A program made the translations under genes and the position numbers. Below, piece by piece: positions 1 through 64,000 of a stretch of 64,000 bases of DNA. Within the stretch, counting starts at the first letter, position 1. Every line of letters begins with the position of its first letter. The stretch is from an uncultured virus (IMG/VR IMGVR_UViG_3300001919_000065) (Duplodnaviria; Heunggongvirae; Uroviricota; Caudoviricetes), in IMG/VR virus record IMGVR_UViG_3300001919_000065; one strand, given 5' to 3'. The notes below the pieces were generated by a model, which worked only from the letters and a program-made list of their open reading frames with translations, searched no databases and was not told the origin of the DNA.

Positions 1-12
1 TCAAAAAACTAT

Positions 13-40
13 TTGACAACACTCTAAAATCTGCTAAAGT
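13..40 (+). promoter_or_regulatory. sigma70-type early promoter
   Basis: TTGACA-N16-TAAAGT with TG extended -10; same unit recurs at 561, 2569, 3791. Confidence 0.75.
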
Positions 41-88
41 GGAATCATCGAAAGGGGGAACAACCCGGAACAATAAAAGAATAATACT

Positions 89-517
89 ATGAAAGAAAAT
101 GAGATTGAAGTATGGGGAACTACGGAAGCGCAAGACGTTTCATCAAACGCCGTTAATAGCCGAGGTGAAAAGTGCCGCATTGTGCGCACTTATGACTACT
201 ACCCGGACGCGCAGGAGATTCATGAACACGTCAGTATTCAGAATGCCGTTAGCATTAAACTTGTAGAGTTTAACGCTTACAAGGTGCGAGATTTGATTGA
301 AAATACAGAAAGGTTCCGTGCTCGTCTTTCCGATTGCACCACCACCGTTCCTACGTGCGAGCCGAAAACTGAACCGTATGTGAGAAGCAACTCTATTAGG
401 GTCTTCCGGGAAAGAGCCGTGCAATATTATGGCACAAACTTTGATTCTTTTACCCTTTACACAGATAGAAACTTTTTGGATATTCCTATATCTCTCGTAG
501 TTCTCTTCACCATTTAA
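89..517 (+). CDS. hypothetical early protein
   Basis: 142-aa ORF after promoter and A-rich leader. Confidence 0.7.
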   Translation: MKENEIEVWGTTEAQDVSSNAVNSRGEKCRIVRTYDYYPDAQEIHEHVSIQNAVSIKLVEFNAYKVRDLIENTERFRARLSDCTTTVPTCEPKTEPYVRSNSIRVFRERAVQYYGTNFDSFTLYTDRNFLDIPISLVVLFTI

Positions 518-560
518 GAATCAGGCACTTATGATTGTGTCATACAACTCAAAAAACAAT

Positions 561-588
561 TTGACAAGATAAGAAAATCTGATAAATT
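561..588 (+). promoter_or_regulatory. sigma70-type early promoter
   Basis: TTGACA-N16-TAAATT, TG extension. Confidence 0.75.
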
Positions 589-656
589 GAAATCATCAAC
601 GGGGGAACAACCCGGACAACGAAAAGAAACACTAAAACAATAGAAAGAATAAGACA

Positions 657-1208
657 ATGAACAATCAAATCATTAACATTCCCGCCACCACATTCACGGG
701 CCTCGCAAATCATTTCAGGAACATGCACCCGGAAGGAATCAAAGGTGCGGTAGACGTACATTCTCCGGACTTTTATGAAGGGGCGGGCCTGTATGCCTAC
801 ATTGAAGGAGATAATGACGGCGGGCGCGTCTCCGCCGTGTGGGCAATCCTTCCCACTGGTGAAATTGCCACCCTAGTAAAAAACCCGGGTGCGGTAGTCC
901 CATTGGATGACGTTTTCGGCTCTATCCGTCAGCAGGGGGGAAAGTGGCTTTTCGCACTTTCAACTGATAAGCTCGTAGACCTTTATACCTCGCAAGACTA
1001 TGTTCCCGTTGCATGGCTACAGTGGGACAACGCACAAGCCCCTGCCTCATGGGATTATAACCGCTATGGCCGTCCTAGTCCTGCGTTTTTCGTCCACCGC
1101 TACTATCTGACGCCCGCACAATGCGAGACCTACGAGGCAGGAAGGCACATGGTGTGCACCTACGATGAAGGCTTCAACCTTGTCCTCAAACTGATAAGCC
1201 GGGTTTAA
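657..1208 (+). CDS. hypothetical early protein
   Basis: 183-aa ORF with conserved leader AAAACAATAGAAAGAATAAGACA-ATG. Confidence 0.8.
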   Translation: MNNQIINIPATTFTGLANHFRNMHPEGIKGAVDVHSPDFYEGAGLYAYIEGDNDGGRVSAVWAILPTGEIATLVKNPGAVVPLDDVFGSIRQQGGKWLFALSTDKLVDLYTSQDYVPVAWLQWDNAQAPASWDYNRYGRPSPAFFVHRYYLTPAQCETYEAGRHMVCTYDEGFNLVLKLISRV

Positions 1209-1277
1209 TTTCTGAAAAATTACACCGCCCTAACATACTAACATACTAACAATAAAACAATAGAAAGAAATAAGACA

Positions 1278-1706
1278 ATGAGCATATATACAGAACACGC
1301 AAAAAGATTCCTTGAAAATTGCGGAATCCGCATTACCGGAAAGTATAAGGGAAGATATGTTCCCCTGTGGGATAAAGAGCCGCATAGTACATGGGAAATT
1401 GTCCTGCGGCGTGAAGACCGTCAGAAGGGAGAAAGGCATGCAATCTTTATCACGTTCTACCAGTCACACGCAGATAAGTACAAGACGCCCACCGCATATG
1501 ACGTGCTTGCCTGTCTGTGTAAGTCCGATTGCGGCACTTATGAGGATTTTTGTGAAGATATGGGATTGCCCGAGTATGACGAGGAAACGGGGGAACGCAA
1601 TATGCTTTCCTATAGCATGTACACGGGCGCATGTCACGAGTACGCAGAACTTAAAACCTTCTTCACCCGCCCCGGTGAATGGGAAGAGCTGGAAGAGATT
1701 TATTGA
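1278..1706 (+). CDS. conserved phage hypothetical protein
   Basis: PTAYDVLACL..D.GTYEDFC motif recalled from other phage hypotheticals; conserved leader. Confidence 0.8.
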   Translation: MSIYTEHAKRFLENCGIRITGKYKGRYVPLWDKEPHSTWEIVLRREDRQKGERHAIFITFYQSHADKYKTPTAYDVLACLCKSDCGTYEDFCEDMGLPEYDEETGERNMLSYSMYTGACHEYAELKTFFTRPGEWEELEEIY

Positions 1707-1761
1707 ACCTTGAAAAGATACGCCGCTCTATAAAATAAAACAATAGAAAGAAAACTAAGCC

Positions 1762-2151
1762 ATGAAAGACATATCAGAATTACATATCAGAAAGGAAATG
1801 AAAGTAGAAGGCAACGGAAAAGTTCACCTTACCATTGAAAGCTTTAATTCCTTGCACCGAAAAGAGTATACCCTTTCCCCCGCCATGTGGGCAGCTTCGG
1901 AAGTACTACAGGACAAGACGGCCAAGCCGGGAAGCATGTACCTGAAAGATACGTTTTCTATCTATCGGATTGGTGCTTATGACGTTATGATAATTTCATC
2001 CGTGAATGAATCTCCATATTTAACCCTTGAAAGATTATCGCTAGCGGAAAAGATAGCATGGCTTCCTTTCGGCATTGAAAACGTCCAACAGGTAGAAGAT
2101 ACCTGGCATTCTAATTCACAACATGTATCTTATCTGCGTATCATTCAATGA
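1762..2151 (+). CDS. hypothetical early protein
   Basis: 129-aa ORF, conserved leader. Confidence 0.75.
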   Translation: MKDISELHIRKEMKVEGNGKVHLTIESFNSLHRKEYTLSPAMWAASEVLQDKTAKPGSMYLKDTFSIYRIGAYDVMIISSVNESPYLTLERLSLAEKIAWLPFGIENVQQVEDTWHSNSQHVSYLRIIQ

Positions 2152-2227
2152 ATATGAAACCCGTTAAAGCTGAATAATTACACCGCCCTAACATATTAAC
2201 AATAAAACAACAGAAAGAAATAAGACA

Positions 2228-2530
2228 ATGAATGAAGACGAAAAGAAAAAGGCAATCGATATTTTAGCCGCTCATATCCGGGAAACACGCCCCTATCTTT
2301 TCCAGTTGTCCGCACGCCATGATGAAGAGCTGGAACTAATCGCCGCACTAGCGGAAGCAACCGGAAGCAAGCTTACCTTGCTTGTCAGGGGCCGGGAATC
2401 TGGGGAAATGCGGGCAATCAACATTGCGGACTATCGCCCTCATGAAATGGTAGTCAGCCGTGCCTTTATTTCAGACCCACTATGTCTCGCACTGGAGGAA
2501 GCGGGCGCAAGGATTGTGTATAACCGTTAA
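2228..2530 (+). CDS. hypothetical early protein
   Basis: 100-aa ORF, conserved leader. Confidence 0.75.
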   Translation: MNEDEKKKAIDILAAHIRETRPYLFQLSARHDEELELIAALAEATGSKLTLLVRGRESGEMRAINIADYRPHEMVVSRAFISDPLCLALEEAGARIVYNR

Positions 2531-2568
2531 GTTCCCCCCTGAAAAATTACACCGCCCTAAAAAAGTAT

Positions 2569-2626
2569 TTGACAAGATAATAAAATCCGATAAACTAAAA
2601 TCAGCAAGCGGGAGATTGTCTCCCGC
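2569..2626 (+). promoter_or_regulatory. early promoter plus 5' stem-loop
   Basis: TTGACA-N16-TAAACT; hairpin GCGGGAGA-TTG-TCTCCCGC at 2608-2626. Confidence 0.8.
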
Positions 2627-2654
2627 ATAACCTCAAACCTAAAAAGCATATATC

Positions 2655-2984
2655 ATGAACACTCAAATCACATTACAAGACAACGAAAACCCGGCATGGG
2701 CATTCTACGAAAACGGCGAAGGCCTTCTGTCTCTTATCTTTTTCGCCAAGTCATCCTCGCATGCACGCCCCATTGCCGCCCTGCTTAACATATACCCGTG
2801 GGACGCCCTGCCCACAATAGATGATTCTGACATTGTGCGCTTGTGGCAGGCGGTGAAAGAAAATGAGTTAGGGGCTTGGTGTACCTACGACCCGGCGGAA
2901 ATTAACCGGTATCTGGAACAACGGTTCTGCCAGCCAGTAGCTAAAGCTTCCCATGCTCAATTATTCCCGCTTCCCATTGAATAA
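2655..2984 (+). CDS. hypothetical early protein
   Basis: 109-aa ORF after promoter. Confidence 0.75.
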   Translation: MNTQITLQDNENPAWAFYENGEGLLSLIFFAKSSSHARPIAALLNIYPWDALPTIDDSDIVRLWQAVKENELGAWCTYDPAEINRYLEQRFCQPVAKASHAQLFPLPIE

Positions 2985-3038
2985 CTACGCCGCCCTATAA
3001 AATCAAACAACAATAAAACAATAGAAAGCAACCATATT

Positions 3039-3569
3039 ATGAAGACTACAACTAAACCGGAAGTTCTTAAAGTATCAGACTATGCCCTTATCCATGACAT
3101 TCCCACCTATGCCCTCAATTACTTGGCGTGTGGGGAAGATGAAAGCCTCGCCCCTGACGACATTGAAAACATTGAAGAGTGGGAAAAAGATTATTTCCTA
3201 GTTTGCCCTGTGGACGACCAGCCGGAAGCACATTTCACCAGCACGCCCGCCTTTGGCTTGCCCTGTGACTGTGTAAAATACTATGTCCTGCCCCGCTACA
3301 TGGGCGCCGTCCTGTCATGGATAAATCCGGGTTGTCGGATGACTAACTGCTACCTTGAACTCAAGCTTACAGACGGAAGCCGGGTAAAGGTGTACCTGAA
3401 AGGAAATCAAACCCTGCGTAGTACTATCCGCAACCTGATTGGCTTGGTAGAAACGGGACATACTTTCACCGATATGAATGGGCACAATGTATCGCCCCGT
3501 CCCCGTGATATCGTTAATTTCTGGGTTCGGACGATGCACGGCCAAACACTGGCAACTGGAAGAATATAA
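3039..3569 (+). CDS. hypothetical protein (N-terminus DUF6926-like)
   Basis: IPTYALNYL..G....L...D...I..W and F...PAFGLPCDC pattern; conserved leader. Confidence 0.7.
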   Translation: MKTTTKPEVLKVSDYALIHDIPTYALNYLACGEDESLAPDDIENIEEWEKDYFLVCPVDDQPEAHFTSTPAFGLPCDCVKYYVLPRYMGAVLSWINPGCRMTNCYLELKLTDGSRVKVYLKGNQTLRSTIRNLIGLVETGHTFTDMNGHNVSPRPRDIVNFWVRTMHGQTLATGRI

Positions 3570-3601
3570 ACCACTTGCGGCTTGTTCCGGGGAATCAAAA
3601 T

Positions 3602-3617
3602 TGTTCCACGTGGAACA
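3602..3617. promoter_or_regulatory. parS: parS-like centromere site (ParB binding)
   Basis: Perfect 16-bp palindrome TGTTCCACGTGGAACA; fits the chromosomal parS consensus TGTTNCACGTGAAACA with one symmetric substitution. Confidence 0.75.
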
Positions 3618-3758
3618 TTTAAACCCCGGAATCCCCGGAACCCGTCAAATAACTCTAACCAAATAGAAAGAAAAAGTAGAAAGACAAAGGAATAATTCCC
3701 GCCCCCGGAATGCGGGGGATATCGGGTGCAACGGGTTCCGGGGATTCCGGGGTTTAAA
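3618..3758. repeat. 28-bp perfect inverted repeat with 85-bp spacer
   Basis: TTTAAACCCCGGAATCCCCGGAACCCGT (3618-3645) and its reverse complement (3731-3758). Confidence 0.95.
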
Positions 3759-3790
3759 GCTGAATAACTACGCCGCTCTATAAAAAGTAT

Positions 3791-3847
3791 TTGACAAGAT
3801 AAGAAAATCTGCTAAACTAAAATCATCCAGCGGGGGACAAACCCCGC
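3791..3847 (+). promoter_or_regulatory. early promoter plus 5' stem-loop
   Basis: TTGACA-N16-TAAACT; hairpin GCGGGG..CCCCGC at 3830-3847. Confidence 0.8.
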
Positions 3848-3891
3848 AACAATAAACCAAACAACAATAAACTAATAGAAAGAATAAGACA

Positions 3892-4659
3892 ATGAATACT
3901 ACATCCGCAAACCTCAACAGTGCCGCCGCAATCAACGCCCTTACTGAACGGGCAAATGCCGCTATCGATGCCGCCGTAGACAAGGTGCGTAACGACCTCA
4001 TGGAGAATAACCTCATGGAGAATAACCTCGTGGGTGACTATGTCATCTCGGTGCGCAACATGGGGCATAACCTGAAACAGGTTGTCCGAGATAATGCCGC
4101 CTATGGTCTGGCCGCCCTTATTACTCACCGCATGCTGGCACTAGTGGCCGAACGCCTCCACCAGTTTGAAGGCAAGGTCTATAACGTCCGAGTAGAACGG
4201 ATGATGAATGACTGTCTGGCCGCCGCAATCGAACAAAGCGTTGAAGCGGACATTAAAATCCGAGCCTATATAGATAGGAGTCACTACTCATGGCCGCAAG
4301 TGGTGTTTCATCATATCCTCCCCGGCATGTATGATGCCGTGAATATTTCCTTTAACTTTGACGTCAATGAGCTGACGCAGGGGCAGAAGCGGATTGTCAC
4401 CGGGAGGGACATGGAGAAATTCATTGAAGGAATCTTCAATGATATGGTTCGCCTTGATACCAAGCTTCAAGAAATTGAAGATTCAAACTACCGCATTTGC
4501 AATTCCGACTACGTGTGCGCCTATTTTACACAAGCCGTTAAAGTGGAAGAACAAGTGGAGAGCTTGAAGCAAGGCCTTAAAAACCTGACTGGTGTACAAT
4601 ACTATCGCTTCGACTATAACCACACCCCCGTTTCTACCCTTCCCTCCTACAGGGCATGA
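3892..4659 (+). CDS. hypothetical protein
   Basis: 255-aa ORF; internal 15-bp tandem repeat (LMENN) at about 3995-4033. Confidence 0.8.
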   Translation: MNTTSANLNSAAAINALTERANAAIDAAVDKVRNDLMENNLMENNLVGDYVISVRNMGHNLKQVVRDNAAYGLAALITHRMLALVAERLHQFEGKVYNVRVERMMNDCLAAAIEQSVEADIKIRAYIDRSHYSWPQVVFHHILPGMYDAVNISFNFDVNELTQGQKRIVTGRDMEKFIEGIFNDMVRLDTKLQEIEDSNYRICNSDYVCAYFTQAVKVEEQVESLKQGLKNLTGVQYYRFDYNHTPVSTLPSYRA

Positions 4660-4728
4660 CTTAAACCCCGCCCCAGCTACCCTATTTATTAGAACCCTCA
4701 AATAACTCTAACCAAACAATAAAACACC

Positions 4729-5058
4729 ATGAGAACCTACATTGAAAAATTAGGCAAGGAATACATTGAAGGCAGAAAAGAAAGTGGCAAGTCTCCCTTG
4801 CGGACTGGATTATACGGAGAGCGTTTGCGCTCCATGTCATGGAAGCGCACCCGACTTTTCTCCTATCAAACGCACGTTGCCACCGTCGACCGCCAAGGTA
4901 AAGTTCTGTATGTTACGACCAAAGAATATTCACAAACCACTACCCGGCAAATGCGGGATATGGAACGGCTCGCAAGTTGCAACGGCTTTCATATCGTACC
5001 TACCGAACGCGTTGAAGCCTATGCAAATATCCTTGAAGGACAGTATCATACATACTAA
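4729..5058 (+). CDS. conserved phage hypothetical protein
   Basis: LFSYQTHVA...YSQTTTRQ motif typical of a small phage family. Confidence 0.75.
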   Translation: MRTYIEKLGKEYIEGRKESGKSPLRTGLYGERLRSMSWKRTRLFSYQTHVATVDRQGKVLYVTTKEYSQTTTRQMRDMERLASCNGFHIVPTERVEAYANILEGQYHTY

Positions 5059-5119
5059 AGTAAAAACCTGATAGAGTATTATCTTTTCTCTTAGAACCAA
5101 CAAAGAACACTACAAAATT

Positions 5120-5725
5120 ATGACTGCATTTGACATTGATATTAAGGGCAGGAAACGTGATGAACTTTCCCGCACGGAATGGCTTAAACTCACAAATCGA
5201 ATCAATAAACTTCAACCTGCAATCTTTTCTTTTAAGGCTGGTGTAATATCCCATAGGATAGACAGGCCTTCCGAGTGGGATGGAGAAGGCACGGTGTATG
5301 TTAAGCCGTACATGCGGCCCTACGCAATCGAACTGGAACGCACACACAATGGTGCGTGCATTGTCCGGCTCCACAAGTTGAAGTGGAATGGCACGGTGTG
5401 GAAACTTGCGGAAACGGCGGCTCTGACTGTAGGGGATGCTATAGAACTGGCAAAGCACTTTATTGCGGTGGTTAATCAGAACTGGCAGGAAGTGGGGTTG
5501 CGTATTGCGCAGGAAGCGGGGGCGGTGGACTTCATGGTTGACGGTAGCCTCACCTATATGCGCTTCCGATTCCTCACACCCGATAAGGAATCCATGAATA
5601 AACTTAACTCCATAAAGGTTCGCAAGATAGCGGAACGTTTCTTCCTCCCCTGCATGGTGAAGTTTACGAGCAACAAATGGCACGATGAATTGAATCTGGA
5701 AACCGTGAAGCTCGTACTCCGTTGA
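5120..5725 (+). CDS. hypothetical protein
   Basis: 201-aa ORF in + strand operon. Confidence 0.75.
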   Translation: MTAFDIDIKGRKRDELSRTEWLKLTNRINKLQPAIFSFKAGVISHRIDRPSEWDGEGTVYVKPYMRPYAIELERTHNGACIVRLHKLKWNGTVWKLAETAALTVGDAIELAKHFIAVVNQNWQEVGLRIAQEAGAVDFMVDGSLTYMRFRFLTPDKESMNKLNSIKVRKIAERFFLPCMVKFTSNKWHDELNLETVKLVLR

Positions 5726-5755
5726 ACCCTTAGAACCCTCACATAGCTCTATAGT

Positions 5756-6109
5756 ATGACCTCCGAAAAAGAATCTAACGTCGTCATCCTCCGCAAGAAC
5801 TGTCTCCACCACATCGGGCGAGCCGATAGGCTTCATGCCTTGTGGAGCCTCGTGGAGCACCTGCACTCGGTAGTGGACATTGTTGCCCTCGTAAGTGCAC
5901 TGGTTTGTTTAGGTTATCTCCTTGCCACTGGTGAACTTCTCGTATCGTACCTTACATGGTGCATCATCATCACGGGCTGGTTTGTCTTCCAGCTACTGGT
6001 AGAGTGGGGCATTGACATCATACGCCGACGCCTAAAGCGGCATCAGTTGGAGGCAAATCGCCTCGCCCGTTGCCTTGAAGACATGGGATTCACTCGCCCC
6101 CTCTTCTAA
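5756..6109 (+). CDS. membrane protein (2 predicted TM helices)
   Basis: Hydrophobic segments IVALVSALVCLGYLLA and LTWCIIITGWFVFQLLV. Confidence 0.7.
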   Translation: MTSEKESNVVILRKNCLHHIGRADRLHALWSLVEHLHSVVDIVALVSALVCLGYLLATGELLVSYLTWCIIITGWFVFQLLVEWGIDIIRRRLKRHQLEANRLARCLEDMGFTRPLF

Positions 6110-6140
6110 TTAGAAACCTCACATAGCTCTAGAAATTATC

Positions 6141-6494
6141 ATGGAGAATTTTGACCTGATACTTAGCCAAGCAGAAACCATGACGGGAAGGAAGCCGTAC
6201 CCTGATAAGCCGAAAGAGCAGGACCCCCTTGCAGTCAGCTTCAAAATATCTAATCAGAAAAAGCGGATGCTATTCTGTCTTCAACAAACAATATCCTCAA
6301 AGACTAATGAAAACATCTTCCCCATACGAACCTATAGGTTGCCCTATTCTATGGTTGTCAAGGATATATTCATTTATCTGTGCGGGTACGTCCCAGATAG
6401 CGTGACCTTCGTAATATCTCGTGACGGCATCTTCCTTTACCTTGAATCCAGTGAGGACGGCTACCCAACTATTCGCTGGAAACTGGATATTTAG
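6141..6494 (+). CDS. hypothetical protein
   Basis: 117-aa ORF flanked by motif 2. Confidence 0.7.
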   Translation: MENFDLILSQAETMTGRKPYPDKPKEQDPLAVSFKISNQKKRMLFCLQQTISSKTNENIFPIRTYRLPYSMVVKDIFIYLCGYVPDSVTFVISRDGIFLYLESSEDGYPTIRWKLDI

Positions 6495-6528
6495 AAACCC
6501 CACATCGCTCTACAAAAACAAAACAGAT

Positions 6529-7104
6529 ATGAAACCTATTGCACTCGCTCAACAAATCATGCTCCTTCATTCTTGGGCACGGGATAATAATGGTCGTACC
6601 GGAAAACTTGGAAGCCCTATGGTTCTTCCTGCCCATGTCAAGGGAGAGTTCTATATTCCCCGGAACCCGGAGGATAATAGTCTCCAATCTGAACAGACCA
6701 AATTCCAGATTGAATCCTTCGGTATTGGGGAGGTATTCACGTCAGGCATCTTCTTTGCGGTTAGGACACTCTACGACCCGAATGCCTATGAGGATAGAAC
6801 GGTGCGCATCATTCGTCTCAACTACCATAAGGTGAAGCGCGGAGAAAACCATGATTATGCCACCCTATTTTCCTACCATAATTTTTACGCCGTTAGGTAT
6901 AGCAAAACCCTTTACGATGCTATGTTTAAGGCTCGTCCATCTCTTGCCTGTTCCGTTAAATTGGGTTGTATATTTCCTACGGAGCCGGGTGCGGAGATTC
7001 TGTCCATGACGCCTGACCACATGGTGCTTAACATGAGCACGCTATCTAAGGATGAAATCCTCTCGCTCCACAAAGATTCCTTCCAATGCAATCTAAGAGT
7101 TTAA
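6529..7104 (+). CDS. hypothetical protein
   Basis: Start re-called to ATG 6529 (MKPIALAQ) after motif 2 and A-rich leader. Confidence 0.7.
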   Translation: MKPIALAQQIMLLHSWARDNNGRTGKLGSPMVLPAHVKGEFYIPRNPEDNSLQSEQTKFQIESFGIGEVFTSGIFFAVRTLYDPNAYEDRTVRIIRLNYHKVKRGENHDYATLFSYHNFYAVRYSKTLYDAMFKARPSLACSVKLGCIFPTEPGAEILSMTPDHMVLNMSTLSKDEILSLHKDSFQCNLRV

Positions 7105-7218
7105 CCCAACAATTTCTTGCACTCCTTCGGGTTTCCCGTTTAACTCGGGAGATAATGGAGGAACAGAAAAAAGAATACGAACGAAATCCAAAAAGTTATA
7201 ACCACTACTATCAAGAAT

Positions 7219-7755
7219 ATGTTAGAACCCAAAGACTATCAAAAATATATCGACGAGGACATCAACCCCGGTGACTACATTGTCAGAGAACTGGGTGGAG
7301 AGTATTACGTGGGACAGGTAGTCGAGCTTTCCCCGAACTTCTACAGATACAAAGTCTTAAATGCTTTCCCTCTGGGTGAGGGGGTTGTCCGTCATAATGA
7401 AGCAATCAAATGTTACCCTACACCTCTTCGGAAGTTTAAGGAGGGGGACGAGGTAATTTGTAGAGAACATATAGGTAAATGGACTGTAATGGAGGACGAG
7501 AAGGATTCCGTTCTTGTAGGTATTAAGGATAAATGTACAGGTACTATCAAAGCAGTAACCCCTTCCTCTCTTCTTCTCATCAGGCCAATCGACCTGCATT
7601 ATCGGTTCAGAGTTATCGACGGAGCTATTTGGGACTTCAAGAAGAACAAGTCCTTACGCGTCGACCCTCCATGTGAGGGAACAACCGAAATGGAACGTCT
7701 CTGCAATCTTCTGAATGAATTAGACAGAAACGAAGAAACTTCTCTTGACAAATAA
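7219..7755 (+). CDS. tandem SH3/KOW-like small beta-barrel protein
   Basis: INPGDYIV and KFKEGDEV motifs. Confidence 0.6.
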   Translation: MLEPKDYQKYIDEDINPGDYIVRELGGEYYVGQVVELSPNFYRYKVLNAFPLGEGVVRHNEAIKCYPTPLRKFKEGDEVICREHIGKWTVMEDEKDSVLVGIKDKCTGTIKAVTPSSLLLIRPIDLHYRFRVIDGAIWDFKKNKSLRVDPPCEGTTEMERLCNLLNELDRNEETSLDK

Positions 7756-7772
7756 TAAAACCCAGATACTAT
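7745..7772 (+). promoter_or_regulatory. sigma70-type promoter
   Basis: TTGACA-N16-TACTAT, 9 nt before ATG 7782. Confidence 0.7.
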
Positions 7773-7781
7773 TATCCGCAC

Positions 7782-8384
7782 ATGAATAATACTACAGAAC
7801 CAAACAAATTGAGCCTCGATAATATTCAGGAAGAGGTAGCCCGCATTCTCACCGAACCGAAGTCTATCATGTTGAAGGAAAGACTGCAACGGGAGTGGGA
7901 TGCAGTCCCCGCATTCAACCTGCCCATCGACGCGCCTGCGGAGGCGGTTGCCGAGAAGGCTCTTGAACTGGGAGACTACGCCGCCAACCTCTTTGATATT
8001 GAACCCCCGCCGCTGGCGGGAGTTCAGTTCATCATGGCAGAAGTCGCCGAGAACCTCGTCACTGTAAAGGAATACATTGCCTTTATGCAGGAGCTTGAGA
8101 ACCCCGGCAAGGCGTGCAATATCTTTACAGATTCCCACGTCATGATTAAGGCACTCGTCCTCTTCATGGCCATTCACCTCTTGGTAGCGTATGCCAGTCA
8201 GAACGACCCGGACCGCATTGATGAAGAGAAGGGAGGCATCTCCGCATTCCGTCTCTTCTCCGTGGCAAGCAATGTAATTTCCATGAACCTGATGGAACAA
8301 TCCACTCTTACCTTCGTAGATAAGTCGGAGCTTGCCGAGAAGGAAGCTAACGCCCGTAAAATTATTCTGCCTCACGAAGCATAA
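7782..8384 (+). CDS. hypothetical protein
   Basis: 200-aa ORF. Confidence 0.75.
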   Translation: MNNTTEPNKLSLDNIQEEVARILTEPKSIMLKERLQREWDAVPAFNLPIDAPAEAVAEKALELGDYAANLFDIEPPPLAGVQFIMAEVAENLVTVKEYIAFMQELENPGKACNIFTDSHVMIKALVLFMAIHLLVAYASQNDPDRIDEEKGGISAFRLFSVASNVISMNLMEQSTLTFVDKSELAEKEANARKIILPHEA

Positions 8385-8388
8385 AGCA

Positions 8389-10386
8389 ATGGAGATAGGT
8401 AATCCTAAAAACATGAGCGTGATGGAGTTGGAAGAAGTGATTGCTATCTTCAATAGCTCCTACTACAAAGAGGGGAAAACCCTTCTCCCTGACACGGTTT
8501 ATGATACGCTGGTTGAAGAACTGCGTTCCCGTTCCCCGGAATCCAAGGAACTCGATAGTCTTGGGGACGACGTACAACGGGGAGCCAAGACCTTCCGGCA
8601 TCCCAATCCCGTCCTGTCTCTCGCCAAGATTCATGAGGGCAAGGACGGAATTGGTATGGACCAGCTTCGCGGCTGGATTGCCGGACGTGATGTCGTGGTT
8701 GAACCGAAGTACGATGGCCTCACCCTCGTTCTGTACATTGAAAAGGGGCGGCTCGTCAAGGCCGTTACCCGTGGCAACGGAACCGAGGGGGAAGTAATCC
8801 CCCTTGATAAGGTTCTCTATATGGTCCCGCCAAGTTATGGGAACTATACGGGAGCTATCCGTGGGGAAGTGGTCGTAGCTAAGAGCGAAGAGGGGCGGGT
8901 GGAAAGCATGGGGTACTCCAACCTCCGCGCCTGTGCCGTTGGTCAACTCCGCAACAATAAGCTCAAGTGGTCTGACTGGCTCATTACCTTCATCCCGTTC
9001 GATGCAAGCCCATTCCCGGAGGGTGTTGAATCCCGCATGGAACTGCGTGGATGGCTGATGGAAATGTTTGACCTCGTAACCCTCCCCAATGAATGGCCAG
9101 AAGGCGAAGCTCTGACAGATGAATACATCCGGGACATGGCCAAGTACCTGCGCGACGACATCGCATATCCTACTGATGGTATTGTGTTTAAGTTGAACCA
9201 GAAGAATGCTATTGCCGCGGCGGGAGAGGCTACCGCCCATCACCCGAAGGATGCTGTAGCCTTTAAGTTCAACCCGCAGGGAGTTGAAACTACCCTCCGA
9301 GATGTCATTTGGCAAGTAGGCAGAACCGGAGTTCTTACCCCGGTTGCTGTCTTCGATACGGTGAAGATTGGTGGAACCAACGTTTCCCGTGCCACCCTCT
9401 CCAACGTGGCTAATGCGGCCTCCTTCCACATTGGTGATACCGTGGAGGTGATTAAGGCAGGGGAGATTATTCCGTACATCCGCAAGGTTCGCGGCTGTGG
9501 CAATACGGTTTCCGTTGTCCCTCTGACCTGCCCCTGTTGCGGCTCCACGTTATCCTCTAGTGACCTCAACATCTTCTGTACCAATCCGTTGTGCAGGGAT
9601 AAGGTAGCGGCCAAGCTGGAATACGCATGCGGTAAGAATGCACTGGACATTGATGGCATGGGACTTGTATTCTCACGTATGATTGCAGACAAACTGCTCG
9701 CCGGGGAGAATGATGTGGAGCCTCCGACCGCAGAAACTGCTTACCTCCACCACCCGTTCCTGCTTCTCATGTCCGGCACGATGGACAATCTCATCAACGG
9801 AATCCCCGGAACCCAAGGGTACAGAGGATTCCTTGAAGTCGTGGAGGAACGGAAGCACCATGCAACCCTTGCTCAATGGATTACTGCGATGGAGATTCCC
9901 CATGTTGGTTGCACCCGTGCGGAAAGTCTCTCCTATGCTTACCCCAATCTCTACTCTTTCCTCACTCTCTTCCCCGAAGATTTAAGGAACAAGCGTCATG
10001 CGGAGTTCGGCCCCCTGATGACCGAGGCAATTCTGAATTACATGGAGACCGTGCCAACGTGGAACGAGATGACGGCAATGGTTATGACAGGAGATATTCC
10101 CAATGCCGAGGGCAATGTTCCCAAGAGCACCGCGTTGCGGGGAGTGAACTTCGTCATCACGGGAACCCTGTCCCAGCCTCGCCATGTATATAACCTGCTC
10201 GTTCAGGACATGGGAGGCACGGTCAAGGAGAACGTGTCAAGGAAGACCAACTACCTTGTTGTCGGTAAGGAACCGGGGGAGCACAAGCAAAAGATTGCGA
10301 GGCTCCACAAGATTCCTTCAATTACAGAAGAAGAATTTATGAACATGTTGAATCCTTCAATCACAAATGAAAAAAATCCCAACTGA
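8389..10386 (+). CDS. ligA: NAD-dependent DNA ligase
   Basis: EPKYDG adenylation motif, TRGNG, DGIVFK, AFKF, WQVGRTG, Zn finger CPCC..C..C, C-terminal BRCT (FVITG..VSRKTNYLVVG); start at ATG 8389. Confidence 0.97.
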   Translation: MEIGNPKNMSVMELEEVIAIFNSSYYKEGKTLLPDTVYDTLVEELRSRSPESKELDSLGDDVQRGAKTFRHPNPVLSLAKIHEGKDGIGMDQLRGWIAGRDVVVEPKYDGLTLVLYIEKGRLVKAVTRGNGTEGEVIPLDKVLYMVPPSYGNYTGAIRGEVVVAKSEEGRVESMGYSNLRACAVGQLRNNKLKWSDWLITFIPFDASPFPEGVESRMELRGWLMEMFDLVTLPNEWPEGEALTDEYIRDMAKYLRDDIAYPTDGIVFKLNQKNAIAAAGEATAHHPKDAVAFKFNPQGVETTLRDVIWQVGRTGVLTPVAVFDTVKIGGTNVSRATLSNVANAASFHIGDTVEVIKAGEIIPYIRKVRGCGNTVSVVPLTCPCCGSTLSSSDLNIFCTNPLCRDKVAAKLEYACGKNALDIDGMGLVFSRMIADKLLAGENDVEPPTAETAYLHHPFLLLMSGTMDNLINGIPGTQGYRGFLEVVEERKHHATLAQWITAMEIPHVGCTRAESLSYAYPNLYSFLTLFPEDLRNKRHAEFGPLMTEAILNYMETVPTWNEMTAMVMTGDIPNAEGNVPKSTALRGVNFVITGTLSQPRHVYNLLVQDMGGTVKENVSRKTNYLVVGKEPGEHKQKIARLHKIPSITEEEFMNMLNPSITNEKNPN

Positions 10387-10687
10387 ATTTACCCGTAACC
10401 CCTTCACCTGTCGCCTCATTTTCCGTGAGGCTGGCGTTGCCATCTATGAGCTAACCCATAAAGGAAGCGGGAAGGTAAACAATTATGAGGTTGTCATCAT
10501 CCGTCAGCACAAAGCGGACAATGATTTCATCAAGGTTAAAGCCGGAGATGAATATCTCCCCAGCACCAGTGAGTGGGGCCAGTATGGATGGACATTCCCC
10601 ACTCTTGAACTCGCAAACTACAAAGCCAAACATATCATTCATGAACGTTCTATGGATAAATCAGGAAGTCACACTTCCACTAACTAA
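10367..10687 (+). CDS. conserved phage hypothetical protein
   Basis: YEVVII...EYLPS..EWG..GWT; overlaps neighbours as in a coupled operon. Confidence 0.7.
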   Translation: MKKIPTEFTRNPFTCRLIFREAGVAIYELTHKGSGKVNNYEVVIIRQHKADNDFIKVKAGDEYLPSTSEWGQYGWTFPTLELANYKAKHIIHERSMDKSGSHTSTN

Positions 10688-11312
10688 ATCAGTAATAGAT
10701 AAACAGGTTGAGGCCGCAGAGATAATGGGCCGTGTCTGCTATAAAAGCGAACCGAAGGGCGACCCCATTGCGTTTCTCTCCCGTATCATTAACCGCGGAC
10801 ATGAAAGTGTCATCGAGCATATCAACATCCCGGCAGTCCTCTCGACGGATAGAGCGGTGACACATCAGCTTGTCCGTCATCGTCACATGAGCGTCAGCAT
10901 GGAGAGCCAGAGGTTTGTCAACTACTCCCGGAAGGGAATCATTTGCTTCGTCCGTCCGCAGTTCTTTAGCGACGAGAAGGTTGACCCGAAGACCATTGAA
11001 GAGTTTAAAGATACCTGCCAGAACCTTGCGGAGAAGTACGTGGAACTTGTCCAAGGAGGACTGCCTCCCGAAGAAGCGCGGGGATTGCTTCCGAACTGTA
11101 CGGCTACGGTGATTGGTGTGACTGCTAACCTCCGCGAGTGGAGGCACATCTTCCGTATGCGATTGGACGGTGCGGCCCAGCCGCAAATCCGTGCGCTCCT
11201 TCTGGCCCTCCGGCAAAAGATGGAATTGAAGTACGACCTCGCATGGGCATTCAAGGACATCCCCGTTAATGCTAACCGACTTCATTCCGTTCCAGAACTA
11301 TGGGCAAAATAA
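10641..11312 (+). CDS. thyX: FAD-dependent thymidylate synthase
   Basis: GHESVIEH, RHR-x7-S (RHRHMSVSMESQR), EEARGLLP, NLREWRH, AQPQIR; start at ATG 10641. Confidence 0.96.
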   Translation: MNVLWINQEVTLPLTKSVIDKQVEAAEIMGRVCYKSEPKGDPIAFLSRIINRGHESVIEHINIPAVLSTDRAVTHQLVRHRHMSVSMESQRFVNYSRKGIICFVRPQFFSDEKVDPKTIEEFKDTCQNLAEKYVELVQGGLPPEEARGLLPNCTATVIGVTANLREWRHIFRMRLDGAAQPQIRALLLALRQKMELKYDLAWAFKDIPVNANRLHSVPELWAK

Positions 11313-11905
11313 GTCTCAAGAAGTATCGGGAACAGATGGCGGCTAACATGAAAGCCCCAACTGCGAAGCGTCGAAGAGGAAAGTTCAAGTGCAAGAAATA
11401 TGGAGATAAATTTTACTGGTATCGAGATAGCCCCGCGGAGCAAAAGAAGTTCTTGAGGGAGACAAAAGCTAACAAGCTTCGGTCTCGCATCATGCCTGAA
11501 CATAAGCAACTTATCCATGCCTCTCTCCGGTCGAAGAAACAACTGACCGAGGAACAACTAACCTATGGTCGCATCCTTGCGTCCAGTAAACTTTCCATAG
11601 GTGCAGTTGGAGAAACTACCCCAGATGAAACCCCTAGCTGGATTAAGGAGGACAACTCCTTTTTCTTCCAGTTTAAATTTCATGGCTATTTCATCAAAGG
11701 TGAAGTCCCCGTGGCTCTTGTTGGAAGTTCCTCTGCGGCTCTGGAAATATGCAGGAAGGCGTACAAGTTCGCACGGAGAATTACAAGGAAGTGGACAGTC
11801 AAAGAAGGATGTTTAACTCTACCCTCTCCCCGCCTCTTCGTCATAGCCAAGATGTCTATTCGCAAATATATCAACAAACAAATTTACAAGCACCTCACCA
11901 AATAG
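11300..11905 (+). CDS. basic hypothetical protein
   Basis: 201-aa Lys/Arg-rich ORF. Confidence 0.65.
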   Translation: MGKISLKKYREQMAANMKAPTAKRRRGKFKCKKYGDKFYWYRDSPAEQKKFLRETKANKLRSRIMPEHKQLIHASLRSKKQLTEEQLTYGRILASSKLSIGAVGETTPDETPSWIKEDNSFFFQFKFHGYFIKGEVPVALVGSSSAALEICRKAYKFARRITRKWTVKEGCLTLPSPRLFVIAKMSIRKYINKQIYKHLTK

Positions 11906-11906
11906 T

Positions 11907-12413
11907 ATGCACGCACACGAAGCAATCAACGCAATCGTTTCAACCAAGGTAAACTCACAGGCTTTTCCCGACCTGCCGGAAGGAAAGGAATCCATGAACG
12001 ATGCCGTCAACCACCCGAAGCATTACACCTCCCACCCCAGCGGAATCGAGACCATAGAAATTACTGGCAAGCTCCCCTTCGCATTAGGGAATGCCGTCAA
12101 GTATTTGATGCGGTCACAGTACAAGAAGAACCGTATTGAAGACCTCAAGAAAGCACGATGGTATTTGGAGTACCATGCTAAGCACTGGTCCAAGGTGTTC
12201 GAAACGTTTGACCTTTACCTTATCCTTGAACAGTTCAGGCGCACGGTGATGAGCCATAGCTACCAACGTAGCCCCGAAGATTCCATTCTGGTACGGCTCT
12301 TCTATATCTGGGCGCATGATAAGTTGGTTGAGGTAAACCCCGCATCGGAATTGCAACGATGTATCGGAGAGATTACCCAGCTAATAGAATCCCTCGAAGC
12401 GAAACAGAACTAA
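11907..12413 (+). CDS. DUF3310 family protein (T7 gp1.7-like putative nucleotide kinase)
   Basis: DAVNHPKHY...IETIE...GNAVKY..R..KK...EDLKKARWYL. Confidence 0.85.
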   Translation: MHAHEAINAIVSTKVNSQAFPDLPEGKESMNDAVNHPKHYTSHPSGIETIEITGKLPFALGNAVKYLMRSQYKKNRIEDLKKARWYLEYHAKHWSKVFETFDLYLILEQFRRTVMSHSYQRSPEDSILVRLFYIWAHDKLVEVNPASELQRCIGEITQLIESLEAKQN

Positions 12414-12498
12414 AACAAAAACCCCGGAAGGAAATATCTTCCGGGGTTTTCGCTTAGAACCCAAACAACTTACAGTCCAAACAGAATGATGTCGTTGC
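12412..12498 (-). ncRNA. candidate ~85-nt small RNA
   Basis: Own promoter (12505-12533), no ATG ORF, ends in the terminator. Confidence 0.5.
12418..12450. terminator. bidirectional intrinsic terminator between convergent arms
   Basis: AAAACCCCGGAAG-N7-CTTCCGGGGTTTT. Confidence 0.9.
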
Positions 12499-12504
12499 GG
12501 ATTC

Positions 12505-12533
12505 TTTATACCATGCAGTACCTATGATGTCAA
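12505..12533 (-). promoter_or_regulatory. sigma70-type promoter
   Basis: TTGACA-N17-TATAAA. Confidence 0.7.
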
Positions 12534-12536
12534 TAC

Positions 12537-12899
12537 CTAACTGACAGGAACTTCGTTTTTCTCAATGCTCGCCATCAGTTCGGCGAGCTTTTTCTTTTTG
12601 GTTTCGAGTAGTTGTTCGAGCCTCTCTATCTCTTTGACGTAATCGTGGCACGCATGCTTGGCCGCGTCCTGATAGGTGAGGAAGACAGTGTGGTTGAGAT
12701 AGCCATTATCTATGGTTCTGAATCGGTGGTTGATGTATTCGATTCTGACACGAGAAACGAAACATTCGAAGGCGACATCAGATACTTCAACGGCTCTCAC
12801 TGTGGGCATGCCACCGCAATGTACGTTAATGAACACCGTGCATCCCTTATACAGGGGGAGCTTGCTAGCTTCTTCTGCTGTGAATATTGAATGGTCCAT
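12537..12899 (-). CDS. hypothetical protein (probably leaderless)
   Basis: 120-aa ORF; promoter TTGACA-N16-CATACT at 12907-12934. Confidence 0.7.
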   Translation of the reverse strand: MDHSIFTAEEASKLPLYKGCTVFINVHCGGMPTVRAVEVSDVAFECFVSRVRIEYINHRFRTIDNGYLNHTVFLTYQDAAKHACHDYVKEIERLEQLLETKKKKLAELMASIEKNEVPVS

Positions 12900-12937
12900 G
12901 AGGGGAAGTATGTATTAACTTGAAATAATGTCAAGGA

Positions 12938-13543
12938 CTATTTTAGCCAGCAGTCAGATTCAATATCGAAGTGAGCCTTTACTGATAGGTCGCAACCACA
13001 TAAGGTACAATAGAGAGGGGCCGCCCCATTAGTCAGGTCAGCAAGCCCGGAAATTTTTTCCTTGAGGAATTTGCGGCCAGCTCCTTCGGCTCCACATGTG
13101 GCGCACCCCTGCTTCTCTAAATCCGGGGGAGGCGTAGAGGTAGCATACGGACAGGAGGCGCAGATAGCATAGCGGCGGCGGGCTTCTGCCTCGTCTACAA
13201 ACCTGTGTCCCCGTCGATACCAGAGAACCATAGTACCGAAGAAGGCCAATATCTTCTTGGCACTCATGGGTTCATACTCCTTCCATTCAATTCCCTTATC
13301 ACCGCAGGTGGTGCAGTACTGGGGAGGGAGAGAAGCGCAAAGCTCTGATTCAAAGAGCGCAACCTGAAAGGGTTCTCCGTTATTCATGAAGAGACGGGCG
13401 ACCGCCTTGCGGAGTTGTTCCAGTGAACCCGCGGAAACCTTGGTTCCCTTGAGCCTGACACTCATGGATTCAGGGACAACAAACTTCCAGCCTCCCGGAG
13501 GGGTGGCCATGATATGATTGGGTACTATACGAAAAGAGGGCAT
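12938..13543 (-). CDS. Cys-rich (Zn-binding) protein
   Basis: RRYAICASCP..CATCG..CTLCGC..K..C motifs; leaderless promoter. Confidence 0.75.
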   Translation of the reverse strand: MPSFRIVPNHIMATPPGGWKFVVPESMSVRLKGTKVSAGSLEQLRKAVARLFMNNGEPFQVALFESELCASLPPQYCTTCGDKGIEWKEYEPMSAKKILAFFGTMVLWYRRGHRFVDEAEARRRYAICASCPYATSTPPPDLEKQGCATCGAEGAGRKFLKEKISGLADLTNGAAPLYCTLCGCDLSVKAHFDIESDCWLK

Positions 13544-13578
13544 GGGAGAATTATATCTCCCATGCCCCCGAAGGTCAA
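13538..13578 (-). promoter_or_regulatory. promoter with -10 box as hairpin loop
   Basis: TTGACC-N17-TATAAT; 12-bp inverted repeat 13538-13549/13556-13567 whose 3' arm contains the ATG. Confidence 0.8.
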
Positions 13579-13594
13579 GGATATAAACAGAGGA

Positions 13595-16500
13595 CTACTG
13601 TTTCATCCGATTATGAATTTCCTCCGTACTCAATGCCCCATCAATCTGAATGCTACCCTTCCTCATGAGGTTGATAATGAGTTTCTTCTGCTCTTCGATT
13701 AGGCGTTTGCCCTCGTCCGTGGTATTAGACTTCTGCAATTCGCGGTTGAGTTTCGCGATAGCCTCACGTCCTGCTTGCGGGCTAATGATGTAGGGCATGA
13801 TGCCTTTCATGGCCGCGCCGTAGGTCTTGGCACTCATACCGGAACTCTCAATCACGGAAGCCAGAACTTCCTTCCGCAGAGCGGGGTCAAGCATGTTTGT
13901 AATTTCCGTAACGAACCGGACACTATTGACTAGCTTGGTGAAATTCTTCACGGCATCCGCGGTTTCCACGGCTTCCATAGATTCCACATCCACCCCGGAT
14001 TCCATTCTCTTGTAGAAGTCCGGACGAAGGACGCTCATTCGCTTCGACTTAGTGACCGCCGCGTTGGCATTCTTTAACCCGGCGGCAAGGGCTTCGGTCA
14101 AATCCTTCGGACGACGGAGACCAGTACCAAAGGTCTGTAACCCGTATGCCTCGGCACTCATGTCAGGCGTATCACTAAACGCTTGTTTACCCGACTTGAC
14201 TGCCCAGCCGTAGAAGGGAATCTTTTTATTGGCAACCGTCGCGACACGTTCAAGGACTTGCCATGTATGTCCACTGCCGAACGAGGGGTTCAGCCCTGCG
14301 GCCAACAGGATTGCGTTGCCGACTGCCGGGAGAACGTTGACGCTTTCATCACCGGAGAGGCTATGCTTGTAATTGAAGTCTTCCTCATTAAACAATTCAG
14401 TAGCTGTGTTCAGAAGGAGGGATTCTTCAAGCACCGTATTTTCCAGCAGGTTTTTCAGTTCGGCAACCTTGTTCATCCCCCACTTGTCCACATCCATATC
14501 CATGAAGAGGCTGGGCAGGGTTTTGGCTAACACCTTGATGGTCTTGAACGGGTTCATGTATTCAAGGTTCAAATACTCGAACTCATGTCGCTTCATATCT
14601 ACGATGCCAATCAAGTCCCCGAACTTATCATAGTCAGGAATTAGCCCACTATCTGCCAGCTTCCTCATGACTTCCGCGTCGTCAATGATTTTACGGTCAT
14701 CGTCATCCTTAAAGATACTGGTGATAATCTGTCGGGCAACCCAGGAAGAGACCGCAGAGGTTGCAGAAATAGTTCCTACGGAACCAGCGATGCGAGCGAA
14801 AGCGCGTCCCAAGAGGTAAGCCCCCTCCTTCTTCATGCCGTTATTGATAGCCCACACACCATCTACCCCTTCGCCTATGGCGTGGCCAAGGTTGTAGGCT
14901 ACAGACTGGGCGGTATGGTACTGGAACATGAAGAACGGAGCCGCAACTATATTCAGGGTTTTCACCCACGAAGGAGTACGTGAACCCGTGGGGAGCAAGC
15001 TCTTCACCATGTGGGCAGTATACCTGTCCACATACGCATCCCAACTCTGGTCAGTCTGGCTCGCGTCAAGGAGTATCTGGTCCCGCGCATTGGGGTTGGC
15101 CTTGCCTTTCGCCCGTGCCAGTTGTACCTTTAATTGGGTATCGGCAATCGCTCTCTGGTTAGTGAAGAGAACAATCTTGGCCGCCGCGTCCGGCAAGCCA
15201 TAGGCGAAGGACATCGTTTTGATGGGCCATGCTACGACTTTGCCCGCCATCTTGGCGGCATCCTTAGCCACCTCGCCCTTCGTCCGTTCCTGTTTCTCGT
15301 TCAGAGCTTCGGCCAGTTTGAAGAAGGAATCCTCATTCACTTCTTCGAATTCTCCTGCCATCTTACTGAACTCGTCGGACTTCCAGACGTTGCGCAGGAA
15401 CTCCCCTTGACCTGCGTCCAGCAGACCAAGCTCTTGCCAGTAGCGAATCTTCTCGTTGTACCTGTCTTCCGCGGCCAGCAGTCTATCCGCAGAGGCCTGT
15501 GAAGCAAGGTCTTTACCGCGGGACAACTTCCGCAGTTTATACATCTGGCTCCAATCTCCGATAAGCTTTGCGATTTCTATACCCCCCGTGAATGGGAGTG
15601 CACCCGCTTGGGTCATTTGGGCTACTGTACCATATAAGTTACGTAAAGTGGAATTAGGACTCGCTATTAAGACAGAAAGGTTAGCCAAGCCACCCGCCTT
15701 ACTCCACCATCCTTGCCCCTTGCCGGACTTCTGCCAGTACTCGCGGACCTTCTTATAGTCATCCGTCCTGCTATTCAGGATGTCGTCGCTCGGCCTGTAG
15801 ATGTGATAGATGGCATCGGCTACATCCTTGTCGGCGTACATTCCGTTCAACGCATTCTTCGTATTCTTCAAGGAGATTTCCACCATGTCCGAAGTACGGT
15901 TCGTGGAATTCGGGGGTACGACCACACCCTGCGCTTTCAGTACGGAGGTATACTCGTCAGCAAGCAACTGGTTCACGGCAATCTTCGACTGCATGGATAG
16001 GGTATTCTGTAACGTCCCAATGGCATCCCCAATGGTGAGGTCGCTAAGTTCATACATAGCTTTCCTCTGCCATTCGGGCAAGCGTTTCCGCTGGGCCAGC
16101 GCATCTTCATTCGTCCTCTTCTTGGACAGAACTTCGTCAATGGCATTCATGGCATCGTTCACCGCAAGACGGGAGAGTTCCGGATATTGCAACACTTTCA
16201 AGTCGGTAGCGGAGATGACGTTGCCCATATTGTTCGCCCCCATGAGAATGCCCGCCTGACCCCGGAGAAGATTGAGCGTCTTGTCCAGTCGTTCTGCGGC
16301 ATTCATATTCGGAGCGTTCCATATCTGGTCAATGGCCGAAGTCGGGATAGTGGGGATGGCCTTGTTCACTTCGGAAGCCACGGATGCCGGGGATTGAAGA
16401 CTGCCGATTTTGTCCGCAATCGTTTTTCCCGGAAGGCCGGAGAAGACTTCGGCGAGGAAACTATCTCTGGCTTTCATGTCCAGAGTTTCCTTCCTCTCTG

Positions 16501-19500
16501 TCATCTTTGACTTCGTGCGATAGTCTGCCTGTGCTATCATGCTCATGGCCTTATTATATATGGCACTGATGTTGTGGCCGTCTCGCAGGTCCGCAAGCAT
16601 TTGAACCGCACCGAAGTTGTTCTGAATGAAGTCCAGAATCTCCCTGTTCCTGTAGTTCTTGGCTACACCCTCGAACAGGAGTTTATAATTCGCGGAGGCT
16701 CTCGGTGGAGCGGATACCAGCGGAAGTTTCAACTCGTCGTGGAGCGCGGCCAATGCCTGCATGTTGTCCAGCACTTGGCTTACGTTTTCGGACAGTTCTC
16801 TCTGGTGCGCTTCGGCATGAGAGATTGCGGCTTCCTGCAACAGTTTCGTCAGACCGTCGTATTTCTGCGCCAGTTCTCCGTTGGGGTTTGCGATGATGTC
16901 CTTCATCGTCCGGGTGAAGTCTCCGGCATGGCGTCCAACGGCCATGTAGGTGCGATGAAGATAATTCATCTCCGCGGCGTTGTCAGCCATACGGCTATCT
17001 CCAATGAGCTTGGCAATAGAGATTTGCGTTGCGGCAATTTCTTTACGGGAATCGGCGATGACATTGTGGACCAGTTGACCTACAACCCCCTGTGACAGAA
17101 GCCACTGTTCAGCGGCATCCCGCTTAGCCATATACTCCGCTTGTTTTTGACGGCGTGCATTGAGGATAGCGTTGTCCCGTTTCAGCCACACGGAACCAGC
17201 AGGGGTAGCTACGCCAGCGCGAGTTACACCCGCCCTCTTTGTTGCGGCATGGAAATCCTCATTGGCTTCCCGGATGATTTGTTTAGCTTCGGCCCGTGCC
17301 TTAGCGATGTCCTGAATCATAGGAGCGATGACGGGATGGTTTGTACTCTCCGCATAGAGGAAGTCATTGCGAAGGTTGGACCACCTGTCCAGAAGTTCCT
17401 CCATAGAGAAGGGACTATCCGCTTCGTTAATCATATCCGTGAGATAGTTTTGCGTGTCACGGGCAAGGCCAAAGTAGGTGGATTCCAGATTGGCATTCCC
17501 CGTCGCGGAGATACGAGAGCCAAGGTCGGAGAGCGATTTGTGAATCTGCTGGGAGAGCATGGGGAGAGCTACCTGCTTGTCCAGCATGGCTCCATATCCC
17601 TTGGCGCTCATGTCTTTAATCCGGCGCATCATGTCGTTGATTTCCAATCGCCCTTCACTATTAAGCGCAAGGGAGTTAGCCAGACGCACCGCTTCCGCGT
17701 GCCTATTGACGGCATCGGTGACAGTCTTCTTAGCCAACGCGATACGGAAGTCGCGGGTCTGTTCATGCTGACGAACTTCTGCTTGAGCCTCCGCGTTAAT
17801 GCGTGCAACAGTTTCAGGGTCAATATCGTTGTCCATATTCCCCGACATGTCAAGAATGGACTTGCTCCATTTCTTTCGCGTAGCGGCATCCCAGCCCAGA
17901 TTATCCGCACGGCGTTGAAGCATATCACCAATTTTGTCAATGCGTTTAATACTGCGTTCATACGCCGCATTCACGTTGGCCATTTGTTCCAGCACAACCA
18001 GCTTCTGTTCCTCGGACTTAACATTGATGCCAGCCTTGTCCCAGTTCTTGGTTACACCCAGCCATCCGTTCTTAATACTAGTCACCCAGTTCCCGGCATT
18101 CGTGCCAATGATTTCTGCGCCAAGGCCGAAGGACAGTCTCCGGGTCATGTCAGTCTCATAGGCCATCGGGTTGAAATAATCTACCCCGTTGCCCATAGTA
18201 TAGTCCGTATCGTCTACCTTCCATGATGGAGTGCGAGGCATGTCGAACCACTTGCCGGGGGTCATGTCCGCGACGCGGGCCACATAGGAATCCCATTCAG
18301 CCGCGCGTTCAGCGGCGGTGGTTCCGTCCATATCGTCCGCAGTTTGTCGCACGTCCCTAATCAAATCTTTAAGCCATTCGACGAGGCGCACGTGAACGGG
18401 CTTCCGGCCTCCCGCCGCTTCGGCATAGCGAGCCAAATCCGTGATGGTGATATTGTCTCCGCTAGCTTCCGCTACCATGAAGTTCATGACAGGATTGGAG
18501 AACGCGACACTGGCAAATTCGTCCGCACCGCGGAGACCGTAGTTGAGGTCGGAAGCGAGCGCGGCGATGGCGTTCATCTCATTGATGTCCACGCTAGCGT
18601 CATACATAGCGGAGAGGCTATCAACAATGTTGTTGTAGTTCTCTGCAATCGCGCTCCTAATCCTATCCATCCGCTGGGAATAGTCCGTGTTGGTGGCACG
18701 AAGATGACGGTCAATGAGGTGGATGACTTCGTGCAGTACCGTTCCCGTTACGCTTTCAATCGCATTGTCCCGGTTCACGTACAGGTCAATGACACCGCCG
18801 ACAAGCTTCCCGTCCGTGCCGTTCATGTAGGTGATACTGGCAGGGGAAGAGATATTGGTGGGGGCATTGGTGGCTCGGATAGCGAGGTCAAGACCTGCGG
18901 CATGGAGAGCCTTGAGTACTCCATCAATGGCCGCGGCCTGTGCGGGGGAGGCATTAACTTGAAGGCCGCGAAGCGTGCCGTAGGCATTTGCGCCAGTCCC
19001 ATCCGTCGGGAGATTGAGAGCGGAGACCTTGTCCCCCCACTTGGTGCTGGGAGTACCTCCCTCACCCGTGTTGTACATGCTTGCGTGCGGAGCGATGACA
19101 ACGGTTTCTCCCGTGTTGCTGGTAATCATGGGGGCGTTAATCCCGGTCATCTCGTTCAGGGAGACGAGCTTCGCGCCGCGGTCCAGAGGTGAACCGGATG
19201 AGAGCCATGCCCCAGTGTTGGGGTCGAACGAGGTGATTGCCGCATCCATGTTATCCACGGAAGCGGTAGCTTCTGGGGTAACTACTCCCGTCTCTACCAT
19301 AGCGGCAACGGGGGCAATAGCATTGTCCCTCTCCTTCCGTGCAATAGCTACCGGGGATTCCGTGGGTTCCGCGGTAGCCGCGGTAGCCGGGGATTCCTTG
19401 GGTTCCGTGGTAGCCGTGGGTTCCGTCAATCCGTTGATGACGTGAAGAGCGGCGTCGAGGTCTTCATCTCCTGTAGTAAGGATGGACAGGTCGTCGTCTA

Positions 19501-22500
19501 CTTCGATAACCTGAACCCTGTCTCCCATAGCATCAAGGGCCTCCGAAAGCATGGTGCGCATGGTGTCGAGGTTTTCCTTATTTGGGAATGACAGGGTATT
19601 GGGCAGGTCGTTAATGGCTTCTGCCATGAATGAGCTTGCCGCGGCACTGCCCTCGTAGGTATATATTTCGGAGGCCCGTTCCACTAGGTTGCGGAACTGG
19701 GTGAAGTTGCTGATGCCCATACGGGTTGCTCCTTCCACCCACGCCTTGCGGGTTTCATCGGAGACTGCCAGACTTTCATGGGCAATGGATTTGTCCACCC
19801 ATTCGCGGGCAACTTCCGCGGCATCTCCCTTCTCCCCGGCAATCTCGATAACCTTCTTTCCGGTTTCTACCAAGCTTTCCGGCACATTGTTTTTGGTAAT
19901 GGCTTTGCCCGTTTCCTCGATGATGTTGCTCGCATCTTTCGTAATATCCGGTAGCATGGAAGTAGCATCCTTTACATCGAGAGTGGGAGCGGCTTCGGTT
20001 TGGAAACGTATGTTCCCTTCACCAGCTAAGTGGCTACCAACGTAGCCGCCGATACCTCCGAGGAAAGCAATCTTCATAGCCCCACTAATCACTTGGTCAG
20101 TAGTGGCAATAGAGGATTCGGAGATTTCTCCGTTCTTCACCAGTTCGGTAAAGGCCCATTCTTGGAACTCGTCTGCCAGTTCTTCGGTGGCTCCTTCCAC
20201 TACGGCCTTGCTCTGGCTGTACAGATAGGAAGCAACGGCTAACGTCTTTTCCTTCGTGTTCATCTCCTTAAATGGCTTGCTTCTCCATCCGGCAATCTTC
20301 CGTTCAAGAGTTTGGAATGGAGATTGACCGCGAAGGTTTTTAGCCCCAACAATCTTACGCATGAAGGAATCCATACCTGCGCGGTTGTTGATGAGAGTAC
20401 TACCAGTAGATACGAGAGCCGCACCAAAGAGGGCACGCATGTTGGCAACGCTCTGCGCCCTGTTCGTATTCTCGGCAGTCGGTTCCTTCCCTTCCATCTC
20501 CTTATCATAAATGGTATAGAAGATGTCGGAGTAAGCATTCGGTGCAACCTGCGAGATGATGGTAAGGTTCACCCCAGCACCAGCCCCAGCCCGTTCGAGG
20601 TTCAACGCCGCAAGGTTGTCGAGGTTGCGCTGGATAGTTCCACTCAAACGTCCCGCCAATCCCGGACGGGCGGCAGGGACAAGAGCTTCGGCCCGCTTCG
20701 CTACGACGTTAGCCGTTGCCTTCGCGAACCGTGATAGCGCGGTACGTTCCAGTGCACGGCCAGCGAGGCCACCAACTTTACCAGCCCCCGCGGTTGCTAC
20801 CATTTGGTAGCCGAGGTTAGCGATTTCCGCAGTATAGTCCGCAAGGATATTGCCTCGAACAAGTTCAGCTTCCGCTTCCTGTTTTTTGTTCAGCTGGTCC
20901 CAGAGGGTGCGGGTATGTTCCATCGCCGCACGACTGCCAACTGCATTCTGTGCGAAGAGAAGAGCACCATAGGCGGCCCCCGTCCCAAGGTCGATTGCCT
21001 TGTGCGTACCTATCTGGAACCCGCGGAGAATGGGGTTAATGTGTGCCTGACCTTTCTCCTGCCATGCGGAGAGGATGTCCTCGTCACTCTTGCCCGCTTC
21101 CTTCTGTTCGTTGTAAAAATTCTTGAAGGAAAGGTGCTTGTCCAGATGCTTCATGGTTTCGGTCCAGATAGGGTTGAACCGCATGCCGGAGCCGAGCCAC
21201 GTATCGCGAAGCGTTCCCAGCGTCTCGTCCAATGCAATGTTGTCCTTCACAAGTTCCTGTGCGGATTTCTTGCGGAGGTTCTGGAACTTCTCAATGGTGC
21301 GATTGATGAGACCTTCGTCCGCGCCACTAGCACGGAGAGCCTCAATGCTCTGGTCCATCAGCCGATTGTCGTAAAGGGCATTGGGGTTCAGTTCGAGCGT
21401 GGCGTTCGTATCAACTTCCTTGGTGTGCGGATTGTACGCAAAGAGACTGCCACGGCCCACGCCCAAGTCACCCATGCGTGCGGCGTGGGAGAGGGAGTTG
21501 AGGGCATCGCGAGTACTTTCGATATGGTACTGGGCCATGTATTCCTTCAACTGTTCGGGACCTACTTCAAAGGATGGGCCGCCCGGCACGCCATACCACC
21601 ATGAGCCACGCTTCGTTCCCTTCCTCCATTCCATCGTACTCATTGGGTCGGCGGTCTTACCTACACTATTATCCGGCTGGAAGGTAAGTACGTCCGCAAT
21701 TTGTCCCGCTGTGCTTCGGTAGTTAGCCATTGCGCCTTTGACTGCATCCATGAGAGTGCCTCTCGGTGTAGCTTTGGCGGTATAGTCCTGAATCAGTTTG
21801 GTTACTCCCGCTTGGCGCAGGACGGATTTTGGAACCCCCGGAAACCTTGTGGCCACGGCTTCCAGCATAGCCTCACTCATGCCAATCTGTTCAGAGTTTT
21901 CGACGGTCAGAGGGCGGTCCTTCTGGCGGCGAACTTCCTCGGTAATGACCTTTGCCCGTGCACGTATTGCGTCCATGTCAGCACCGGGGACTAAAGACAG
22001 AAGGGCAGAGGCCGCGGCCTCTGGATTGAGAAGCGCGTCGCGAAGTTCGAGATAGGGTAGGCCAGTGTAGTCCTCTTCGAGACGTCTTACGATTTTGTCT
22101 GCGGCTTCTATCTGTTCACGAATCCTATCCTCAACAGGTTTTTCTTTTTTTGAAATGAGTTTTGCTTGGTCTGTATGGAGTTGTTTCGCATACGTGGTAG
22201 CCGGGGATTCCGGGGATTCAATATCTTCCGTACTCCGGGAAAGGTAATCCCCGTAGTCGCGGACAAGTTGGAACATTTTGCTGGGAGACTTGGAAAGGTT
22301 GGCGAGTTCAGCAAAAACATTCCCAGTAAATGAAGGTGCTGAATCAGAGAATTCGCCAACGCCAAGCTCCCCCACGCTCGTTTGGCTGGGAGTTTTCTTC
22401 TGCACGCCTTCCGTCGAAGAAGCGCGGTGTTTGTCGTAAAGAGCCTTAGCGGCACGATAGTTGCCAATGTCTTCGCGCCTAATCGTATTGATGACGCTTT

Positions 22501-23302
22501 CTATTTCTTCTGCGGTGTAAGCAATAGGTGCGGTCTCGATGGCTTGTGCCGTAGGTTTACCCGTTCCAACATCTAGATTCGAGTTGAGGTAATCCTTCCG
22601 GGCCTTTTCCATTGTGTTGGCAATGCCTTTGGCCACTGCCTTTGCGTTACGGTTTCTATCCGCGGCAATGGCGAGGAACTTTTCCGTTACGACGGGGTTC
22701 CCGTCCTCTCCACTTCCGAAGCCAGAGCGGGATAAGAAGGCGGGGTGCGTAGGCGTAAGCTCGGAAGAAGACACAACGGTAAGTCCCGTATTGTTGGCAA
22801 GCTTCTTAATGGCCTCGCTATCACCGCGGGAAGCGGCCTTCAAATCGACCAGCGCATCTTCGCCGCGGTCTACATAGTCTTTCATGTAGTCGATTCCCTC
22901 AAAGCTGTACCCACGGTTTCCTTTGTTCAAGATGTCGAGGGCTTTCTGCTCTTCCGCGGCTTGCCATCCGGCTTCCGTATGCGCCCTGCTCTTCTTGTCC
23001 CATTCCGCTTCGTTTGCATCCTTGGCTTTCTGTGCCTGTTCCTTCTCAAAGTCATCGACAGACTTAAAGAGGAAGGTGTCATATTCTGCGGTCGCCGTAG
23101 CTCCCTTCTCGGCACGGGTCTGTCTCTTTTCCGCTAACCTTTGCTCGCGGTCCAGTGCTTTCTGTTCTCGGTCCTGCTGTTTCTGCGCTTGCGTCTCTTG
23201 CCACGCGGCGTGCCTTTCTACGGCACGCTGTTCGCGCGCGATACTACTTCCCGACGTCGGAGTGAAGTCGGACATATTGGCGGTACTAAAATCAATAGCC
23301 AT
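13595..23302 (-). CDS. giant virion/ejection (polyvalent-type) protein with zincin-like HExxH motif
   Basis: 3235 aa, Ala-rich helical, VLHEVIH..DEFA motif; last large gene of structural block. Confidence 0.7.
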   Translation of the reverse strand: MAIDFSTANMSDFTPTSGSSIAREQRAVERHAAWQETQAQKQQDREQKALDREQRLAEKRQTRAEKGATATAEYDTFLFKSVDDFEKEQAQKAKDANEAEWDKKSRAHTEAGWQAAEEQKALDILNKGNRGYSFEGIDYMKDYVDRGEDALVDLKAASRGDSEAIKKLANNTGLTVVSSSELTPTHPAFLSRSGFGSGEDGNPVVTEKFLAIAADRNRNAKAVAKGIANTMEKARKDYLNSNLDVGTGKPTAQAIETAPIAYTAEEIESVINTIRREDIGNYRAAKALYDKHRASSTEGVQKKTPSQTSVGELGVGEFSDSAPSFTGNVFAELANLSKSPSKMFQLVRDYGDYLSRSTEDIESPESPATTYAKQLHTDQAKLISKKEKPVEDRIREQIEAADKIVRRLEEDYTGLPYLELRDALLNPEAAASALLSLVPGADMDAIRARAKVITEEVRRQKDRPLTVENSEQIGMSEAMLEAVATRFPGVPKSVLRQAGVTKLIQDYTAKATPRGTLMDAVKGAMANYRSTAGQIADVLTFQPDNSVGKTADPMSTMEWRKGTKRGSWWYGVPGGPSFEVGPEQLKEYMAQYHIESTRDALNSLSHAARMGDLGVGRGSLFAYNPHTKEVDTNATLELNPNALYDNRLMDQSIEALRASGADEGLINRTIEKFQNLRKKSAQELVKDNIALDETLGTLRDTWLGSGMRFNPIWTETMKHLDKHLSFKNFYNEQKEAGKSDEDILSAWQEKGQAHINPILRGFQIGTHKAIDLGTGAAYGALLFAQNAVGSRAAMEHTRTLWDQLNKKQEAEAELVRGNILADYTAEIANLGYQMVATAGAGKVGGLAGRALERTALSRFAKATANVVAKRAEALVPAARPGLAGRLSGTIQRNLDNLAALNLERAGAGAGVNLTIISQVAPNAYSDIFYTIYDKEMEGKEPTAENTNRAQSVANMRALFGAALVSTGSTLINNRAGMDSFMRKIVGAKNLRGQSPFQTLERKIAGWRSKPFKEMNTKEKTLAVASYLYSQSKAVVEGATEELADEFQEWAFTELVKNGEISESSIATTDQVISGAMKIAFLGGIGGYVGSHLAGEGNIRFQTEAAPTLDVKDATSMLPDITKDASNIIEETGKAITKNNVPESLVETGKKVIEIAGEKGDAAEVAREWVDKSIAHESLAVSDETRKAWVEGATRMGISNFTQFRNLVERASEIYTYEGSAAASSFMAEAINDLPNTLSFPNKENLDTMRTMLSEALDAMGDRVQVIEVDDDLSILTTGDEDLDAALHVINGLTEPTATTEPKESPATAATAEPTESPVAIARKERDNAIAPVAAMVETGVVTPEATASVDNMDAAITSFDPNTGAWLSSGSPLDRGAKLVSLNEMTGINAPMITSNTGETVVIAPHASMYNTGEGGTPSTKWGDKVSALNLPTDGTGANAYGTLRGLQVNASPAQAAAIDGVLKALHAAGLDLAIRATNAPTNISSPASITYMNGTDGKLVGGVIDLYVNRDNAIESVTGTVLHEVIHLIDRHLRATNTDYSQRMDRIRSAIAENYNNIVDSLSAMYDASVDINEMNAIAALASDLNYGLRGADEFASVAFSNPVMNFMVAEASGDNITITDLARYAEAAGGRKPVHVRLVEWLKDLIRDVRQTADDMDGTTAAERAAEWDSYVARVADMTPGKWFDMPRTPSWKVDDTDYTMGNGVDYFNPMAYETDMTRRLSFGLGAEIIGTNAGNWVTSIKNGWLGVTKNWDKAGINVKSEEQKLVVLEQMANVNAAYERSIKRIDKIGDMLQRRADNLGWDAATRKKWSKSILDMSGNMDNDIDPETVARINAEAQAEVRQHEQTRDFRIALAKKTVTDAVNRHAEAVRLANSLALNSEGRLEINDMMRRIKDMSAKGYGAMLDKQVALPMLSQQIHKSLSDLGSRISATGNANLESTYFGLARDTQNYLTDMINEADSPFSMEELLDRWSNLRNDFLYAESTNHPVIAPMIQDIAKARAEAKQIIREANEDFHAATKRAGVTRAGVATPAGSVWLKRDNAILNARRQKQAEYMAKRDAAEQWLLSQGVVGQLVHNVIADSRKEIAATQISIAKLIGDSRMADNAAEMNYLHRTYMAVGRHAGDFTRTMKDIIANPNGELAQKYDGLTKLLQEAAISHAEAHQRELSENVSQVLDNMQALAALHDELKLPLVSAPPRASANYKLLFEGVAKNYRNREILDFIQNNFGAVQMLADLRDGHNISAIYNKAMSMIAQADYRTKSKMTERKETLDMKARDSFLAEVFSGLPGKTIADKIGSLQSPASVASEVNKAIPTIPTSAIDQIWNAPNMNAAERLDKTLNLLRGQAGILMGANNMGNVISATDLKVLQYPELSRLAVNDAMNAIDEVLSKKRTNEDALAQRKRLPEWQRKAMYELSDLTIGDAIGTLQNTLSMQSKIAVNQLLADEYTSVLKAQGVVVPPNSTNRTSDMVEISLKNTKNALNGMYADKDVADAIYHIYRPSDDILNSRTDDYKKVREYWQKSGKGQGWWSKAGGLANLSVLIASPNSTLRNLYGTVAQMTQAGALPFTGGIEIAKLIGDWSQMYKLRKLSRGKDLASQASADRLLAAEDRYNEKIRYWQELGLLDAGQGEFLRNVWKSDEFSKMAGEFEEVNEDSFFKLAEALNEKQERTKGEVAKDAAKMAGKVVAWPIKTMSFAYGLPDAAAKIVLFTNQRAIADTQLKVQLARAKGKANPNARDQILLDASQTDQSWDAYVDRYTAHMVKSLLPTGSRTPSWVKTLNIVAAPFFMFQYHTAQSVAYNLGHAIGEGVDGVWAINNGMKKEGAYLLGRAFARIAGSVGTISATSAVSSWVARQIITSIFKDDDDRKIIDDAEVMRKLADSGLIPDYDKFGDLIGIVDMKRHEFEYLNLEYMNPFKTIKVLAKTLPSLFMDMDVDKWGMNKVAELKNLLENTVLEESLLLNTATELFNEEDFNYKHSLSGDESVNVLPAVGNAILLAAGLNPSFGSGHTWQVLERVATVANKKIPFYGWAVKSGKQAFSDTPDMSAEAYGLQTFGTGLRRPKDLTEALAAGLKNANAAVTKSKRMSVLRPDFYKRMESGVDVESMEAVETADAVKNFTKLVNSVRFVTEITNMLDPALRKEVLASVIESSGMSAKTYGAAMKGIMPYIISPQAGREAIAKLNRELQKSNTTDEGKRLIEEQKKLIINLMRKGSIQIDGALSTEEIHNRMKQ

Positions 23303-23330
23303 GTTTGTTGAGTATTAGTATAATAAGTTT

Positions 23331-23382
23331 GCCCCACTCATGTGGGTCTTCAACATCCTATCATGAGTGGGGCGAGGGTCAA
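23331..23382 (-). promoter_or_regulatory. promoter with -10 box inside hairpin loop
   Basis: TTGACC-N16-TAGGAT; 12-bp inverted repeat GCCCCACTCATG/CATGAGTGGGGC. Confidence 0.7.
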
Positions 23383-23405
23383 GTGAAATATGTATTATGT
23401 CAAAT

Positions 23406-24560
23406 TTATTTTCGGAAGTCCAAGTGAGTGAACTCCGGTCCCTTCATCAGTTCAGTGTAGAGGGTGAGCTTCGCTTGCGGGTCTTTCTTCCGCAGGGCCT
23501 GATACTGGGCGTACTGGCGGGCGAAGCGGGGGTCCCGGATATTCAATCTATTCCTGAACATGTTGCTAAGTTCCTTTATTTTGGCGCGTTCCAATTTTTC
23601 GAGGGTCTTAATCTCCTTGCCATACTTTCCCGGCTGGGCGTACATGGTTCGGACGCGGAGGTATGTTTGCGCCTGTGCTCTTGCTTCGGGGCTGGCCGTA
23701 TCATCCCTCAAGGTTCGTAGCATACTCTCGGCAGTTCCAGTACCCGCAGTCGTCGGGACGCTCGTGGGTATGGGAGCATTGCCGGAGGGGAGAGCAGAGG
23801 CGGGGAACCTAGAGCCGGAAGGGGCGGCCGTGGTTCTCGCCGCCACACCCGCGGTGGTTCCCGCGGCGGTTCCCGCGGTAGCTCCCGCGGTGGGCACATT
23901 CTTGGTCTGGCTCTCTACAAACTTGCTATATATCGCGTTCCTCTGCGCTTCCGGCATGGACATAAATACCTTGTACTTATCCGGGCCAAGCATCTTCTCC
24001 GCATGCGCATAGAACCCAGCCGTGGAGGTGTCGGGGCTAGCGGTTGGAGCGGTAGCCGTCGCTTGCCGGGGTGTAGCCGTCGCTTGCGTCGGCATAGCCG
24101 GAGATATGGTGGGCATCTGCCCCCGGCTTATGTTCTGGTCCACGCCACGAAGCATGAGCCTGTCCTCCGCAGAGAGTTTCCCCGCCGCGGCTTGTTGCAT
24201 GCCCGCCGCATAGGTCGCCCGTTGCTGGGCGGCGTAGGCCGCGCTGTTGGGGTCGACCGCTCCCGGCACTGCTGGTTCAGTAATCCCCCGCCCATAGGGA
24301 CTAGGAGACTGGGCCGCCGCGGGTGCCGCGGATGCGGGGGGATTCTTGATGCCGTGGTTACTATTGGCCGCGGCGATGGTGTTCATCTCCTTCGCGTCGA
24401 CGGGTTTGTTCGGGTCGTTGTTATTCATTGGACGGAGGGGGATGTCGGGGTTCGTCTTCGGAAGCACCTCGTCCATCGTCTTCTGCTTAATGGACTTGGC
24501 GGCGGGGATGCCCCCGCTCGCGCTCGTCTCGCTCGATATGTCTGTACGTTTGGTAGCCAT
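23406..24560 (-). CDS. low-complexity Ala/Pro/Thr-rich protein, probable internal virion protein
   Basis: 384 aa; lies before giant gene; 12-bp tandem repeats near 23850. Confidence 0.6.
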   Translation of the reverse strand: MATKRTDISSETSASGGIPAAKSIKQKTMDEVLPKTNPDIPLRPMNNNDPNKPVDAKEMNTIAAANSNHGIKNPPASAAPAAAQSPSPYGRGITEPAVPGAVDPNSAAYAAQQRATYAAGMQQAAAGKLSAEDRLMLRGVDQNISRGQMPTISPAMPTQATATPRQATATAPTASPDTSTAGFYAHAEKMLGPDKYKVFMSMPEAQRNAIYSKFVESQTKNVPTAGATAGTAAGTTAGVAARTTAAPSGSRFPASALPSGNAPIPTSVPTTAGTGTAESMLRTLRDDTASPEARAQAQTYLRVRTMYAQPGKYGKEIKTLEKLERAKIKELSNMFRNRLNIRDPRFARQYAQYQALRKKDPQAKLTLYTELMKGPEFTHLDFRK

Positions 24561-24562
24561 GA

Positions 24563-25306
24563 TTACATGAGGTTAAGTCCGGGGCACTGCATGATGCCGC
24601 CATTCTGAATAATGTTCGGAGCCTGATACGTGCCCTGACGATATTTGCGCAGGTGGTCATTCAGGTATTTGACGGCAAGGCCGTAGCTGTCCGTCCCCAT
24701 TTGGGTATTGCCCTGCTCGTTATAGACCACGGCCAGCATCATCGCCTTCAATGCAGGAAGACATCCGGGGTAGATACGAACCTCCTTGTCCTCCCATGCC
24801 GCGTCATCATAAATGTTAAGAGACAGGCCGCGCAATGCGCACCGTGCCGAAACCGTCATGACGTTGCTCGTAGGATTATCGTTGATGCCATTACTGCCAG
24901 ACAATACCGAGTAGGTGCGGAGGTTCTGTTCATTCAGCCCCATGTCCAGCATGATAGCATGATAGCCGCTGTCGTGCTTGGGATATTCGGAACGGAACCA
25001 AGTATTGCTCTCAAACATGGCCCGGTCAATGATGTGGTATTTCTTGCCACTGGGCGACCATGCCTCGACAATACTATCATACTCTTCGGGCAGGGAGATA
25101 GAACCCCCGCGAGGGATTCCTTCAAAGTCCAAGGTATCCACGGAATCCGGGGATACCGTGGCCTCATTGAGCAGGAGGTTCTGCGCTTCCTTCAATATAC
25201 GACGGAAGTCGACGTTGGACTTGGATGGCGGCTGGTTTGTAATGAGCATGCAAAGCTCGTCACAAACATTGCGATAGGTCAAATAGGATTTGGTAATAAA
25301 TGCCAT
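24563..25306 (-). CDS. probable tail adaptor/tubular protein
   Basis: 247 aa; size and position typical of podophage adaptors. Confidence 0.45.
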   Translation of the reverse strand: MAFITKSYLTYRNVCDELCMLITNQPPSKSNVDFRRILKEAQNLLLNEATVSPDSVDTLDFEGIPRGGSISLPEEYDSIVEAWSPSGKKYHIIDRAMFESNTWFRSEYPKHDSGYHAIMLDMGLNEQNLRTYSVLSGSNGINDNPTSNVMTVSARCALRGLSLNIYDDAAWEDKEVRIYPGCLPALKAMMLAVVYNEQGNTQMGTDSYGLAVKYLNDHLRKYRQGTYQAPNIIQNGGIMQCPGLNLM

Positions 25307-25310
25307 GAGC

Positions 25311-28190
25311 TTAACTGGGAGGATAGATTGTTACTTTCTTGCAAAGCATTCCACCGTTCCACGGGGATGCGTAATAGGAGGTCACAGGTTTCCAATCTGT
25401 GTGGGTAGTCCCCGGAAAGTTCGTATTAAACGCGCCGGGAAGCCACTTGGCGTCCTGATTGCCAATGGTTACGGTTATAGCCAGCGGGCCGTGGAGGCAT
25501 GCGGGCAGACGGTAATCGCAAAGCGGCGAAGAGAAATACCCACTGTTCGTCGTGAACTGTACCGACGTCCCAAGGCCCCAGCCTTTAGGCCATGTACCAT
25601 CAGGGGAGAAGGCTTCCTCTACCACGGCGGTGCAGGGGCCGGAGTAACTGTCCCTCATCATCCGGGTCTGCGGGAAGTACTTGCCCTCCTGTCTGCCGGA
25701 GAGGTCGGGCCTCGTATCCCACGGAATCCAACTAACCGAACCGAACACGGCGGGGAAACTGTAGTTCATCGTCGTAGTATATTTTTTGTAGTACCCGATT
25801 CCCGGAATCTGCATGTAACTATCTACGGCGTAACAGGGGTTCACCCATTGGCGCAGGACGACGCGGGACACGTTGGTATTCTTCTGGAGCTTGAATGTAT
25901 TCCCGGTCAAGGTAGCTACGGTCGCACCAAACTGGAAGTAAGGGTATCTCGTTCCATTGTAGGAGAGTTCAATCCGGTTTGCTACTGCCGCCTTCAATGA
26001 GTAGGTTCCATCCGTGTATTCGCTCTTCTCGCCATTGCGGGTCACAACAGAAGGAGGCTCATTAGATGAGGACACGGAAGAGGTTACTGCAATGTCGAAT
26101 ATCTTGGTGCCGTTGAGTTTGATGGGGATGTTCCCGTTAATGGCGATGCCATTAGGGTTCTCTACCCAGACCAGCATATTGAGCTGACCGTTAGCGACGT
26201 CGAGGAATACCTTGCTAATCCCGGCGGGGAGGGAGCCAACCGTAAACTTCATTTCGGGGTTGTAGGTTCCCCGCTTATATATCCCTGAACCATCCATATA
26301 ACCTATGGGAAGCGTCCAAGTCTGGCCAGATACTCCTTCACCGTACAGCGTGTCGGAGATAATCCCTTCCATGCTAATCTTGTAATTGCCGTCCGCAGTG
26401 TACCATGGGCCATCCGGGTTGACATTGTAGTAATGGTTGGCCGTAGAGATGGTGCCGGGAGATTGCTCCACGGGCATGCTATTCTGCACATACATGGGCC
26501 ACCAGCGTTTGTTCTTGTAATAGACCGTTACCACGGTTCCCCTGTCTCTCCCCGGATTGTTGGAAGTGAATTCGCAGGTGAATGCGAAGTAGTTGGAGAA
26601 CGAAGGATAGCTGGGGTCGTTCCATCCGTTGATGACATTAAGGTTAGAAAGCAATCCCGTAGGGCTGGGGTTGTCCTCGCCAACAGAGAAATCGCTGAGG
26701 TTGTAGTTCTCTTTAACCCACACAGTGTCAGGGATGGATATGGAAACCTCAGTTACCGGGGATTCCAGTTTGCGCCCGTAATAGACGTTACCCACGGAGT
26801 CCGTGTATTTCTTGAACCCTTCTTCCTGCCAGTCCTTATCGAACTCGGTGGAGGGTTCATGCACGATTTTACGAAGCACCGGATAAACCTGATTCGTTAT
26901 CCGGTCGAACTGGCTCTCCCAGAACTCGTCAATCTGTTCGTAAGTGGTACACTGCTTTCTCGTCTCCTTCTGGCTATATCCTTCATGGACCACCACAGAG
27001 GAATCTACACGCCATTGGCTACAGTTCTCGCCGGGGTCAGGAGGGTCAATCGCAGGGACATCGCCGTTCGCTGTCCAGTCAACGGACTGGCTAGTCGTCA
27101 CTGTCGTATTGATGCACCGGACAAAACGGGAATCAGGGTTACAACAATTACCGGAGAGGCTGTTCTGTTCCTCTTTCTCCGCAATGTTACTGTTCCGTTT
27201 GTACATAGATACAAGGGTGTACATCTGCGTACTCGGATAACTGCCCTTGTCCCAGCCAGCACTAACGGGCTTATTGTCCAGTTCAAGGAGGGGCATGTGA
27301 GGAATGCGAGCCTGTCCCGGTTCCTTCCCTCCGCCATCGACGGGCCAAAGCGGCGCGGCCCAGACCTCTCTCGATAACTTAATTGCAGTCTGCGCCACCC
27401 ATTCAGATTCGGGCAGGGACGTTCCCGGACCACCTTCATCCCACACCGTATCTCCCTTCTGCCAAATGTTATAAGGGACGAACTCTTTAACCACCGGGCC
27501 GGGCAGGGTTTTATACACACGGATGACCCTACGAAAGTACTTGCGCAGGTGTTCCTCTTCGAACTGGGCTACTTCTTCATATACCAGCTGGGCATCGTAT
27601 GCCGTGTAGAAATGCTGGTCATAGAAGTCAGGGTCAAGCTTTTCGTTGCTGGGGTCAAACGAGCCAAGGGGGAGCGGGGCATACGCGGAATCTGTGGGTT
27701 CCACCCATTCCCGTGTAATCTCGTAGAAGTCCTTCAACTCTTCCGTGTCTGCATCCGGCCCCATGAACTTACCCGTAGCGGCAGTATCTTTCAACGTATA
27801 GCCGTCACGGATTTTCTTCATGTCCTGAATGTTATATCGGAACTGCTGTTCCGGCGGGACCATGTAGTAGAAACGATAAACGTGCTGTCTCGCCGCCTCA
27901 TTGACAGGTTCGACATGCACGAGAACTGCATCCCGCATGAACGGGAGGAAGGTCGTACCTGCGGTAGGTACGAACGGAGTTCCCAATTCAATGGTAATCT
28001 CGCTGGGATTCTTGGCAATCCTCTCAACGAAGAACATCACGTTCTTTACCACAGGAGTGGGAAAGTTAATTATCGGCTCACCCATTGGCCTGTCAGGACT
28101 GAACCCATTGCGCCACGAGGAATCCGTGGTTCCAATGGGTATCGTCGGAGGCTGTGGGTTGGAGGCCGGAGTGTTAGGAATTAAGGCCAT
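25311..28190 (-). CDS. large structural/tail protein
   Basis: Beta-rich, Trp/Pro/Thr-rich; start re-called to ATG 28190 (MALIPNTP). Confidence 0.6.
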   Translation of the reverse strand: MALIPNTPASNPQPPTIPIGTTDSSWRNGFSPDRPMGEPIINFPTPVVKNVMFFVERIAKNPSEITIELGTPFVPTAGTTFLPFMRDAVLVHVEPVNEAARQHVYRFYYMVPPEQQFRYNIQDMKKIRDGYTLKDTAATGKFMGPDADTEELKDFYEITREWVEPTDSAYAPLPLGSFDPSNEKLDPDFYDQHFYTAYDAQLVYEEVAQFEEEHLRKYFRRVIRVYKTLPGPVVKEFVPYNIWQKGDTVWDEGGPGTSLPESEWVAQTAIKLSREVWAAPLWPVDGGGKEPGQARIPHMPLLELDNKPVSAGWDKGSYPSTQMYTLVSMYKRNSNIAEKEEQNSLSGNCCNPDSRFVRCINTTVTTSQSVDWTANGDVPAIDPPDPGENCSQWRVDSSVVVHEGYSQKETRKQCTTYEQIDEFWESQFDRITNQVYPVLRKIVHEPSTEFDKDWQEEGFKKYTDSVGNVYYGRKLESPVTEVSISIPDTVWVKENYNLSDFSVGEDNPSPTGLLSNLNVINGWNDPSYPSFSNYFAFTCEFTSNNPGRDRGTVVTVYYKNKRWWPMYVQNSMPVEQSPGTISTANHYYNVNPDGPWYTADGNYKISMEGIISDTLYGEGVSGQTWTLPIGYMDGSGIYKRGTYNPEMKFTVGSLPAGISKVFLDVANGQLNMLVWVENPNGIAINGNIPIKLNGTKIFDIAVTSSVSSSNEPPSVVTRNGEKSEYTDGTYSLKAAVANRIELSYNGTRYPYFQFGATVATLTGNTFKLQKNTNVSRVVLRQWVNPCYAVDSYMQIPGIGYYKKYTTTMNYSFPAVFGSVSWIPWDTRPDLSGRQEGKYFPQTRMMRDSYSGPCTAVVEEAFSPDGTWPKGWGLGTSVQFTTNSGYFSSPLCDYRLPACLHGPLAITVTIGNQDAKWLPGAFNTNFPGTTHTDWKPVTSYYASPWNGGMLCKKVTIYPPS

Positions 28191-28686
28191 GTATATTGGT
28201 TTGATAGAACGGCATGATTGCACCGGGAAGCAGGGGTGTCCACAGCATGTGCACATGTCCGTTCAACGTTAATTGCATTGGTTCTCCCCGCAGAAAACTT
28301 ACTGTTTCGCCCCGATAATAGGTGCGGTTTGTTCTCCTGTCAATAACATATCCTCGTATGACAAGTAATTTATGGCTTCTCTCCGCATCAATAATTCTTG
28401 GCAGTTGAACTTCTTCACGAGTTTTAACCTGTGTAACCGAAGAGGTAAGGGTTTCTCCGTCATAACGAATTCCTACTTTCCCTCGTAAAAAATAGGCCCA
28501 TTGGTTTCTGGGCAGTTTTAGCTCACCCTCGCGACCAAGAGGAAGGGAGGCATAGAATTGATTCCGTGCATGAATCTTTTCGCCACACGCGCGAATTCGT
28601 TTTTGCAACTGACTAAGATTCCGAGACAACTCGTTTTCGAGTTGTTCCTGCTCGGGGTTTTTTCGGAACAGATTGAATAGTTTCAT
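28174..28686 (-). CDS. hypothetical protein (possible cupin-like C-terminus)
   Basis: 170-aa ORF overlapping both neighbours. Confidence 0.55.
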   Translation of the reverse strand: MKLFNLFRKNPEQEQLENELSRNLSQLQKRIRACGEKIHARNQFYASLPLGREGELKLPRNQWAYFLRGKVGIRYDGETLTSSVTQVKTREEVQLPRIIDAERSHKLLVIRGYVIDRRTNRTYYRGETVSFLRGEPMQLTLNGHVHMLWTPLLPGAIMPFYQTNIHGLNS

Positions 28687-29035
28687 TTCTGTCGGAGGGG
28701 TGTGTATCTTGTTGCGAGATAGCGCAGAAGGCGCGGTCGATTATCTCTTCATGGTCGCTTCGTAGATTGTCTATTTTTCCATGTAATTGGTCTAGAGAAT
28801 CATCCAACTCGGATATAACTCTTAGAGCTTCTTGCAATAATATGAGAAAGGACTTCTCCTTGTCAAGACTAAACTCTATCTTTTTTGAGAGGTACTTATA
28901 TGCCAGCTTTACTGCCACGTAAATAACTCCCACAAATACGAGATATGCGGGAGACATTTCATCGACGATACGAGTGAGAAGCAAAGTCCACACGTTGCCG
29001 TCAATGGTGTTTAGCTGTGCGACGAATTTAAACAT
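28613..29035 (-). CDS. putative holin
   Basis: One TM helix (YLVFVGVIYVAVKLAY) plus coiled coil; follows endolysin; second in-frame ATG at 29062. Confidence 0.55.
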   Translation of the reverse strand: MFKFVAQLNTIDGNVWTLLLTRIVDEMSPAYLVFVGVIYVAVKLAYKYLSKKIEFSLDKEKSFLILLQEALRVISELDDSLDQLHGKIDNLRSDHEEIIDRAFCAISQQDTHPSDRNETIQSVPKKPRAGTTRKRVVSES

Positions 29036-29089
29036 GGCGGCAAGGTAATTCCTTGCCGCCATGTTATCATTTGGGGTTTAACGGGTCAA
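29031..29089 (-). promoter_or_regulatory. promoter plus start-codon-sequestering hairpin
   Basis: TTGACC-N17-TAACAT; perfect 15-bp inverted repeat 29031-29045/29051-29065. Confidence 0.75.
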
Positions 29090-29102
29090 GAAAATTCCCC
29101 TC

Positions 29103-29861
29103 TTATTTCCTTGACAACAGAGTTAGGGCGTAAGCATGTCGCGCATCACATCGGTTCATCCAGCCCGTAAGGAACTTTTCCTTCACCGGATTGGCCTTCA
29201 CAATGGAGCGATAGCGGGCACGACAAGCACGGTCCAGCAAATCGAGGACTGCCATTTCCTCCCGTGATAGAATGACGTCCGTCCATTCGGCTTGGGTATT
29301 CTTACCCCACTTACCATCAATACCAATGTCGAGCATGCGCTGGACGACCTTAGTCGTTCCCGCCACGCCCATGTTGAAGGTCATGTCACGAAGCATGAAC
29401 TCAATGGCGTAGCTTCCTGCAACTCCCTTGGCAACTAGTGGTTCCGTATTGGCGAGAACATAGCGGAGGCATTCCTCCCATGCCGCATCCCTGTCGCCCC
29501 GGTCCAGCATGGATTTGATTAGATTGAATTCCTTGGGTTCAATCCCATCACAGATACCTGCAATCTCCCACTTGCCACCGCCGTCACCAGAGGGGAGGCG
29601 AGTTACGCGCAGAGAATCGGGACCTGTAATCTTGTAGTCCTCCATGTTGAGAATCTTCTTGGCCATGCCCTTGCGGACAAGCTCGGCCGGGGACACGTAT
29701 GCCGCGGATACCGGGGAATCGTTGGGTTGTTCATCAGGTACCGTGGATTCCGTGGGTTGTATCTTCTTCCATATAGCATCAATGGTCTTATCACCAAGGA
29801 TACCGTCGGGCGTAGTTCCCGCCCACTTCTGTATTTCCTTTATCTTATCTTTCCTTGTCAT
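29103..29861 (-). CDS. endolysin (GH108-like lysozyme with peptidoglycan-binding motifs)
   Basis: IQKWAG..PDGILG..T, DGGG...AGI, D.TFNMG...QRML...DGKWG..T, KFL.GW.NR. Confidence 0.8.
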   Translation of the reverse strand: MTRKDKIKEIQKWAGTTPDGILGDKTIDAIWKKIQPTESTVPDEQPNDSPVSAAYVSPAELVRKGMAKKILNMEDYKITGPDSLRVTRLPSGDGGGKWEIAGICDGIEPKEFNLIKSMLDRGDRDAAWEECLRYVLANTEPLVAKGVAGSYAIEFMLRDMTFNMGVAGTTKVVQRMLDIGIDGKWGKNTQAEWTDVILSREEMAVLDLLDRACRARYRSIVKANPVKEKFLTGWMNRCDARHAYALTLLSRK

Positions 29862-30306
29862 TAGTTTTTTCTACTTTGATTCCATCAGAGGTTAGCTTCC
29901 CCAATGAGATTTGAAGGTTAATAATGTTCGCCATCGACTGGGCAATTTCTCTGGCCCAGCTTTCGAAATGAAGAGTGCCCAATGGGGTGGCAATGTCCGT
30001 GAGAATGGTGGCAATAGCGTCCCCATTCATGGACACCCTCACGGCATCCGAGAATTCTTCTACCTTGGCTTTCGCGGGTAAGTGGTCGATTTCGTACCAC
30101 ATAACATCCTGTATCTCTTCGTCTTCATCATCCGCTTGGGGATATTGGACACGAACGACACCAGCAACATCCTCGTCGGACACTACCCGAAGGATAGACC
30201 CTGTTGGGATGCTATCCCCACACATGCCACATCTCCCCGTATCTATCCGAAGAACAACGTCGCCACACTTGAAACGGGATTTAACTTTTCCGGGTTCTAC
30301 TTTCAT
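29845..30306 (-). CDS. SH3/KOW-like domain protein
   Basis: RFKCGDVV.RIDTGR; paralog of 30281-30718. Confidence 0.7.
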   Translation of the reverse strand: MKVEPGKVKSRFKCGDVVLRIDTGRCGMCGDSIPTGSILRVVSDEDVAGVVRVQYPQADDEDEEIQDVMWYEIDHLPAKAKVEEFSDAVRVSMNGDAIATILTDIATPLGTLHFESWAREIAQSMANIINLQISLGKLTSDGIKVEKTNDKER

Positions 30307-30718
30307 TTTCGTTTTTGGTTTTGTTTATATCCGGTAATATGACATGCTCGTTGAGGTCTTCAACAATACACTTGGCCCAGCCCTCTACTTCCCAGCACAT
30401 ATCGACCTCTTGGTCGCCCAGCTTATATCTGGTAGGTATGCGGAGAACGGGCTGATAGTTGAAGAGGATGATAGCCTCGTCCCGTGTGTATCGGACGAAA
30501 ACTTCATGTTCGGTCTCTTCCACTAGCTCAAACTCATAGAAGGGGAACCGCTTATGTGTCCCATCCACGGTCTTGACAAGGATGCGACGGTCCATACCTT
30601 CCTCTTCTTGGACGTATACTAGGGAACCCTCCGCTAAACTCTCACGTATTTCTGGATGCCTTCCGGTGTCGATGAACCGAACAAGGTCCCCCTTTTTGAA
30701 TTTGCGTTTGTTAGTCAT
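30281..30718 (-). CDS. SH3/KOW-like domain protein
   Basis: KFKKGDLVRFIDTGR; start re-called to ATG 30718. Confidence 0.7.
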   Translation of the reverse strand: MTNKRKFKKGDLVRFIDTGRHPEIRESLAEGSLVYVQEEEGMDRRILVKTVDGTHKRFPFYEFELVEETEHEVFVRYTRDEAIILFNYQPVLRIPTRYKLGDQEVDMCWEVEGWAKCIVEDLNEHVILPDINKTKNENESRTRKS

Positions 30719-30968
30719 TGAAGATTGGTTGTTCCTTTTCGACGAAGGTAATCCCCGTGTCGGATTCTTCCGTCGTGCATTTCTTAATCTTGTCCCGAAG
30801 TTCGATTGCCATTTCGAGGGCGAAGTCTCTTGTCGGAAGTCCCTTCTCATCCTCATTCCTGTGATAGGGGAACATGGCAATACGGTAGTTTCGATGAATC
30901 ACCGCAATGATTCCTGCTCGCGGGTATTCCATTAAGAAGGTTTCCAGCAGGTATTTATCGTTGGTCAT
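30711..30968 (-). CDS. tandem paralog family, copy 7
   Basis: G...V......A.F.Y......G..TRD.A pattern; start 30968. Confidence 0.75.
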   Translation of the reverse strand: MTNDKYLLETFLMEYPRAGIIAVIHRNYRIAMFPYHRNEDEKGLPTRDFALEMAIELRDKIKKCTTEESDTGITFVEKEQPIFND

Positions 30969-31203
30969 TGTTGTTCCTTTCCCGTTTAAGTAGTTTGAAT
31001 CCTTTTTCGGTTTCGATAATCGTGCTCTTCTCAATTTTGTGGGCAATCTTCGTTGCCAGTTTCTTTGCCGCGTCTCGCGTCATGAAGCCCCGTTCGTCCC
31101 ACTCTGTGCAGTAGAAAAATTGGGCAACGGCAATCCCATCATATTCCACTTCGAACCCGCCGAGCATTTTATTCTCGAAAATTCTTACTTTGTCGTTGGT
31201 CAT
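30955..31203 (-). CDS. tandem paralog family, copy 6
   Basis: FFYCTE..ERGFMTRDAAKKLA. Confidence 0.8.
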   Translation of the reverse strand: MTNDKVRIFENKMLGGFEVEYDGIAVAQFFYCTEWDERGFMTRDAAKKLATKIAHKIEKSTIIETEKGFKLLKRERNNNDQR

Positions 31204-31429
31204 TGTTGTTCCTTTTAAGTTTAAATCCTTTTTTGGTTTTGATGGTCATACTATTTTCAATTTTGCGGACTAGCTTCTCGGTCAGCTTCTTGGCTTGCTT
31301 CTTGGTGAAATGTCCTTCCTCGCCTTCCGTGCAATAGTAAAAGGTGGCAACGCAACGGTTTTCAAGCAGGACCCAGAAAAATCCGGTAACGGGGTCATCT
31401 ACGACGGTAATATTTAGAGTGTCAGTCAT
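31169..31429 (-). CDS. tandem paralog family, copy 5
   Basis: FYYCTEGEEGHFTKKQAKKL; start 31429. Confidence 0.8.
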   Translation of the reverse strand: MTDTLNITVVDDPVTGFFWVLLENRCVATFYYCTEGEEGHFTKKQAKKLTEKLVRKIENSMTIKTKKGFKLKRNNNDQRQSKNFRE

Positions 31430-31658
31430 CGATGTTGTTCCTTTCCAATTTGATTCCCTTTTCGGTTTCGATAATCGTGCTCTTCTCAATTTTGCGGGCG
31501 AGCTTGTTGGCTAGTTTCTTAGCTTGCTTCTTGGTGAAGAAGCCACTTTCATCTTCCCCGCAATAGTTGAAAATGGCGACGCAACTTCCTCTGTGCATGA
31601 CACGGAACATTCCGCTAGTAGGGCAGTCACAAATATAGGTATCTGAATCGTTATTCAT
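31422..31658 (-). CDS. tandem paralog family, copy 4
   Basis: FNYCGEDESGFFTKKQAKKLA; start 31658. Confidence 0.8.
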   Translation of the reverse strand: MNNDSDTYICDCPTSGMFRVMHRGSCVAIFNYCGEDESGFFTKKQAKKLANKLARKIEKSTIIETEKGIKLERNNIDD

Positions 31659-31890
31659 CGATGTTGAAAATGATTTGGTTAAGTGATACTCCCTCGATGG
31701 TACAAACTGTCCCTCTGCTAACGATGTAGCGGGCAATCTTCGTTGCCAGTTTCTTTGCGGAATCTCGTGTCATATATCCTTGTTCACCAGAGCCAGTGCA
31801 GTAAAGAAAATCTGCAATGACACTTCCACAGTGAGTTACTCGGAAGAATCCAAATCCTTTGTCTTCTAAAATAGCTACTTTGTCATTCAT
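31651..31890 (-). CDS. tandem paralog family, copy 3
   Basis: FLYCTGSGEQGYMTRDSAKKLA. Confidence 0.8.
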   Translation of the reverse strand: MNDKVAILEDKGFGFFRVTHCGSVIADFLYCTGSGEQGYMTRDSAKKLATKIARYIVSRGTVCTIEGVSLNQIIFNIDE

Positions 31891-31893
31891 GAT

Positions 31894-32142
31894 TTATTCG
31901 TCTTGGATTGTACAGTCTGTCGGGTAAAGGTCAATGCCCCTTTCTGTCATAACAGGATTCGCGTGGATGAGATGGCGAGCAACCATCTTCGCCATTTCTA
32001 TAGCCCTTTCGCGCGTGGGATAACACTGTTCCTTCTCGTCTCCCTCCCGACAATAGTTAAAGATGGCAAAGGTATCTCCCTCATATTTCACCTTGAGGAT
32101 TCCTACTCTCTTATTATCTACAATACTAATCTCGTTGGTCAT
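31894..32142 (-). CDS. tandem paralog family, copy 2
   Basis: FNYCREGDE..CYPTRERA. Confidence 0.8.
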   Translation of the reverse strand: MTNEISIVDNKRVGILKVKYEGDTFAIFNYCREGDEKEQCYPTRERAIEMAKMVARHLIHANPVMTERGIDLYPTDCTIQDE

Positions 32143-32387
32143 GATTCTTGGATTGGAGTGTGTTTAGGAAATAGGCTAATGCCATCCGTAGTTTGGACTG
32201 CGTTATAGCCAAAAAGGTTACGAACAAAGCCACGGGCTATTTCCAATGCGCTATCTCGGGTAAGATATTGGACTTTATCCTCGTCTCCATTGTCATCACA
32301 ATAGAAGACTTCCACCAGAGTTGCTCTTCTATACTTTACCTGAATAATCCCCATTTCGGGGTAGTCAATAATTGTTGTCTTTTCCAT
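32139..32387 (-). CDS. tandem paralog family, copy 1
   Basis: VFYCDDNGDE..YLTRDSA. Confidence 0.8.
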   Translation of the reverse strand: MEKTTIIDYPEMGIIQVKYRRATLVEVFYCDDNGDEDKVQYLTRDSALEIARGFVRNLFGYNAVQTTDGISLFPKHTPIQES

Positions 32388-32391
32388 TTGT

Positions 32392-32901
32392 CTATGCGTT
32401 TGCGGTTTCTATTTTTAAGGTGTCGCCGGGAATGGCAATCTCCCAACAGAAGGAGGCGATGAAATCGTTGCGAAGAGTTACCTCTTCTCCGACTTTATAC
32501 CATCCATCTGGAAGGAGATAATCCCTCTTCATATCAATGGCGGCTCCTGCCTCTATTGGTTCCAACGCCATGAAACGGTAGTCCCATTCGTCGCTCTCGG
32601 TCTTGAACGATTGCAGGATGAACCAAGGGGTAACGTCGGCGGCTTCATCCCCATCTTCGGTTTCCTCCCCAGTAGGCGTTCCTACGACGCGGGCACAATA
32701 ACCGTTCCTCATGTTCTCCAAGGCAACACCGAAGGGCAGGTTGAAGTGAGAGAGGGAATAGGCAATAACGCCCCATGTCAAGGACCGGGCGCGGGAGCAA
32801 ACCCCGTCAAGCCGTGGAAGTACCGTGGCTATTACTTCGGGGTTGCTCTCCGGGCCGTCAGAGCAGAGGAAAAATTCTCGGACGCGAGTTGTTGTGGGCA
32901 T
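32392..32901 (-). CDS. DUF2829/Tad2-like protein
   Basis: LPFGVALENMRNGYCAR and C-terminal NDFIASFCWEI resemble FG.ALE..K.G...AR / D.LA.DW. Confidence 0.5.
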   Translation of the reverse strand: MPTTTRVREFFLCSDGPESNPEVIATVLPRLDGVCSRARSLTWGVIAYSLSHFNLPFGVALENMRNGYCARVVGTPTGEETEDGDEAADVTPWFILQSFKTESDEWDYRFMALEPIEAGAAIDMKRDYLLPDGWYKVGEEVTLRNDFIASFCWEIAIPGDTLKIETANA

Positions 32902-32906
32902 AGGTT

Positions 32907-33281
32907 CTATTTGCTGTAGTTATTCAGTAGGCCGTAAATCTTTTGAGCTTCCTGCTCGAAGTCCTCGGCCAGTTTCCTTAGCGCGGGTTCATTCCCGGCA
33001 ACGGTGTAAAGGTAGGGAACGAGGTCCCGCAGGATGACGCTTTCGTACATGGCAATGCACGCGGCAGTAGTATCGGGCAACATGGGGCGCAACGACATGG
33101 GCTTTACCGTCCAGTCGCGGCCATGTAATCCGAGATAGGTTTCAATGAAACTGTCGGCAATGCCGCCCAATTCTTCTACCGCATCATCGTATCGTTCATG
33201 GTGGAATCCCTCCCTTGTCTGGTAATGGAGGACCTTCAATACGGGGTAGAGTTGCAGGATGTGGGATAAATCTAATTGCAT
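32907..33281 (-). CDS. ferritin/Dps-like four-helix protein (DUF5856-like)
   Basis: LKVLHYQT...HH..YD....L....DSFIETY.G.HGR. Confidence 0.75.
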   Translation of the reverse strand: MQLDLSHILQLYPVLKVLHYQTREGFHHERYDDAVEELGGIADSFIETYLGLHGRDWTVKPMSLRPMLPDTTAACIAMYESVILRDLVPYLYTVAGNEPALRKLAEDFEQEAQKIYGLLNNYSK

Positions 33282-33283
33282 GG

Positions 33284-33736
33284 TTAGATGATTTGAAGTG
33301 TGAAGGGGAAGGTGCGGGTCCAGTCAACCGTATTGGAGAACTCAACAGTCATCCAGTAGGTCCCGGCAGGATATTCGTCAGAATCTAATTCAAAGATGTC
33401 CGTAGGAAGGGTAACGGTATCAGCAGTGCCTCCGGGTTTCACCGAGGACGTCATGCCAGACGCGACTGTCTTCCATACAGGCAAGGCTCCAGCGTTGAGC
33501 GGGGCTAACTGAATCTTCCATGTAAAGGGGTTTGACGGGGAGACGTTGCCAAGAAGAGCAGAGGCATGGGAGAAATTAAACCGGAGGTCTCCCTTAAATC
33601 CTGCACCGAGAGGGAGGATGAGAGAGGACATTCCATGCTGAACTTCCAACGTGGGATTTACGCTTACCTGTTCATAGTTCGCCTTGCGAATGAACTGTCC
33701 GAGGCTTCCGTCAAAATATAATTGGTTCGTGTTCAT
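33284..33736 (-). CDS. beta-rich hypothetical (possibly virion) protein
   Basis: 150 aa; candidate promoter TTGACA-N17-TAATCT at 33748-33776. Confidence 0.65.
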   Translation of the reverse strand: MNTNQLYFDGSLGQFIRKANYEQVSVNPTLEVQHGMSSLILPLGAGFKGDLRFNFSHASALLGNVSPSNPFTWKIQLAPLNAGALPVWKTVASGMTSSVKPGGTADTVTLPTDIFELDSDEYPAGTYWMTVEFSNTVDWTRTFPFTLQII

Positions 33737-33750
33737 GGTGTGAATGAAGA

Positions 33751-34416
33751 TTAAATATTGTGTTTGGGTTTGTCAACCATAATCTGCACGCGGCGCGGAT
33801 AATCCGCGGAGCATGGAGCGGTGCTTGCGCTCTTTTCCCAGCCGCGTTTCACGGCAATGTCGAGAACCTCCTTGTCGTATTGGTAGTCGAGGCTCACTCC
33901 GAAGTGTCCAGCGAACGCGTCATGATAGACATAATAGATACTTCTCATTTTCTTAATGGCTTTCAGGTCGCTATCGTGCCGGAACCCCCACACACTACCA
34001 TCAACTATGCTGGTCCATGCAGGGTAGTCTTCGATGTTCGTCCGCTTCATTCCCATGTATGCGGAGATGAAGATGACATCCTTTTCGGTAGCTATCTGGC
34101 TAGCCATGACGTCGAGAAGGTCCGCTTCGCGCACCGGGCATTGAGTATTGAGCACCATGATGTCCCTTCCCGCATGCTCTGCGGCGATGGAGAGGATGGC
34201 TTCATCGGGCGTGTCAGGGACGCGGGCAACGTTCAGCCCCTCCGCTTTGGCCCATGAAAGAACGCCAAGGTCCTCGGACATGACGGTAATGCGCTCGCCG
34301 GGGATGTGCAGGGATTTAAGATAATTGACCGTGTAATGGATTAGGTTTGATTCCCTCTCCGGCCAATGAAGGGAGGGGTTATACGCGCTAATGATGTAAT
34401 GGAAGTTATTGTCCAT
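33751..34416 (-). CDS. divergent NeuA/CMP-sugar cytidylyltransferase-like protein
   Basis: LIHYTV..L, ITVMSED...L.WA...G, MVLNTQCPVRE..LLD, DGSVW, SLDY..D follow NeuA/KdsB motifs; leaderless promoter TTGACC-N16-TATGAT at 34424-34451. Confidence 0.6.
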   Translation of the reverse strand: MDNNFHYIISAYNPSLHWPERESNLIHYTVNYLKSLHIPGERITVMSEDLGVLSWAKAEGLNVARVPDTPDEAILSIAAEHAGRDIMVLNTQCPVREADLLDVMASQIATEKDVIFISAYMGMKRTNIEDYPAWTSIVDGSVWGFRHDSDLKAIKKMRSIYYVYHDAFAGHFGVSLDYQYDKEVLDIAVKRGWEKSASTAPCSADYPRRVQIMVDKPKHNI

Positions 34417-34464
34417 GCCCGTCATCATACACAGGAGAAGATTCTGGTCAAGAAATTTTTAATT

Positions 34465-34554
34465 GGTATGACACAACCGCACACGCTAGTGGGTATGACA
34501 CAACGAAGGAACCCACGGAACCCATTGTGACCATTTGGCCGTGGGTTCCGTGGG
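34465..34554. repeat. 13-bp direct repeats plus 13-bp inverted repeat
   Basis: GGTATGACACAAC at 34465 and 34492; CCCACGGAACCCA/TGGGTTCCGTGGG at 34512-34524/34542-34554. Confidence 0.9.
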
Positions 34555-34611
34555 CACGAAGGGGTCCAAGAATCGCGTGTAGCAAATCACCCGGAGGGTT
34601 GGTCAGCTATA

Positions 34612-35415
34612 TCACAATGTCGTGAAGGTTATTCCCTTGAAGAAGTTGGTAAGTTCGTTAATCTCCGGAGGCATTATCTCTGGCACCCATGAATAATAGG
34701 AGGCGTTACATTCGACGGGAACGTCTCCTATCATGGTGCTCCATGTGACTAGCCGCTGTGGCATGACCGTAACTTCGTCTTTCTTATATATCTTTGGCCG
34801 CCCAAGACGCCCCGATATATTGAAGAGTTCCCAGTAGCCGTTGCTCTTCTTCCGTTCGTACTGCACACCGACGGTCACAATGTAGTCTAGATATACTGCA
34901 CCCGTTTCCTTCTCTATGTACCAATAATTGGAGAGAAGGGAAGTGGCATAGGAGAGATTGCTATCCTGCCCGTATAGGAAGCCGTTGTCATAGTAGGGCC
35001 AGTCACGGGCTTCATCCAGCGTGACATAATGAGGTGTCCATTCCTGTCCTTCGTGCCATGCTTCCCATAGCATTCGGTCATAGACACGATGGTCTTCGTG
35101 GGCTAAATGGGTTCCAATGATTCCATCCCGGCCCGGAAGCTTCCCCGGAATCTCCGGGTACTTGGCTCCTTTCAATGTGTTGAATACCTTCCATGCGTCC
35201 ATGATGTTTTGGCACTTAATCCCCGGATGATAAATCGAACCCGGTGTAATGGAATAGGCCATGTTTAGAGGGGCGGGAACCCCTCGAACTGTCGGGCCTT
35301 CTGTATCATATGCCCAGAGTTCAAAATACGGGTGCACGGTACTTCCATACTTGCTCATCTGTGCGTTGATGTTTTGCGTGGGGTCCGACGTGGGGAGTAA
35401 AAGGTGAGACTTCAT
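34612..35415 (-). CDS. hypothetical (probable tail-associated) protein
   Basis: 267 aa; ATGA-coupled to upstream gene. Confidence 0.65.
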   Translation of the reverse strand: MKSHLLLPTSDPTQNINAQMSKYGSTVHPYFELWAYDTEGPTVRGVPAPLNMAYSITPGSIYHPGIKCQNIMDAWKVFNTLKGAKYPEIPGKLPGRDGIIGTHLAHEDHRVYDRMLWEAWHEGQEWTPHYVTLDEARDWPYYDNGFLYGQDSNLSYATSLLSNYWYIEKETGAVYLDYIVTVGVQYERKKSNGYWELFNISGRLGRPKIYKKDEVTVMPQRLVTWSTMIGDVPVECNASYYSWVPEIMPPEINELTNFFKGITFTTL

Positions 35416-36443
35416 GGTGCTACGGTACTTACTTCTGCATATTGCCCAACACGTCCGCTTACTCCATCCACGTAGCCACTATACCAGACGGCGGCCAGTC
35501 CAGTATTGACCAGCTGGGATTTCACGGTTGCGTCAAGACTATTGTCCTGCGGGTTTCGCGTTACTGTCAGGATGGCAATCGCGCATTTGCTCTTACCCGT
35601 TCCCTCGGCACTCTCAATCGGAGTGATTACCTCCTTACCATCCCACGGCTTATCATCAACAACCAGCTTGGCGTTCGTCACGGTATTGGCGGGCCAAGTG
35701 TATTCCCATTCAAGGAGTACGGGAAGTTCACCGTCGGTTACGATTTCCTTCTTAGCCGCCCCGTCTTTGAACCCGTCAATCTCCACCTTCTTCCGTTCGG
35801 TATCGCGGAAACCGCCCGGCTCGATAACTGCGTAGGTATGCCAGTTCTTGTTTGCGTCCTGCTCCTTAGTCGTCGTGACCTTGTATGGGAACTTGCCGCC
35901 ACCGCCGCCACCTCCAATGAAGATAGCACCTCGGTGAAGTTGCTGGATATATCCGTTCCTGCCCTTGCTCATCCTCGCAATGGGGACGGAGAAGTCCGCG
36001 CTGGTATCTTTCTTGCTACTTACCGTAGAAGATTTGCGGTCACTCTTTACGTTTACGTACCAGATAATATCCTTATCCAATGGTGCCTTCTCTCCACTAT
36101 CCACTGCCTTCAACGTCCCCGGCACACCACCAATTTCATGCACCTCATTATCATCAATGACAACACCGCAGGTGTACATGACCTTTGCGTTAGGCCCGGA
36201 ATCCTCTGGGTCATACACGACGGAGAACATGCTCTCTTCCCGGTTGCGCATGAGGGGGTCATCATTATATACCGGGGTATGGAACACTCCTATGTCGCTC
36301 TCACCGTATACTGGGGCAATCGGGTCCGGCATTGAATCAAATGGCGGGGCCTCATTAAACATCTCCGTACCCACGGGAACCGAGGGTACGGGATGATTAA
36401 AGAGGTCAGGAGCTTGTGGAATCTCGCTGTACTCTTCTGCCAT
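35412..36443 (-). CDS. probable tail/structural protein
   Basis: Two similar beta modules joined by a Gly6 linker. Confidence 0.6.
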   Translation of the reverse strand: MAEEYSEIPQAPDLFNHPVPSVPVGTEMFNEAPPFDSMPDPIAPVYGESDIGVFHTPVYNDDPLMRNREESMFSVVYDPEDSGPNAKVMYTCGVVIDDNEVHEIGGVPGTLKAVDSGEKAPLDKDIIWYVNVKSDRKSSTVSSKKDTSADFSVPIARMSKGRNGYIQQLHRGAIFIGGGGGGGKFPYKVTTTKEQDANKNWHTYAVIEPGGFRDTERKKVEIDGFKDGAAKKEIVTDGELPVLLEWEYTWPANTVTNAKLVVDDKPWDGKEVITPIESAEGTGKSKCAIAILTVTRNPQDNSLDATVKSQLVNTGLAAVWYSGYVDGVSGRVGQYAEVSTVAP

Positions 36444-36444
36444 A

Positions 36445-36879
36445 TTATTTGCAGTATTCTTTGGAGGGAATTACTACCGGACCTGCATCCGTCTTGGGCT
36501 GTTCCTGCGTAAAGGTCAACCTTCCGGGACTAACGATTACACAGGATTCTCCATTGCAGATAACTGCGCGGTCCTTACTCACATCCGCGTAGGTGCAACT
36601 ACTCTGCCCCAACGCTCCAAACATGGCTAAAGCTCCAAGGGCGGCACTAATAATCCCGGAGATGATAGTCTTGTACTTGCTGGGTACGCCAAGCTGGACA
36701 CAGTACTTCGCCGTCAGCTGGGCAAAGATGTCAGCCTCTCCCTTGATTAGTTTGCCCGCCATGTTCATGTAGGGCTTCTTCTTTACCGCGGTGAGCTGGT
36801 CCCACGGGGTTGGAAGTTCAGCCATGCTATAGAGCTTGGCCGCGACTTCTGCCTGTTCATCGAGATTGTTCTTTTCCAT
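36445..36879 (-). CDS. membrane/lipoprotein-like protein (possible spanin or holin accessory)
   Basis: TM helix followed by GQSSC; C.....C beta-hairpin C-terminus. Confidence 0.5.
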   Translation of the reverse strand: MEKNNLDEQAEVAAKLYSMAELPTPWDQLTAVKKKPYMNMAGKLIKGEADIFAQLTAKYCVQLGVPSKYKTIISGIISAALGALAMFGALGQSSCTYADVSKDRAVICNGESCVIVSPGRLTFTQEQPKTDAGPVVIPSKEYCK

Positions 36880-36887
36880 GTTGTTGA

Positions 36888-37241
36888 TTAGATTGTTTGT
36901 GGCCGGAAGATGTCACGACAGAAAGTGATACCTTTCGGAGTTAGTTTACTTTTAGTTTGTTTCCTCGACCCCCTCACTCCCTCGTATTCAATATACCCTT
37001 TTTCTTCCAGCTTGCGCAGGACATAGTAGAGAGATGATATCTGGATGCGAGTACCCCTGCTAATTTCCGGGTTACTATGCTCACTCTCAAATCCATTGGC
37101 GTGCATGTACAGAAGAACACGTATGTTATCAATGGTGAGGGAGAAGTCAAGGAGGTCGATATTCAGAAGGAGACCGAGCAAGGTTTGTTGATTGCTCTGG
37201 CCCTTCTGCACTGTTCTGGTTGTGGAGTAGGTCGTTCTCAT
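36888..37241 (-). CDS. winged-helix DNA-binding protein (MarR/PadR-like)
   Basis: EISRGT.I..SSLYYVLRKLEEKGYI..LTPKG. Confidence 0.8.
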   Translation of the reverse strand: MRTTYSTTRTVQKGQSNQQTLLGLLLNIDLLDFSLTIDNIRVLLYMHANGFESEHSNPEISRGTRIQISSLYYVLRKLEEKGYIEYEGVRGSRKQTKSKLTPKGITFCRDIFRPQTI

Positions 37242-37714
37242 ATGCCAGAGCTATCTAAACCTAAATGGGACAACAAGTCAACCAGATTGTACGCGAATCG
37301 TGTCCTACGACCGCGAGGGTCGCTATCATCACGATACCGTACACGTTGAACCTTGCCCCGCTTGAATAGGGTGGTCAGATACGCCGGAGACTTCAAGCCC
37401 GTAGATTCCAATGCGGTAGCTACATCAACGTATCCTTCCGGGATACTGTCATATAGGCCTTTGACCTGCATCTGAATATATTCATTGGCTCCTTCCCCTT
37501 CCCAGTACATGGTGTGACCGCAACGAACGTGTTTGACCTTCAATCGGTTCAGGGCGTGAATTACCCACACGGAGCTTCTCCCGATTTTATCGGCAATCTC
37601 CCCAGTGGCAATGTAGCCCTTTGGTATGTTCTTTACCGGGGGAGTACTATGCCGTGGCCTCCGTGGATGTTTCAATCCGGGATGGACGATTAGTCCTCTA
37701 CTGTTCGTTCTCAT
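37238..37714 (-). CDS. duplicated HTH DNA-binding protein
   Basis: Two IP.GY....A..G.S repeats. Confidence 0.6.
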   Translation of the reverse strand: MRTNSRGLIVHPGLKHPRRPRHSTPPVKNIPKGYIATGEIADKIGRSSVWVIHALNRLKVKHVRCGHTMYWEGEGANEYIQMQVKGLYDSIPEGYVDVATALESTGLKSPAYLTTLFKRGKVQRVRYRDDSDPRGRRTRFAYNLVDLLSHLGLDSSGI

Positions 37715-37797
37715 GCAGGGGTAAAGTCGTTGTCGTTATTGTTCTCGATGATGTAGTAGAAGAGAATACCGAGAAGGAATCCGATTAGTGTGTACAT
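37711..37797 (-). CDS. 28-aa membrane microprotein
   Basis: MYTLIGFLLGILFYYIIENNNDNDFTPA; fills gap, ATGA overlap. Confidence 0.6.
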   Translation of the reverse strand: MYTLIGFLLGILFYYIIENNNDNDFTPA

Positions 37798-37801
37798 ACG
37801 T

Positions 37802-38032
37802 TTAGCGAAAGAATTTGGTTGTACGGCTCAATACGTCGTTAGGGATTAGAAGAATCTCGTCTCCGGTCGTATAGCCACCGTTGTATGGTATGGCGAAGAA
37901 GAATCCTTTTTTGAGGACTGTGTCAATGAGGTCTTCGTCGGAGGCTAGACCAACTTCGATAGGGGAGAGAATGTGCTCTTCAATAAGAAATTGGCGAAGC
38001 CCTTTCATTTGTCCAATGTATGGAAGGTTCAT
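37802..38032 (-). CDS. hypothetical protein
   Basis: 76-aa ORF. Confidence 0.65.
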   Translation of the reverse strand: MNLPYIGQMKGLRQFLIEEHILSPIEVGLASDEDLIDTVLKKGFFFAIPYNGGYTTGDEILLIPNDVLSRTTKFFR

Positions 38033-38043
38033 GAGATGAAATG

Positions 38044-38133
38044 TTATGCGGCGAGGTCTCCCTCCGCGATTAGTATGGAGTTAATGGGGAGGACGAATCC
38101 TCCCTCGCTAATGGTTATCCAGTGGTTGTTCAT
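38044..38133 (-). CDS. 29-aa microprotein
   Basis: MNNHWITISEGGFVLPINSILIAEGDLAA; ATGA overlap. Confidence 0.4.
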   Translation of the reverse strand: MNNHWITISEGGFVLPINSILIAEGDLAA

Positions 38134-39122
38134 TTTTCTTGGGACTTCATAGTTAATACGAAGCTATTCCAGTGGGCTACCGCTTCTTCGCGAGTGCGGC
38201 CATGAATGCTGATGCTATGAGGAAGAAGCTTGGCCCCGTTGCAGACGACATAGCAATGTTCCTCTCCGGGATAGATGGTTTCCCCCACGACCTCCGGGAT
38301 TTCTCCGCAGTAGGGGCAAGGACGTGGACGGGCGTCGCAGGCTTCAAAATGCCGTCGCACCTCTTGCCCCACTCTTTCGACAAACATATCAACAATATGC
38401 TTCGGCACGATTCCTTTGACCCCGGATTCCGTGGCTTCCTCGTAGTTCAATGAATGGTCCAGCCCCTCGTCGAAACAGGAAGCACAGGGTTCCACGGTTC
38501 CGGGCAAGTCCCCGTACTTACAGGTAGCGCAGGGGGAGAGGACATCCTCTTCATCCTCTTCCGCTTCTTCATATTCCGGGTACTCAATTCCCCGCTCCTG
38601 TCGGCAATGAGAGCATGGAGGATTGCAACGGAGGTTATCCCGGTGAGTGCAAGTATTGCACGGTTCGATGACATCGTCGTTCTCGTCCGTACCTTCGGCA
38701 CATGGCGCAGATTCATCTGGGGTATAATTCTGATAGCCGTTGCAGGAGTTGCAGGGTTCCTCTAGGATAGATACCCCCTTATGTTTACATGCCAGACAGG
38801 TAGGTCCAGCCATCTTGGCTTCCCTCCGCTTTGCTTCTTCCCGCTTCATCATCTCCATCTCTACCAATTTGTTGGTGTCGACGGTGTAGCAGGGAAGTCC
38901 GGGAGTGAGAGCACACTTCTGGCAGGGGGATTGCACTATCGGGACATCACGGAATTTGCAGAGGGAGCACCTCCGTGCATCCTCGCTTGCCGCGGTGTCC
39001 GTGGATTCCGTGGATTCACTGGGTTCAAAGTGGCTAAAGTACATGTCACAACTGGCGCAGGGTTCCGCGGTTTCGGGGAGGTCACTGTATGCGCAGGTCC
39101 AACAATTTGGTTCGTCGTTCAT
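38130..39122 (-). CDS. Cys-repeat protein with C-terminal Lar-like Zn ribbon
   Basis: Five CxxC-x10-PCxxC repeats; RPCPYCG..YVVC..TREEAVAHWN. Confidence 0.75.
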   Translation of the reverse strand: MNDEPNCWTCAYSDLPETAEPCASCDMYFSHFEPSESTESTDTAASEDARRCSLCKFRDVPIVQSPCQKCALTPGLPCYTVDTNKLVEMEMMKREEAKRREAKMAGPTCLACKHKGVSILEEPCNSCNGYQNYTPDESAPCAEGTDENDDVIEPCNTCTHRDNLRCNPPCSHCRQERGIEYPEYEEAEEDEEDVLSPCATCKYGDLPGTVEPCASCFDEGLDHSLNYEEATESGVKGIVPKHIVDMFVERVGQEVRRHFEACDARPRPCPYCGEIPEVVGETIYPGEEHCYVVCNGAKLLPHSISIHGRTREEAVAHWNSFVLTMKSQEK

Positions 39123-39244
39123 TTTCTTTTGATGTGTTTCTTAATGGTTTCGATTACCCACAGGGTGAATAGGGCGAGGGCGCACAGAGCAATAGCACCC
39201 CATGCGAGGATGTCAGTAATACTAACAAATATCGTTGTGGTCAT
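39119..39244 (-). CDS. 41-aa membrane microprotein
   Basis: MTTTIFVSITDILAWGAIALCALALFTLWVIETIKKHIKRK; ATGA overlap. Confidence 0.65.
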   Translation of the reverse strand: MTTTIFVSITDILAWGAIALCALALFTLWVIETIKKHIKRK

Positions 39245-39246
39245 GG

Positions 39247-39678
39247 TTAGTCAATTAGTTTGAGGTCAAAGAACATAACGGTGTTGAAGTAGCTAGTGGT
39301 CACTCCATCGATAGCTACCCAGCCGTCGCTGTCTTCATCATCGTAAACCGCGTACTCCTGATAGGGCGTAGGCTCTTCGTCGTAGCTTACCCAGCCACGA
39401 GGAATGTATTGTACCCTATCCCCTCTCTTGAACGGTCGCCGGGGTTTGGCGGTGTTATTGCAACTGGCGCGGACAGATTCTTCTGGCGCATCTAGAACTT
39501 CTTCTGGCGCATCTAGAACTTCTTCCATCTGGTAAGCAGAGGCCCACTCCGCTAATCCTCCCGAATAGCATACCTTGTACGGGTAGAAGTCCTTTTCGTT
39601 GTCGATTTCCACGACGCGACCGCAAGGGCCGTAGTCGACGCGGACAATCATTCCGAGTTTAACTTGATTCTTTTCCAT
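39247..39678 (-). CDS. tandem SH3/KOW-like protein
   Basis: VKLGMIVRV and PFKRGDRVQY; 21-bp tandem duplication (EEVLDAP x2). Confidence 0.7.
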   Translation of the reverse strand: MEKNQVKLGMIVRVDYGPCGRVVEIDNEKDFYPYKVCYSGGLAEWASAYQMEEVLDAPEEVLDAPEESVRASCNNTAKPRRPFKRGDRVQYIPRGWVSYDEEPTPYQEYAVYDDEDSDGWVAIDGVTTSYFNTVMFFDLKLID

Positions 39679-39679
39679 G

Positions 39680-40141
39680 TTAGAATTTGATGTTTGGGTA
39701 TTCGCGGTAAAGTCGATAGCGGGTCATCCACATGAAAACCCCTGTGGTTATGTAGTTAGATAAAACAATAAAGAGATACCATGCGGCAATCCATGCGGAG
39801 ATAAGAGAGAGGACATAAAGCGGAGGTGCGGGAAGAGTGTAGAGGCACTCGGCAATGATACTTACGGTCAGTCCGATTAGCCCAAAGATAACCCACTGAA
39901 CCGAGGTATTGAAGATATGGTTATATATGTTCTCCATTTCCTTGCGCTCATATAGGGTATACTCGCTTCCTCTCGTCCGGTAGCTATTGGTCTCAATGCC
40001 AATGAGCTTCAAGTGAGCTTTCAGCCTCTTGGCCATCTCGGTGAGGGCAGTACCTCCTAAGCCGCGGAGAGCTACACCCGCAAGCGCGAAAAGGCCTGCA
40101 AGCGCGAAGTATTGTGTGGTTGATAGATGCAATGTATTCAT
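39680..40141 (-). CDS. multi-pass membrane protein
   Basis: Three hydrophobic segments. Confidence 0.7.
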   Translation of the reverse strand: MNTLHLSTTQYFALAGLFALAGVALRGLGGTALTEMAKRLKAHLKLIGIETNSYRTRGSEYTLYERKEMENIYNHIFNTSVQWVIFGLIGLTVSIIAECLYTLPAPPLYVLSLISAWIAAWYLFIVLSNYITTGVFMWMTRYRLYREYPNIKF

Positions 40142-40143
40142 GA

Positions 40144-40335
40144 TTAGTTTACCCTTTCAAGTTCCCACGGCCATTCAGAAACATCTTCATATTTGAATTG
40201 TTCTACTTCATTTGTTTTGAGACAAACCCCGAAAAACATTGATTCATTTCTATAAATCTCTGTTACTCGGAAATAATGATAGCCTGAATTACTTTCGTTT
40301 ACTACTAGTTCATCTCCTATTTGCAATGTATTCAT
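40144..40335 (-). CDS. small SH3-like protein
   Basis: MNTLQIGDELVV..EWPW; start 40335; AT-rich. Confidence 0.65.
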   Translation of the reverse strand: MNTLQIGDELVVNESNSGYHYFRVTEIYRNESMFFGVCLKTNEVEQFKYEDVSEWPWELERVN

Positions 40336-40337
40336 GG

Positions 40338-40922
40338 TTACTCGGCTTGCTCCATTCCCCACGGCCATTCAACTATCCTGCCGGGTTCAATGCTTCGCCC
40401 ATCTTCCAACAGGATGCGCATGGAGACACGGGTTCTTCCTGCAACGATTCCGGTATGCCGACGGAACATACCGTCGAAGTACTGGATTTCGGCACCGGGT
40501 TGGAGGCGCAGAAGCGGAGGACAATGGTCAATGAAGAATCGAGCATTATTCCATGCCTCTTCATACGCTGTCTCCGGGTCATCGTTATCACATCCTTGCA
40601 CGGCCAGTGAGCAACTCACACATTGAATGAACTCGTAGTTACCCTTCCGTCTTTCTTCCAGCAGACCACCGCAGATAGGACAGAACAGTGAGGGATGTTC
40701 TTCCTCTGGGAATGCCTCATCAAAGGCCTTCTCAACTACTGCTTGCGATTCTACGGATTCATCGCGAAAAGAGAATTCGCTCTTGGTAGGAATGTTCGTT
40801 GGGGCCGAGGTATTGGCTTTAACTATCTTCGGGCTAAGGTCTGACATATAAACGTGTGTCAAGCCATTGGCCTCGTCAATAACAATCTTGGTTATCTGTT
40901 TGGGGTTTGATGTCTTGGACAT
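40338..40922 (-). CDS. Lar-like Zn-ribbon plus SH3-like protein
   Basis: FCPICGG..IQCVSC..AYEEAWN; LQPGAEIQY..EWPW; leaderless promoter TTGACA-N16-TATGGT at 40929-40956. Confidence 0.65.
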   Translation of the reverse strand: MSKTSNPKQITKIVIDEANGLTHVYMSDLSPKIVKANTSAPTNIPTKSEFSFRDESVESQAVVEKAFDEAFPEEEHPSLFCPICGGLLEERRKGNYEFIQCVSCSLAVQGCDNDDPETAYEEAWNNARFFIDHCPPLLRLQPGAEIQYFDGMFRRHTGIVAGRTRVSMRILLEDGRSIEPGRIVEWPWGMEQAE

Positions 40923-40970
40923 GGCACCACCATATAATAATTTTATTATTTGTCAAGAAATTATTTTAAT

Positions 40971-41000
40971 AAAAATCCCCGGAGGGGTTAGCCTCCGGGG
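40971..41000 (-). terminator. intrinsic terminator
   Basis: CCCCGGAGG-N6-CCTCCGGGG-ATTTTT. Confidence 0.85.
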
Positions 41001-41007
41001 CGATGTG

Positions 41008-41055
41008 CTACTTGCGCTTCCAGCCAAGTAAGTCAAGAAGTTCGAGTAAGCTCAT
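41008..41055 (-). CDS. 15-aa peptide MSLLELLDLLGWKRK
   Basis: Fills the gap between chaperone stop and terminator. Confidence 0.4.
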   Translation of the reverse strand: MSLLELLDLLGWKRK

Positions 41056-41060
41056 GATTA

Positions 41061-41453
41061 TCATCCTTTTGTGAAGAAGTTAAAGAAGGATAGTGTACCG
41101 CTATCGGTGAGTACGAACTGGGGATATTGGTCAGGGGTAAATATTTTTGTACCCCCGGAATCCCCGGTAGCCTCGACAGTCAGAAGGACTGCGGGCACCT
41201 TGTCCGTCGGGCTGGATGGAGATGGAATATCTCCCAATCGTGCCCAAACTTGGCACGCTTGCCACTGTTCGTCAAGAGCGGCAATGGCCTCGATAGCCTT
41301 GGCTATTGCAGGTATCTGCTCATCCGGAACTGTGGTCTCACTGTACTGGTCAAGGTGCGTAAAGCCCAGTGCGTCCGCGTAGATTACACTCATAATGAGC
41401 TTGGTCCAGTCGCCGGGCTGTGGGAATTGAATTTGTATTTCTGCGTTGTTCAT
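41061..41453 (-). CDS. probable tail fibre assembly/chaperone protein
   Basis: ATGA-coupled to fibre; MNNAEIQIQFP.PG.W..WQA.QVWARL recalled from Akkermansia prophages. Confidence 0.55.
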   Translation of the reverse strand: MNNAEIQIQFPQPGDWTKLIMSVIYADALGFTHLDQYSETTVPDEQIPAIAKAIEAIAALDEQWQACQVWARLGDIPSPSSPTDKVPAVLLTVEATGDSGGTKIFTPDQYPQFVLTDSGTLSFFNFFTKG

Positions 41454-43597
41454 GCCTGTTCAATGGGGTTGTTAATATCCACAAAATCCGTGGCTTCCTC
41501 GGATTCAATGGCATCGACGGCCATTGCTTCCAGTCCATAAAAGACCGGGTTCGTGCCTCCCGGCTGGTAATAGGTGTGTTCTCCGTCACCTGCATTGATG
41601 TAAATGTCGCCAGTCGAATTATTCACCACATCAGTTACCCAGCTAATAATACCGGAGTTTGTCTCAAAGGTGGAGACGCCGCGGCAGGTGGCAATTTTAT
41701 ACAGATTATTTGCCTGACCTCCGGTGAGCATGAGCCAGAGTGCACCTAGATTATCATACTGGGCAATATTGGCCGAAGCGTTCTGCTGGTAAATAACCTT
41801 GGCAATCGTCCAAGGGACGGGTTCGTTTTGACTGGCCGGGATGAAGCTGGTGGTGGTTTTCACCTGCCAGCCCGCCGTGGAATTGAGCGCGTAAATCTCA
41901 CGCACCCGCACCGTATAACCGTTGCGCTGGGTATCTCTGACGTTGTCAAAGGTAATATCCAGAATTTCGCCATGATTGTACGCCAAATCGTTTGCCGGGA
42001 TAATACTGTAAGAATCTATGGAAAGGTCGGAACGAACCGTCTTCGCGCCGCGGCCGATACCAAAGGTCAACTTTGCGGCACCAGTAGCACGCCAAACGAA
42101 AGAGAACCCTGCGAAACTGGAATAATTCCAGCGGGCATTAACTCCCACAAAGTCTGCCTTAATAGTTGAATGAGTACTCGGTGGAACCTTAATAGTAGCT
42201 ATATGGTAGGGAACTGTTTGGGTCACAGTCGAAGTCCCTGTCTTGGTAATGGTCGCCGTATTGAGGAAAGCATTAGTGGTCAGGATGTTCGTCTCGCCAG
42301 CCAATCCCAACGCATAAAAGCGATTAACCGCCCCCGTATTCGTCGGTGCACCCGCGGCCAGCGGGATGTTGATGCCGCTGTTGGCATTGGGAGTTTTGCG
42401 GAACGTCATAACCCCGCCCACGTCAATGGTGCCGTGCATACGGGTTTGGGCGTTGAACGTAACTACCCCGTTATGGTTTTCATTTTTGTAGACCCACAAG
42501 TCCCCCGCCCCATCGATGGTCGCTGTCTTATCGTTGACGTTATTGGGGTTCGTTATGGAGAGGAAACCGTTGGATTCTTCGTAGAGTATGGCTCGCGTAG
42601 GACCGCTCTCCTTGCCGAAGAGGATGCACTTCATCTTCTCGCCAGTGGTGGCAACGAAGCTAATGCCGTCATCAAAAGTGGTGGGGTTTTGGAACTTGAC
42701 AGGAATCGCAACGTCCATGTGGGAAGCGTTCGTCCCCTCAATGACCGCGGCTCCATTACCGTCCCCGTGGATTTTCACCGCGTCATCCCCTTGTCCGAGA
42801 ACTAAAGGAACTTCGTTTCCGAGAACCAATCCCGCCGTGTTGGTGAAACTCCATGCCCCGGAGATTGTCTGGTCACTAGCTGGGTCAAAGCCAGTGCCAG
42901 AACCGCCACCCTCACCGGAGCCTAAACTAAAATTTCTGATGGAGACAAAGTAGCCCGCTTCTTCAATCGTACTGCCGAGAGAAAGAATTGCGGAAGTTTC
43001 AGTTGCCACAAAGACCAGCTGGTCAGTAGTCTTACCGCCAGCGAGGAATGCCTTAGGATTGTTGTCGGCTCCTACGCTAAAGAGCGCATAGCTGAATTCC
43101 GGATTAGGCTTCGTTTCCATCAAGCCGCCCAAGTCAGGATGCACATTGATAGAGTAGAGCTTACCGCTTTCGAGGTTGGAGATTTTGTAGAAACCTTCGG
43201 AGACAGGACCATCACCGTCCAGCGGGAGGGCCTCATACTCTTGGTCGTAGTCGAACCCCAACGGGTGAAGCGCAATCGTCGCGTATGCACTTTCGACGGA
43301 GGCGTTCTTGTCCTGCGCGTTAGTGGGGACGACGAAGTACTTACCGTCGGGAGATGCAATCTCAATCACCTGTCCCGCGACCGAACCATTGATGATGAAC
43401 TGTTCCGGCGTAATGTTGGACCACAGTTCGTCAGTAGGAGCGGTAGCGGAAAGCTTGAAGAGACAGGGAGAACTGGAAGCAAGAAGCCACGCGGTGTGCG
43501 TGTCGGCATCGCCCAGCTTATAGGTTACGCCCGGTGTAATAGGAGAACCGCTGACGTAGTTTTCAATATTGATTTTAGAAGAACGTTTACGTGCCAT
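41450..43597 (-). CDS. tail fibre / receptor-binding protein
   Basis: DQTISGAWSFT fibre motif, Gly linker, beta-rich C-terminus. Confidence 0.7.
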   Translation of the reverse strand: MARKRSSKINIENYVSGSPITPGVTYKLGDADTHTAWLLASSSPCLFKLSATAPTDELWSNITPEQFIINGSVAGQVIEIASPDGKYFVVPTNAQDKNASVESAYATIALHPLGFDYDQEYEALPLDGDGPVSEGFYKISNLESGKLYSINVHPDLGGLMETKPNPEFSYALFSVGADNNPKAFLAGGKTTDQLVFVATETSAILSLGSTIEEAGYFVSIRNFSLGSGEGGGSGTGFDPASDQTISGAWSFTNTAGLVLGNEVPLVLGQGDDAVKIHGDGNGAAVIEGTNASHMDVAIPVKFQNPTTFDDGISFVATTGEKMKCILFGKESGPTRAILYEESNGFLSITNPNNVNDKTATIDGAGDLWVYKNENHNGVVTFNAQTRMHGTIDVGGVMTFRKTPNANSGINIPLAAGAPTNTGAVNRFYALGLAGETNILTTNAFLNTATITKTGTSTVTQTVPYHIATIKVPPSTHSTIKADFVGVNARWNYSSFAGFSFVWRATGAAKLTFGIGRGAKTVRSDLSIDSYSIIPANDLAYNHGEILDITFDNVRDTQRNGYTVRVREIYALNSTAGWQVKTTTSFIPASQNEPVPWTIAKVIYQQNASANIAQYDNLGALWLMLTGGQANNLYKIATCRGVSTFETNSGIISWVTDVVNNSTGDIYINAGDGEHTYYQPGGTNPVFYGLEAMAVDAIESEEATDFVDINNPIEQA

Positions 43598-43611
43598 GAT
43601 AGTAAAAATTT

Positions 43612-43657
43612 GGGGCTGAACCCATAAAAGTTTAGCTCATGAGTTCAGCCCCGTCAA
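43612..43657 (-). promoter_or_regulatory. promoter with -10 box in hairpin loop
   Basis: TTGACG-N17-TAAACT; 14-bp stem with one G-U pair on the minus-strand RNA. Confidence 0.7.
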
Positions 43658-43671
43658 GGTTTAATTGTTGG

Positions 43672-44643
43672 TTATGCGATATTTCCAACGAAGGTAATCA
43701 CCGCAGTCCCCTTAAAGGTCTCGGCATCACCGCCCGTAGGAATCTGGAACGAGGCAACGGCGGCTCGCTGTCCCGCACCAAGAGCGGTTCCCTGTGAAAA
43801 GATAAGAGTTCCTCGAAGGTTCTTACCAGTCACAATACCCTGCGCGGCCGTGAGAGGAAGAAGACCTTGCGCCCCTGCTTCCCCAACTACGTTGGTAAGG
43901 ACTACGTTCTGGTTCTGGATAGTGATGTTGCCATCGTATTGGAATTCAGGTGCGGCGGCTTCGGTCACGAAGTCCACGCGGTAATATCCGGCAGGGGTAG
44001 GACCTACAAGAGCTACGTCGGAAACGGTGTCCGAAAGGGTCGTAAGCTGGGGAGCGGTAAGACCCTCAATCCCCTGCGCGGCTACGATGTCAACGTTAGC
44101 CTTTACTGCTCCATCTACGTATACCCACGCTTTCGTGCCAGTGGAAGTGAAACGGGTGGTCCCTGCGGCAGTTACAAACGGAGGTTCTTCTATTGCGTCT
44201 GCAATGGTATCTCCTGTCTTGACAAATACGGTTACAGGGACTTCCGCACTTACTTTCAATTCATACCCTGTATCTGCGACTAAATCACCGATACTATACC
44301 ACTTGTCAGGTGATAAGTCTGCGGGAAGAGTTGCTTCTTCGGGAGCCGGAATTTGGTCAGCCTTCATAGTCAAGGTAATCTCCGCGCCCTCAAGGGCATC
44401 GATGCGAAGGTAAGCGTTAGTCTGACCATCCTCCGTCACGAAGTAGAAAGCACGACCAGAAAGATACCCTTCGGCTTCCACCTGCTCCAACGCTTCATCT
44501 TTCGCGATGACCACATGCGGGCACTTGGTAGACGTGACAATAAACTTATACCGAGTAGCCTCGGTCAGTTCGGTAAGCTGATAGATTTGCCCGCGAGCGA
44601 TAGTTGCATTCTCTGCGGGGATGGGAAGATTTTCTATTGCCAT
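43672..44643 (-). CDS. probable capsid decoration/structural protein
   Basis: Repeated beta modules; downstream of capsid gene. Confidence 0.55.
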   Translation of the reverse strand: MAIENLPIPAENATIARGQIYQLTELTEATRYKFIVTSTKCPHVVIAKDEALEQVEAEGYLSGRAFYFVTEDGQTNAYLRIDALEGAEITLTMKADQIPAPEEATLPADLSPDKWYSIGDLVADTGYELKVSAEVPVTVFVKTGDTIADAIEEPPFVTAAGTTRFTSTGTKAWVYVDGAVKANVDIVAAQGIEGLTAPQLTTLSDTVSDVALVGPTPAGYYRVDFVTEAAAPEFQYDGNITIQNQNVVLTNVVGEAGAQGLLPLTAAQGIVTGKNLRGTLIFSQGTALGAGQRAAVASFQIPTGGDAETFKGTAVITFVGNIA

Positions 44644-44673
44644 AATTCTTCGTTAAGAGTTTTAGTTAAAAGG

Positions 44674-44946
44674 TTATGCTCCAAAGCCAGAGGCGATAAT
44701 AGAACCAATGTCGGCTCCTTCTGCCAGTTCTTCGGCTTCTTCGGTTTCGGTTTCCTGTTTGGGAGATTCGGTTTCTTCTTCGGAGTTATCGTCGTCGTCG
44801 CTATCATCGTCACCTATTTCTTGGTCCTCGATAGAAACAATCTCAATAGATTTGCCGTCATCTGAAACAACGCCAACTCCCATGAGCTGAACATCATCCC
44901 CCGGTTTAAGGTCTCCAAATTTTTCAGGGTCATACGTAATCTTCAT
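44674..44946 (-). CDS. small acidic protein
   Basis: D/E-rich; C-terminal IGSIIASGFG resembles scaffold tail VGDIIGSAFGL. Confidence 0.65.
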   Translation of the reverse strand: MKITYDPEKFGDLKPGDDVQLMGVGVVSDDGKSIEIVSIEDQEIGDDDSDDDDNSEEETESPKQETETEEAEELAEGADIGSIIASGFGA

Positions 44947-44952
44947 GCAGAT

Positions 44953-44990
44953 AAAAAATTGAGGCGAGCGGGTTCATCCCGCCCGCCTCG
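44953..44990 (-). terminator. intrinsic terminator after capsid gene
   Basis: GAGGCGGGCGGG-ATGAA-CCCGCTCGCCTC-AATTTTTT. Confidence 0.8.
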
Positions 44991-45013
44991 GTTTAAGGGT
45001 TATAGGTTTAGGC

Positions 45014-46270
45014 TTAGAGGCCCGGCACTGCCGCGGGGGTACTTACCAGAGAGCCAACGGGCTTACCGTCAGCACCAACGAGTTCGCGGCCAGCGGTCGT
45101 GCGAATGTGTCGGATGACTACACCGTGACGCGGGAAGACAGGCATCGGAGCGGCAGAAAGCGTCGCGATGAACATGCCCTGCGTACCCATGTAGTTATCA
45201 CCGTTGTCCTTGTTGTTCACCCAAACCAGCTCACCAGCGTAAGTCACGGGGTCCCACTTGGCCTGACCGTAGGCAGACACCGGACGAGGAACGAGGGACT
45301 TGTACACGTCCTTCACAAAGATAATCGTATCTTCGTAGGGGGCGTTCATGTACGCGGGGTTCGGCACATAGCGATTACCAACAGTCGTTTCCACCTTGAT
45401 ATACTGGGGAACTTCCACCCACTTCTGACCAGTCGGCTTGGTGTCGTCGAAGGTGTAGCGGGGGTTCATGTTGTCCACGATGTAGGTAAAGCCCTTGTAC
45501 GTCCACTTCACGCCCAGCTGACGCAGGAGGGTAGCATCCTTGCCTTCCGCGGCCTCTGCGAAGTTCCAGTCCTTGCGGATAACTTCGTTATGACGCAGGA
45601 TGAAGTCCACGGTGTCCTTAGACGTGTAAGCCAAGAAGACAGGGGAACCTTGGTCCATCAGAGCGGCAGATTCGCCAGCACCTTCATTGATGAGCAACTG
45701 CCAAGCTTGGTTCATCAGGTCGTCGTTCAGAGCGGCTTCGGGCTTAACTTCCGGCATGGAGTTAATATCGTTGCTCACGACATCGAGACCAACAACACCC
45801 GCCTTCGTGGGGATGAGTTTGTAGCTGGCGATGTTGATGTAGCTCTGACGGTAGAAGCGAGACCAAGTATTACCGACGGCACGGACCAACTGCTTCACCG
45901 CATTCTCGGCCTGTTGCTTAGCCTGCCAAGACTGACGCATACGGAGTACGTCCAGTTTCTGGGAGGAAAGCCTCGTGATGAAGCGGCTGTAGGAGTATTC
46001 CGTAGCCCCAGTATCATTTACCGTAATCGGAATCTGGTTGGAGGTGGAAGCGAGGTTAATGTTCATCCATTCGGCACGGGGGTCCGTAGCACCGAAGGTT
46101 GCGATGCGCCCGGAATCACCAACACCGTCAGTCCATTCTCCCGTCATAATCATCTGGGAGTTCCACGGAGAAGTACGAGCAAAGGTGCTGAACATGTTGG
46201 CGTTAAGAAGGTTGGTCATCGTGACCAGCTTCAATTCTTGGGCCTGAATATCGTTAGGAGAAGTAGCCAT
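45014..46270 (-). CDS. major capsid protein
   Basis: 418 aa; follows portal and scaffold; long leader and downstream terminator. Confidence 0.75.
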   Translation of the reverse strand: MATSPNDIQAQELKLVTMTNLLNANMFSTFARTSPWNSQMIMTGEWTDGVGDSGRIATFGATDPRAEWMNINLASTSNQIPITVNDTGATEYSYSRFITRLSSQKLDVLRMRQSWQAKQQAENAVKQLVRAVGNTWSRFYRQSYINIASYKLIPTKAGVVGLDVVSNDINSMPEVKPEAALNDDLMNQAWQLLINEGAGESAALMDQGSPVFLAYTSKDTVDFILRHNEVIRKDWNFAEAAEGKDATLLRQLGVKWTYKGFTYIVDNMNPRYTFDDTKPTGQKWVEVPQYIKVETTVGNRYVPNPAYMNAPYEDTIIFVKDVYKSLVPRPVSAYGQAKWDPVTYAGELVWVNNKDNGDNYMGTQGMFIATLSAAPMPVFPRHGVVIRHIRTTAGRELVGADGKPVGSLVSTPAAVPGL

Positions 46271-46482
46271 TTGTAAATTAAATTTGGTTTAATTTGCAAC
46301 GCCTAGTTCTCTTTGGAAGATTTTGTTTTGGGGTCTTACGCGGTCATGGCAGGGTCAGGACCAAGAATTTTCACACCTGCATAAAGGTTTGTTTTGGTTT
46401 GCTCGCGGGAAAGCAAGAATGGGGCACCGCATTTGATGCTCCATTCTTGTCATAAAATTACCAGTATGTCAAGGAAAATTTA

Positions 46483-47703
46483 TTATAATCCGAAGGCACT
46501 ACCGATAATGTCCCCGACTGCGGTCGGCCCGGCGGGTGGCTGGGTCTCCGGAGCTTTGGAGCTACCACTGTTAGCGGAGGGGCGGGCCTTGCGGAGTTTG
46601 GCCACCTTCACGTTGAGAGCCTCGATTGTCGCGCGAGCATCTGCCAGTTCCTTAACCATGAGTTCGGCCAGTGCGCCGTCCATGAAGGAACCATTATTTA
46701 TCTTGTGAGCAAGATGGCGGGCATGCTTCACATTCTCTTCGGTAATCTCCGTGGTCATGCCCAGTTCCTTGGCGCGTTCCTTCATCGCTTCCAACGTGTA
46801 GTTGTCGAGATTGACGGTGTAGGTCCCGGCCTCCGACTTGCCGCCGCGGCTGGCTTTCAACTCTTCCACATACTTGTCGGCTTCGGCCTGATAGTTTCCG
46901 TGGGCGACAATGGCCGCGTCGCGGACCTTAGCCATGCGGACAAATTTGAACATGGCAGAATCGCTGATGCCCAGTTCCTTCCCAATGGCCTCATACGCTT
47001 CTTCCCGGTCGTACTCGTCGAGGTCGGGATTAAGGGCAACTTCATTCAGCTTGTCCATGTCGAGGGAGGCTCCGCTCGCGCGGGCAATCTCCACAAGTTT
47101 GGCGTTAGCCTTATTGTACGGGGCAGTTACATTGGTCTTGTATTCTTCGGTTGCGGTGAAGGCATAGCCACGTACAATTTCTCGCAGAGATTCAAGCTCT
47201 TCATTGCTTGACGTGGACTTACCCGCTTCTTCCAGCTTGGCCTTCAAGTCCGCGATTTCTTTCTTCGCGCCCCTCAACTGGACGCGCATTTCAGCGAATG
47301 CCTTGCTCGCCGCCTTGCTAGCCCGTTGTTCCTTCGGCCCATCATCTTTCTTTTCTTCCTTCTTCCCTTCTTCGTTTTCTTCCTCTTCGTTTTCTTCCTC
47401 TTCGTTTTCCCCCTCTTCGTTCTGTTCTTCCTCGGTTTCCTCGGATTCCGTGTCATCCGAGGGAACCGGGGTTCCCGTGGTATTGACTACTTCATCATCC
47501 GCGATGCGGGGGCCAGCATCTGGCATGACTACCGTACCGTCCGGGGATTCAATGGGAGCCGTGGGGTTAGCGGGATTGGTGGGTTGAGTGGAATCCGTGG
47601 AATCCGGGGCGAACAGGGTCTGTTCGAAAATGTTATGTATGTCGTTGTGAATAGCACCATCTATGATGCCCTCCGCTACTGCGGGAATATTTACGTTGTC
47701 CAT
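46483..47703 (-). CDS. capsid scaffolding protein
   Basis: Acidic disordered N-terminus plus coiled coil; between portal and capsid. Confidence 0.7.
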   Translation of the reverse strand: MDNVNIPAVAEGIIDGAIHNDIHNIFEQTLFAPDSTDSTQPTNPANPTAPIESPDGTVVMPDAGPRIADDEVVNTTGTPVPSDDTESEETEEEQNEEGENEEEENEEEENEEGKKEEKKDDGPKEQRASKAASKAFAEMRVQLRGAKKEIADLKAKLEEAGKSTSSNEELESLREIVRGYAFTATEEYKTNVTAPYNKANAKLVEIARASGASLDMDKLNEVALNPDLDEYDREEAYEAIGKELGISDSAMFKFVRMAKVRDAAIVAHGNYQAEADKYVEELKASRGGKSEAGTYTVNLDNYTLEAMKERAKELGMTTEITEENVKHARHLAHKINNGSFMDGALAELMVKELADARATIEALNVKVAKLRKARPSANSGSSKAPETQPPAGPTAVGDIIGSAFGL

Positions 47704-47710
47704 CTATGTA

Positions 47711-48028
47711 TTACCTGTTGGGTGAAAGTGAGTTAATCCAAGCGTTACGCTCGGTCATGGGATGATTCATCATAGTTACCGGGGATTCGGTTTCTTCATT
47801 CTCTTCGGCCAGATTGAAAAGAGCGGCGATGACGGATTTGGCCCCTGCCGCGAAAGCCCCGTTTAATGCGGCGGCTTCCATTGTGGGCTGTAATGTCGCA
47901 TTGAGTTTTGACTGAACAATGCAGAGAGCTTCTTCCATTACCGGGTCATGCAGGAGTTCAGCAAGGCGGCCAGTCGCCGCCTTGTTGCTTTTGAACCCTT
48001 CGACAGTGTAGGTAGGAACTGCCTTCAT
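47711..48028 (-). CDS. small head-associated protein
   Basis: 105 aa; ATGA-coupled after portal. Confidence 0.6.
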   Translation of the reverse strand: MKAVPTYTVEGFKSNKAATGRLAELLHDPVMEEALCIVQSKLNATLQPTMEAAALNGAFAAGAKSVIAALFNLAEENEETESPVTMMNHPMTERNAWINSLSPNR

Positions 48029-50295
48029 CGTGCACCTCCCAGCGATTGAGCCGCTTTAGCATTGGCTTCTACGGCGTTACGAGTAATCTCGGCATCCTGC
48101 TTTTCCTTAGCCAACTGGATTTCAGCTTCCGTCTTCATGCGCTTCAATTCAATTTCGGCTTCGGCTTTCATCTGTTCAGGAGTAGGTCCTTCTTGGGGAG
48201 CCGCTTCTTCGTTCTGTTGCATCGCTTCCAAGGCCCGCATGCCGTTGGTAATAACCTCGTTGCACCTCTTGACCAGTTTCTCGTACTGTTCAAATTCGGG
48301 GACAACTTCCTTGGCGGCCTGCAAATAGTCCATGTGTCCTGCCAACTGGGCGACCAGAAGCTGTAGAGGTTGAGCTAGCTGGGCCATCTCTTCGGGTTCC
48401 AGCTGTGCGTCCGGTAGCATGGACATGATGAAGTTGGCATGCACTTCCGCGTGCGTCCTGTGGTCCTCGTTCGGCATAACCGGAACTTCCTGACCTGCCA
48501 TGAGCTGGTTGTTCTGGATGGATGCGATAGAGGCGGCCACGGTTTCGGACGGGTTGGGGTCATCCTTCAACGGCATGAACAACTGCGCGGTGCGTCCATT
48601 CGTTTCATTGGCAATGGCCATGCGGATGAGACGTTCCTGCCCAGCTCGTGGCATGAACTGCATGTAGTTGAGACACTGACGGAGAGCCATTGTACGGCGA
48701 ACCTTACTGCCCGCACCGATAGGCGGGAGAGCGGTAACGCTGTCAAGGTCGATAGCGAAGAAGGCATCCCTTGGCACACCTGCTTCGTCCAGACGTTGGA
48801 GCATGCGTTCACGTTCCTTAAACCCGCCAATCCCTTCATCGTAGTCCTTGCGGATGATACGGCGAACGATTTCACGGAGAAGGATGGTCATGTGCTCCAA
48901 GAGCATATCCATGATGTTATTGCTGACCTTGCTCGCATTGCCCATACGGATTTCAGCTTCCAGCTGGGTGCGGCCCATGCCTCCATCAGCATTCACGTCA
49001 ATCTCGCCCAAGCGTTCCCGGATTTGGTTCTGCAAGAATGCGAGGGGAGTTCCAGCAACTTGTTGCAGATTCGGTACGGGATTAGGAACCACTTGCGTTG
49101 ACGGGTCCAAAATGGTATAGGCCCCCATCGGGTTCACCATTGCGGAGAGACGGGAGGTTTCATTGGTGGCAGAGACGTTCAGAGCCATGCCGAGGAACGC
49201 CGCGTCCGTCGCTTGGTTCATCAACTTGTCAATGACACGAGTGTGAGGCAGAAGGTCATTGCCATATCCGCGAAGGGCATGAATATCTCCATTGGTGCTA
49301 CTACCCAGCGGGAAGAGGACGAACGCTTCTTCCATAGAGTTGTAGGCTCCTTCCTTGGTGTAGAGGAACTTGGTGTCGTCTACATCACGGTTCTGGTCGC
49401 GCTTCACATCCTGACCATTGCCGCCGCTTCCGTTGACGAAGAAAATGGAATGAGTAACCGTACCGTTGAATTCGCGTACCCACATGTGGGCAATCGGAAT
49501 ACTGGTTCCAATTACGTCGGTCAGGGTGTAGTCTCCGTTTTTGAGCATCTTCTCGGTCTCCCAAGAAATGCGCTGGGGCTGTACTGTCTGATTGTAACTA
49601 CAGGTCTTCAACACCTTCATGACCTCTTCCACATCCCAGCCAGCTTCCCTTGCGGTCTGCGGGTCACGAATGAAATCGTAGAGTTCATGGGCACGAAGGG
49701 TACGAGTAGCAAACACAACCTCAAGGGTGCTACTGTCCGGCTTAACCTTGCGTTCGAACGCGAACTCGTTCAGACTACCTGCCTTGAAGTACCAAGTGTC
49801 AGGGTCCTCAAAGTAGGCAAGGCCGAAGCCGTGGAAGGAGAAGTTGTGAAGAAGGTCTGTCATGATGGAAGTGAATCCCGGCATGGACTTGACCATCTTC
49901 GTCACCTCGGTGGAAAGGAGGTCTGAATAAATGGGGCGACGAGCATTATCTCCGAAGGTGGTTTGCACCGAAACAAGTTCGGGGTTATCCCACACTTCGC
50001 GGAGGCTAGCCGCCACCTTTTCACGAACAATCCGCATCGTGCGGAAGTTGTAGTTGGTTCGATAATTCTGACCAACTGCGGAAAGGGCCATTGGGTCATA
50101 CGGGCGTTGTCCGTCCAGCTCTGCCTGTGCCTCTGTCCTCGCTTGCATGGATAGCTGGTCAGCGGTGAGGCAGAAGTAGAGCAAGGCGCGGGCTTGGTCA
50201 GCGGTCGGAACCCTTCGCTTGAGAAGAGTTCCGTTCTCGTCAACCACGCCAATAACCCCCGGACCTACGGGAGCATTTGCGTCTGGTTTCGGCAT
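48025..50295 (-). CDS. portal protein
   Basis: 756 aa; synteny; C-terminal Q/E/A-rich helical barrel typical of P22-like portals. Confidence 0.75.
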   Translation of the reverse strand: MPKPDANAPVGPGVIGVVDENGTLLKRRVPTADQARALLYFCLTADQLSMQARTEAQAELDGQRPYDPMALSAVGQNYRTNYNFRTMRIVREKVAASLREVWDNPELVSVQTTFGDNARRPIYSDLLSTEVTKMVKSMPGFTSIMTDLLHNFSFHGFGLAYFEDPDTWYFKAGSLNEFAFERKVKPDSSTLEVVFATRTLRAHELYDFIRDPQTAREAGWDVEEVMKVLKTCSYNQTVQPQRISWETEKMLKNGDYTLTDVIGTSIPIAHMWVREFNGTVTHSIFFVNGSGGNGQDVKRDQNRDVDDTKFLYTKEGAYNSMEEAFVLFPLGSSTNGDIHALRGYGNDLLPHTRVIDKLMNQATDAAFLGMALNVSATNETSRLSAMVNPMGAYTILDPSTQVVPNPVPNLQQVAGTPLAFLQNQIRERLGEIDVNADGGMGRTQLEAEIRMGNASKVSNNIMDMLLEHMTILLREIVRRIIRKDYDEGIGGFKERERMLQRLDEAGVPRDAFFAIDLDSVTALPPIGAGSKVRRTMALRQCLNYMQFMPRAGQERLIRMAIANETNGRTAQLFMPLKDDPNPSETVAASIASIQNNQLMAGQEVPVMPNEDHRTHAEVHANFIMSMLPDAQLEPEEMAQLAQPLQLLVAQLAGHMDYLQAAKEVVPEFEQYEKLVKRCNEVITNGMRALEAMQQNEEAAPQEGPTPEQMKAEAEIELKRMKTEAEIQLAKEKQDAEITRNAVEANAKAAQSLGGAR

Positions 50296-50300
50296 ATCTA

Positions 50301-51191
50301 CTATTTGTCAATTTCGTCTTTACCCTCAACCGCATCAGCCTTCATGGCTTTCTTGGTCTTGGGCTTCACAGGTGCAGGTGTAACAACTTTCGCGCTGGGT
50401 GTCAAGTCTTCTGCTTCACTTAAATCCTCGCGGGCTTTAGTTGCTCCACCTACTTGCTCGGACTGTCCCATCATATTGATAGATTCCGCTTTGATGCTGG
50501 CGATAGATACCTCGGCAGGGGTCGTCACCGTGACTTCGCCAAGAACTTGGGGAAGCTTAAAGTTGTCCGCGTCGGGGATTTCACCAACGGTGATGAGGTC
50601 GTCCCAGTTCTCCACGTTGAAGCACTTCTCGGTCAGCACCTTGTCAAGGAAGAGACGGAAATGCTGGGAGATGGTGACGTAGGGAACTCGCTGGGGATAG
50701 AGCTTCGCCAGCTGGCTGGACATGACGAAGGTTCCGTCCACGGTGCGAGATTCGTAGGAACCTTCGGTAGCGGGAACGGTGAAGTATTTACCCGCAATAA
50801 CCGGAGCCTTCTTGCGATAGAACGTTGCATCCAGCGTATCAATCGCGCCGGGCTTAAACTTTTCATTGCCGCGTTCGGAAACCCAAATGATAGCTCGTTC
50901 GTCCGGCGCGTTCTCGTAAGCCAGAGCCTGTTGCAGTCGGGCGAAGAGATGAGTAACGAGAGCGTAGCTACCCGTGACAGGGGTCAGCAACTCAATCGTG
51001 CGAAGGTCCCGGAACTGATTCTTCAAGATTTTAATCATGGGTTCAGCGGCGGCCTTGGCCCGGTAAGGGAGCAGGAGCCAAACATCGTGGTCGCCACGGC
51101 TGGAAGCCGCAACGCTGTCAATGAGGTTCTGTGCAATGTTCGCGCCGTTGATAAGGACGCGAGGTTCACAAGGGATTGCTATTGTAGCCAT
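50301..51191 (-). CDS. hypothetical protein, possible degenerate GT-A fold
   Basis: TIAIP N-terminal strand; AIIWVSE..KPGAID.L..F..K.PVI.G..DGTFV. Confidence 0.45.
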   Translation of the reverse strand: MATIAIPCEPRVLINGANIAQNLIDSVAASSRGDHDVWLLLPYRAKAAAEPMIKILKNQFRDLRTIELLTPVTGSYALVTHLFARLQQALAYENAPDERAIIWVSERGNEKFKPGAIDTLDATFYRKKAPVIAGKYFTVPATEGSYESRTVDGTFVMSSQLAKLYPQRVPYVTISQHFRLFLDKVLTEKCFNVENWDDLITVGEIPDADNFKLPQVLGEVTVTTPAEVSIASIKAESINMMGQSEQVGGATKAREDLSEAEDLTPSAKVVTPAPVKPKTKKAMKADAVEGKDEIDK

Positions 51192-51197
51192 TGTCGT

Positions 51198-51689
51198 TTA
51201 TTTTGTTTTGGTTGCTTTGAGGGCGCGGCGTTCAGCCTGTATGCCCAAGGATGTGTCCGCTTGAGGCGGCAGGATATTGAATGCCCATTCAGTTACCAAC
51301 TGCTGGAAGAGATACCAGCGGAAGTAGAGCTGGGATTCGACGAGAGGCTCATACATTAGATAGGAGAAGAAGGGGTACTTTCGAGGACTGCCCGGAGTTA
51401 GCGTGAGGGGTCTAGTGAGTGGGGTTTCCGTACTATTCGAGAATATCTTTGTCCGAAAGTATTTAGGACGCACTCCATGCACCGGGTCAACATCCTTAAA
51501 GGCCATCACGTGTGTAGGGTTCGCCCGGTCGGGGTAGGGGTGCATGACCTCGCCACGTGTAGGCGCAAGCCTCGCGGACTTCCCGTTCACCCACGCAAGG
51601 TAGTAGGCACGGTATCTCCATGCTTTTCCCCACACCTCCTTATCCCGTGCTACCTCATGGAAGACGGCGGCATTCTCACTTATCGCCAT
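51198..51689 (-). CDS. hypothetical protein
   Basis: 163-aa ORF. Confidence 0.65.
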   Translation of the reverse strand: MAISENAAVFHEVARDKEVWGKAWRYRAYYLAWVNGKSARLAPTRGEVMHPYPDRANPTHVMAFKDVDPVHGVRPKYFRTKIFSNSTETPLTRPLTLTPGSPRKYPFFSYLMYEPLVESQLYFRWYLFQQLVTEWAFNILPPQADTSLGIQAERRALKATKTK

Positions 51690-52440
51690 TGTCGGACGTA
51701 GGTTTCAGGTTTTTATCCTCTTGTGCGTCTGCAAGGTAGTTGACGAAGTTAATGAAGGTAGCCGCGTCAAATTCGGGCAGTTCGTTCTTGTAACTGGCAT
51801 ACGCGCTTGTATTCGCCATTGGGATTGCGGGCCAAGGTTTATATTCCTTGGTCAGCTTCTCGGCGATGTCGCGCAGGAACTGACTATATTCCTCCGACGG
51901 TGCGATGAGGGAAAGGAAAGCGTCTGCCCCGTCAGGGCTACCGGAGGTCTCTACCTCCCTATCAAACGTCAGCGGGTCGTCCGCGTACTCGACATGGGAG
52001 AGCTTGGCATTGTACTTGTTCGTTCTCTTGACGGCCTTCTTGTACTTCTTCGCGTGTTCGCGAAGCTTGTCAAGGTCATCGAGCCACAGAGGAACCTGTT
52101 GCCACCATGAACGCATAGCTTCTACCCGCAAGCGGATAAGATAGGATGAGCGCATGATTTGGGTCAGGCATCCACAATGGTGTTGCTTGCGCGTTAATTG
52201 CAGACGGTTCATCGTGACCACATTCCCACATGCACATTGCGCGACATACGGATATCGGACATCATGGGAGTACCCAATGACCGTCAGAATTCCCTGACTA
52301 TGACCAACAGGCAACGGTTCATCATCTGTTCCCATATAATCGGGGAACGTTTCTGGGGTCTTCACTTCCTCCGGCAAACCCATAAGGGCTACCGGGGTCC
52401 AACGACGGAAGACTTCTTGAATTGATTCGGGTTTGGACAT
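51676..52440 (-). CDS. Zn-ribbon protein
   Basis: G.LTVI..AQCACGN..HCGC; leaderless promoter TTGACA-N16-TATATT at 52447-52474. Confidence 0.6.
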   Translation of the reverse strand: MSKPESIQEVFRRWTPVALMGLPEEVKTPETFPDYMGTDDEPLPVGHSQGILTVIGYSHDVRYPYVAQCACGNVVTMNRLQLTRKQHHCGCLTQIMRSSYLIRLRVEAMRSWWQQVPLWLDDLDKLREHAKKYKKAVKRTNKYNAKLSHVEYADDPLTFDREVETSGSPDGADAFLSLIAPSEEYSQFLRDIAEKLTKEYKPWPAIPMANTSAYASYKNELPEFDAATFINFVNYLADAQEDKNLKPTSDNGDK

Positions 52441-52476
52441 GACCTCAATATAGGAGAAAATACGAACTTGTCAATA

Positions 52477-53136
52477 TTATTTTTCGTCAGCTTCGGGCTT
52501 TTCGCCCTTCTTCTTGAGCTTCAAGGTGATGGTACGGGCCGCGCTTCCTTCTTCCAGTTCAGGACGAGTGCCATCCTTGTTCAGAGTTACTGGTCCTCCC
52601 TGCAATCCCATCTGCGTCACTATCTCGGTTTGTTCCAGTTCGAACTGCTGGATAACCTGTGACAGTAGGTCCATGTCGCGCTTCGCAATCGCTTCGTTAA
52701 ACTTCTCCCACAGACCGTGGCTTCGCTCCATGATAGAGAGGAAGAGAGGTACATCCTTAATTGATTGTATCTCTGCGTCGGCCATGAAGGAAGCGACACG
52801 GGAGAATCCACTGTTCATCAGTTCTTTGTACTGGCTACTCATGGATTCAACGATGTCAAGCTCTATCTTCGTCCTCGCCTCTTGGCGTTGGAGGATGCGT
52901 GCCTGTGTGTTCTGTGTGTACGTATTGAGAAGTTCATTGCGGATAGCCAGTTCCTCCTTCGAGAGTTGGACGCTATCAACAATCTTATCAACACGTTCAC
53001 GGGGGAGGCCAGTAACTTCCGAGATGACAGGAACCGGGGTCCCTGCCTTGTACATCTCAATGGCCTTCCTTATAACGGTGTTTTCGTTAGTGATTGGTTT
53101 GGGGGCGGCTATCTTTGCGGCGGCTCTTAGGTCCAT
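52477..53136 (-). CDS. putative terminase small subunit
   Basis: N-terminal HTH (AIEMYKAG..ISEVTGLP); adjacent to TerL. Confidence 0.6.
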   Translation of the reverse strand: MDLRAAAKIAAPKPITNENTVIRKAIEMYKAGTPVPVISEVTGLPRERVDKIVDSVQLSKEELAIRNELLNTYTQNTQARILQRQEARTKIELDIVESMSSQYKELMNSGFSRVASFMADAEIQSIKDVPLFLSIMERSHGLWEKFNEAIAKRDMDLLSQVIQQFELEQTEIVTQMGLQGGPVTLNKDGTRPELEEGSAARTITLKLKKKGEKPEADEK

Positions 53137-54965
53137 AGCATGTTCATTGCGGCGGTTACGTCGGAGGCAAAGGTGTCGCGGGCAGGAGCGGGAGCGGGGG
53201 CATTGCCTCCGACGAAGCCTCCGAGATACCTGCCAATGTCTGCGGCTTCAATATATGCGGTTCCGTCTTCGCGATATTTGATTACCTCTTGATGTTCTAC
53301 CACCTTATGGTTCTGAATGTCAAGCCTAATCTTACCGAACTCCGGCCCCATGATTCCCCGGCACACGTGGACGAGAAGTGCTAGTGCGTCCGCGTTGTCC
53401 GGGGATTTATGAATCCGCTTCTTCATGGCCGCCTTGGGTTCCACGGCAATTCGGGTTCCGTTCATGGTGTAGAGCCGGGATTTAAGCTCGACGATAGTTG
53501 TCGGGTCGAGGCCATAAAGTTGGCGAGCATTGATTGCCAGTTTCATACATCCCCAAAGCTCGGAGACCTTGTTGCTATATTGCTGACATGCCTCCTGATT
53601 CTGCAACAGGCCAATGGGCACTTTGCTCGCCATACCCGCGAAGCTGACCGTCTGGAAGTCCGTGCCGACATGCTGGGCGAGGATGTCGATGAAACCAGTA
53701 CCTCCGGTTACGTCCACGGCAAGGTACTTACTTTCAACCCCGTTGGCCCGGAGAATCTCTCCAACTTGCTGGGCGATGTCGAAGTTCCTTTGCTTCATCC
53801 GTTCCTTGTCGGACGTGGATTTAAGGAGATAGGTACGGAAGACTGCACAAGCCCAGAGGCCCTCGACAGTCCTCCCAACTTTGGCGAGCTTCAAACATGA
53901 CTGGTCCCCGCCGTTGGTGTAGGCAGGGTCCAATCCTGCGATGGTAATCAACTCGCCGTCTCCCCAGACGGGCATGGCATCCGCGCCACTGCCGTAAATT
54001 TCAGCCTCCGACATTAGCGAACCTTCTTCCGTATCGTCTGAAAAAGTGGCCCGGTGGAACCGCATCACAAACGGACTATTCTCCCCATACTGTTCAATCG
54101 TTTGCTGAACGATGTCCAACGGGGTGTAGAAGCTCCAATCCTCGCGGCCATATTTGATGCGGGGGTTCTGGGTGTTATCGAAGCGGATGTAAATCCCGTC
54201 CTTGGTCTCCCACTCGTATTCCTCAAAGATGTCAACGCTGTTCCACCCGTCCTTGGGCATAGCCATAACACCAAAGGCATCGGTGCGGCTCTTGGGGTTA
54301 GAGGCGGCCATCAGGGTAGGCGGCGTGTCCGCTCTGTTGGTGATGAGGTTGGTACGCCACACCTCGACGAGTTCAATCGGCAATTCGGAAAGCTCATCGT
54401 AAAAGACGTGCATGTTCTTTGCCTTAATACCGATAAATCGGCTACTGGGGTCGCCGACGTTCGCGCAGGGGATAATGGAGATGCCGCGGGAATCATCAAT
54501 ATCTCCGTCCTCGTTCACGCCTTTAATCTGTCCCTTACCATCAACGAGCTTACCCGGAAATTCCTTGCGCCACAACCGTTTAATATCCTTGAAGATACGT
54601 TTCTTCGCACCTTCAATAGTAGTCGATGTGACTAGGCAAAGGGTATCGACGGGGTCGGCCAGATAGAAGAGCGTCGCCATGATAGCCATAGATAATGACT
54701 TCCCAGAGGACGAGCCTCCACCCATGATGACCACATCATATTTGCACGCGGTTTCAATCATCCGTTCAATCCACGGTGTCCAGATAATGGGAGTAGGACT
54801 GCCCTTGTAATTCCACAGGAGATTGATGGCGTTCTTAGCGTGTCCATACCTGCCCAGCCCTCCCTTCTCTTCGGGCCATGCGTATTTGAAGCACCAGAGT
54901 TCGATGTCAAGCTCTGATACTCCGTACTCCCATTGTCGTCCGTAGCGGGTAAAGTGTCGTGCCAT
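53127..54965 (-). CDS. terL: terminase large subunit
   Basis: Walker A GGSSSGKS, Walker B VFYDE, ASNP, nuclease AGLDPA and SPDNADAL. Confidence 0.93.
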   Translation of the reverse strand: MARHFTRYGRQWEYGVSELDIELWCFKYAWPEEKGGLGRYGHAKNAINLLWNYKGSPTPIIWTPWIERMIETACKYDVVIMGGGSSSGKSLSMAIMATLFYLADPVDTLCLVTSTTIEGAKKRIFKDIKRLWRKEFPGKLVDGKGQIKGVNEDGDIDDSRGISIIPCANVGDPSSRFIGIKAKNMHVFYDELSELPIELVEVWRTNLITNRADTPPTLMAASNPKSRTDAFGVMAMPKDGWNSVDIFEEYEWETKDGIYIRFDNTQNPRIKYGREDWSFYTPLDIVQQTIEQYGENSPFVMRFHRATFSDDTEEGSLMSEAEIYGSGADAMPVWGDGELITIAGLDPAYTNGGDQSCLKLAKVGRTVEGLWACAVFRTYLLKSTSDKERMKQRNFDIAQQVGEILRANGVESKYLAVDVTGGTGFIDILAQHVGTDFQTVSFAGMASKVPIGLLQNQEACQQYSNKVSELWGCMKLAINARQLYGLDPTTIVELKSRLYTMNGTRIAVEPKAAMKKRIHKSPDNADALALLVHVCRGIMGPEFGKIRLDIQNHKVVEHQEVIKYREDGTAYIEAADIGRYLGGFVGGNAPAPAPARDTFASDVTAAMNMLWT

Positions 54966-54966
54966 T

Positions 54967-55482
54967 TTAGATTCTTTCTATATCCCAGTTGTCGAGGGTC
55001 AGTGTGTGGTCGTCGTTCAGTTCCCGGTACGCATACAGTAGAATGAGAAGAGCGTCCGCGTTCTGCAATGTCACCTTCGCGCCGGGGAAGTTCTCCATCG
55101 CGATGCGTTTCAGGTTGTTCTTCCACTTCGTGCGGTCCCGGGCGGTCAGGCCCGTATCATACGCGCCCATAGCCCGCATCCATACGATTGGGGAAACCTT
55201 TGTGACGGTGTACCCCGCCGCCGCGGCGTAACCGAGGACCTTCCCGGTTGCCTCTCCCAATACGCCACTACTTCTCGGATTGGACACCTTGCCGCCTCCG
55301 CTCATGGCATAGCTCATCTTCTCAATGTACATGATACGATGACGGCTACGTGGCAGTTTGTTCAATATGATTTCCAGTTCCCTTTCGTCTTCTGGCATGT
55401 GCTTTATCCAGATTTTCTTGCTCCGGGTGTCCGCGAGTACAAGGGCTCCGTGGGTTCCGGGGTCAACTCCTACTAGTTGCAT
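54967..55482 (-). CDS. RuvC-like Holliday junction resolvase
   Basis: VGVDPG..GA, YIEK, SP..W, ADALLI; leaderless promoter TTGACC-N17-TATATT at 55488-55516. Confidence 0.85.
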   Translation of the reverse strand: MQLVGVDPGTHGALVLADTRSKKIWIKHMPEDERELEIILNKLPRSRHRIMYIEKMSYAMSGGGKVSNPRSSGVLGEATGKVLGYAAAAGYTVTKVSPIVWMRAMGAYDTGLTARDRTKWKNNLKRIAMENFPGAKVTLQNADALLILLYAYRELNDDHTLTLDNWDIERI

Positions 55483-55520
55483 AGGAGAATATATCCCACA
55501 AAGTCCAGAAGGTCAAGCAC

Positions 55521-55555
55521 AAAAATAAGACGGCCACCCCGGTATGGGATGGCCG
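55521..55555 (-). terminator. intrinsic terminator
   Basis: CGGCCATCCC-ATACC-GGGGTGGCCG-TCTTATTTTT. Confidence 0.75.
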
Positions 55556-55624
55556 AATGGAACGTGCTCCTTTTTTACCCGCAATGCGGTGCTACGGGAT
55601 AAACCCGTCAGAGCCGGGAGGGGG

Positions 55625-56392
55625 TTACTTAGTTACCGCGGAAAGGAGGCCCATCTCTTGGATGGCTTCAACCTGACCTTCCACCGGGTGCGGTTTGAAC
55701 TTGAGGAACGCTTTGGCGTAGCTGTTCTTACCGTCACGGGAGACGGCGCGTTGTGCACCAATCTGGACACGGAAGGGCAGGGAGCCGAGCTTGTTCCCCT
55801 TCAACATCATGAACTGAATGAAGGGAGCACCAACGCCCGTATACTGATTACCTTCCGGGGTGTATCGTGCCAGCGTCCACTGGTCGCCCATGAAGTCAAT
55901 GGTGAAGAGAGCGTCAAGGTCATCCTCGGTGGTGCTTGCGTCCTTAATACCCTGCGGCTTCTTAACCAGTAGCCACATGGCAAGGGCACGGTTGACCTGT
56001 TCCTTGGTGTACCCTTCGGCCTCGTACTCTTCCTTCGTATTCCACGTCTTAGCATATACGCCGGGCTGACGTTCGTTGTACGGGATGTATTCGCGGAAGA
56101 ACTTACGAGCCTTCAATACGATACATTCAAGAGGATTATTGCGCTCGGCAACGACCAGACCGTTGAGAAGGAACGCACCCAAACTGCCAATCGGTTCTTC
56201 CAGTTTAGCCTCATCGCAAGAGGCTTGCCACAGTTTGAGGTAGGGAATCTGGATATCCGAAGCGTCGGTCTCGCCCTCGAAGGAGTGGTATTCCGTAGCG
56301 GTTGCGAGTTGATTGGGTTCCGGGGTTCCCAGTTCCAATGCGTCTCCCGGGTCTATTCCCAAGGTTTCGTGTTCTGTTTTCTTAGTAGCCAT
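55625..56392 (-). CDS. putative ssDNA-binding/annealing protein
   Basis: DI.IP.LKL.Q..S pattern; replication module; promoter TTGACA-N16-TATAGT at 56469-56496. Confidence 0.55.
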   Translation of the reverse strand: MATKKTEHETLGIDPGDALELGTPEPNQLATATEYHSFEGETDASDIQIPYLKLWQASCDEAKLEEPIGSLGAFLLNGLVVAERNNPLECIVLKARKFFREYIPYNERQPGVYAKTWNTKEEYEAEGYTKEQVNRALAMWLLVKKPQGIKDASTTEDDLDALFTIDFMGDQWTLARYTPEGNQYTGVGAPFIQFMMLKGNKLGSLPFRVQIGAQRAVSRDGKNSYAKAFLKFKPHPVEGQVEAIQEMGLLSAVTK

Positions 56393-56501
56393 AGTATTCG
56401 TTTATTCTTGGTTTTGGGTTGAGGGCTTCTTTGGCGAGTGAACTACCCTCGGTAACTTCTCTGACGTGACTATATCACAAGTTCGTGAAATGTCAAGATG
56501 T

Positions 56502-57716
56502 TTATTTGATTTTGAGCAAAGCCATCGCGCTCGTCACTTCTTTCACTACTCCAAGTTCTTGAAGCTCTTCGAGTAAGGATTCCTTGGCTTCCTTCATCTC
56601 GGCACGTGTGGCTCCTTCAACTTTGTTTTTATCTACCACCATGTCAAGAAGCTCCGACACAGGGAGGCGGGAGATGCTGTCCAGAATTTCCTCTGGGGAA
56701 ATGTACTGCTCGACGTAGGCACGGAAGGCATCGTTGTCCACCTTTACGGTATTACCTCGCCGTGCATACTTCCATCCGGGAACATCAACGCCGCAAGCGA
56801 AGAGGGTCTTGGCATAGTCCTTATGCACCTTGTTGGCCTCCGCGATAATGTTTGCAAAGGAAAGAAGGGAGCCAAGGGTTTCCGGGTTGTCCATCGCCGT
56901 ACCGACATTGTCAATCATTCCCTCGGCTAGGTCCTTGTCCTTCAATACTTTAAGTGAGAAGTTACGGGCCATGCTAGTCACCTTCTTACACCGGGCGAGA
57001 CGGGAACAGTAGGGGCAGACATGCGGAGAGGATGAGTAGGCATAGGGATTCTCCGCATCACGGCAATGGCGGGCAATGACTGCGGACATGTTTCCCCTTG
57101 CGGTAGCTTCATCCATAGAGACGACGGACATATCCGTGGTGAACTTCGGCCCCCTACCGTCGCGGTAGAACGCCGCAATCTTCATGCTTTCGGTCTGGCT
57201 GGGCTGTACCACCGCAAGGATAATACGCTTACATTCAGGACGTTCTGCCATTTCCAGCAAACCATAGTAGATGAACTGGGTATTCTCGGCAGGGTCAGAG
57301 ACAGGGACCATCCCCATTTTGTAGTCGATAATCATGGAAGTATCGCCATGCCGGACAAGAACGTCAGCCGTTCCGGTTTGTGCTTCCTCGTCTGGGTTGA
57401 AGACGATTCCTTCGAACTTGTGTTCCGGGAGTACTTCTACCTTGTCCGTTTGTACCTCGGTTGCGAAGATGGACATGAGCCTATCCACCATGTTGGATGC
57501 CGCAGTGTAGAGGATGTGTTCATGCTTGGTAAGAAGGGATTCTGGGTTCTTGGTTTCAAGGGCCGCGTGAACACGGGTCCCAATGGCCGCCGGGGAGAAG
57601 TCATCCTCTTCTTCCTCTTTAGTCACGGGGCGTGGGACATATCCGGGACAGGTAGCGAGCAATGCCATCTTACTCGGACTGTACTTGCTATGAGTGTTGG
57701 TTTCGTTATTAGCCAT
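56502..57716 (-). CDS. Cas4-like PD-(D/E)xK exonuclease (DUF2800-like)
   Basis: HS.YSPS..CPG, GT.VH, GTAD, IIDYK.G, Q..YY, CPYC....C. Confidence 0.85.
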   Translation of the reverse strand: MANNETNTHSKYSPSKMALLATCPGYVPRPVTKEEEEDDFSPAAIGTRVHAALETKNPESLLTKHEHILYTAASNMVDRLMSIFATEVQTDKVEVLPEHKFEGIVFNPDEEAQTGTADVLVRHGDTSMIIDYKMGMVPVSDPAENTQFIYYGLLEMAERPECKRIILAVVQPSQTESMKIAAFYRDGRGPKFTTDMSVVSMDEATARGNMSAVIARHCRDAENPYAYSSSPHVCPYCSRLARCKKVTSMARNFSLKVLKDKDLAEGMIDNVGTAMDNPETLGSLLSFANIIAEANKVHKDYAKTLFACGVDVPGWKYARRGNTVKVDNDAFRAYVEQYISPEEILDSISRLPVSELLDMVVDKNKVEGATRAEMKEAKESLLEELQELGVVKEVTSAMALLKIK

Positions 57717-59064
57717 TTGATGTTAATGCGTTAAAGCAAATTTCTTTTGTGTTGAGTGATTGTATGATTCGTTCCTCCACCGTACCGGAGGCGGTCACAA
57801 TGTACTGCAAGGTGTGTGACTTTGCACCGAGGCGGGCGATACGTCCTTGAGCTTGCAGGAGTGACGAGAGGGAAAAATCGGGCGAGATAAGCGCGGCGCG
57901 GGGGTGGCCACCCTCGGTATCGTGGAGAGACACACCCGTTCCTCCTGCACTAATCTGCACGAGAGCGAGAGGAACTCCATTCCGTTGGAACTTGTCCACC
58001 TCTTCCTGTCGGTTCTTCCCAGTCACCGCTCCACTAATCTCGGAGTAGGGAACTGTTCTCCCCGATTTATTGTTAATGAGTTCCGAGAGTGTGGAGAGAC
58101 TGTCGAGGAAAGACACGAAGATGGCGACGCTATATCCACTATCCAGAAGTTCGACTGCCTTCTCTGCCATCGTGGGGAGCTTAGCCAATTCAGATTGCTG
58201 GCGAAGCCGAAGGAGTTCAACGATAGCAGGAAGTTCGATTCCCTTCTCGTTAGCCCGTTCGATGGACTGGTCCCACGATTTGTCCAGCTTGTCAAGTGCT
58301 TTCTGCAACTGTTTAATCTCTCTCATACCTTTCATGTCTACGTCCACGGACAGATATTCGATTCTATTCTCCGGGAAGAATGTGTCAAGTCTATCCTTGT
58401 CAATCTCTGTCATAACCCCAGCAGTGAAGAGCTTTTGTTTCAGGCTCTCCATCATGGCGTGGTTACGTGGGTTGAGCTTAAACTCGATACCTCCCCAGAA
58501 GCTGTCGGTGCATCCGTGCATGCGTGCCCAGAGCCAGAACCCGCGTCGAGGGTCTTGAATCCACTTGGCATACGTCGCAGGAACGCTCATATCGAGGGGA
58601 GACATAAAAGGAGTAGCAGAGAGCATAATCGTCGGAAGTCCTTGATGGGCCGCAGTTAATGCCATGATGTTGCTTTGGCTACCATAGGTTTTGGCCTTAT
58701 GGCTTTCATCAAGGACCAGCAAGGAATCGTCGGGAAGGGTCCAAGCCCCGAAGACTATCCGGGACTTGGGAACCTTTGTTGGGCGTTTGTAGTAGGAGGT
58801 ACTTCCCCTGCGCACCTTCTCCCATGAGAGGACATCCACCGCGTCCGCTCCTTGCTGTTCAATCGCTCGCTTCCATTGGGTCACTACGATGGCAGGGCAG
58901 ACGACGAGAAGTCTCTTGCCCATAGCCTTCGCGGTTTCGATAGTAACCAATGTCTTCCCCGTACCCGTGCAGGATTTATTTATCACATAGCCGTGCCGGG
59001 TAATTGCATCCACCATATCGTGGATGCAATCTTCTTGGGGAGGGAATGGAGTAAGCGCACTCAT
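57709..59064 (-). CDS. SF2/SNF2-like helicase
   Basis: TGTGKT, DESH, LSATP, GGTGVSL, QAQGRIAR. Confidence 0.92.
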   Translation of the reverse strand: MSALTPFPPQEDCIHDMVDAITRHGYVINKSCTGTGKTLVTIETAKAMGKRLLVVCPAIVVTQWKRAIEQQGADAVDVLSWEKVRRGSTSYYKRPTKVPKSRIVFGAWTLPDDSLLVLDESHKAKTYGSQSNIMALTAAHQGLPTIMLSATPFMSPLDMSVPATYAKWIQDPRRGFWLWARMHGCTDSFWGGIEFKLNPRNHAMMESLKQKLFTAGVMTEIDKDRLDTFFPENRIEYLSVDVDMKGMREIKQLQKALDKLDKSWDQSIERANEKGIELPAIVELLRLRQQSELAKLPTMAEKAVELLDSGYSVAIFVSFLDSLSTLSELINNKSGRTVPYSEISGAVTGKNRQEEVDKFQRNGVPLALVQISAGGTGVSLHDTEGGHPRAALISPDFSLSSLLQAQGRIARLGAKSHTLQYIVTASGTVEERIIQSLNTKEICFNALTSNG

Positions 59065-60980
59065 TTGCGATACTTGTCCATGATTTCAGGTTCGGCAAGG
59101 AGCGGAAGGGATGAAGCCCACTGCGGAGTTTCTTCCATTATCTGTTCGATGCGCTGGGCGTATTCCTCGGCATGGTCAGCCGGAACCATCACTACGGCTT
59201 CGTCATGCACGAGAAGGATAGGTTGCGCACCCTCTAATTCCTTGCACAGGCGGTTGAACGTGCGGACCATGAGGTCACGTGCGATTGACTGGATGTTATT
59301 GTTGCTAAGGAGGTTAGTATTGACGATGGAGGACTTGTACCCGAAATCGACGCAGGTTGCGAAATAGGGACGACGACCGTCCTTGGGTTGAATGAGTTTC
59401 TTGTAACAGTTACGATAATAGAGCTTCCGGCCAGAGGGAAGGGAGAGCGCGAAGCTATGGGAGGGGGTACGATAGCCGCGAGCCGCTAATGCGTCCAACT
59501 CTCTCCACCATGCCACCACTTCGGGACTACGACTGCGGTACATGTCCACAATCGCTTGGCACTGGTCCCTGTCCATTCCGGGGTTCGAGCGTTGAATAGC
59601 CTTCCATCCAGCACTAAAGCCGCAAGCAAGTACCCCCGCCTTCACATGCTGACGAAGGTCCGCTTGCCCCGGAGTTTCCTTGCAGTACTGTTTGAAGTCC
59701 TTGACATCCGCGGGGATGAGGCCCCAACCTTTCGCGTTAGCGGCATAGATGTCCTTCTCACCAGCACGGAGGGTATCAAGAATTTTCTCCTGCCCGCAGA
59801 GCCAAGCGGTCAGACGTGCTTCAATCCCAGCCCAGTCACATACCACGAGCTTATACCCTTCGGGTGCTTGAATGGCGTTGCGCTGGTTAAAGCCCAGAAC
59901 GTCTTCACGGTTAAGCTGTTGCAGGTTGAGCTTGTCGCCCCCGGCAGTCCAACGACCCGTGCTTGCGCCACAATAGGTCAGGGTGTAGGGGAGACGTTCT
60001 ATCCCTTCATGGTCAGTATAGACGCGGGAAAGCATGCGCTCGGTAATGCTAATCATGCGGTTCACGCTCCTGTACTTCCCGATAAGAGTTACCCACGGAA
60101 CGAGGTGGCCATACTCTTCCAACCAGTCAGTAAATAGTTCGCTGGTCTTACTGGTAGTCTCTGGGGCGGGGATGTTCAGCTCTTCGCACGCTTTGCGTAA
60201 CTGGGGAATGGAGAGTTTCTTTTCAAGCGGGATAGCTTCCTTGTATTCCTCCTGCGCCTGATGGAGTTTCTCCAGTCCGTCAAGAAGATACTGGCGGGAA
60301 GTAGGAACTCCGCGCCATCCCATGATGCAGGTATTGAGCCAGCATTCCCGTTCATCTTCCGGCCAGAAGTTCTTCATCTTATCCCACAAGGCGAGACAGT
60401 AGTAACTATCGCCCGCCACGTATTCCTTCATGTCGTCGGGGATGGCCTCCATCTTGCGGAAGTCAACGCCTTCGGCCTTGGCTCGGACTTCCTTGCTAAT
60501 CTCTACACCCCAAAGCTTTGCGACAATCTTGTCAAGAGAGCCATAGATGGCGAGATAGTTGGAAGCGGCACGGGAACAGAGCCACTCCTTGAAGGGCGGC
60601 TGGAAGCTTGGTGTGCACGGGATGCCCTTGGCCCCCGGCGCGTGAAGTGCGAAGAGGTAAACGGCATAGTCGAAGCTGGCGTTAAACGCGACGAGGGTTT
60701 TGTCCTTCGTAGTTTTCTCCCAGTCAAAATCCTTCGGATGTCCTACCCAGCAATACTTCCCGTCATAGACGGACATGATGTATGCGTCGAACCGTGGGTC
60801 CAGACAGTAGGAATGCGGGTCCATGAACTTGAGGGAATATTTCCCTTCATAATACGTTTCAAAGTCAACGGCAAGAGTATCGCCTGTGAGTTTGGTCTGG
60901 TCGTCTGTAATCTCCATTTCATACCCCGGAATGCGAGGCAATGAAAATGATATAGGGGGGTGGTCTATTTCTTCGTGCAT
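59061..60980 (-). CDS. polA: DNA polymerase family A with 3'-5' exonuclease
   Basis: VDFET, FNASFD, motif A DWAGIEAR, motif B RQHVKAGVL, motif C VHDE; start 60980 (TAATG overlap). Confidence 0.95.
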   Translation of the reverse strand: MHEEIDHPPISFSLPRIPGYEMEITDDQTKLTGDTLAVDFETYYEGKYSLKFMDPHSYCLDPRFDAYIMSVYDGKYCWVGHPKDFDWEKTTKDKTLVAFNASFDYAVYLFALHAPGAKGIPCTPSFQPPFKEWLCSRAASNYLAIYGSLDKIVAKLWGVEISKEVRAKAEGVDFRKMEAIPDDMKEYVAGDSYYCLALWDKMKNFWPEDERECWLNTCIMGWRGVPTSRQYLLDGLEKLHQAQEEYKEAIPLEKKLSIPQLRKACEELNIPAPETTSKTSELFTDWLEEYGHLVPWVTLIGKYRSVNRMISITERMLSRVYTDHEGIERLPYTLTYCGASTGRWTAGGDKLNLQQLNREDVLGFNQRNAIQAPEGYKLVVCDWAGIEARLTAWLCGQEKILDTLRAGEKDIYAANAKGWGLIPADVKDFKQYCKETPGQADLRQHVKAGVLACGFSAGWKAIQRSNPGMDRDQCQAIVDMYRSRSPEVVAWWRELDALAARGYRTPSHSFALSLPSGRKLYYRNCYKKLIQPKDGRRPYFATCVDFGYKSSIVNTNLLSNNNIQSIARDLMVRTFNRLCKELEGAQPILLVHDEAVVMVPADHAEEYAQRIEQIMEETPQWASSLPLLAEPEIMDKYRK

Positions 60981-61363
60981 TAGTGTTTGGGTGTATTTAG
61001 TTGTTCCTTCGCTTGCGCGTAGTATTCTTGTGGGGTGCTCATAGGAATTCCGGCGGTTCTGTCCTTCTTGTACATCTTCACGGCACGGTTCATGCGGTTC
61101 ACGACTTCCCGGCATTTTTCGTTTGCGAGGAATATCCCATCCTCAAAGGAGAAACCTTCATCGCGCCCCGTAGCGGCTACTAGGCGCAATGCGAGAATGG
61201 CGATGTCGGTTGCCTCCTTTACGCGGTCCTCCGCGTCAGCTTCCCGGTATTCTTCAATCTCCCACAGAAGATGGCGCAGGAGGTCAGCGGCTGATTCCTC
61301 TAATCCCATATAGGAGAAGTGGGAATCAACAGTTTGGGCGGCGATTGCAATTTCGTTGTACAT
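60980..61363 (-). CDS. MazG/DUF550-like NTP pyrophosphohydrolase
   Basis: LRHL..EIEE...KEATD..IL. Confidence 0.6.
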   Translation of the reverse strand: MYNEIAIAAQTVDSHFSYMGLEESAADLLRHLLWEIEEYREADAEDRVKEATDIAILALRLVAATGRDEGFSFEDGIFLANEKCREVVNRMNRAVKMYKKDRTAGIPMSTPQEYYAQAKEQLNTPKH

Positions 61364-61366
61364 AGT

Positions 61367-61627
61367 TTAGCGTGATATAATTATGAAGAAGAGAGTGACC
61401 AATGTTGCGGAGAGGCCGAAGATATTGATGTTCATGTCCCGGTTACTCCGTTTCAATAGATGCGTGATGGTGATGTAGATGAAGGACCACACCCACAGAA
61501 CGATGAGGACGAGAATGAGCGAGAAGATGAGGGAGGCCAGTAGGGGCATACCATTGACCAGAAAGCCCACGGATAGGGAGAGGTAATAGATGCCCATGTA
61601 GGGGGAGAGTTCAACTAATTCTTTCAT
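61367..61627 (-). CDS. membrane protein
   Basis: Three hydrophobic segments. Confidence 0.65.
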   Translation of the reverse strand: MKELVELSPYMGIYYLSLSVGFLVNGMPLLASLIFSLILVLIVLWVWSFIYITITHLLKRSNRDMNINIFGLSATLVTLFFIIISR

Positions 61628-61635
61628 GATGTCAT

Positions 61636-61959
61636 CTATATGTTAATACCCATCCAGTGGCAGAAGAGGGCGGGGACAATAAAGAAGGCAGTACCGAAAA
61701 TGACCAGTCCGTAGAACATGTGCTCCTTCTTCGGAATGGATATCATGGCCGCGGCAAAGAGAAACTGAATCAGGCTCATGCCGACAACGGTCAAGAAGCA
61801 CAGCATCCAAGAAGACTGGGGCAGGTGTGATTTAAGGTACGAGACAAAGAGTAAAGGACAGAAGAAGGCATACGGAAGCATCCGTACCATGTCCATGAAG
61901 TTATCCTTGAACCTGCGAGAGTATGTTGTATCTTCCAATGTCATAAGTCTTTTGGGCAT
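61636..61959 (-). CDS. membrane protein
   Basis: Three hydrophobic segments. Confidence 0.65.
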   Translation of the reverse strand: MPKRLMTLEDTTYSRRFKDNFMDMVRMLPYAFFCPLLFVSYLKSHLPQSSWMLCFLTVVGMSLIQFLFAAAMISIPKKEHMFYGLVIFGTAFFIVPALFCHWMGINI

Positions 61960-61971
61960 AAGAGGTTAGAT

Positions 61972-62361
61972 TTAGTATTCACCTTCTTCTTCCTGCAAGT
62001 CGATAATCCAGTCGAGGCTATCAATGCACTTGTTCAGCTGGTCACGCTTCTGGCTAAGTTCATACCGTTCGCGGAGGTTCTGGTTCTGCGCCTTCAAGTT
62101 GGCGAGACGTTCATTGGACGGGCGGCCCAGCTTCTTGCCATTCTTGCTATAGCCGGGGCGAGGGGAATCCGCAACCGTGGTAACGTGCGTATTCTTCATC
62201 AAGTTGCCAAGACCATCAAGGAGATTGATTAGCTTGACAATGCGGTTGTGATTATTGCGAAGGGACTTCAATTCCGCTTCGGCTTTTTCCACCTGTGAGC
62301 GAAGCTCGGATTCAAGAGCTTTCAACTCGGTAATCATGTTGTCGTCGGTTGTCGTAGTCAT
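61972..62361 (-). CDS. coiled-coil protein with AT-hook-like KKLGRP
   Basis: Start re-called to ATG 62361, downstream of promoter TTGACA-N16-TACATT at 62438-62465. Confidence 0.65.
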   Translation of the reverse strand: MTTTTDDNMITELKALESELRSQVEKAEAELKSLRNNHNRIVKLINLLDGLGNLMKNTHVTTVADSPRPGYSKNGKKLGRPSNERLANLKAQNQNLRERYELSQKRDQLNKCIDSLDWIIDLQEEEGEY

Positions 62362-62472
62362 GCTTGTTTGCTTAGTTGTATTCGAGGGGATTAGCGGAAC
62401 GGGATTGGCCCCGCCCCGGAATCCCGGTGACGAGGCCAATGTATCAAAGATTAGATTTTTGTCAAGAAGTTT

Positions 62473-64000
62473 TTAGAAGAAATTTTTCTCGTCTTCCGCA
62501 AGTACCTTAATATGTTCATATTGTGAAAATACTCGCGCCTTCGTTTCTGCGCTTGCTTCCTTCAACCAAAGGTCAAGCGGCATGAAGAAGAAGCATTTCG
62601 ATTGCCCGGCGGCATCCCTCCGTGTAACGTTATGTTTCTTCATAGAATCTGCACCATAGACGGCAATGAGGTCTCGTTTGAAGTTGGGCGCGTCCCATCG
62701 TTCAACCTTAGTTCCGTCACCATGATTACCACGAACATATTTGAGGATGTTCTCCATAGAGGTAAAGCCGCCCGGTATCTGTTTGGAGAGTCTCTCACCC
62801 TTCTTATCTGTGTCCTTGAGGGCCACAGGGACGAGGTACTTCGTCAGGTCAGTATCATTGCCTCGGCAACTGGCATACTGTTCCGCGAGAGCCGCTCCAA
62901 CTTTTTCCAGATTAGCCCATTTGTATTCGCCATCTTCGTGGGCATCTACCATGTATTTAATCTGTGCCCAGAGTTGCTGGTTGTCCTGTTCGAAAAGCTT
63001 CTCCACCGCCCAGCTGTTGGGACTAAACCCCGGAGGAAGTCCATCCTTCGGTACGGTACGTTCTCCCAAGATGAGGGGGTAATAGCGTCGGGAACCCGTG
63101 GTATCTCTCAATACCTGTTCTTGGTTCGTACTCCCAATGATACTTGCGCAGTACTCGAAGGTCCCGGTGGTGCGGCTAAACGCAACACGGCAACTGTCAG
63201 CCTCCCCGGTAATGATTCGCTTCAACTTACTCTCCTTCACCTTGTTAGAGACTTCTTCGTCAATCTCGTCCAAGATGATAGCAGAGTGCCGGGCCATCTG
63301 AACAACACTGTCCGCATTGTTGAGACCTTCGATGGAGCTAGCGACATCTCCCCGGATTCCACGGAACAACCAGTCCGTGGCTTTCGTTTTACCCAGCCCC
63401 TGCGAACCCATGAGCATGGGGATGTAGTTCTGGGGGAAGGAGGATGAGGTACTGGTATTGGTAATAACGCTTAAACGCCGGGTCACGCGCTTCCACAAAG
63501 TGATGAGCCATGTTGTAAGCACCATGTCCCGGTACTTATCCGGGGTCCAGCCTTCGGGCATGTCTACATCCTGATTCATGGGGAGGAAGTCCAAGAAGAT
63601 ACGTAGGCGGTCCTGCCCATCCCAAGGACGGGAACTGACGAACGTAGCCAGCGGGTGGTAGTAGTTGGTCTGGCTAATGCTCGCCAGCGCGTCCTGCAAC
63701 CGCTGGGTGGGAATGGCCTGACCGGGAACTACCAACTGCCAGAAGCTTGAAATCTTGCTCAAGATGGAGTTACTGACCTCGTACCACCTACTATTCTTAA
63801 AGTCCAAGAGCAGGAGGTCATTTGTATTCATGCGACGAAAAACCCGGAGGTTTAGGCCATGATGGAGCAGGTACTTGATGTTCTCGTCCGTCAGGATGGG
63901 TATGCTCTTGCCCGCCTTGTTCTTTCGGACATAGGGGAACTTGAGGGAGCAGAGCTTCAATCGGCTGACCTCCGGGATGGCCGCGTTCATGTTGCTTGGC
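62473..64000 (-). CDS. VirE/VapE-family P-loop ATPase (primase-helicase), 5'-truncated
   Basis: WDGQDRL, GSQGLGKT, ILDEID, GSTN..LRD.TGSRRY; frame open to window edge. Confidence 0.88.
   Translation of the reverse strand, partial: PSNMNAAIPEVSRLKLCSLKFPYVRKNKAGKSIPILTDENIKYLLHHGLNLRVFRRMNTNDLLLLDFKNSRWYEVSNSILSKISSFWQLVVPGQAIPTQRLQDALASISQTNYYHPLATFVSSRPWDGQDRLRIFLDFLPMNQDVDMPEGWTPDKYRDMVLTTWLITLWKRVTRRLSVITNTSTSSSFPQNYIPMLMGSQGLGKTKATDWLFRGIRGDVASSIEGLNNADSVVQMARHSAIILDEIDEEVSNKVKESKLKRIITGEADSCRVAFSRTTGTFEYCASIIGSTNQEQVLRDTTGSRRYYPLILGERTVPKDGLPPGFSPNSWAVEKLFEQDNQQLWAQIKYMVDAHEDGEYKWANLEKVGAALAEQYASCRGNDTDLTKYLVPVALKDTDKKGERLSKQIPGGFTSMENILKYVRGNHGDGTKVERWDAPNFKRDLIAVYGADSMKKHNVTRRDAAGQSKCFFFMPLDLWLKEASAETKARVFSQYEHIKVLAEDEKNFF

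Follow-up and report, generated by a model that had tools for sequence, protein, structure and literature searches.

Host-type parS and dif-like sites in ~70-kb phages linked to Akkermansia by CRISPR spacers

A 64,000-nucleotide stretch of an uncultured caudoviricete genome (IMG/VR record IMGVR_UViG_3300001919_000065; hereafter the window), which is part of a gut phage genome of ~70 kb, carries the sequence TGTTCCACGTGGAACA at positions 3602-3617, and we consider it very probable that the chromosomal ParB of the phage's Akkermansia host loads at this 16-mer. Comparison of the non-coding region of the phage family, which lies outside the window, revealed in addition a 28-bp dif-like site with an 11-6-11 layout. 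We posit, with about an even chance of being right, that parS and dif serve a phage genome kept as a non-integrated circle across host divisions, either in a carrier state or as a plasmid-like prophage.

The palindrome is exact over 16 bp and matches the chromosomal-type parS consensus (PMC7383237), with a chance expectation of ~6e-5 for the exact pattern in the window. It ranks second by length among the perfect palindromes of the window and is the sole site there within three mismatches of the consensus, the loose search itself being at chance level (45 of 100 shuffles). The original prediction of a perfect parS in a gene-free gap of the early region, adjoining a 28-bp inverted repeat, was confirmed. 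The gap measures 323 bp and is bounded by two early genes on the plus strand, one encoding a DUF6926 protein (3039-3569) and one of no known family (3892-4659). Just upstream of the 16-mer, which has no strand, lies a 19-bp segment (3582-3600, plus strand) that begins with the same letters as the left parS arm and is optional, being missing in L001, L009 and L015 with the 16-mer untouched. Sigma-70-type early promoters are found on the plus strand both upstream of the site (2569-2596, a member of a repeat family) and 174 bp downstream of it (3791-3818), and the latter would be within reach of ParB spreading.

The window encodes a ligase, ThyX, Pol A, a helicase, a primase-helicase, a terminase and a resolvase, while no Rfam families or tRNAs were found in it. 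As originally proposed, it lacks recognizable ParA, ParB and integrase: none of its 73 ORFs matched the respective Pfam families. This also held beyond the window, where ParB_N was found in none of 13 phage records (12 of the family and one other), ParA (AAA_31) in none of four and tyrosine integrase in none of five, with positive controls detected in each case. The phage genomes searched thus contain no parA or parB that would make up a complete phage-encoded ParABS system.

Further features of the window concern its early genes and its composition. The early genes of positions 1-4700 are cassettes separated by repeated promoter/leader sequences; relatives have them in shuffled order and with different content, and skips and back-jumps sharing 11 letters are seen in the contigs. 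The motif TGTCATAC (window position 538) lies upstream of many early promoters in all branches, an inverted copy ends the non-coding region, and we regard the motif as a candidate operator. Six paralogous genes of ~80 amino acids are located side by side at 30958-32387. GATC does not occur in the window (0 vs 405 expected), and GCWGC, CCWGG and CTCAG are nearly absent. Such avoidance varies by branch (GATC is kept in G017 and G018), which points to differing host restriction systems.

The host search was opened from the Akkermansiaceae genome G022, whose genus is represented by 154 genomes, one per species. Some of these genomes supplied 106 loci, from which 949 spacers were taken; 30 of the spacers matched genomes of the phage family with up to six mismatches (reversed control: 0). 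Three matches to the window were exact over 34 of 34 positions, with protospacers at 142-175 and 207-240 (both spacers of the Akkermansia-genus genome G114) and at 24427-24460 (G155, Akkermansia sp.). Host spacers also matched the relatives G180, G183 and G185, and in G107 and G155 the ParB protein carries an Akkermansia name. On the evidence of the CRISPR spacers, the host is Akkermansia. No matches were obtained with 3947 spacers from arrays with the repeat reported for A. muciniphila (PMC8530359).

Each of the five CRISPR-linked hosts contains the window 16-mer once in exact form, together with one single-mismatch copy 4.6-5.6 kb away. In G107, the one host for which the origin was shown, the pair is located at a GC-skew switch (957-958 kb) beside dnaN and DnaA-box-like sequences. 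The site had been assigned to the widespread chromosomal type, and this assignment is borne out both by the consensus and by its identity with the origin-proximal site of the host. The parS pattern was matched in 78 of 81 genus genomes, mostly as clusters of the two phage alleles, and Collinsella and Mailhella genomes have a TT/AA form. The CA/TG central allele of the phages is absent from both sites of the five linked hosts, but common in other members of the genus. Host ParB displays R-S-D-G at the four specificity positions, and RXXG marks the parS-specific ParB type (PMC7383237). A parA gene is present in G114, about 98 kb from parB, and in G107 a distance of ~0.8 Mb separates parB from parS and the origin (163465 vs 956703). 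The proposed recruitment of SMC through parS was not supported: the SMC hinge was detected in none of the five hosts (controls 10 of 14), in agreement with PMC10197239, according to which A. muciniphila has no known condensin.

In order to compare close relatives, viral loci were fetched with the downstream gene (3892-4659), which yielded 24 loci, 22 of them with parS. The palindrome occupies two positions. Site B, the accessory early-region copy that equals the perfect host parS in the window, was found in 19 further loci and always lies 3' of the DUF6926 gene. Site A was found in 15 loci, 3-5 kb upstream of site B in a repeat-rich non-coding region. Both sites were present in 12 loci and site A alone in three; the nine loci without site A run out at a contig end, either within the first early genes or shortly before them. 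Site B is gone together with the inverted repeat in L024, and the L013 locus is truncated. Over 14 distinct sequences, conservation reaches 95% in site A, as opposed to 56% and 59% in the 40 bp on either side, and variation across all 35 parS copies is confined to the central two bases. These patterns support conservation of parS under selection in close relatives. The relative G002 is 85-97% identical to the window over most blocks, and, extrapolating from G002 and the other relatives, the window genome would have a dif and a site A of its own in the non-coding region that the window lacks. Searches of a phage collection for isolated relatives gave no matches by DNA, capsid or terminase and distant matches only by ligase, Pol A and ThyX; a capsid search of genome contigs gave no match.

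The inverted repeat next to parS consists of two perfect 28-bp arms on the plus strand (3618-3645, starting directly after parS, and 3731-3758) around an 85-nt loop, and the region 3570-3790 folds as RNA with z = -8.2. A joint role of parS and the repeat is not supported: L018 and L021 keep the repeat without parS, so that we treat the two as separate elements, and a role of the repeat as part of the centromere is ruled out on the same grounds. Its single variable pair is compensated in two of 20 sequences and mismatched in nine. Six letters are common to the repeat ends and the parS arms, given which site B may have been copied into the inverted-repeat locus. As an element of 141 bp (3618-3758) with an inner hairpin and no Rfam match, the repeat is a possible small RNA or processing site.

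The wider family was resolved into four deep branches in a tree of 13 genomes built on terminase, capsid and portal, with identities among branches of 57-63% for terminase and 50-53% for capsid. All four branches contain parS, namely the window clade, G017 (one site), G180 (two sites) and G185 (four perfect copies). Relatives have up to four parS places, and G004, G006 and G017 have a single site. The only 16-mers common to all four branches are three that overlap parS and two from one purine tract. Six relatives (G011, G012, G013, G018, G183 and G184) have no parS, and we therefore judge it to be accessory and non-essential in the family. The expectation of conservation in relatives was upheld in the close relatives and failed in these six. 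A contrast between sister phages is offered by G017 and G018, which are collinear and about 94% identical, the former with parS and the latter, a linear record of 95% completeness, without. Across the family, no real gene tracks the presence of parS. In three branches the sites are grouped at early promoters or between them; G017 and G185 also have sites located between late genes. An independent gain of the G017 site was considered and withdrawn, as the junction in question is occupied by parS in G185 as well. Viral contigs in general contained more than 121 parS stretches compared to 24 for the reversed palindrome, a count to which host fragments may contribute; none of 12 other parS-bearing viral records that were checked belongs to this family, and 2 of 121 match the family by DNA.

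The dif-like site is located at 69676-69703 in G002 and was found in 11 of the 13 family genomes compared; the remaining two, the window and G018, end before the dif region. The pattern was present in 10 of 21 records searched. All five hosts have a single chromosomal dif near the terminus as well as XerC/D-like and FtsK genes, with the dif of G107 at 2.313 Mb, within the second skew switch and beside a XerC/D-like gene. The arms of the phage site are those of the host for both XerC and XerD, except in G180 with its degenerate XerC arm. The central 6 bp occur in six forms across the family, none of them that of the host, although G017 and G185 share the XerC-side 3 bp with it. Within the window clade, dif lies 388-822 bp from site A, and all 10 dif loci with at least 1 kb of downstream sequence have site A. 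What is new here is that the family genomes spanning this region carry a host-type dif with host arms, and dif is more constant in the family than parS.

Several observations were made around this site. KOPS-like polarity towards dif amounted to 41 antisense occurrences vs 28 expected, an excess that comes mainly from G002 and is mostly explained by codon use. A non-coding stretch of 1.26 kb that ends at dif is 93% identical between G002 (68444-69706) and G011 (46115-47373), whose clades share genes with about 70% DNA identity; this would reflect either an exchange in the recent past or strong constraint. In several branches, a second palindrome family (arm TTTACAA) occurs near dif, namely in G002 (~69900), G011 (47484), G180 (~26500 and ~26870) and G185. 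A host-type dif without parS was also found in G190, G192 and 11 other dif loci of an unrelated group of ~40-kb phages. Its centre has a seventh form that likewise differs from that of the host, 2 of 49 ORFs match G002, and a spacer of G107 matches the dif region of G190 over 30 of 30 positions.

ParB binding, circular persistence and partition are what we infer from these sites. XerD needs FtsK at division, and standard Xer recombination needs matching centres (bioRxiv 2026.06.12.731946); a single chromosomal parS together with par genes stabilises plasmids (PMC7022226). Because of this dependence on FtsK and this stabilisation, parS and dif would fit best on circular DNA that is carried through division. 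We posit that host ParB-CTP would load at the phage parS, that host ParA would then separate the phage copies, and that phage dimers would be resolved by host XerCD and FtsK, acting at the dif that the phage itself carries. In evolutionary terms, dif would be the fixed part and parS an add-on that was repeatedly gained, copied and lost. The episome or carrier state, one of several roles originally suggested for parS, is independently supported by the presence of dif. A broader reading, which we offer tentatively and hold to be somewhat more doubtful, is that the ~70-kb Akkermansia phages may represent a host-run mini-chromosome, mimicking parS and dif without partition, resolution or integration proteins of their own, with a private dif centre that would block fusion with the chromosome. 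Several results count against a carrier state. The family terminase was found in none of the 154 host-genus genomes (one per species), neither integrated nor as a separate contig, with phage controls at five of five, and a common plasmid prophage might have appeared as a separate contig among them. The genome also looks lytic, with its own Pol A, primase-helicase, ligase and ThyX, and no repressor gene was identified. Furthermore, six relatives manage without parS, and the CA/TG phage allele is missing from the two sites of the linked hosts. The degenerate XerC arm of the G180 dif and the explanation of most of the KOPS-like polarity by codon use likewise weigh against it.

The same gene content would suit a role of host ParB in the lytic cycle, in which ParB loaded on phage DNA positions incoming or replicating genomes, damps early promoters as it spreads, or is drawn away from the host origin by titration. 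With two parS sites in the host, tens of phage copies with one to four sites each would outnumber them, and the clustering of sites at early promoters or between them, seen in three branches, is in line with the repression of genes beside parS by ParB in P. aeruginosa (PMC7022226). Such a role, however, leaves the more constant dif unexplained, as standard use of dif needs FtsK at division; in G017 and G185 sites are also found between late genes, and one site per genome is enough in G004, G006 and G017. We therefore regard a purely lytic role as rather unlikely. Integration at the host dif via XerCD, as in IMEXs, with parS acting only before integration or after excision, would account for a dif-like site with host arms in a phage without integrase. 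The different centres do not contradict it, as attP overlap regions of IMEXs may differ from dif and G017 and G185 share half of the centre with the host. Integration nevertheless becomes improbable given the absence of the family terminase from the host genomes and its recovery from all phage controls. Moreover, the longest contigs among those listed are about 76 kb, the host dif flanks tested matched none of 34 viral dif loci, and in X5 and X7 the phage dif is spanned by contigs, with no loose end at dif among those listed, although contigs alone cannot exclude integration. One to four perfect parS sites at the terminus would also be expected to compete with the two at the origin.

Least probable, in our judgement, is that the palindrome is an RNA hairpin or terminator, or the operator of a phage protein, and matches parS incidentally. 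The minus strand did score as terminator-like, at chance level, and in G017 and G185 parS forms the core of an intergenic hairpin; other relatives have unrelated hairpins there (in a comparison listing without G183, G185 and the window). For a hairpin any palindrome would suffice, but what is found again, at differing locations in the four branches, is precisely the 16-mer of the host. No phage gene tracks parS, and the collinearity and about 94% identity of G017 and G018 likewise speak against an incidental match. The idea of a LexA box was unsupported: Verrucomicrobia LexA boxes have a 4-bp centre, that of parS measures 6 bp, and LexA-type boxes were not enriched.

A host parS on a phage is already known from phi29, which has five parS sites of the host type, through which Spo0J segregates phage DNA into the prespore (PMC2731898, citing primary work). 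The Akkermansia phages resemble phi29 and Nf in carrying a host-type parS without a par system of their own. They differ in that phi29 is linear, protein-primed and trapped in the spore under Spo0A repression, whereas the Akkermansia phage genome maps as a circle and carries dif, with a parS that is predicted to bind host ParB. Akkermansia is non-sporulating. As in chromosomal ParABS systems, the 16-mer equals the host origin site (the CC/GG variant of Akkermansia) and the host ParB is of the RXXG type; unlike in these systems, it is located on a phage with no par genes in cis, and its hosts have no detected SMC hinge. A 28-bp dif-like site with 11-bp arms, a 6-bp centre and no integrase of its own is shared with IMEXs, that is, CTXphi, VGJphi, TLCphi and the IMEX-type gokushovirus prophages, and with the dif of plasmids and secondary chromosomes. 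What sets the present family apart is a 70-kb tailed phage with canonical arms and 6-bp centre, paired with parS and with no integrated copy found in 154 genomes. Pseudo-dif sites have been described in filamentous phages (PMC3025954). The pairing of a partition site with a dimer-resolution site recalls plasmid prophages of the P1 type. P1 has ParAB-parS plus Cre-lox and encodes its own proteins and sites, whereas both sites of the Akkermansia phages are host mimics without an encoded cognate protein. Our literature search, judged on titles and the beginnings of abstracts and with thin coverage of subscription papers, found no report of parS or of a parS-dif pair in Akkermansia phages.

If the mini-chromosome reading is true, these phages would live in a state akin to lysogeny, and lifestyle predictors that go by genes would class them as lytic. 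The collinear pair G017 and G018 represents a natural experiment on the presence of parS, and the parS-dif pair may aid the construction of stable Akkermansia vectors. With only two native parS sites in the host, phage DNA could also disturb host segregation. The arrangement would extend the phi29 trick to a host without spores and without a recognised SMC, and it suggests a testable route by which seemingly lytic gut phages may persist in a much-studied gut bacterium without an integrase.
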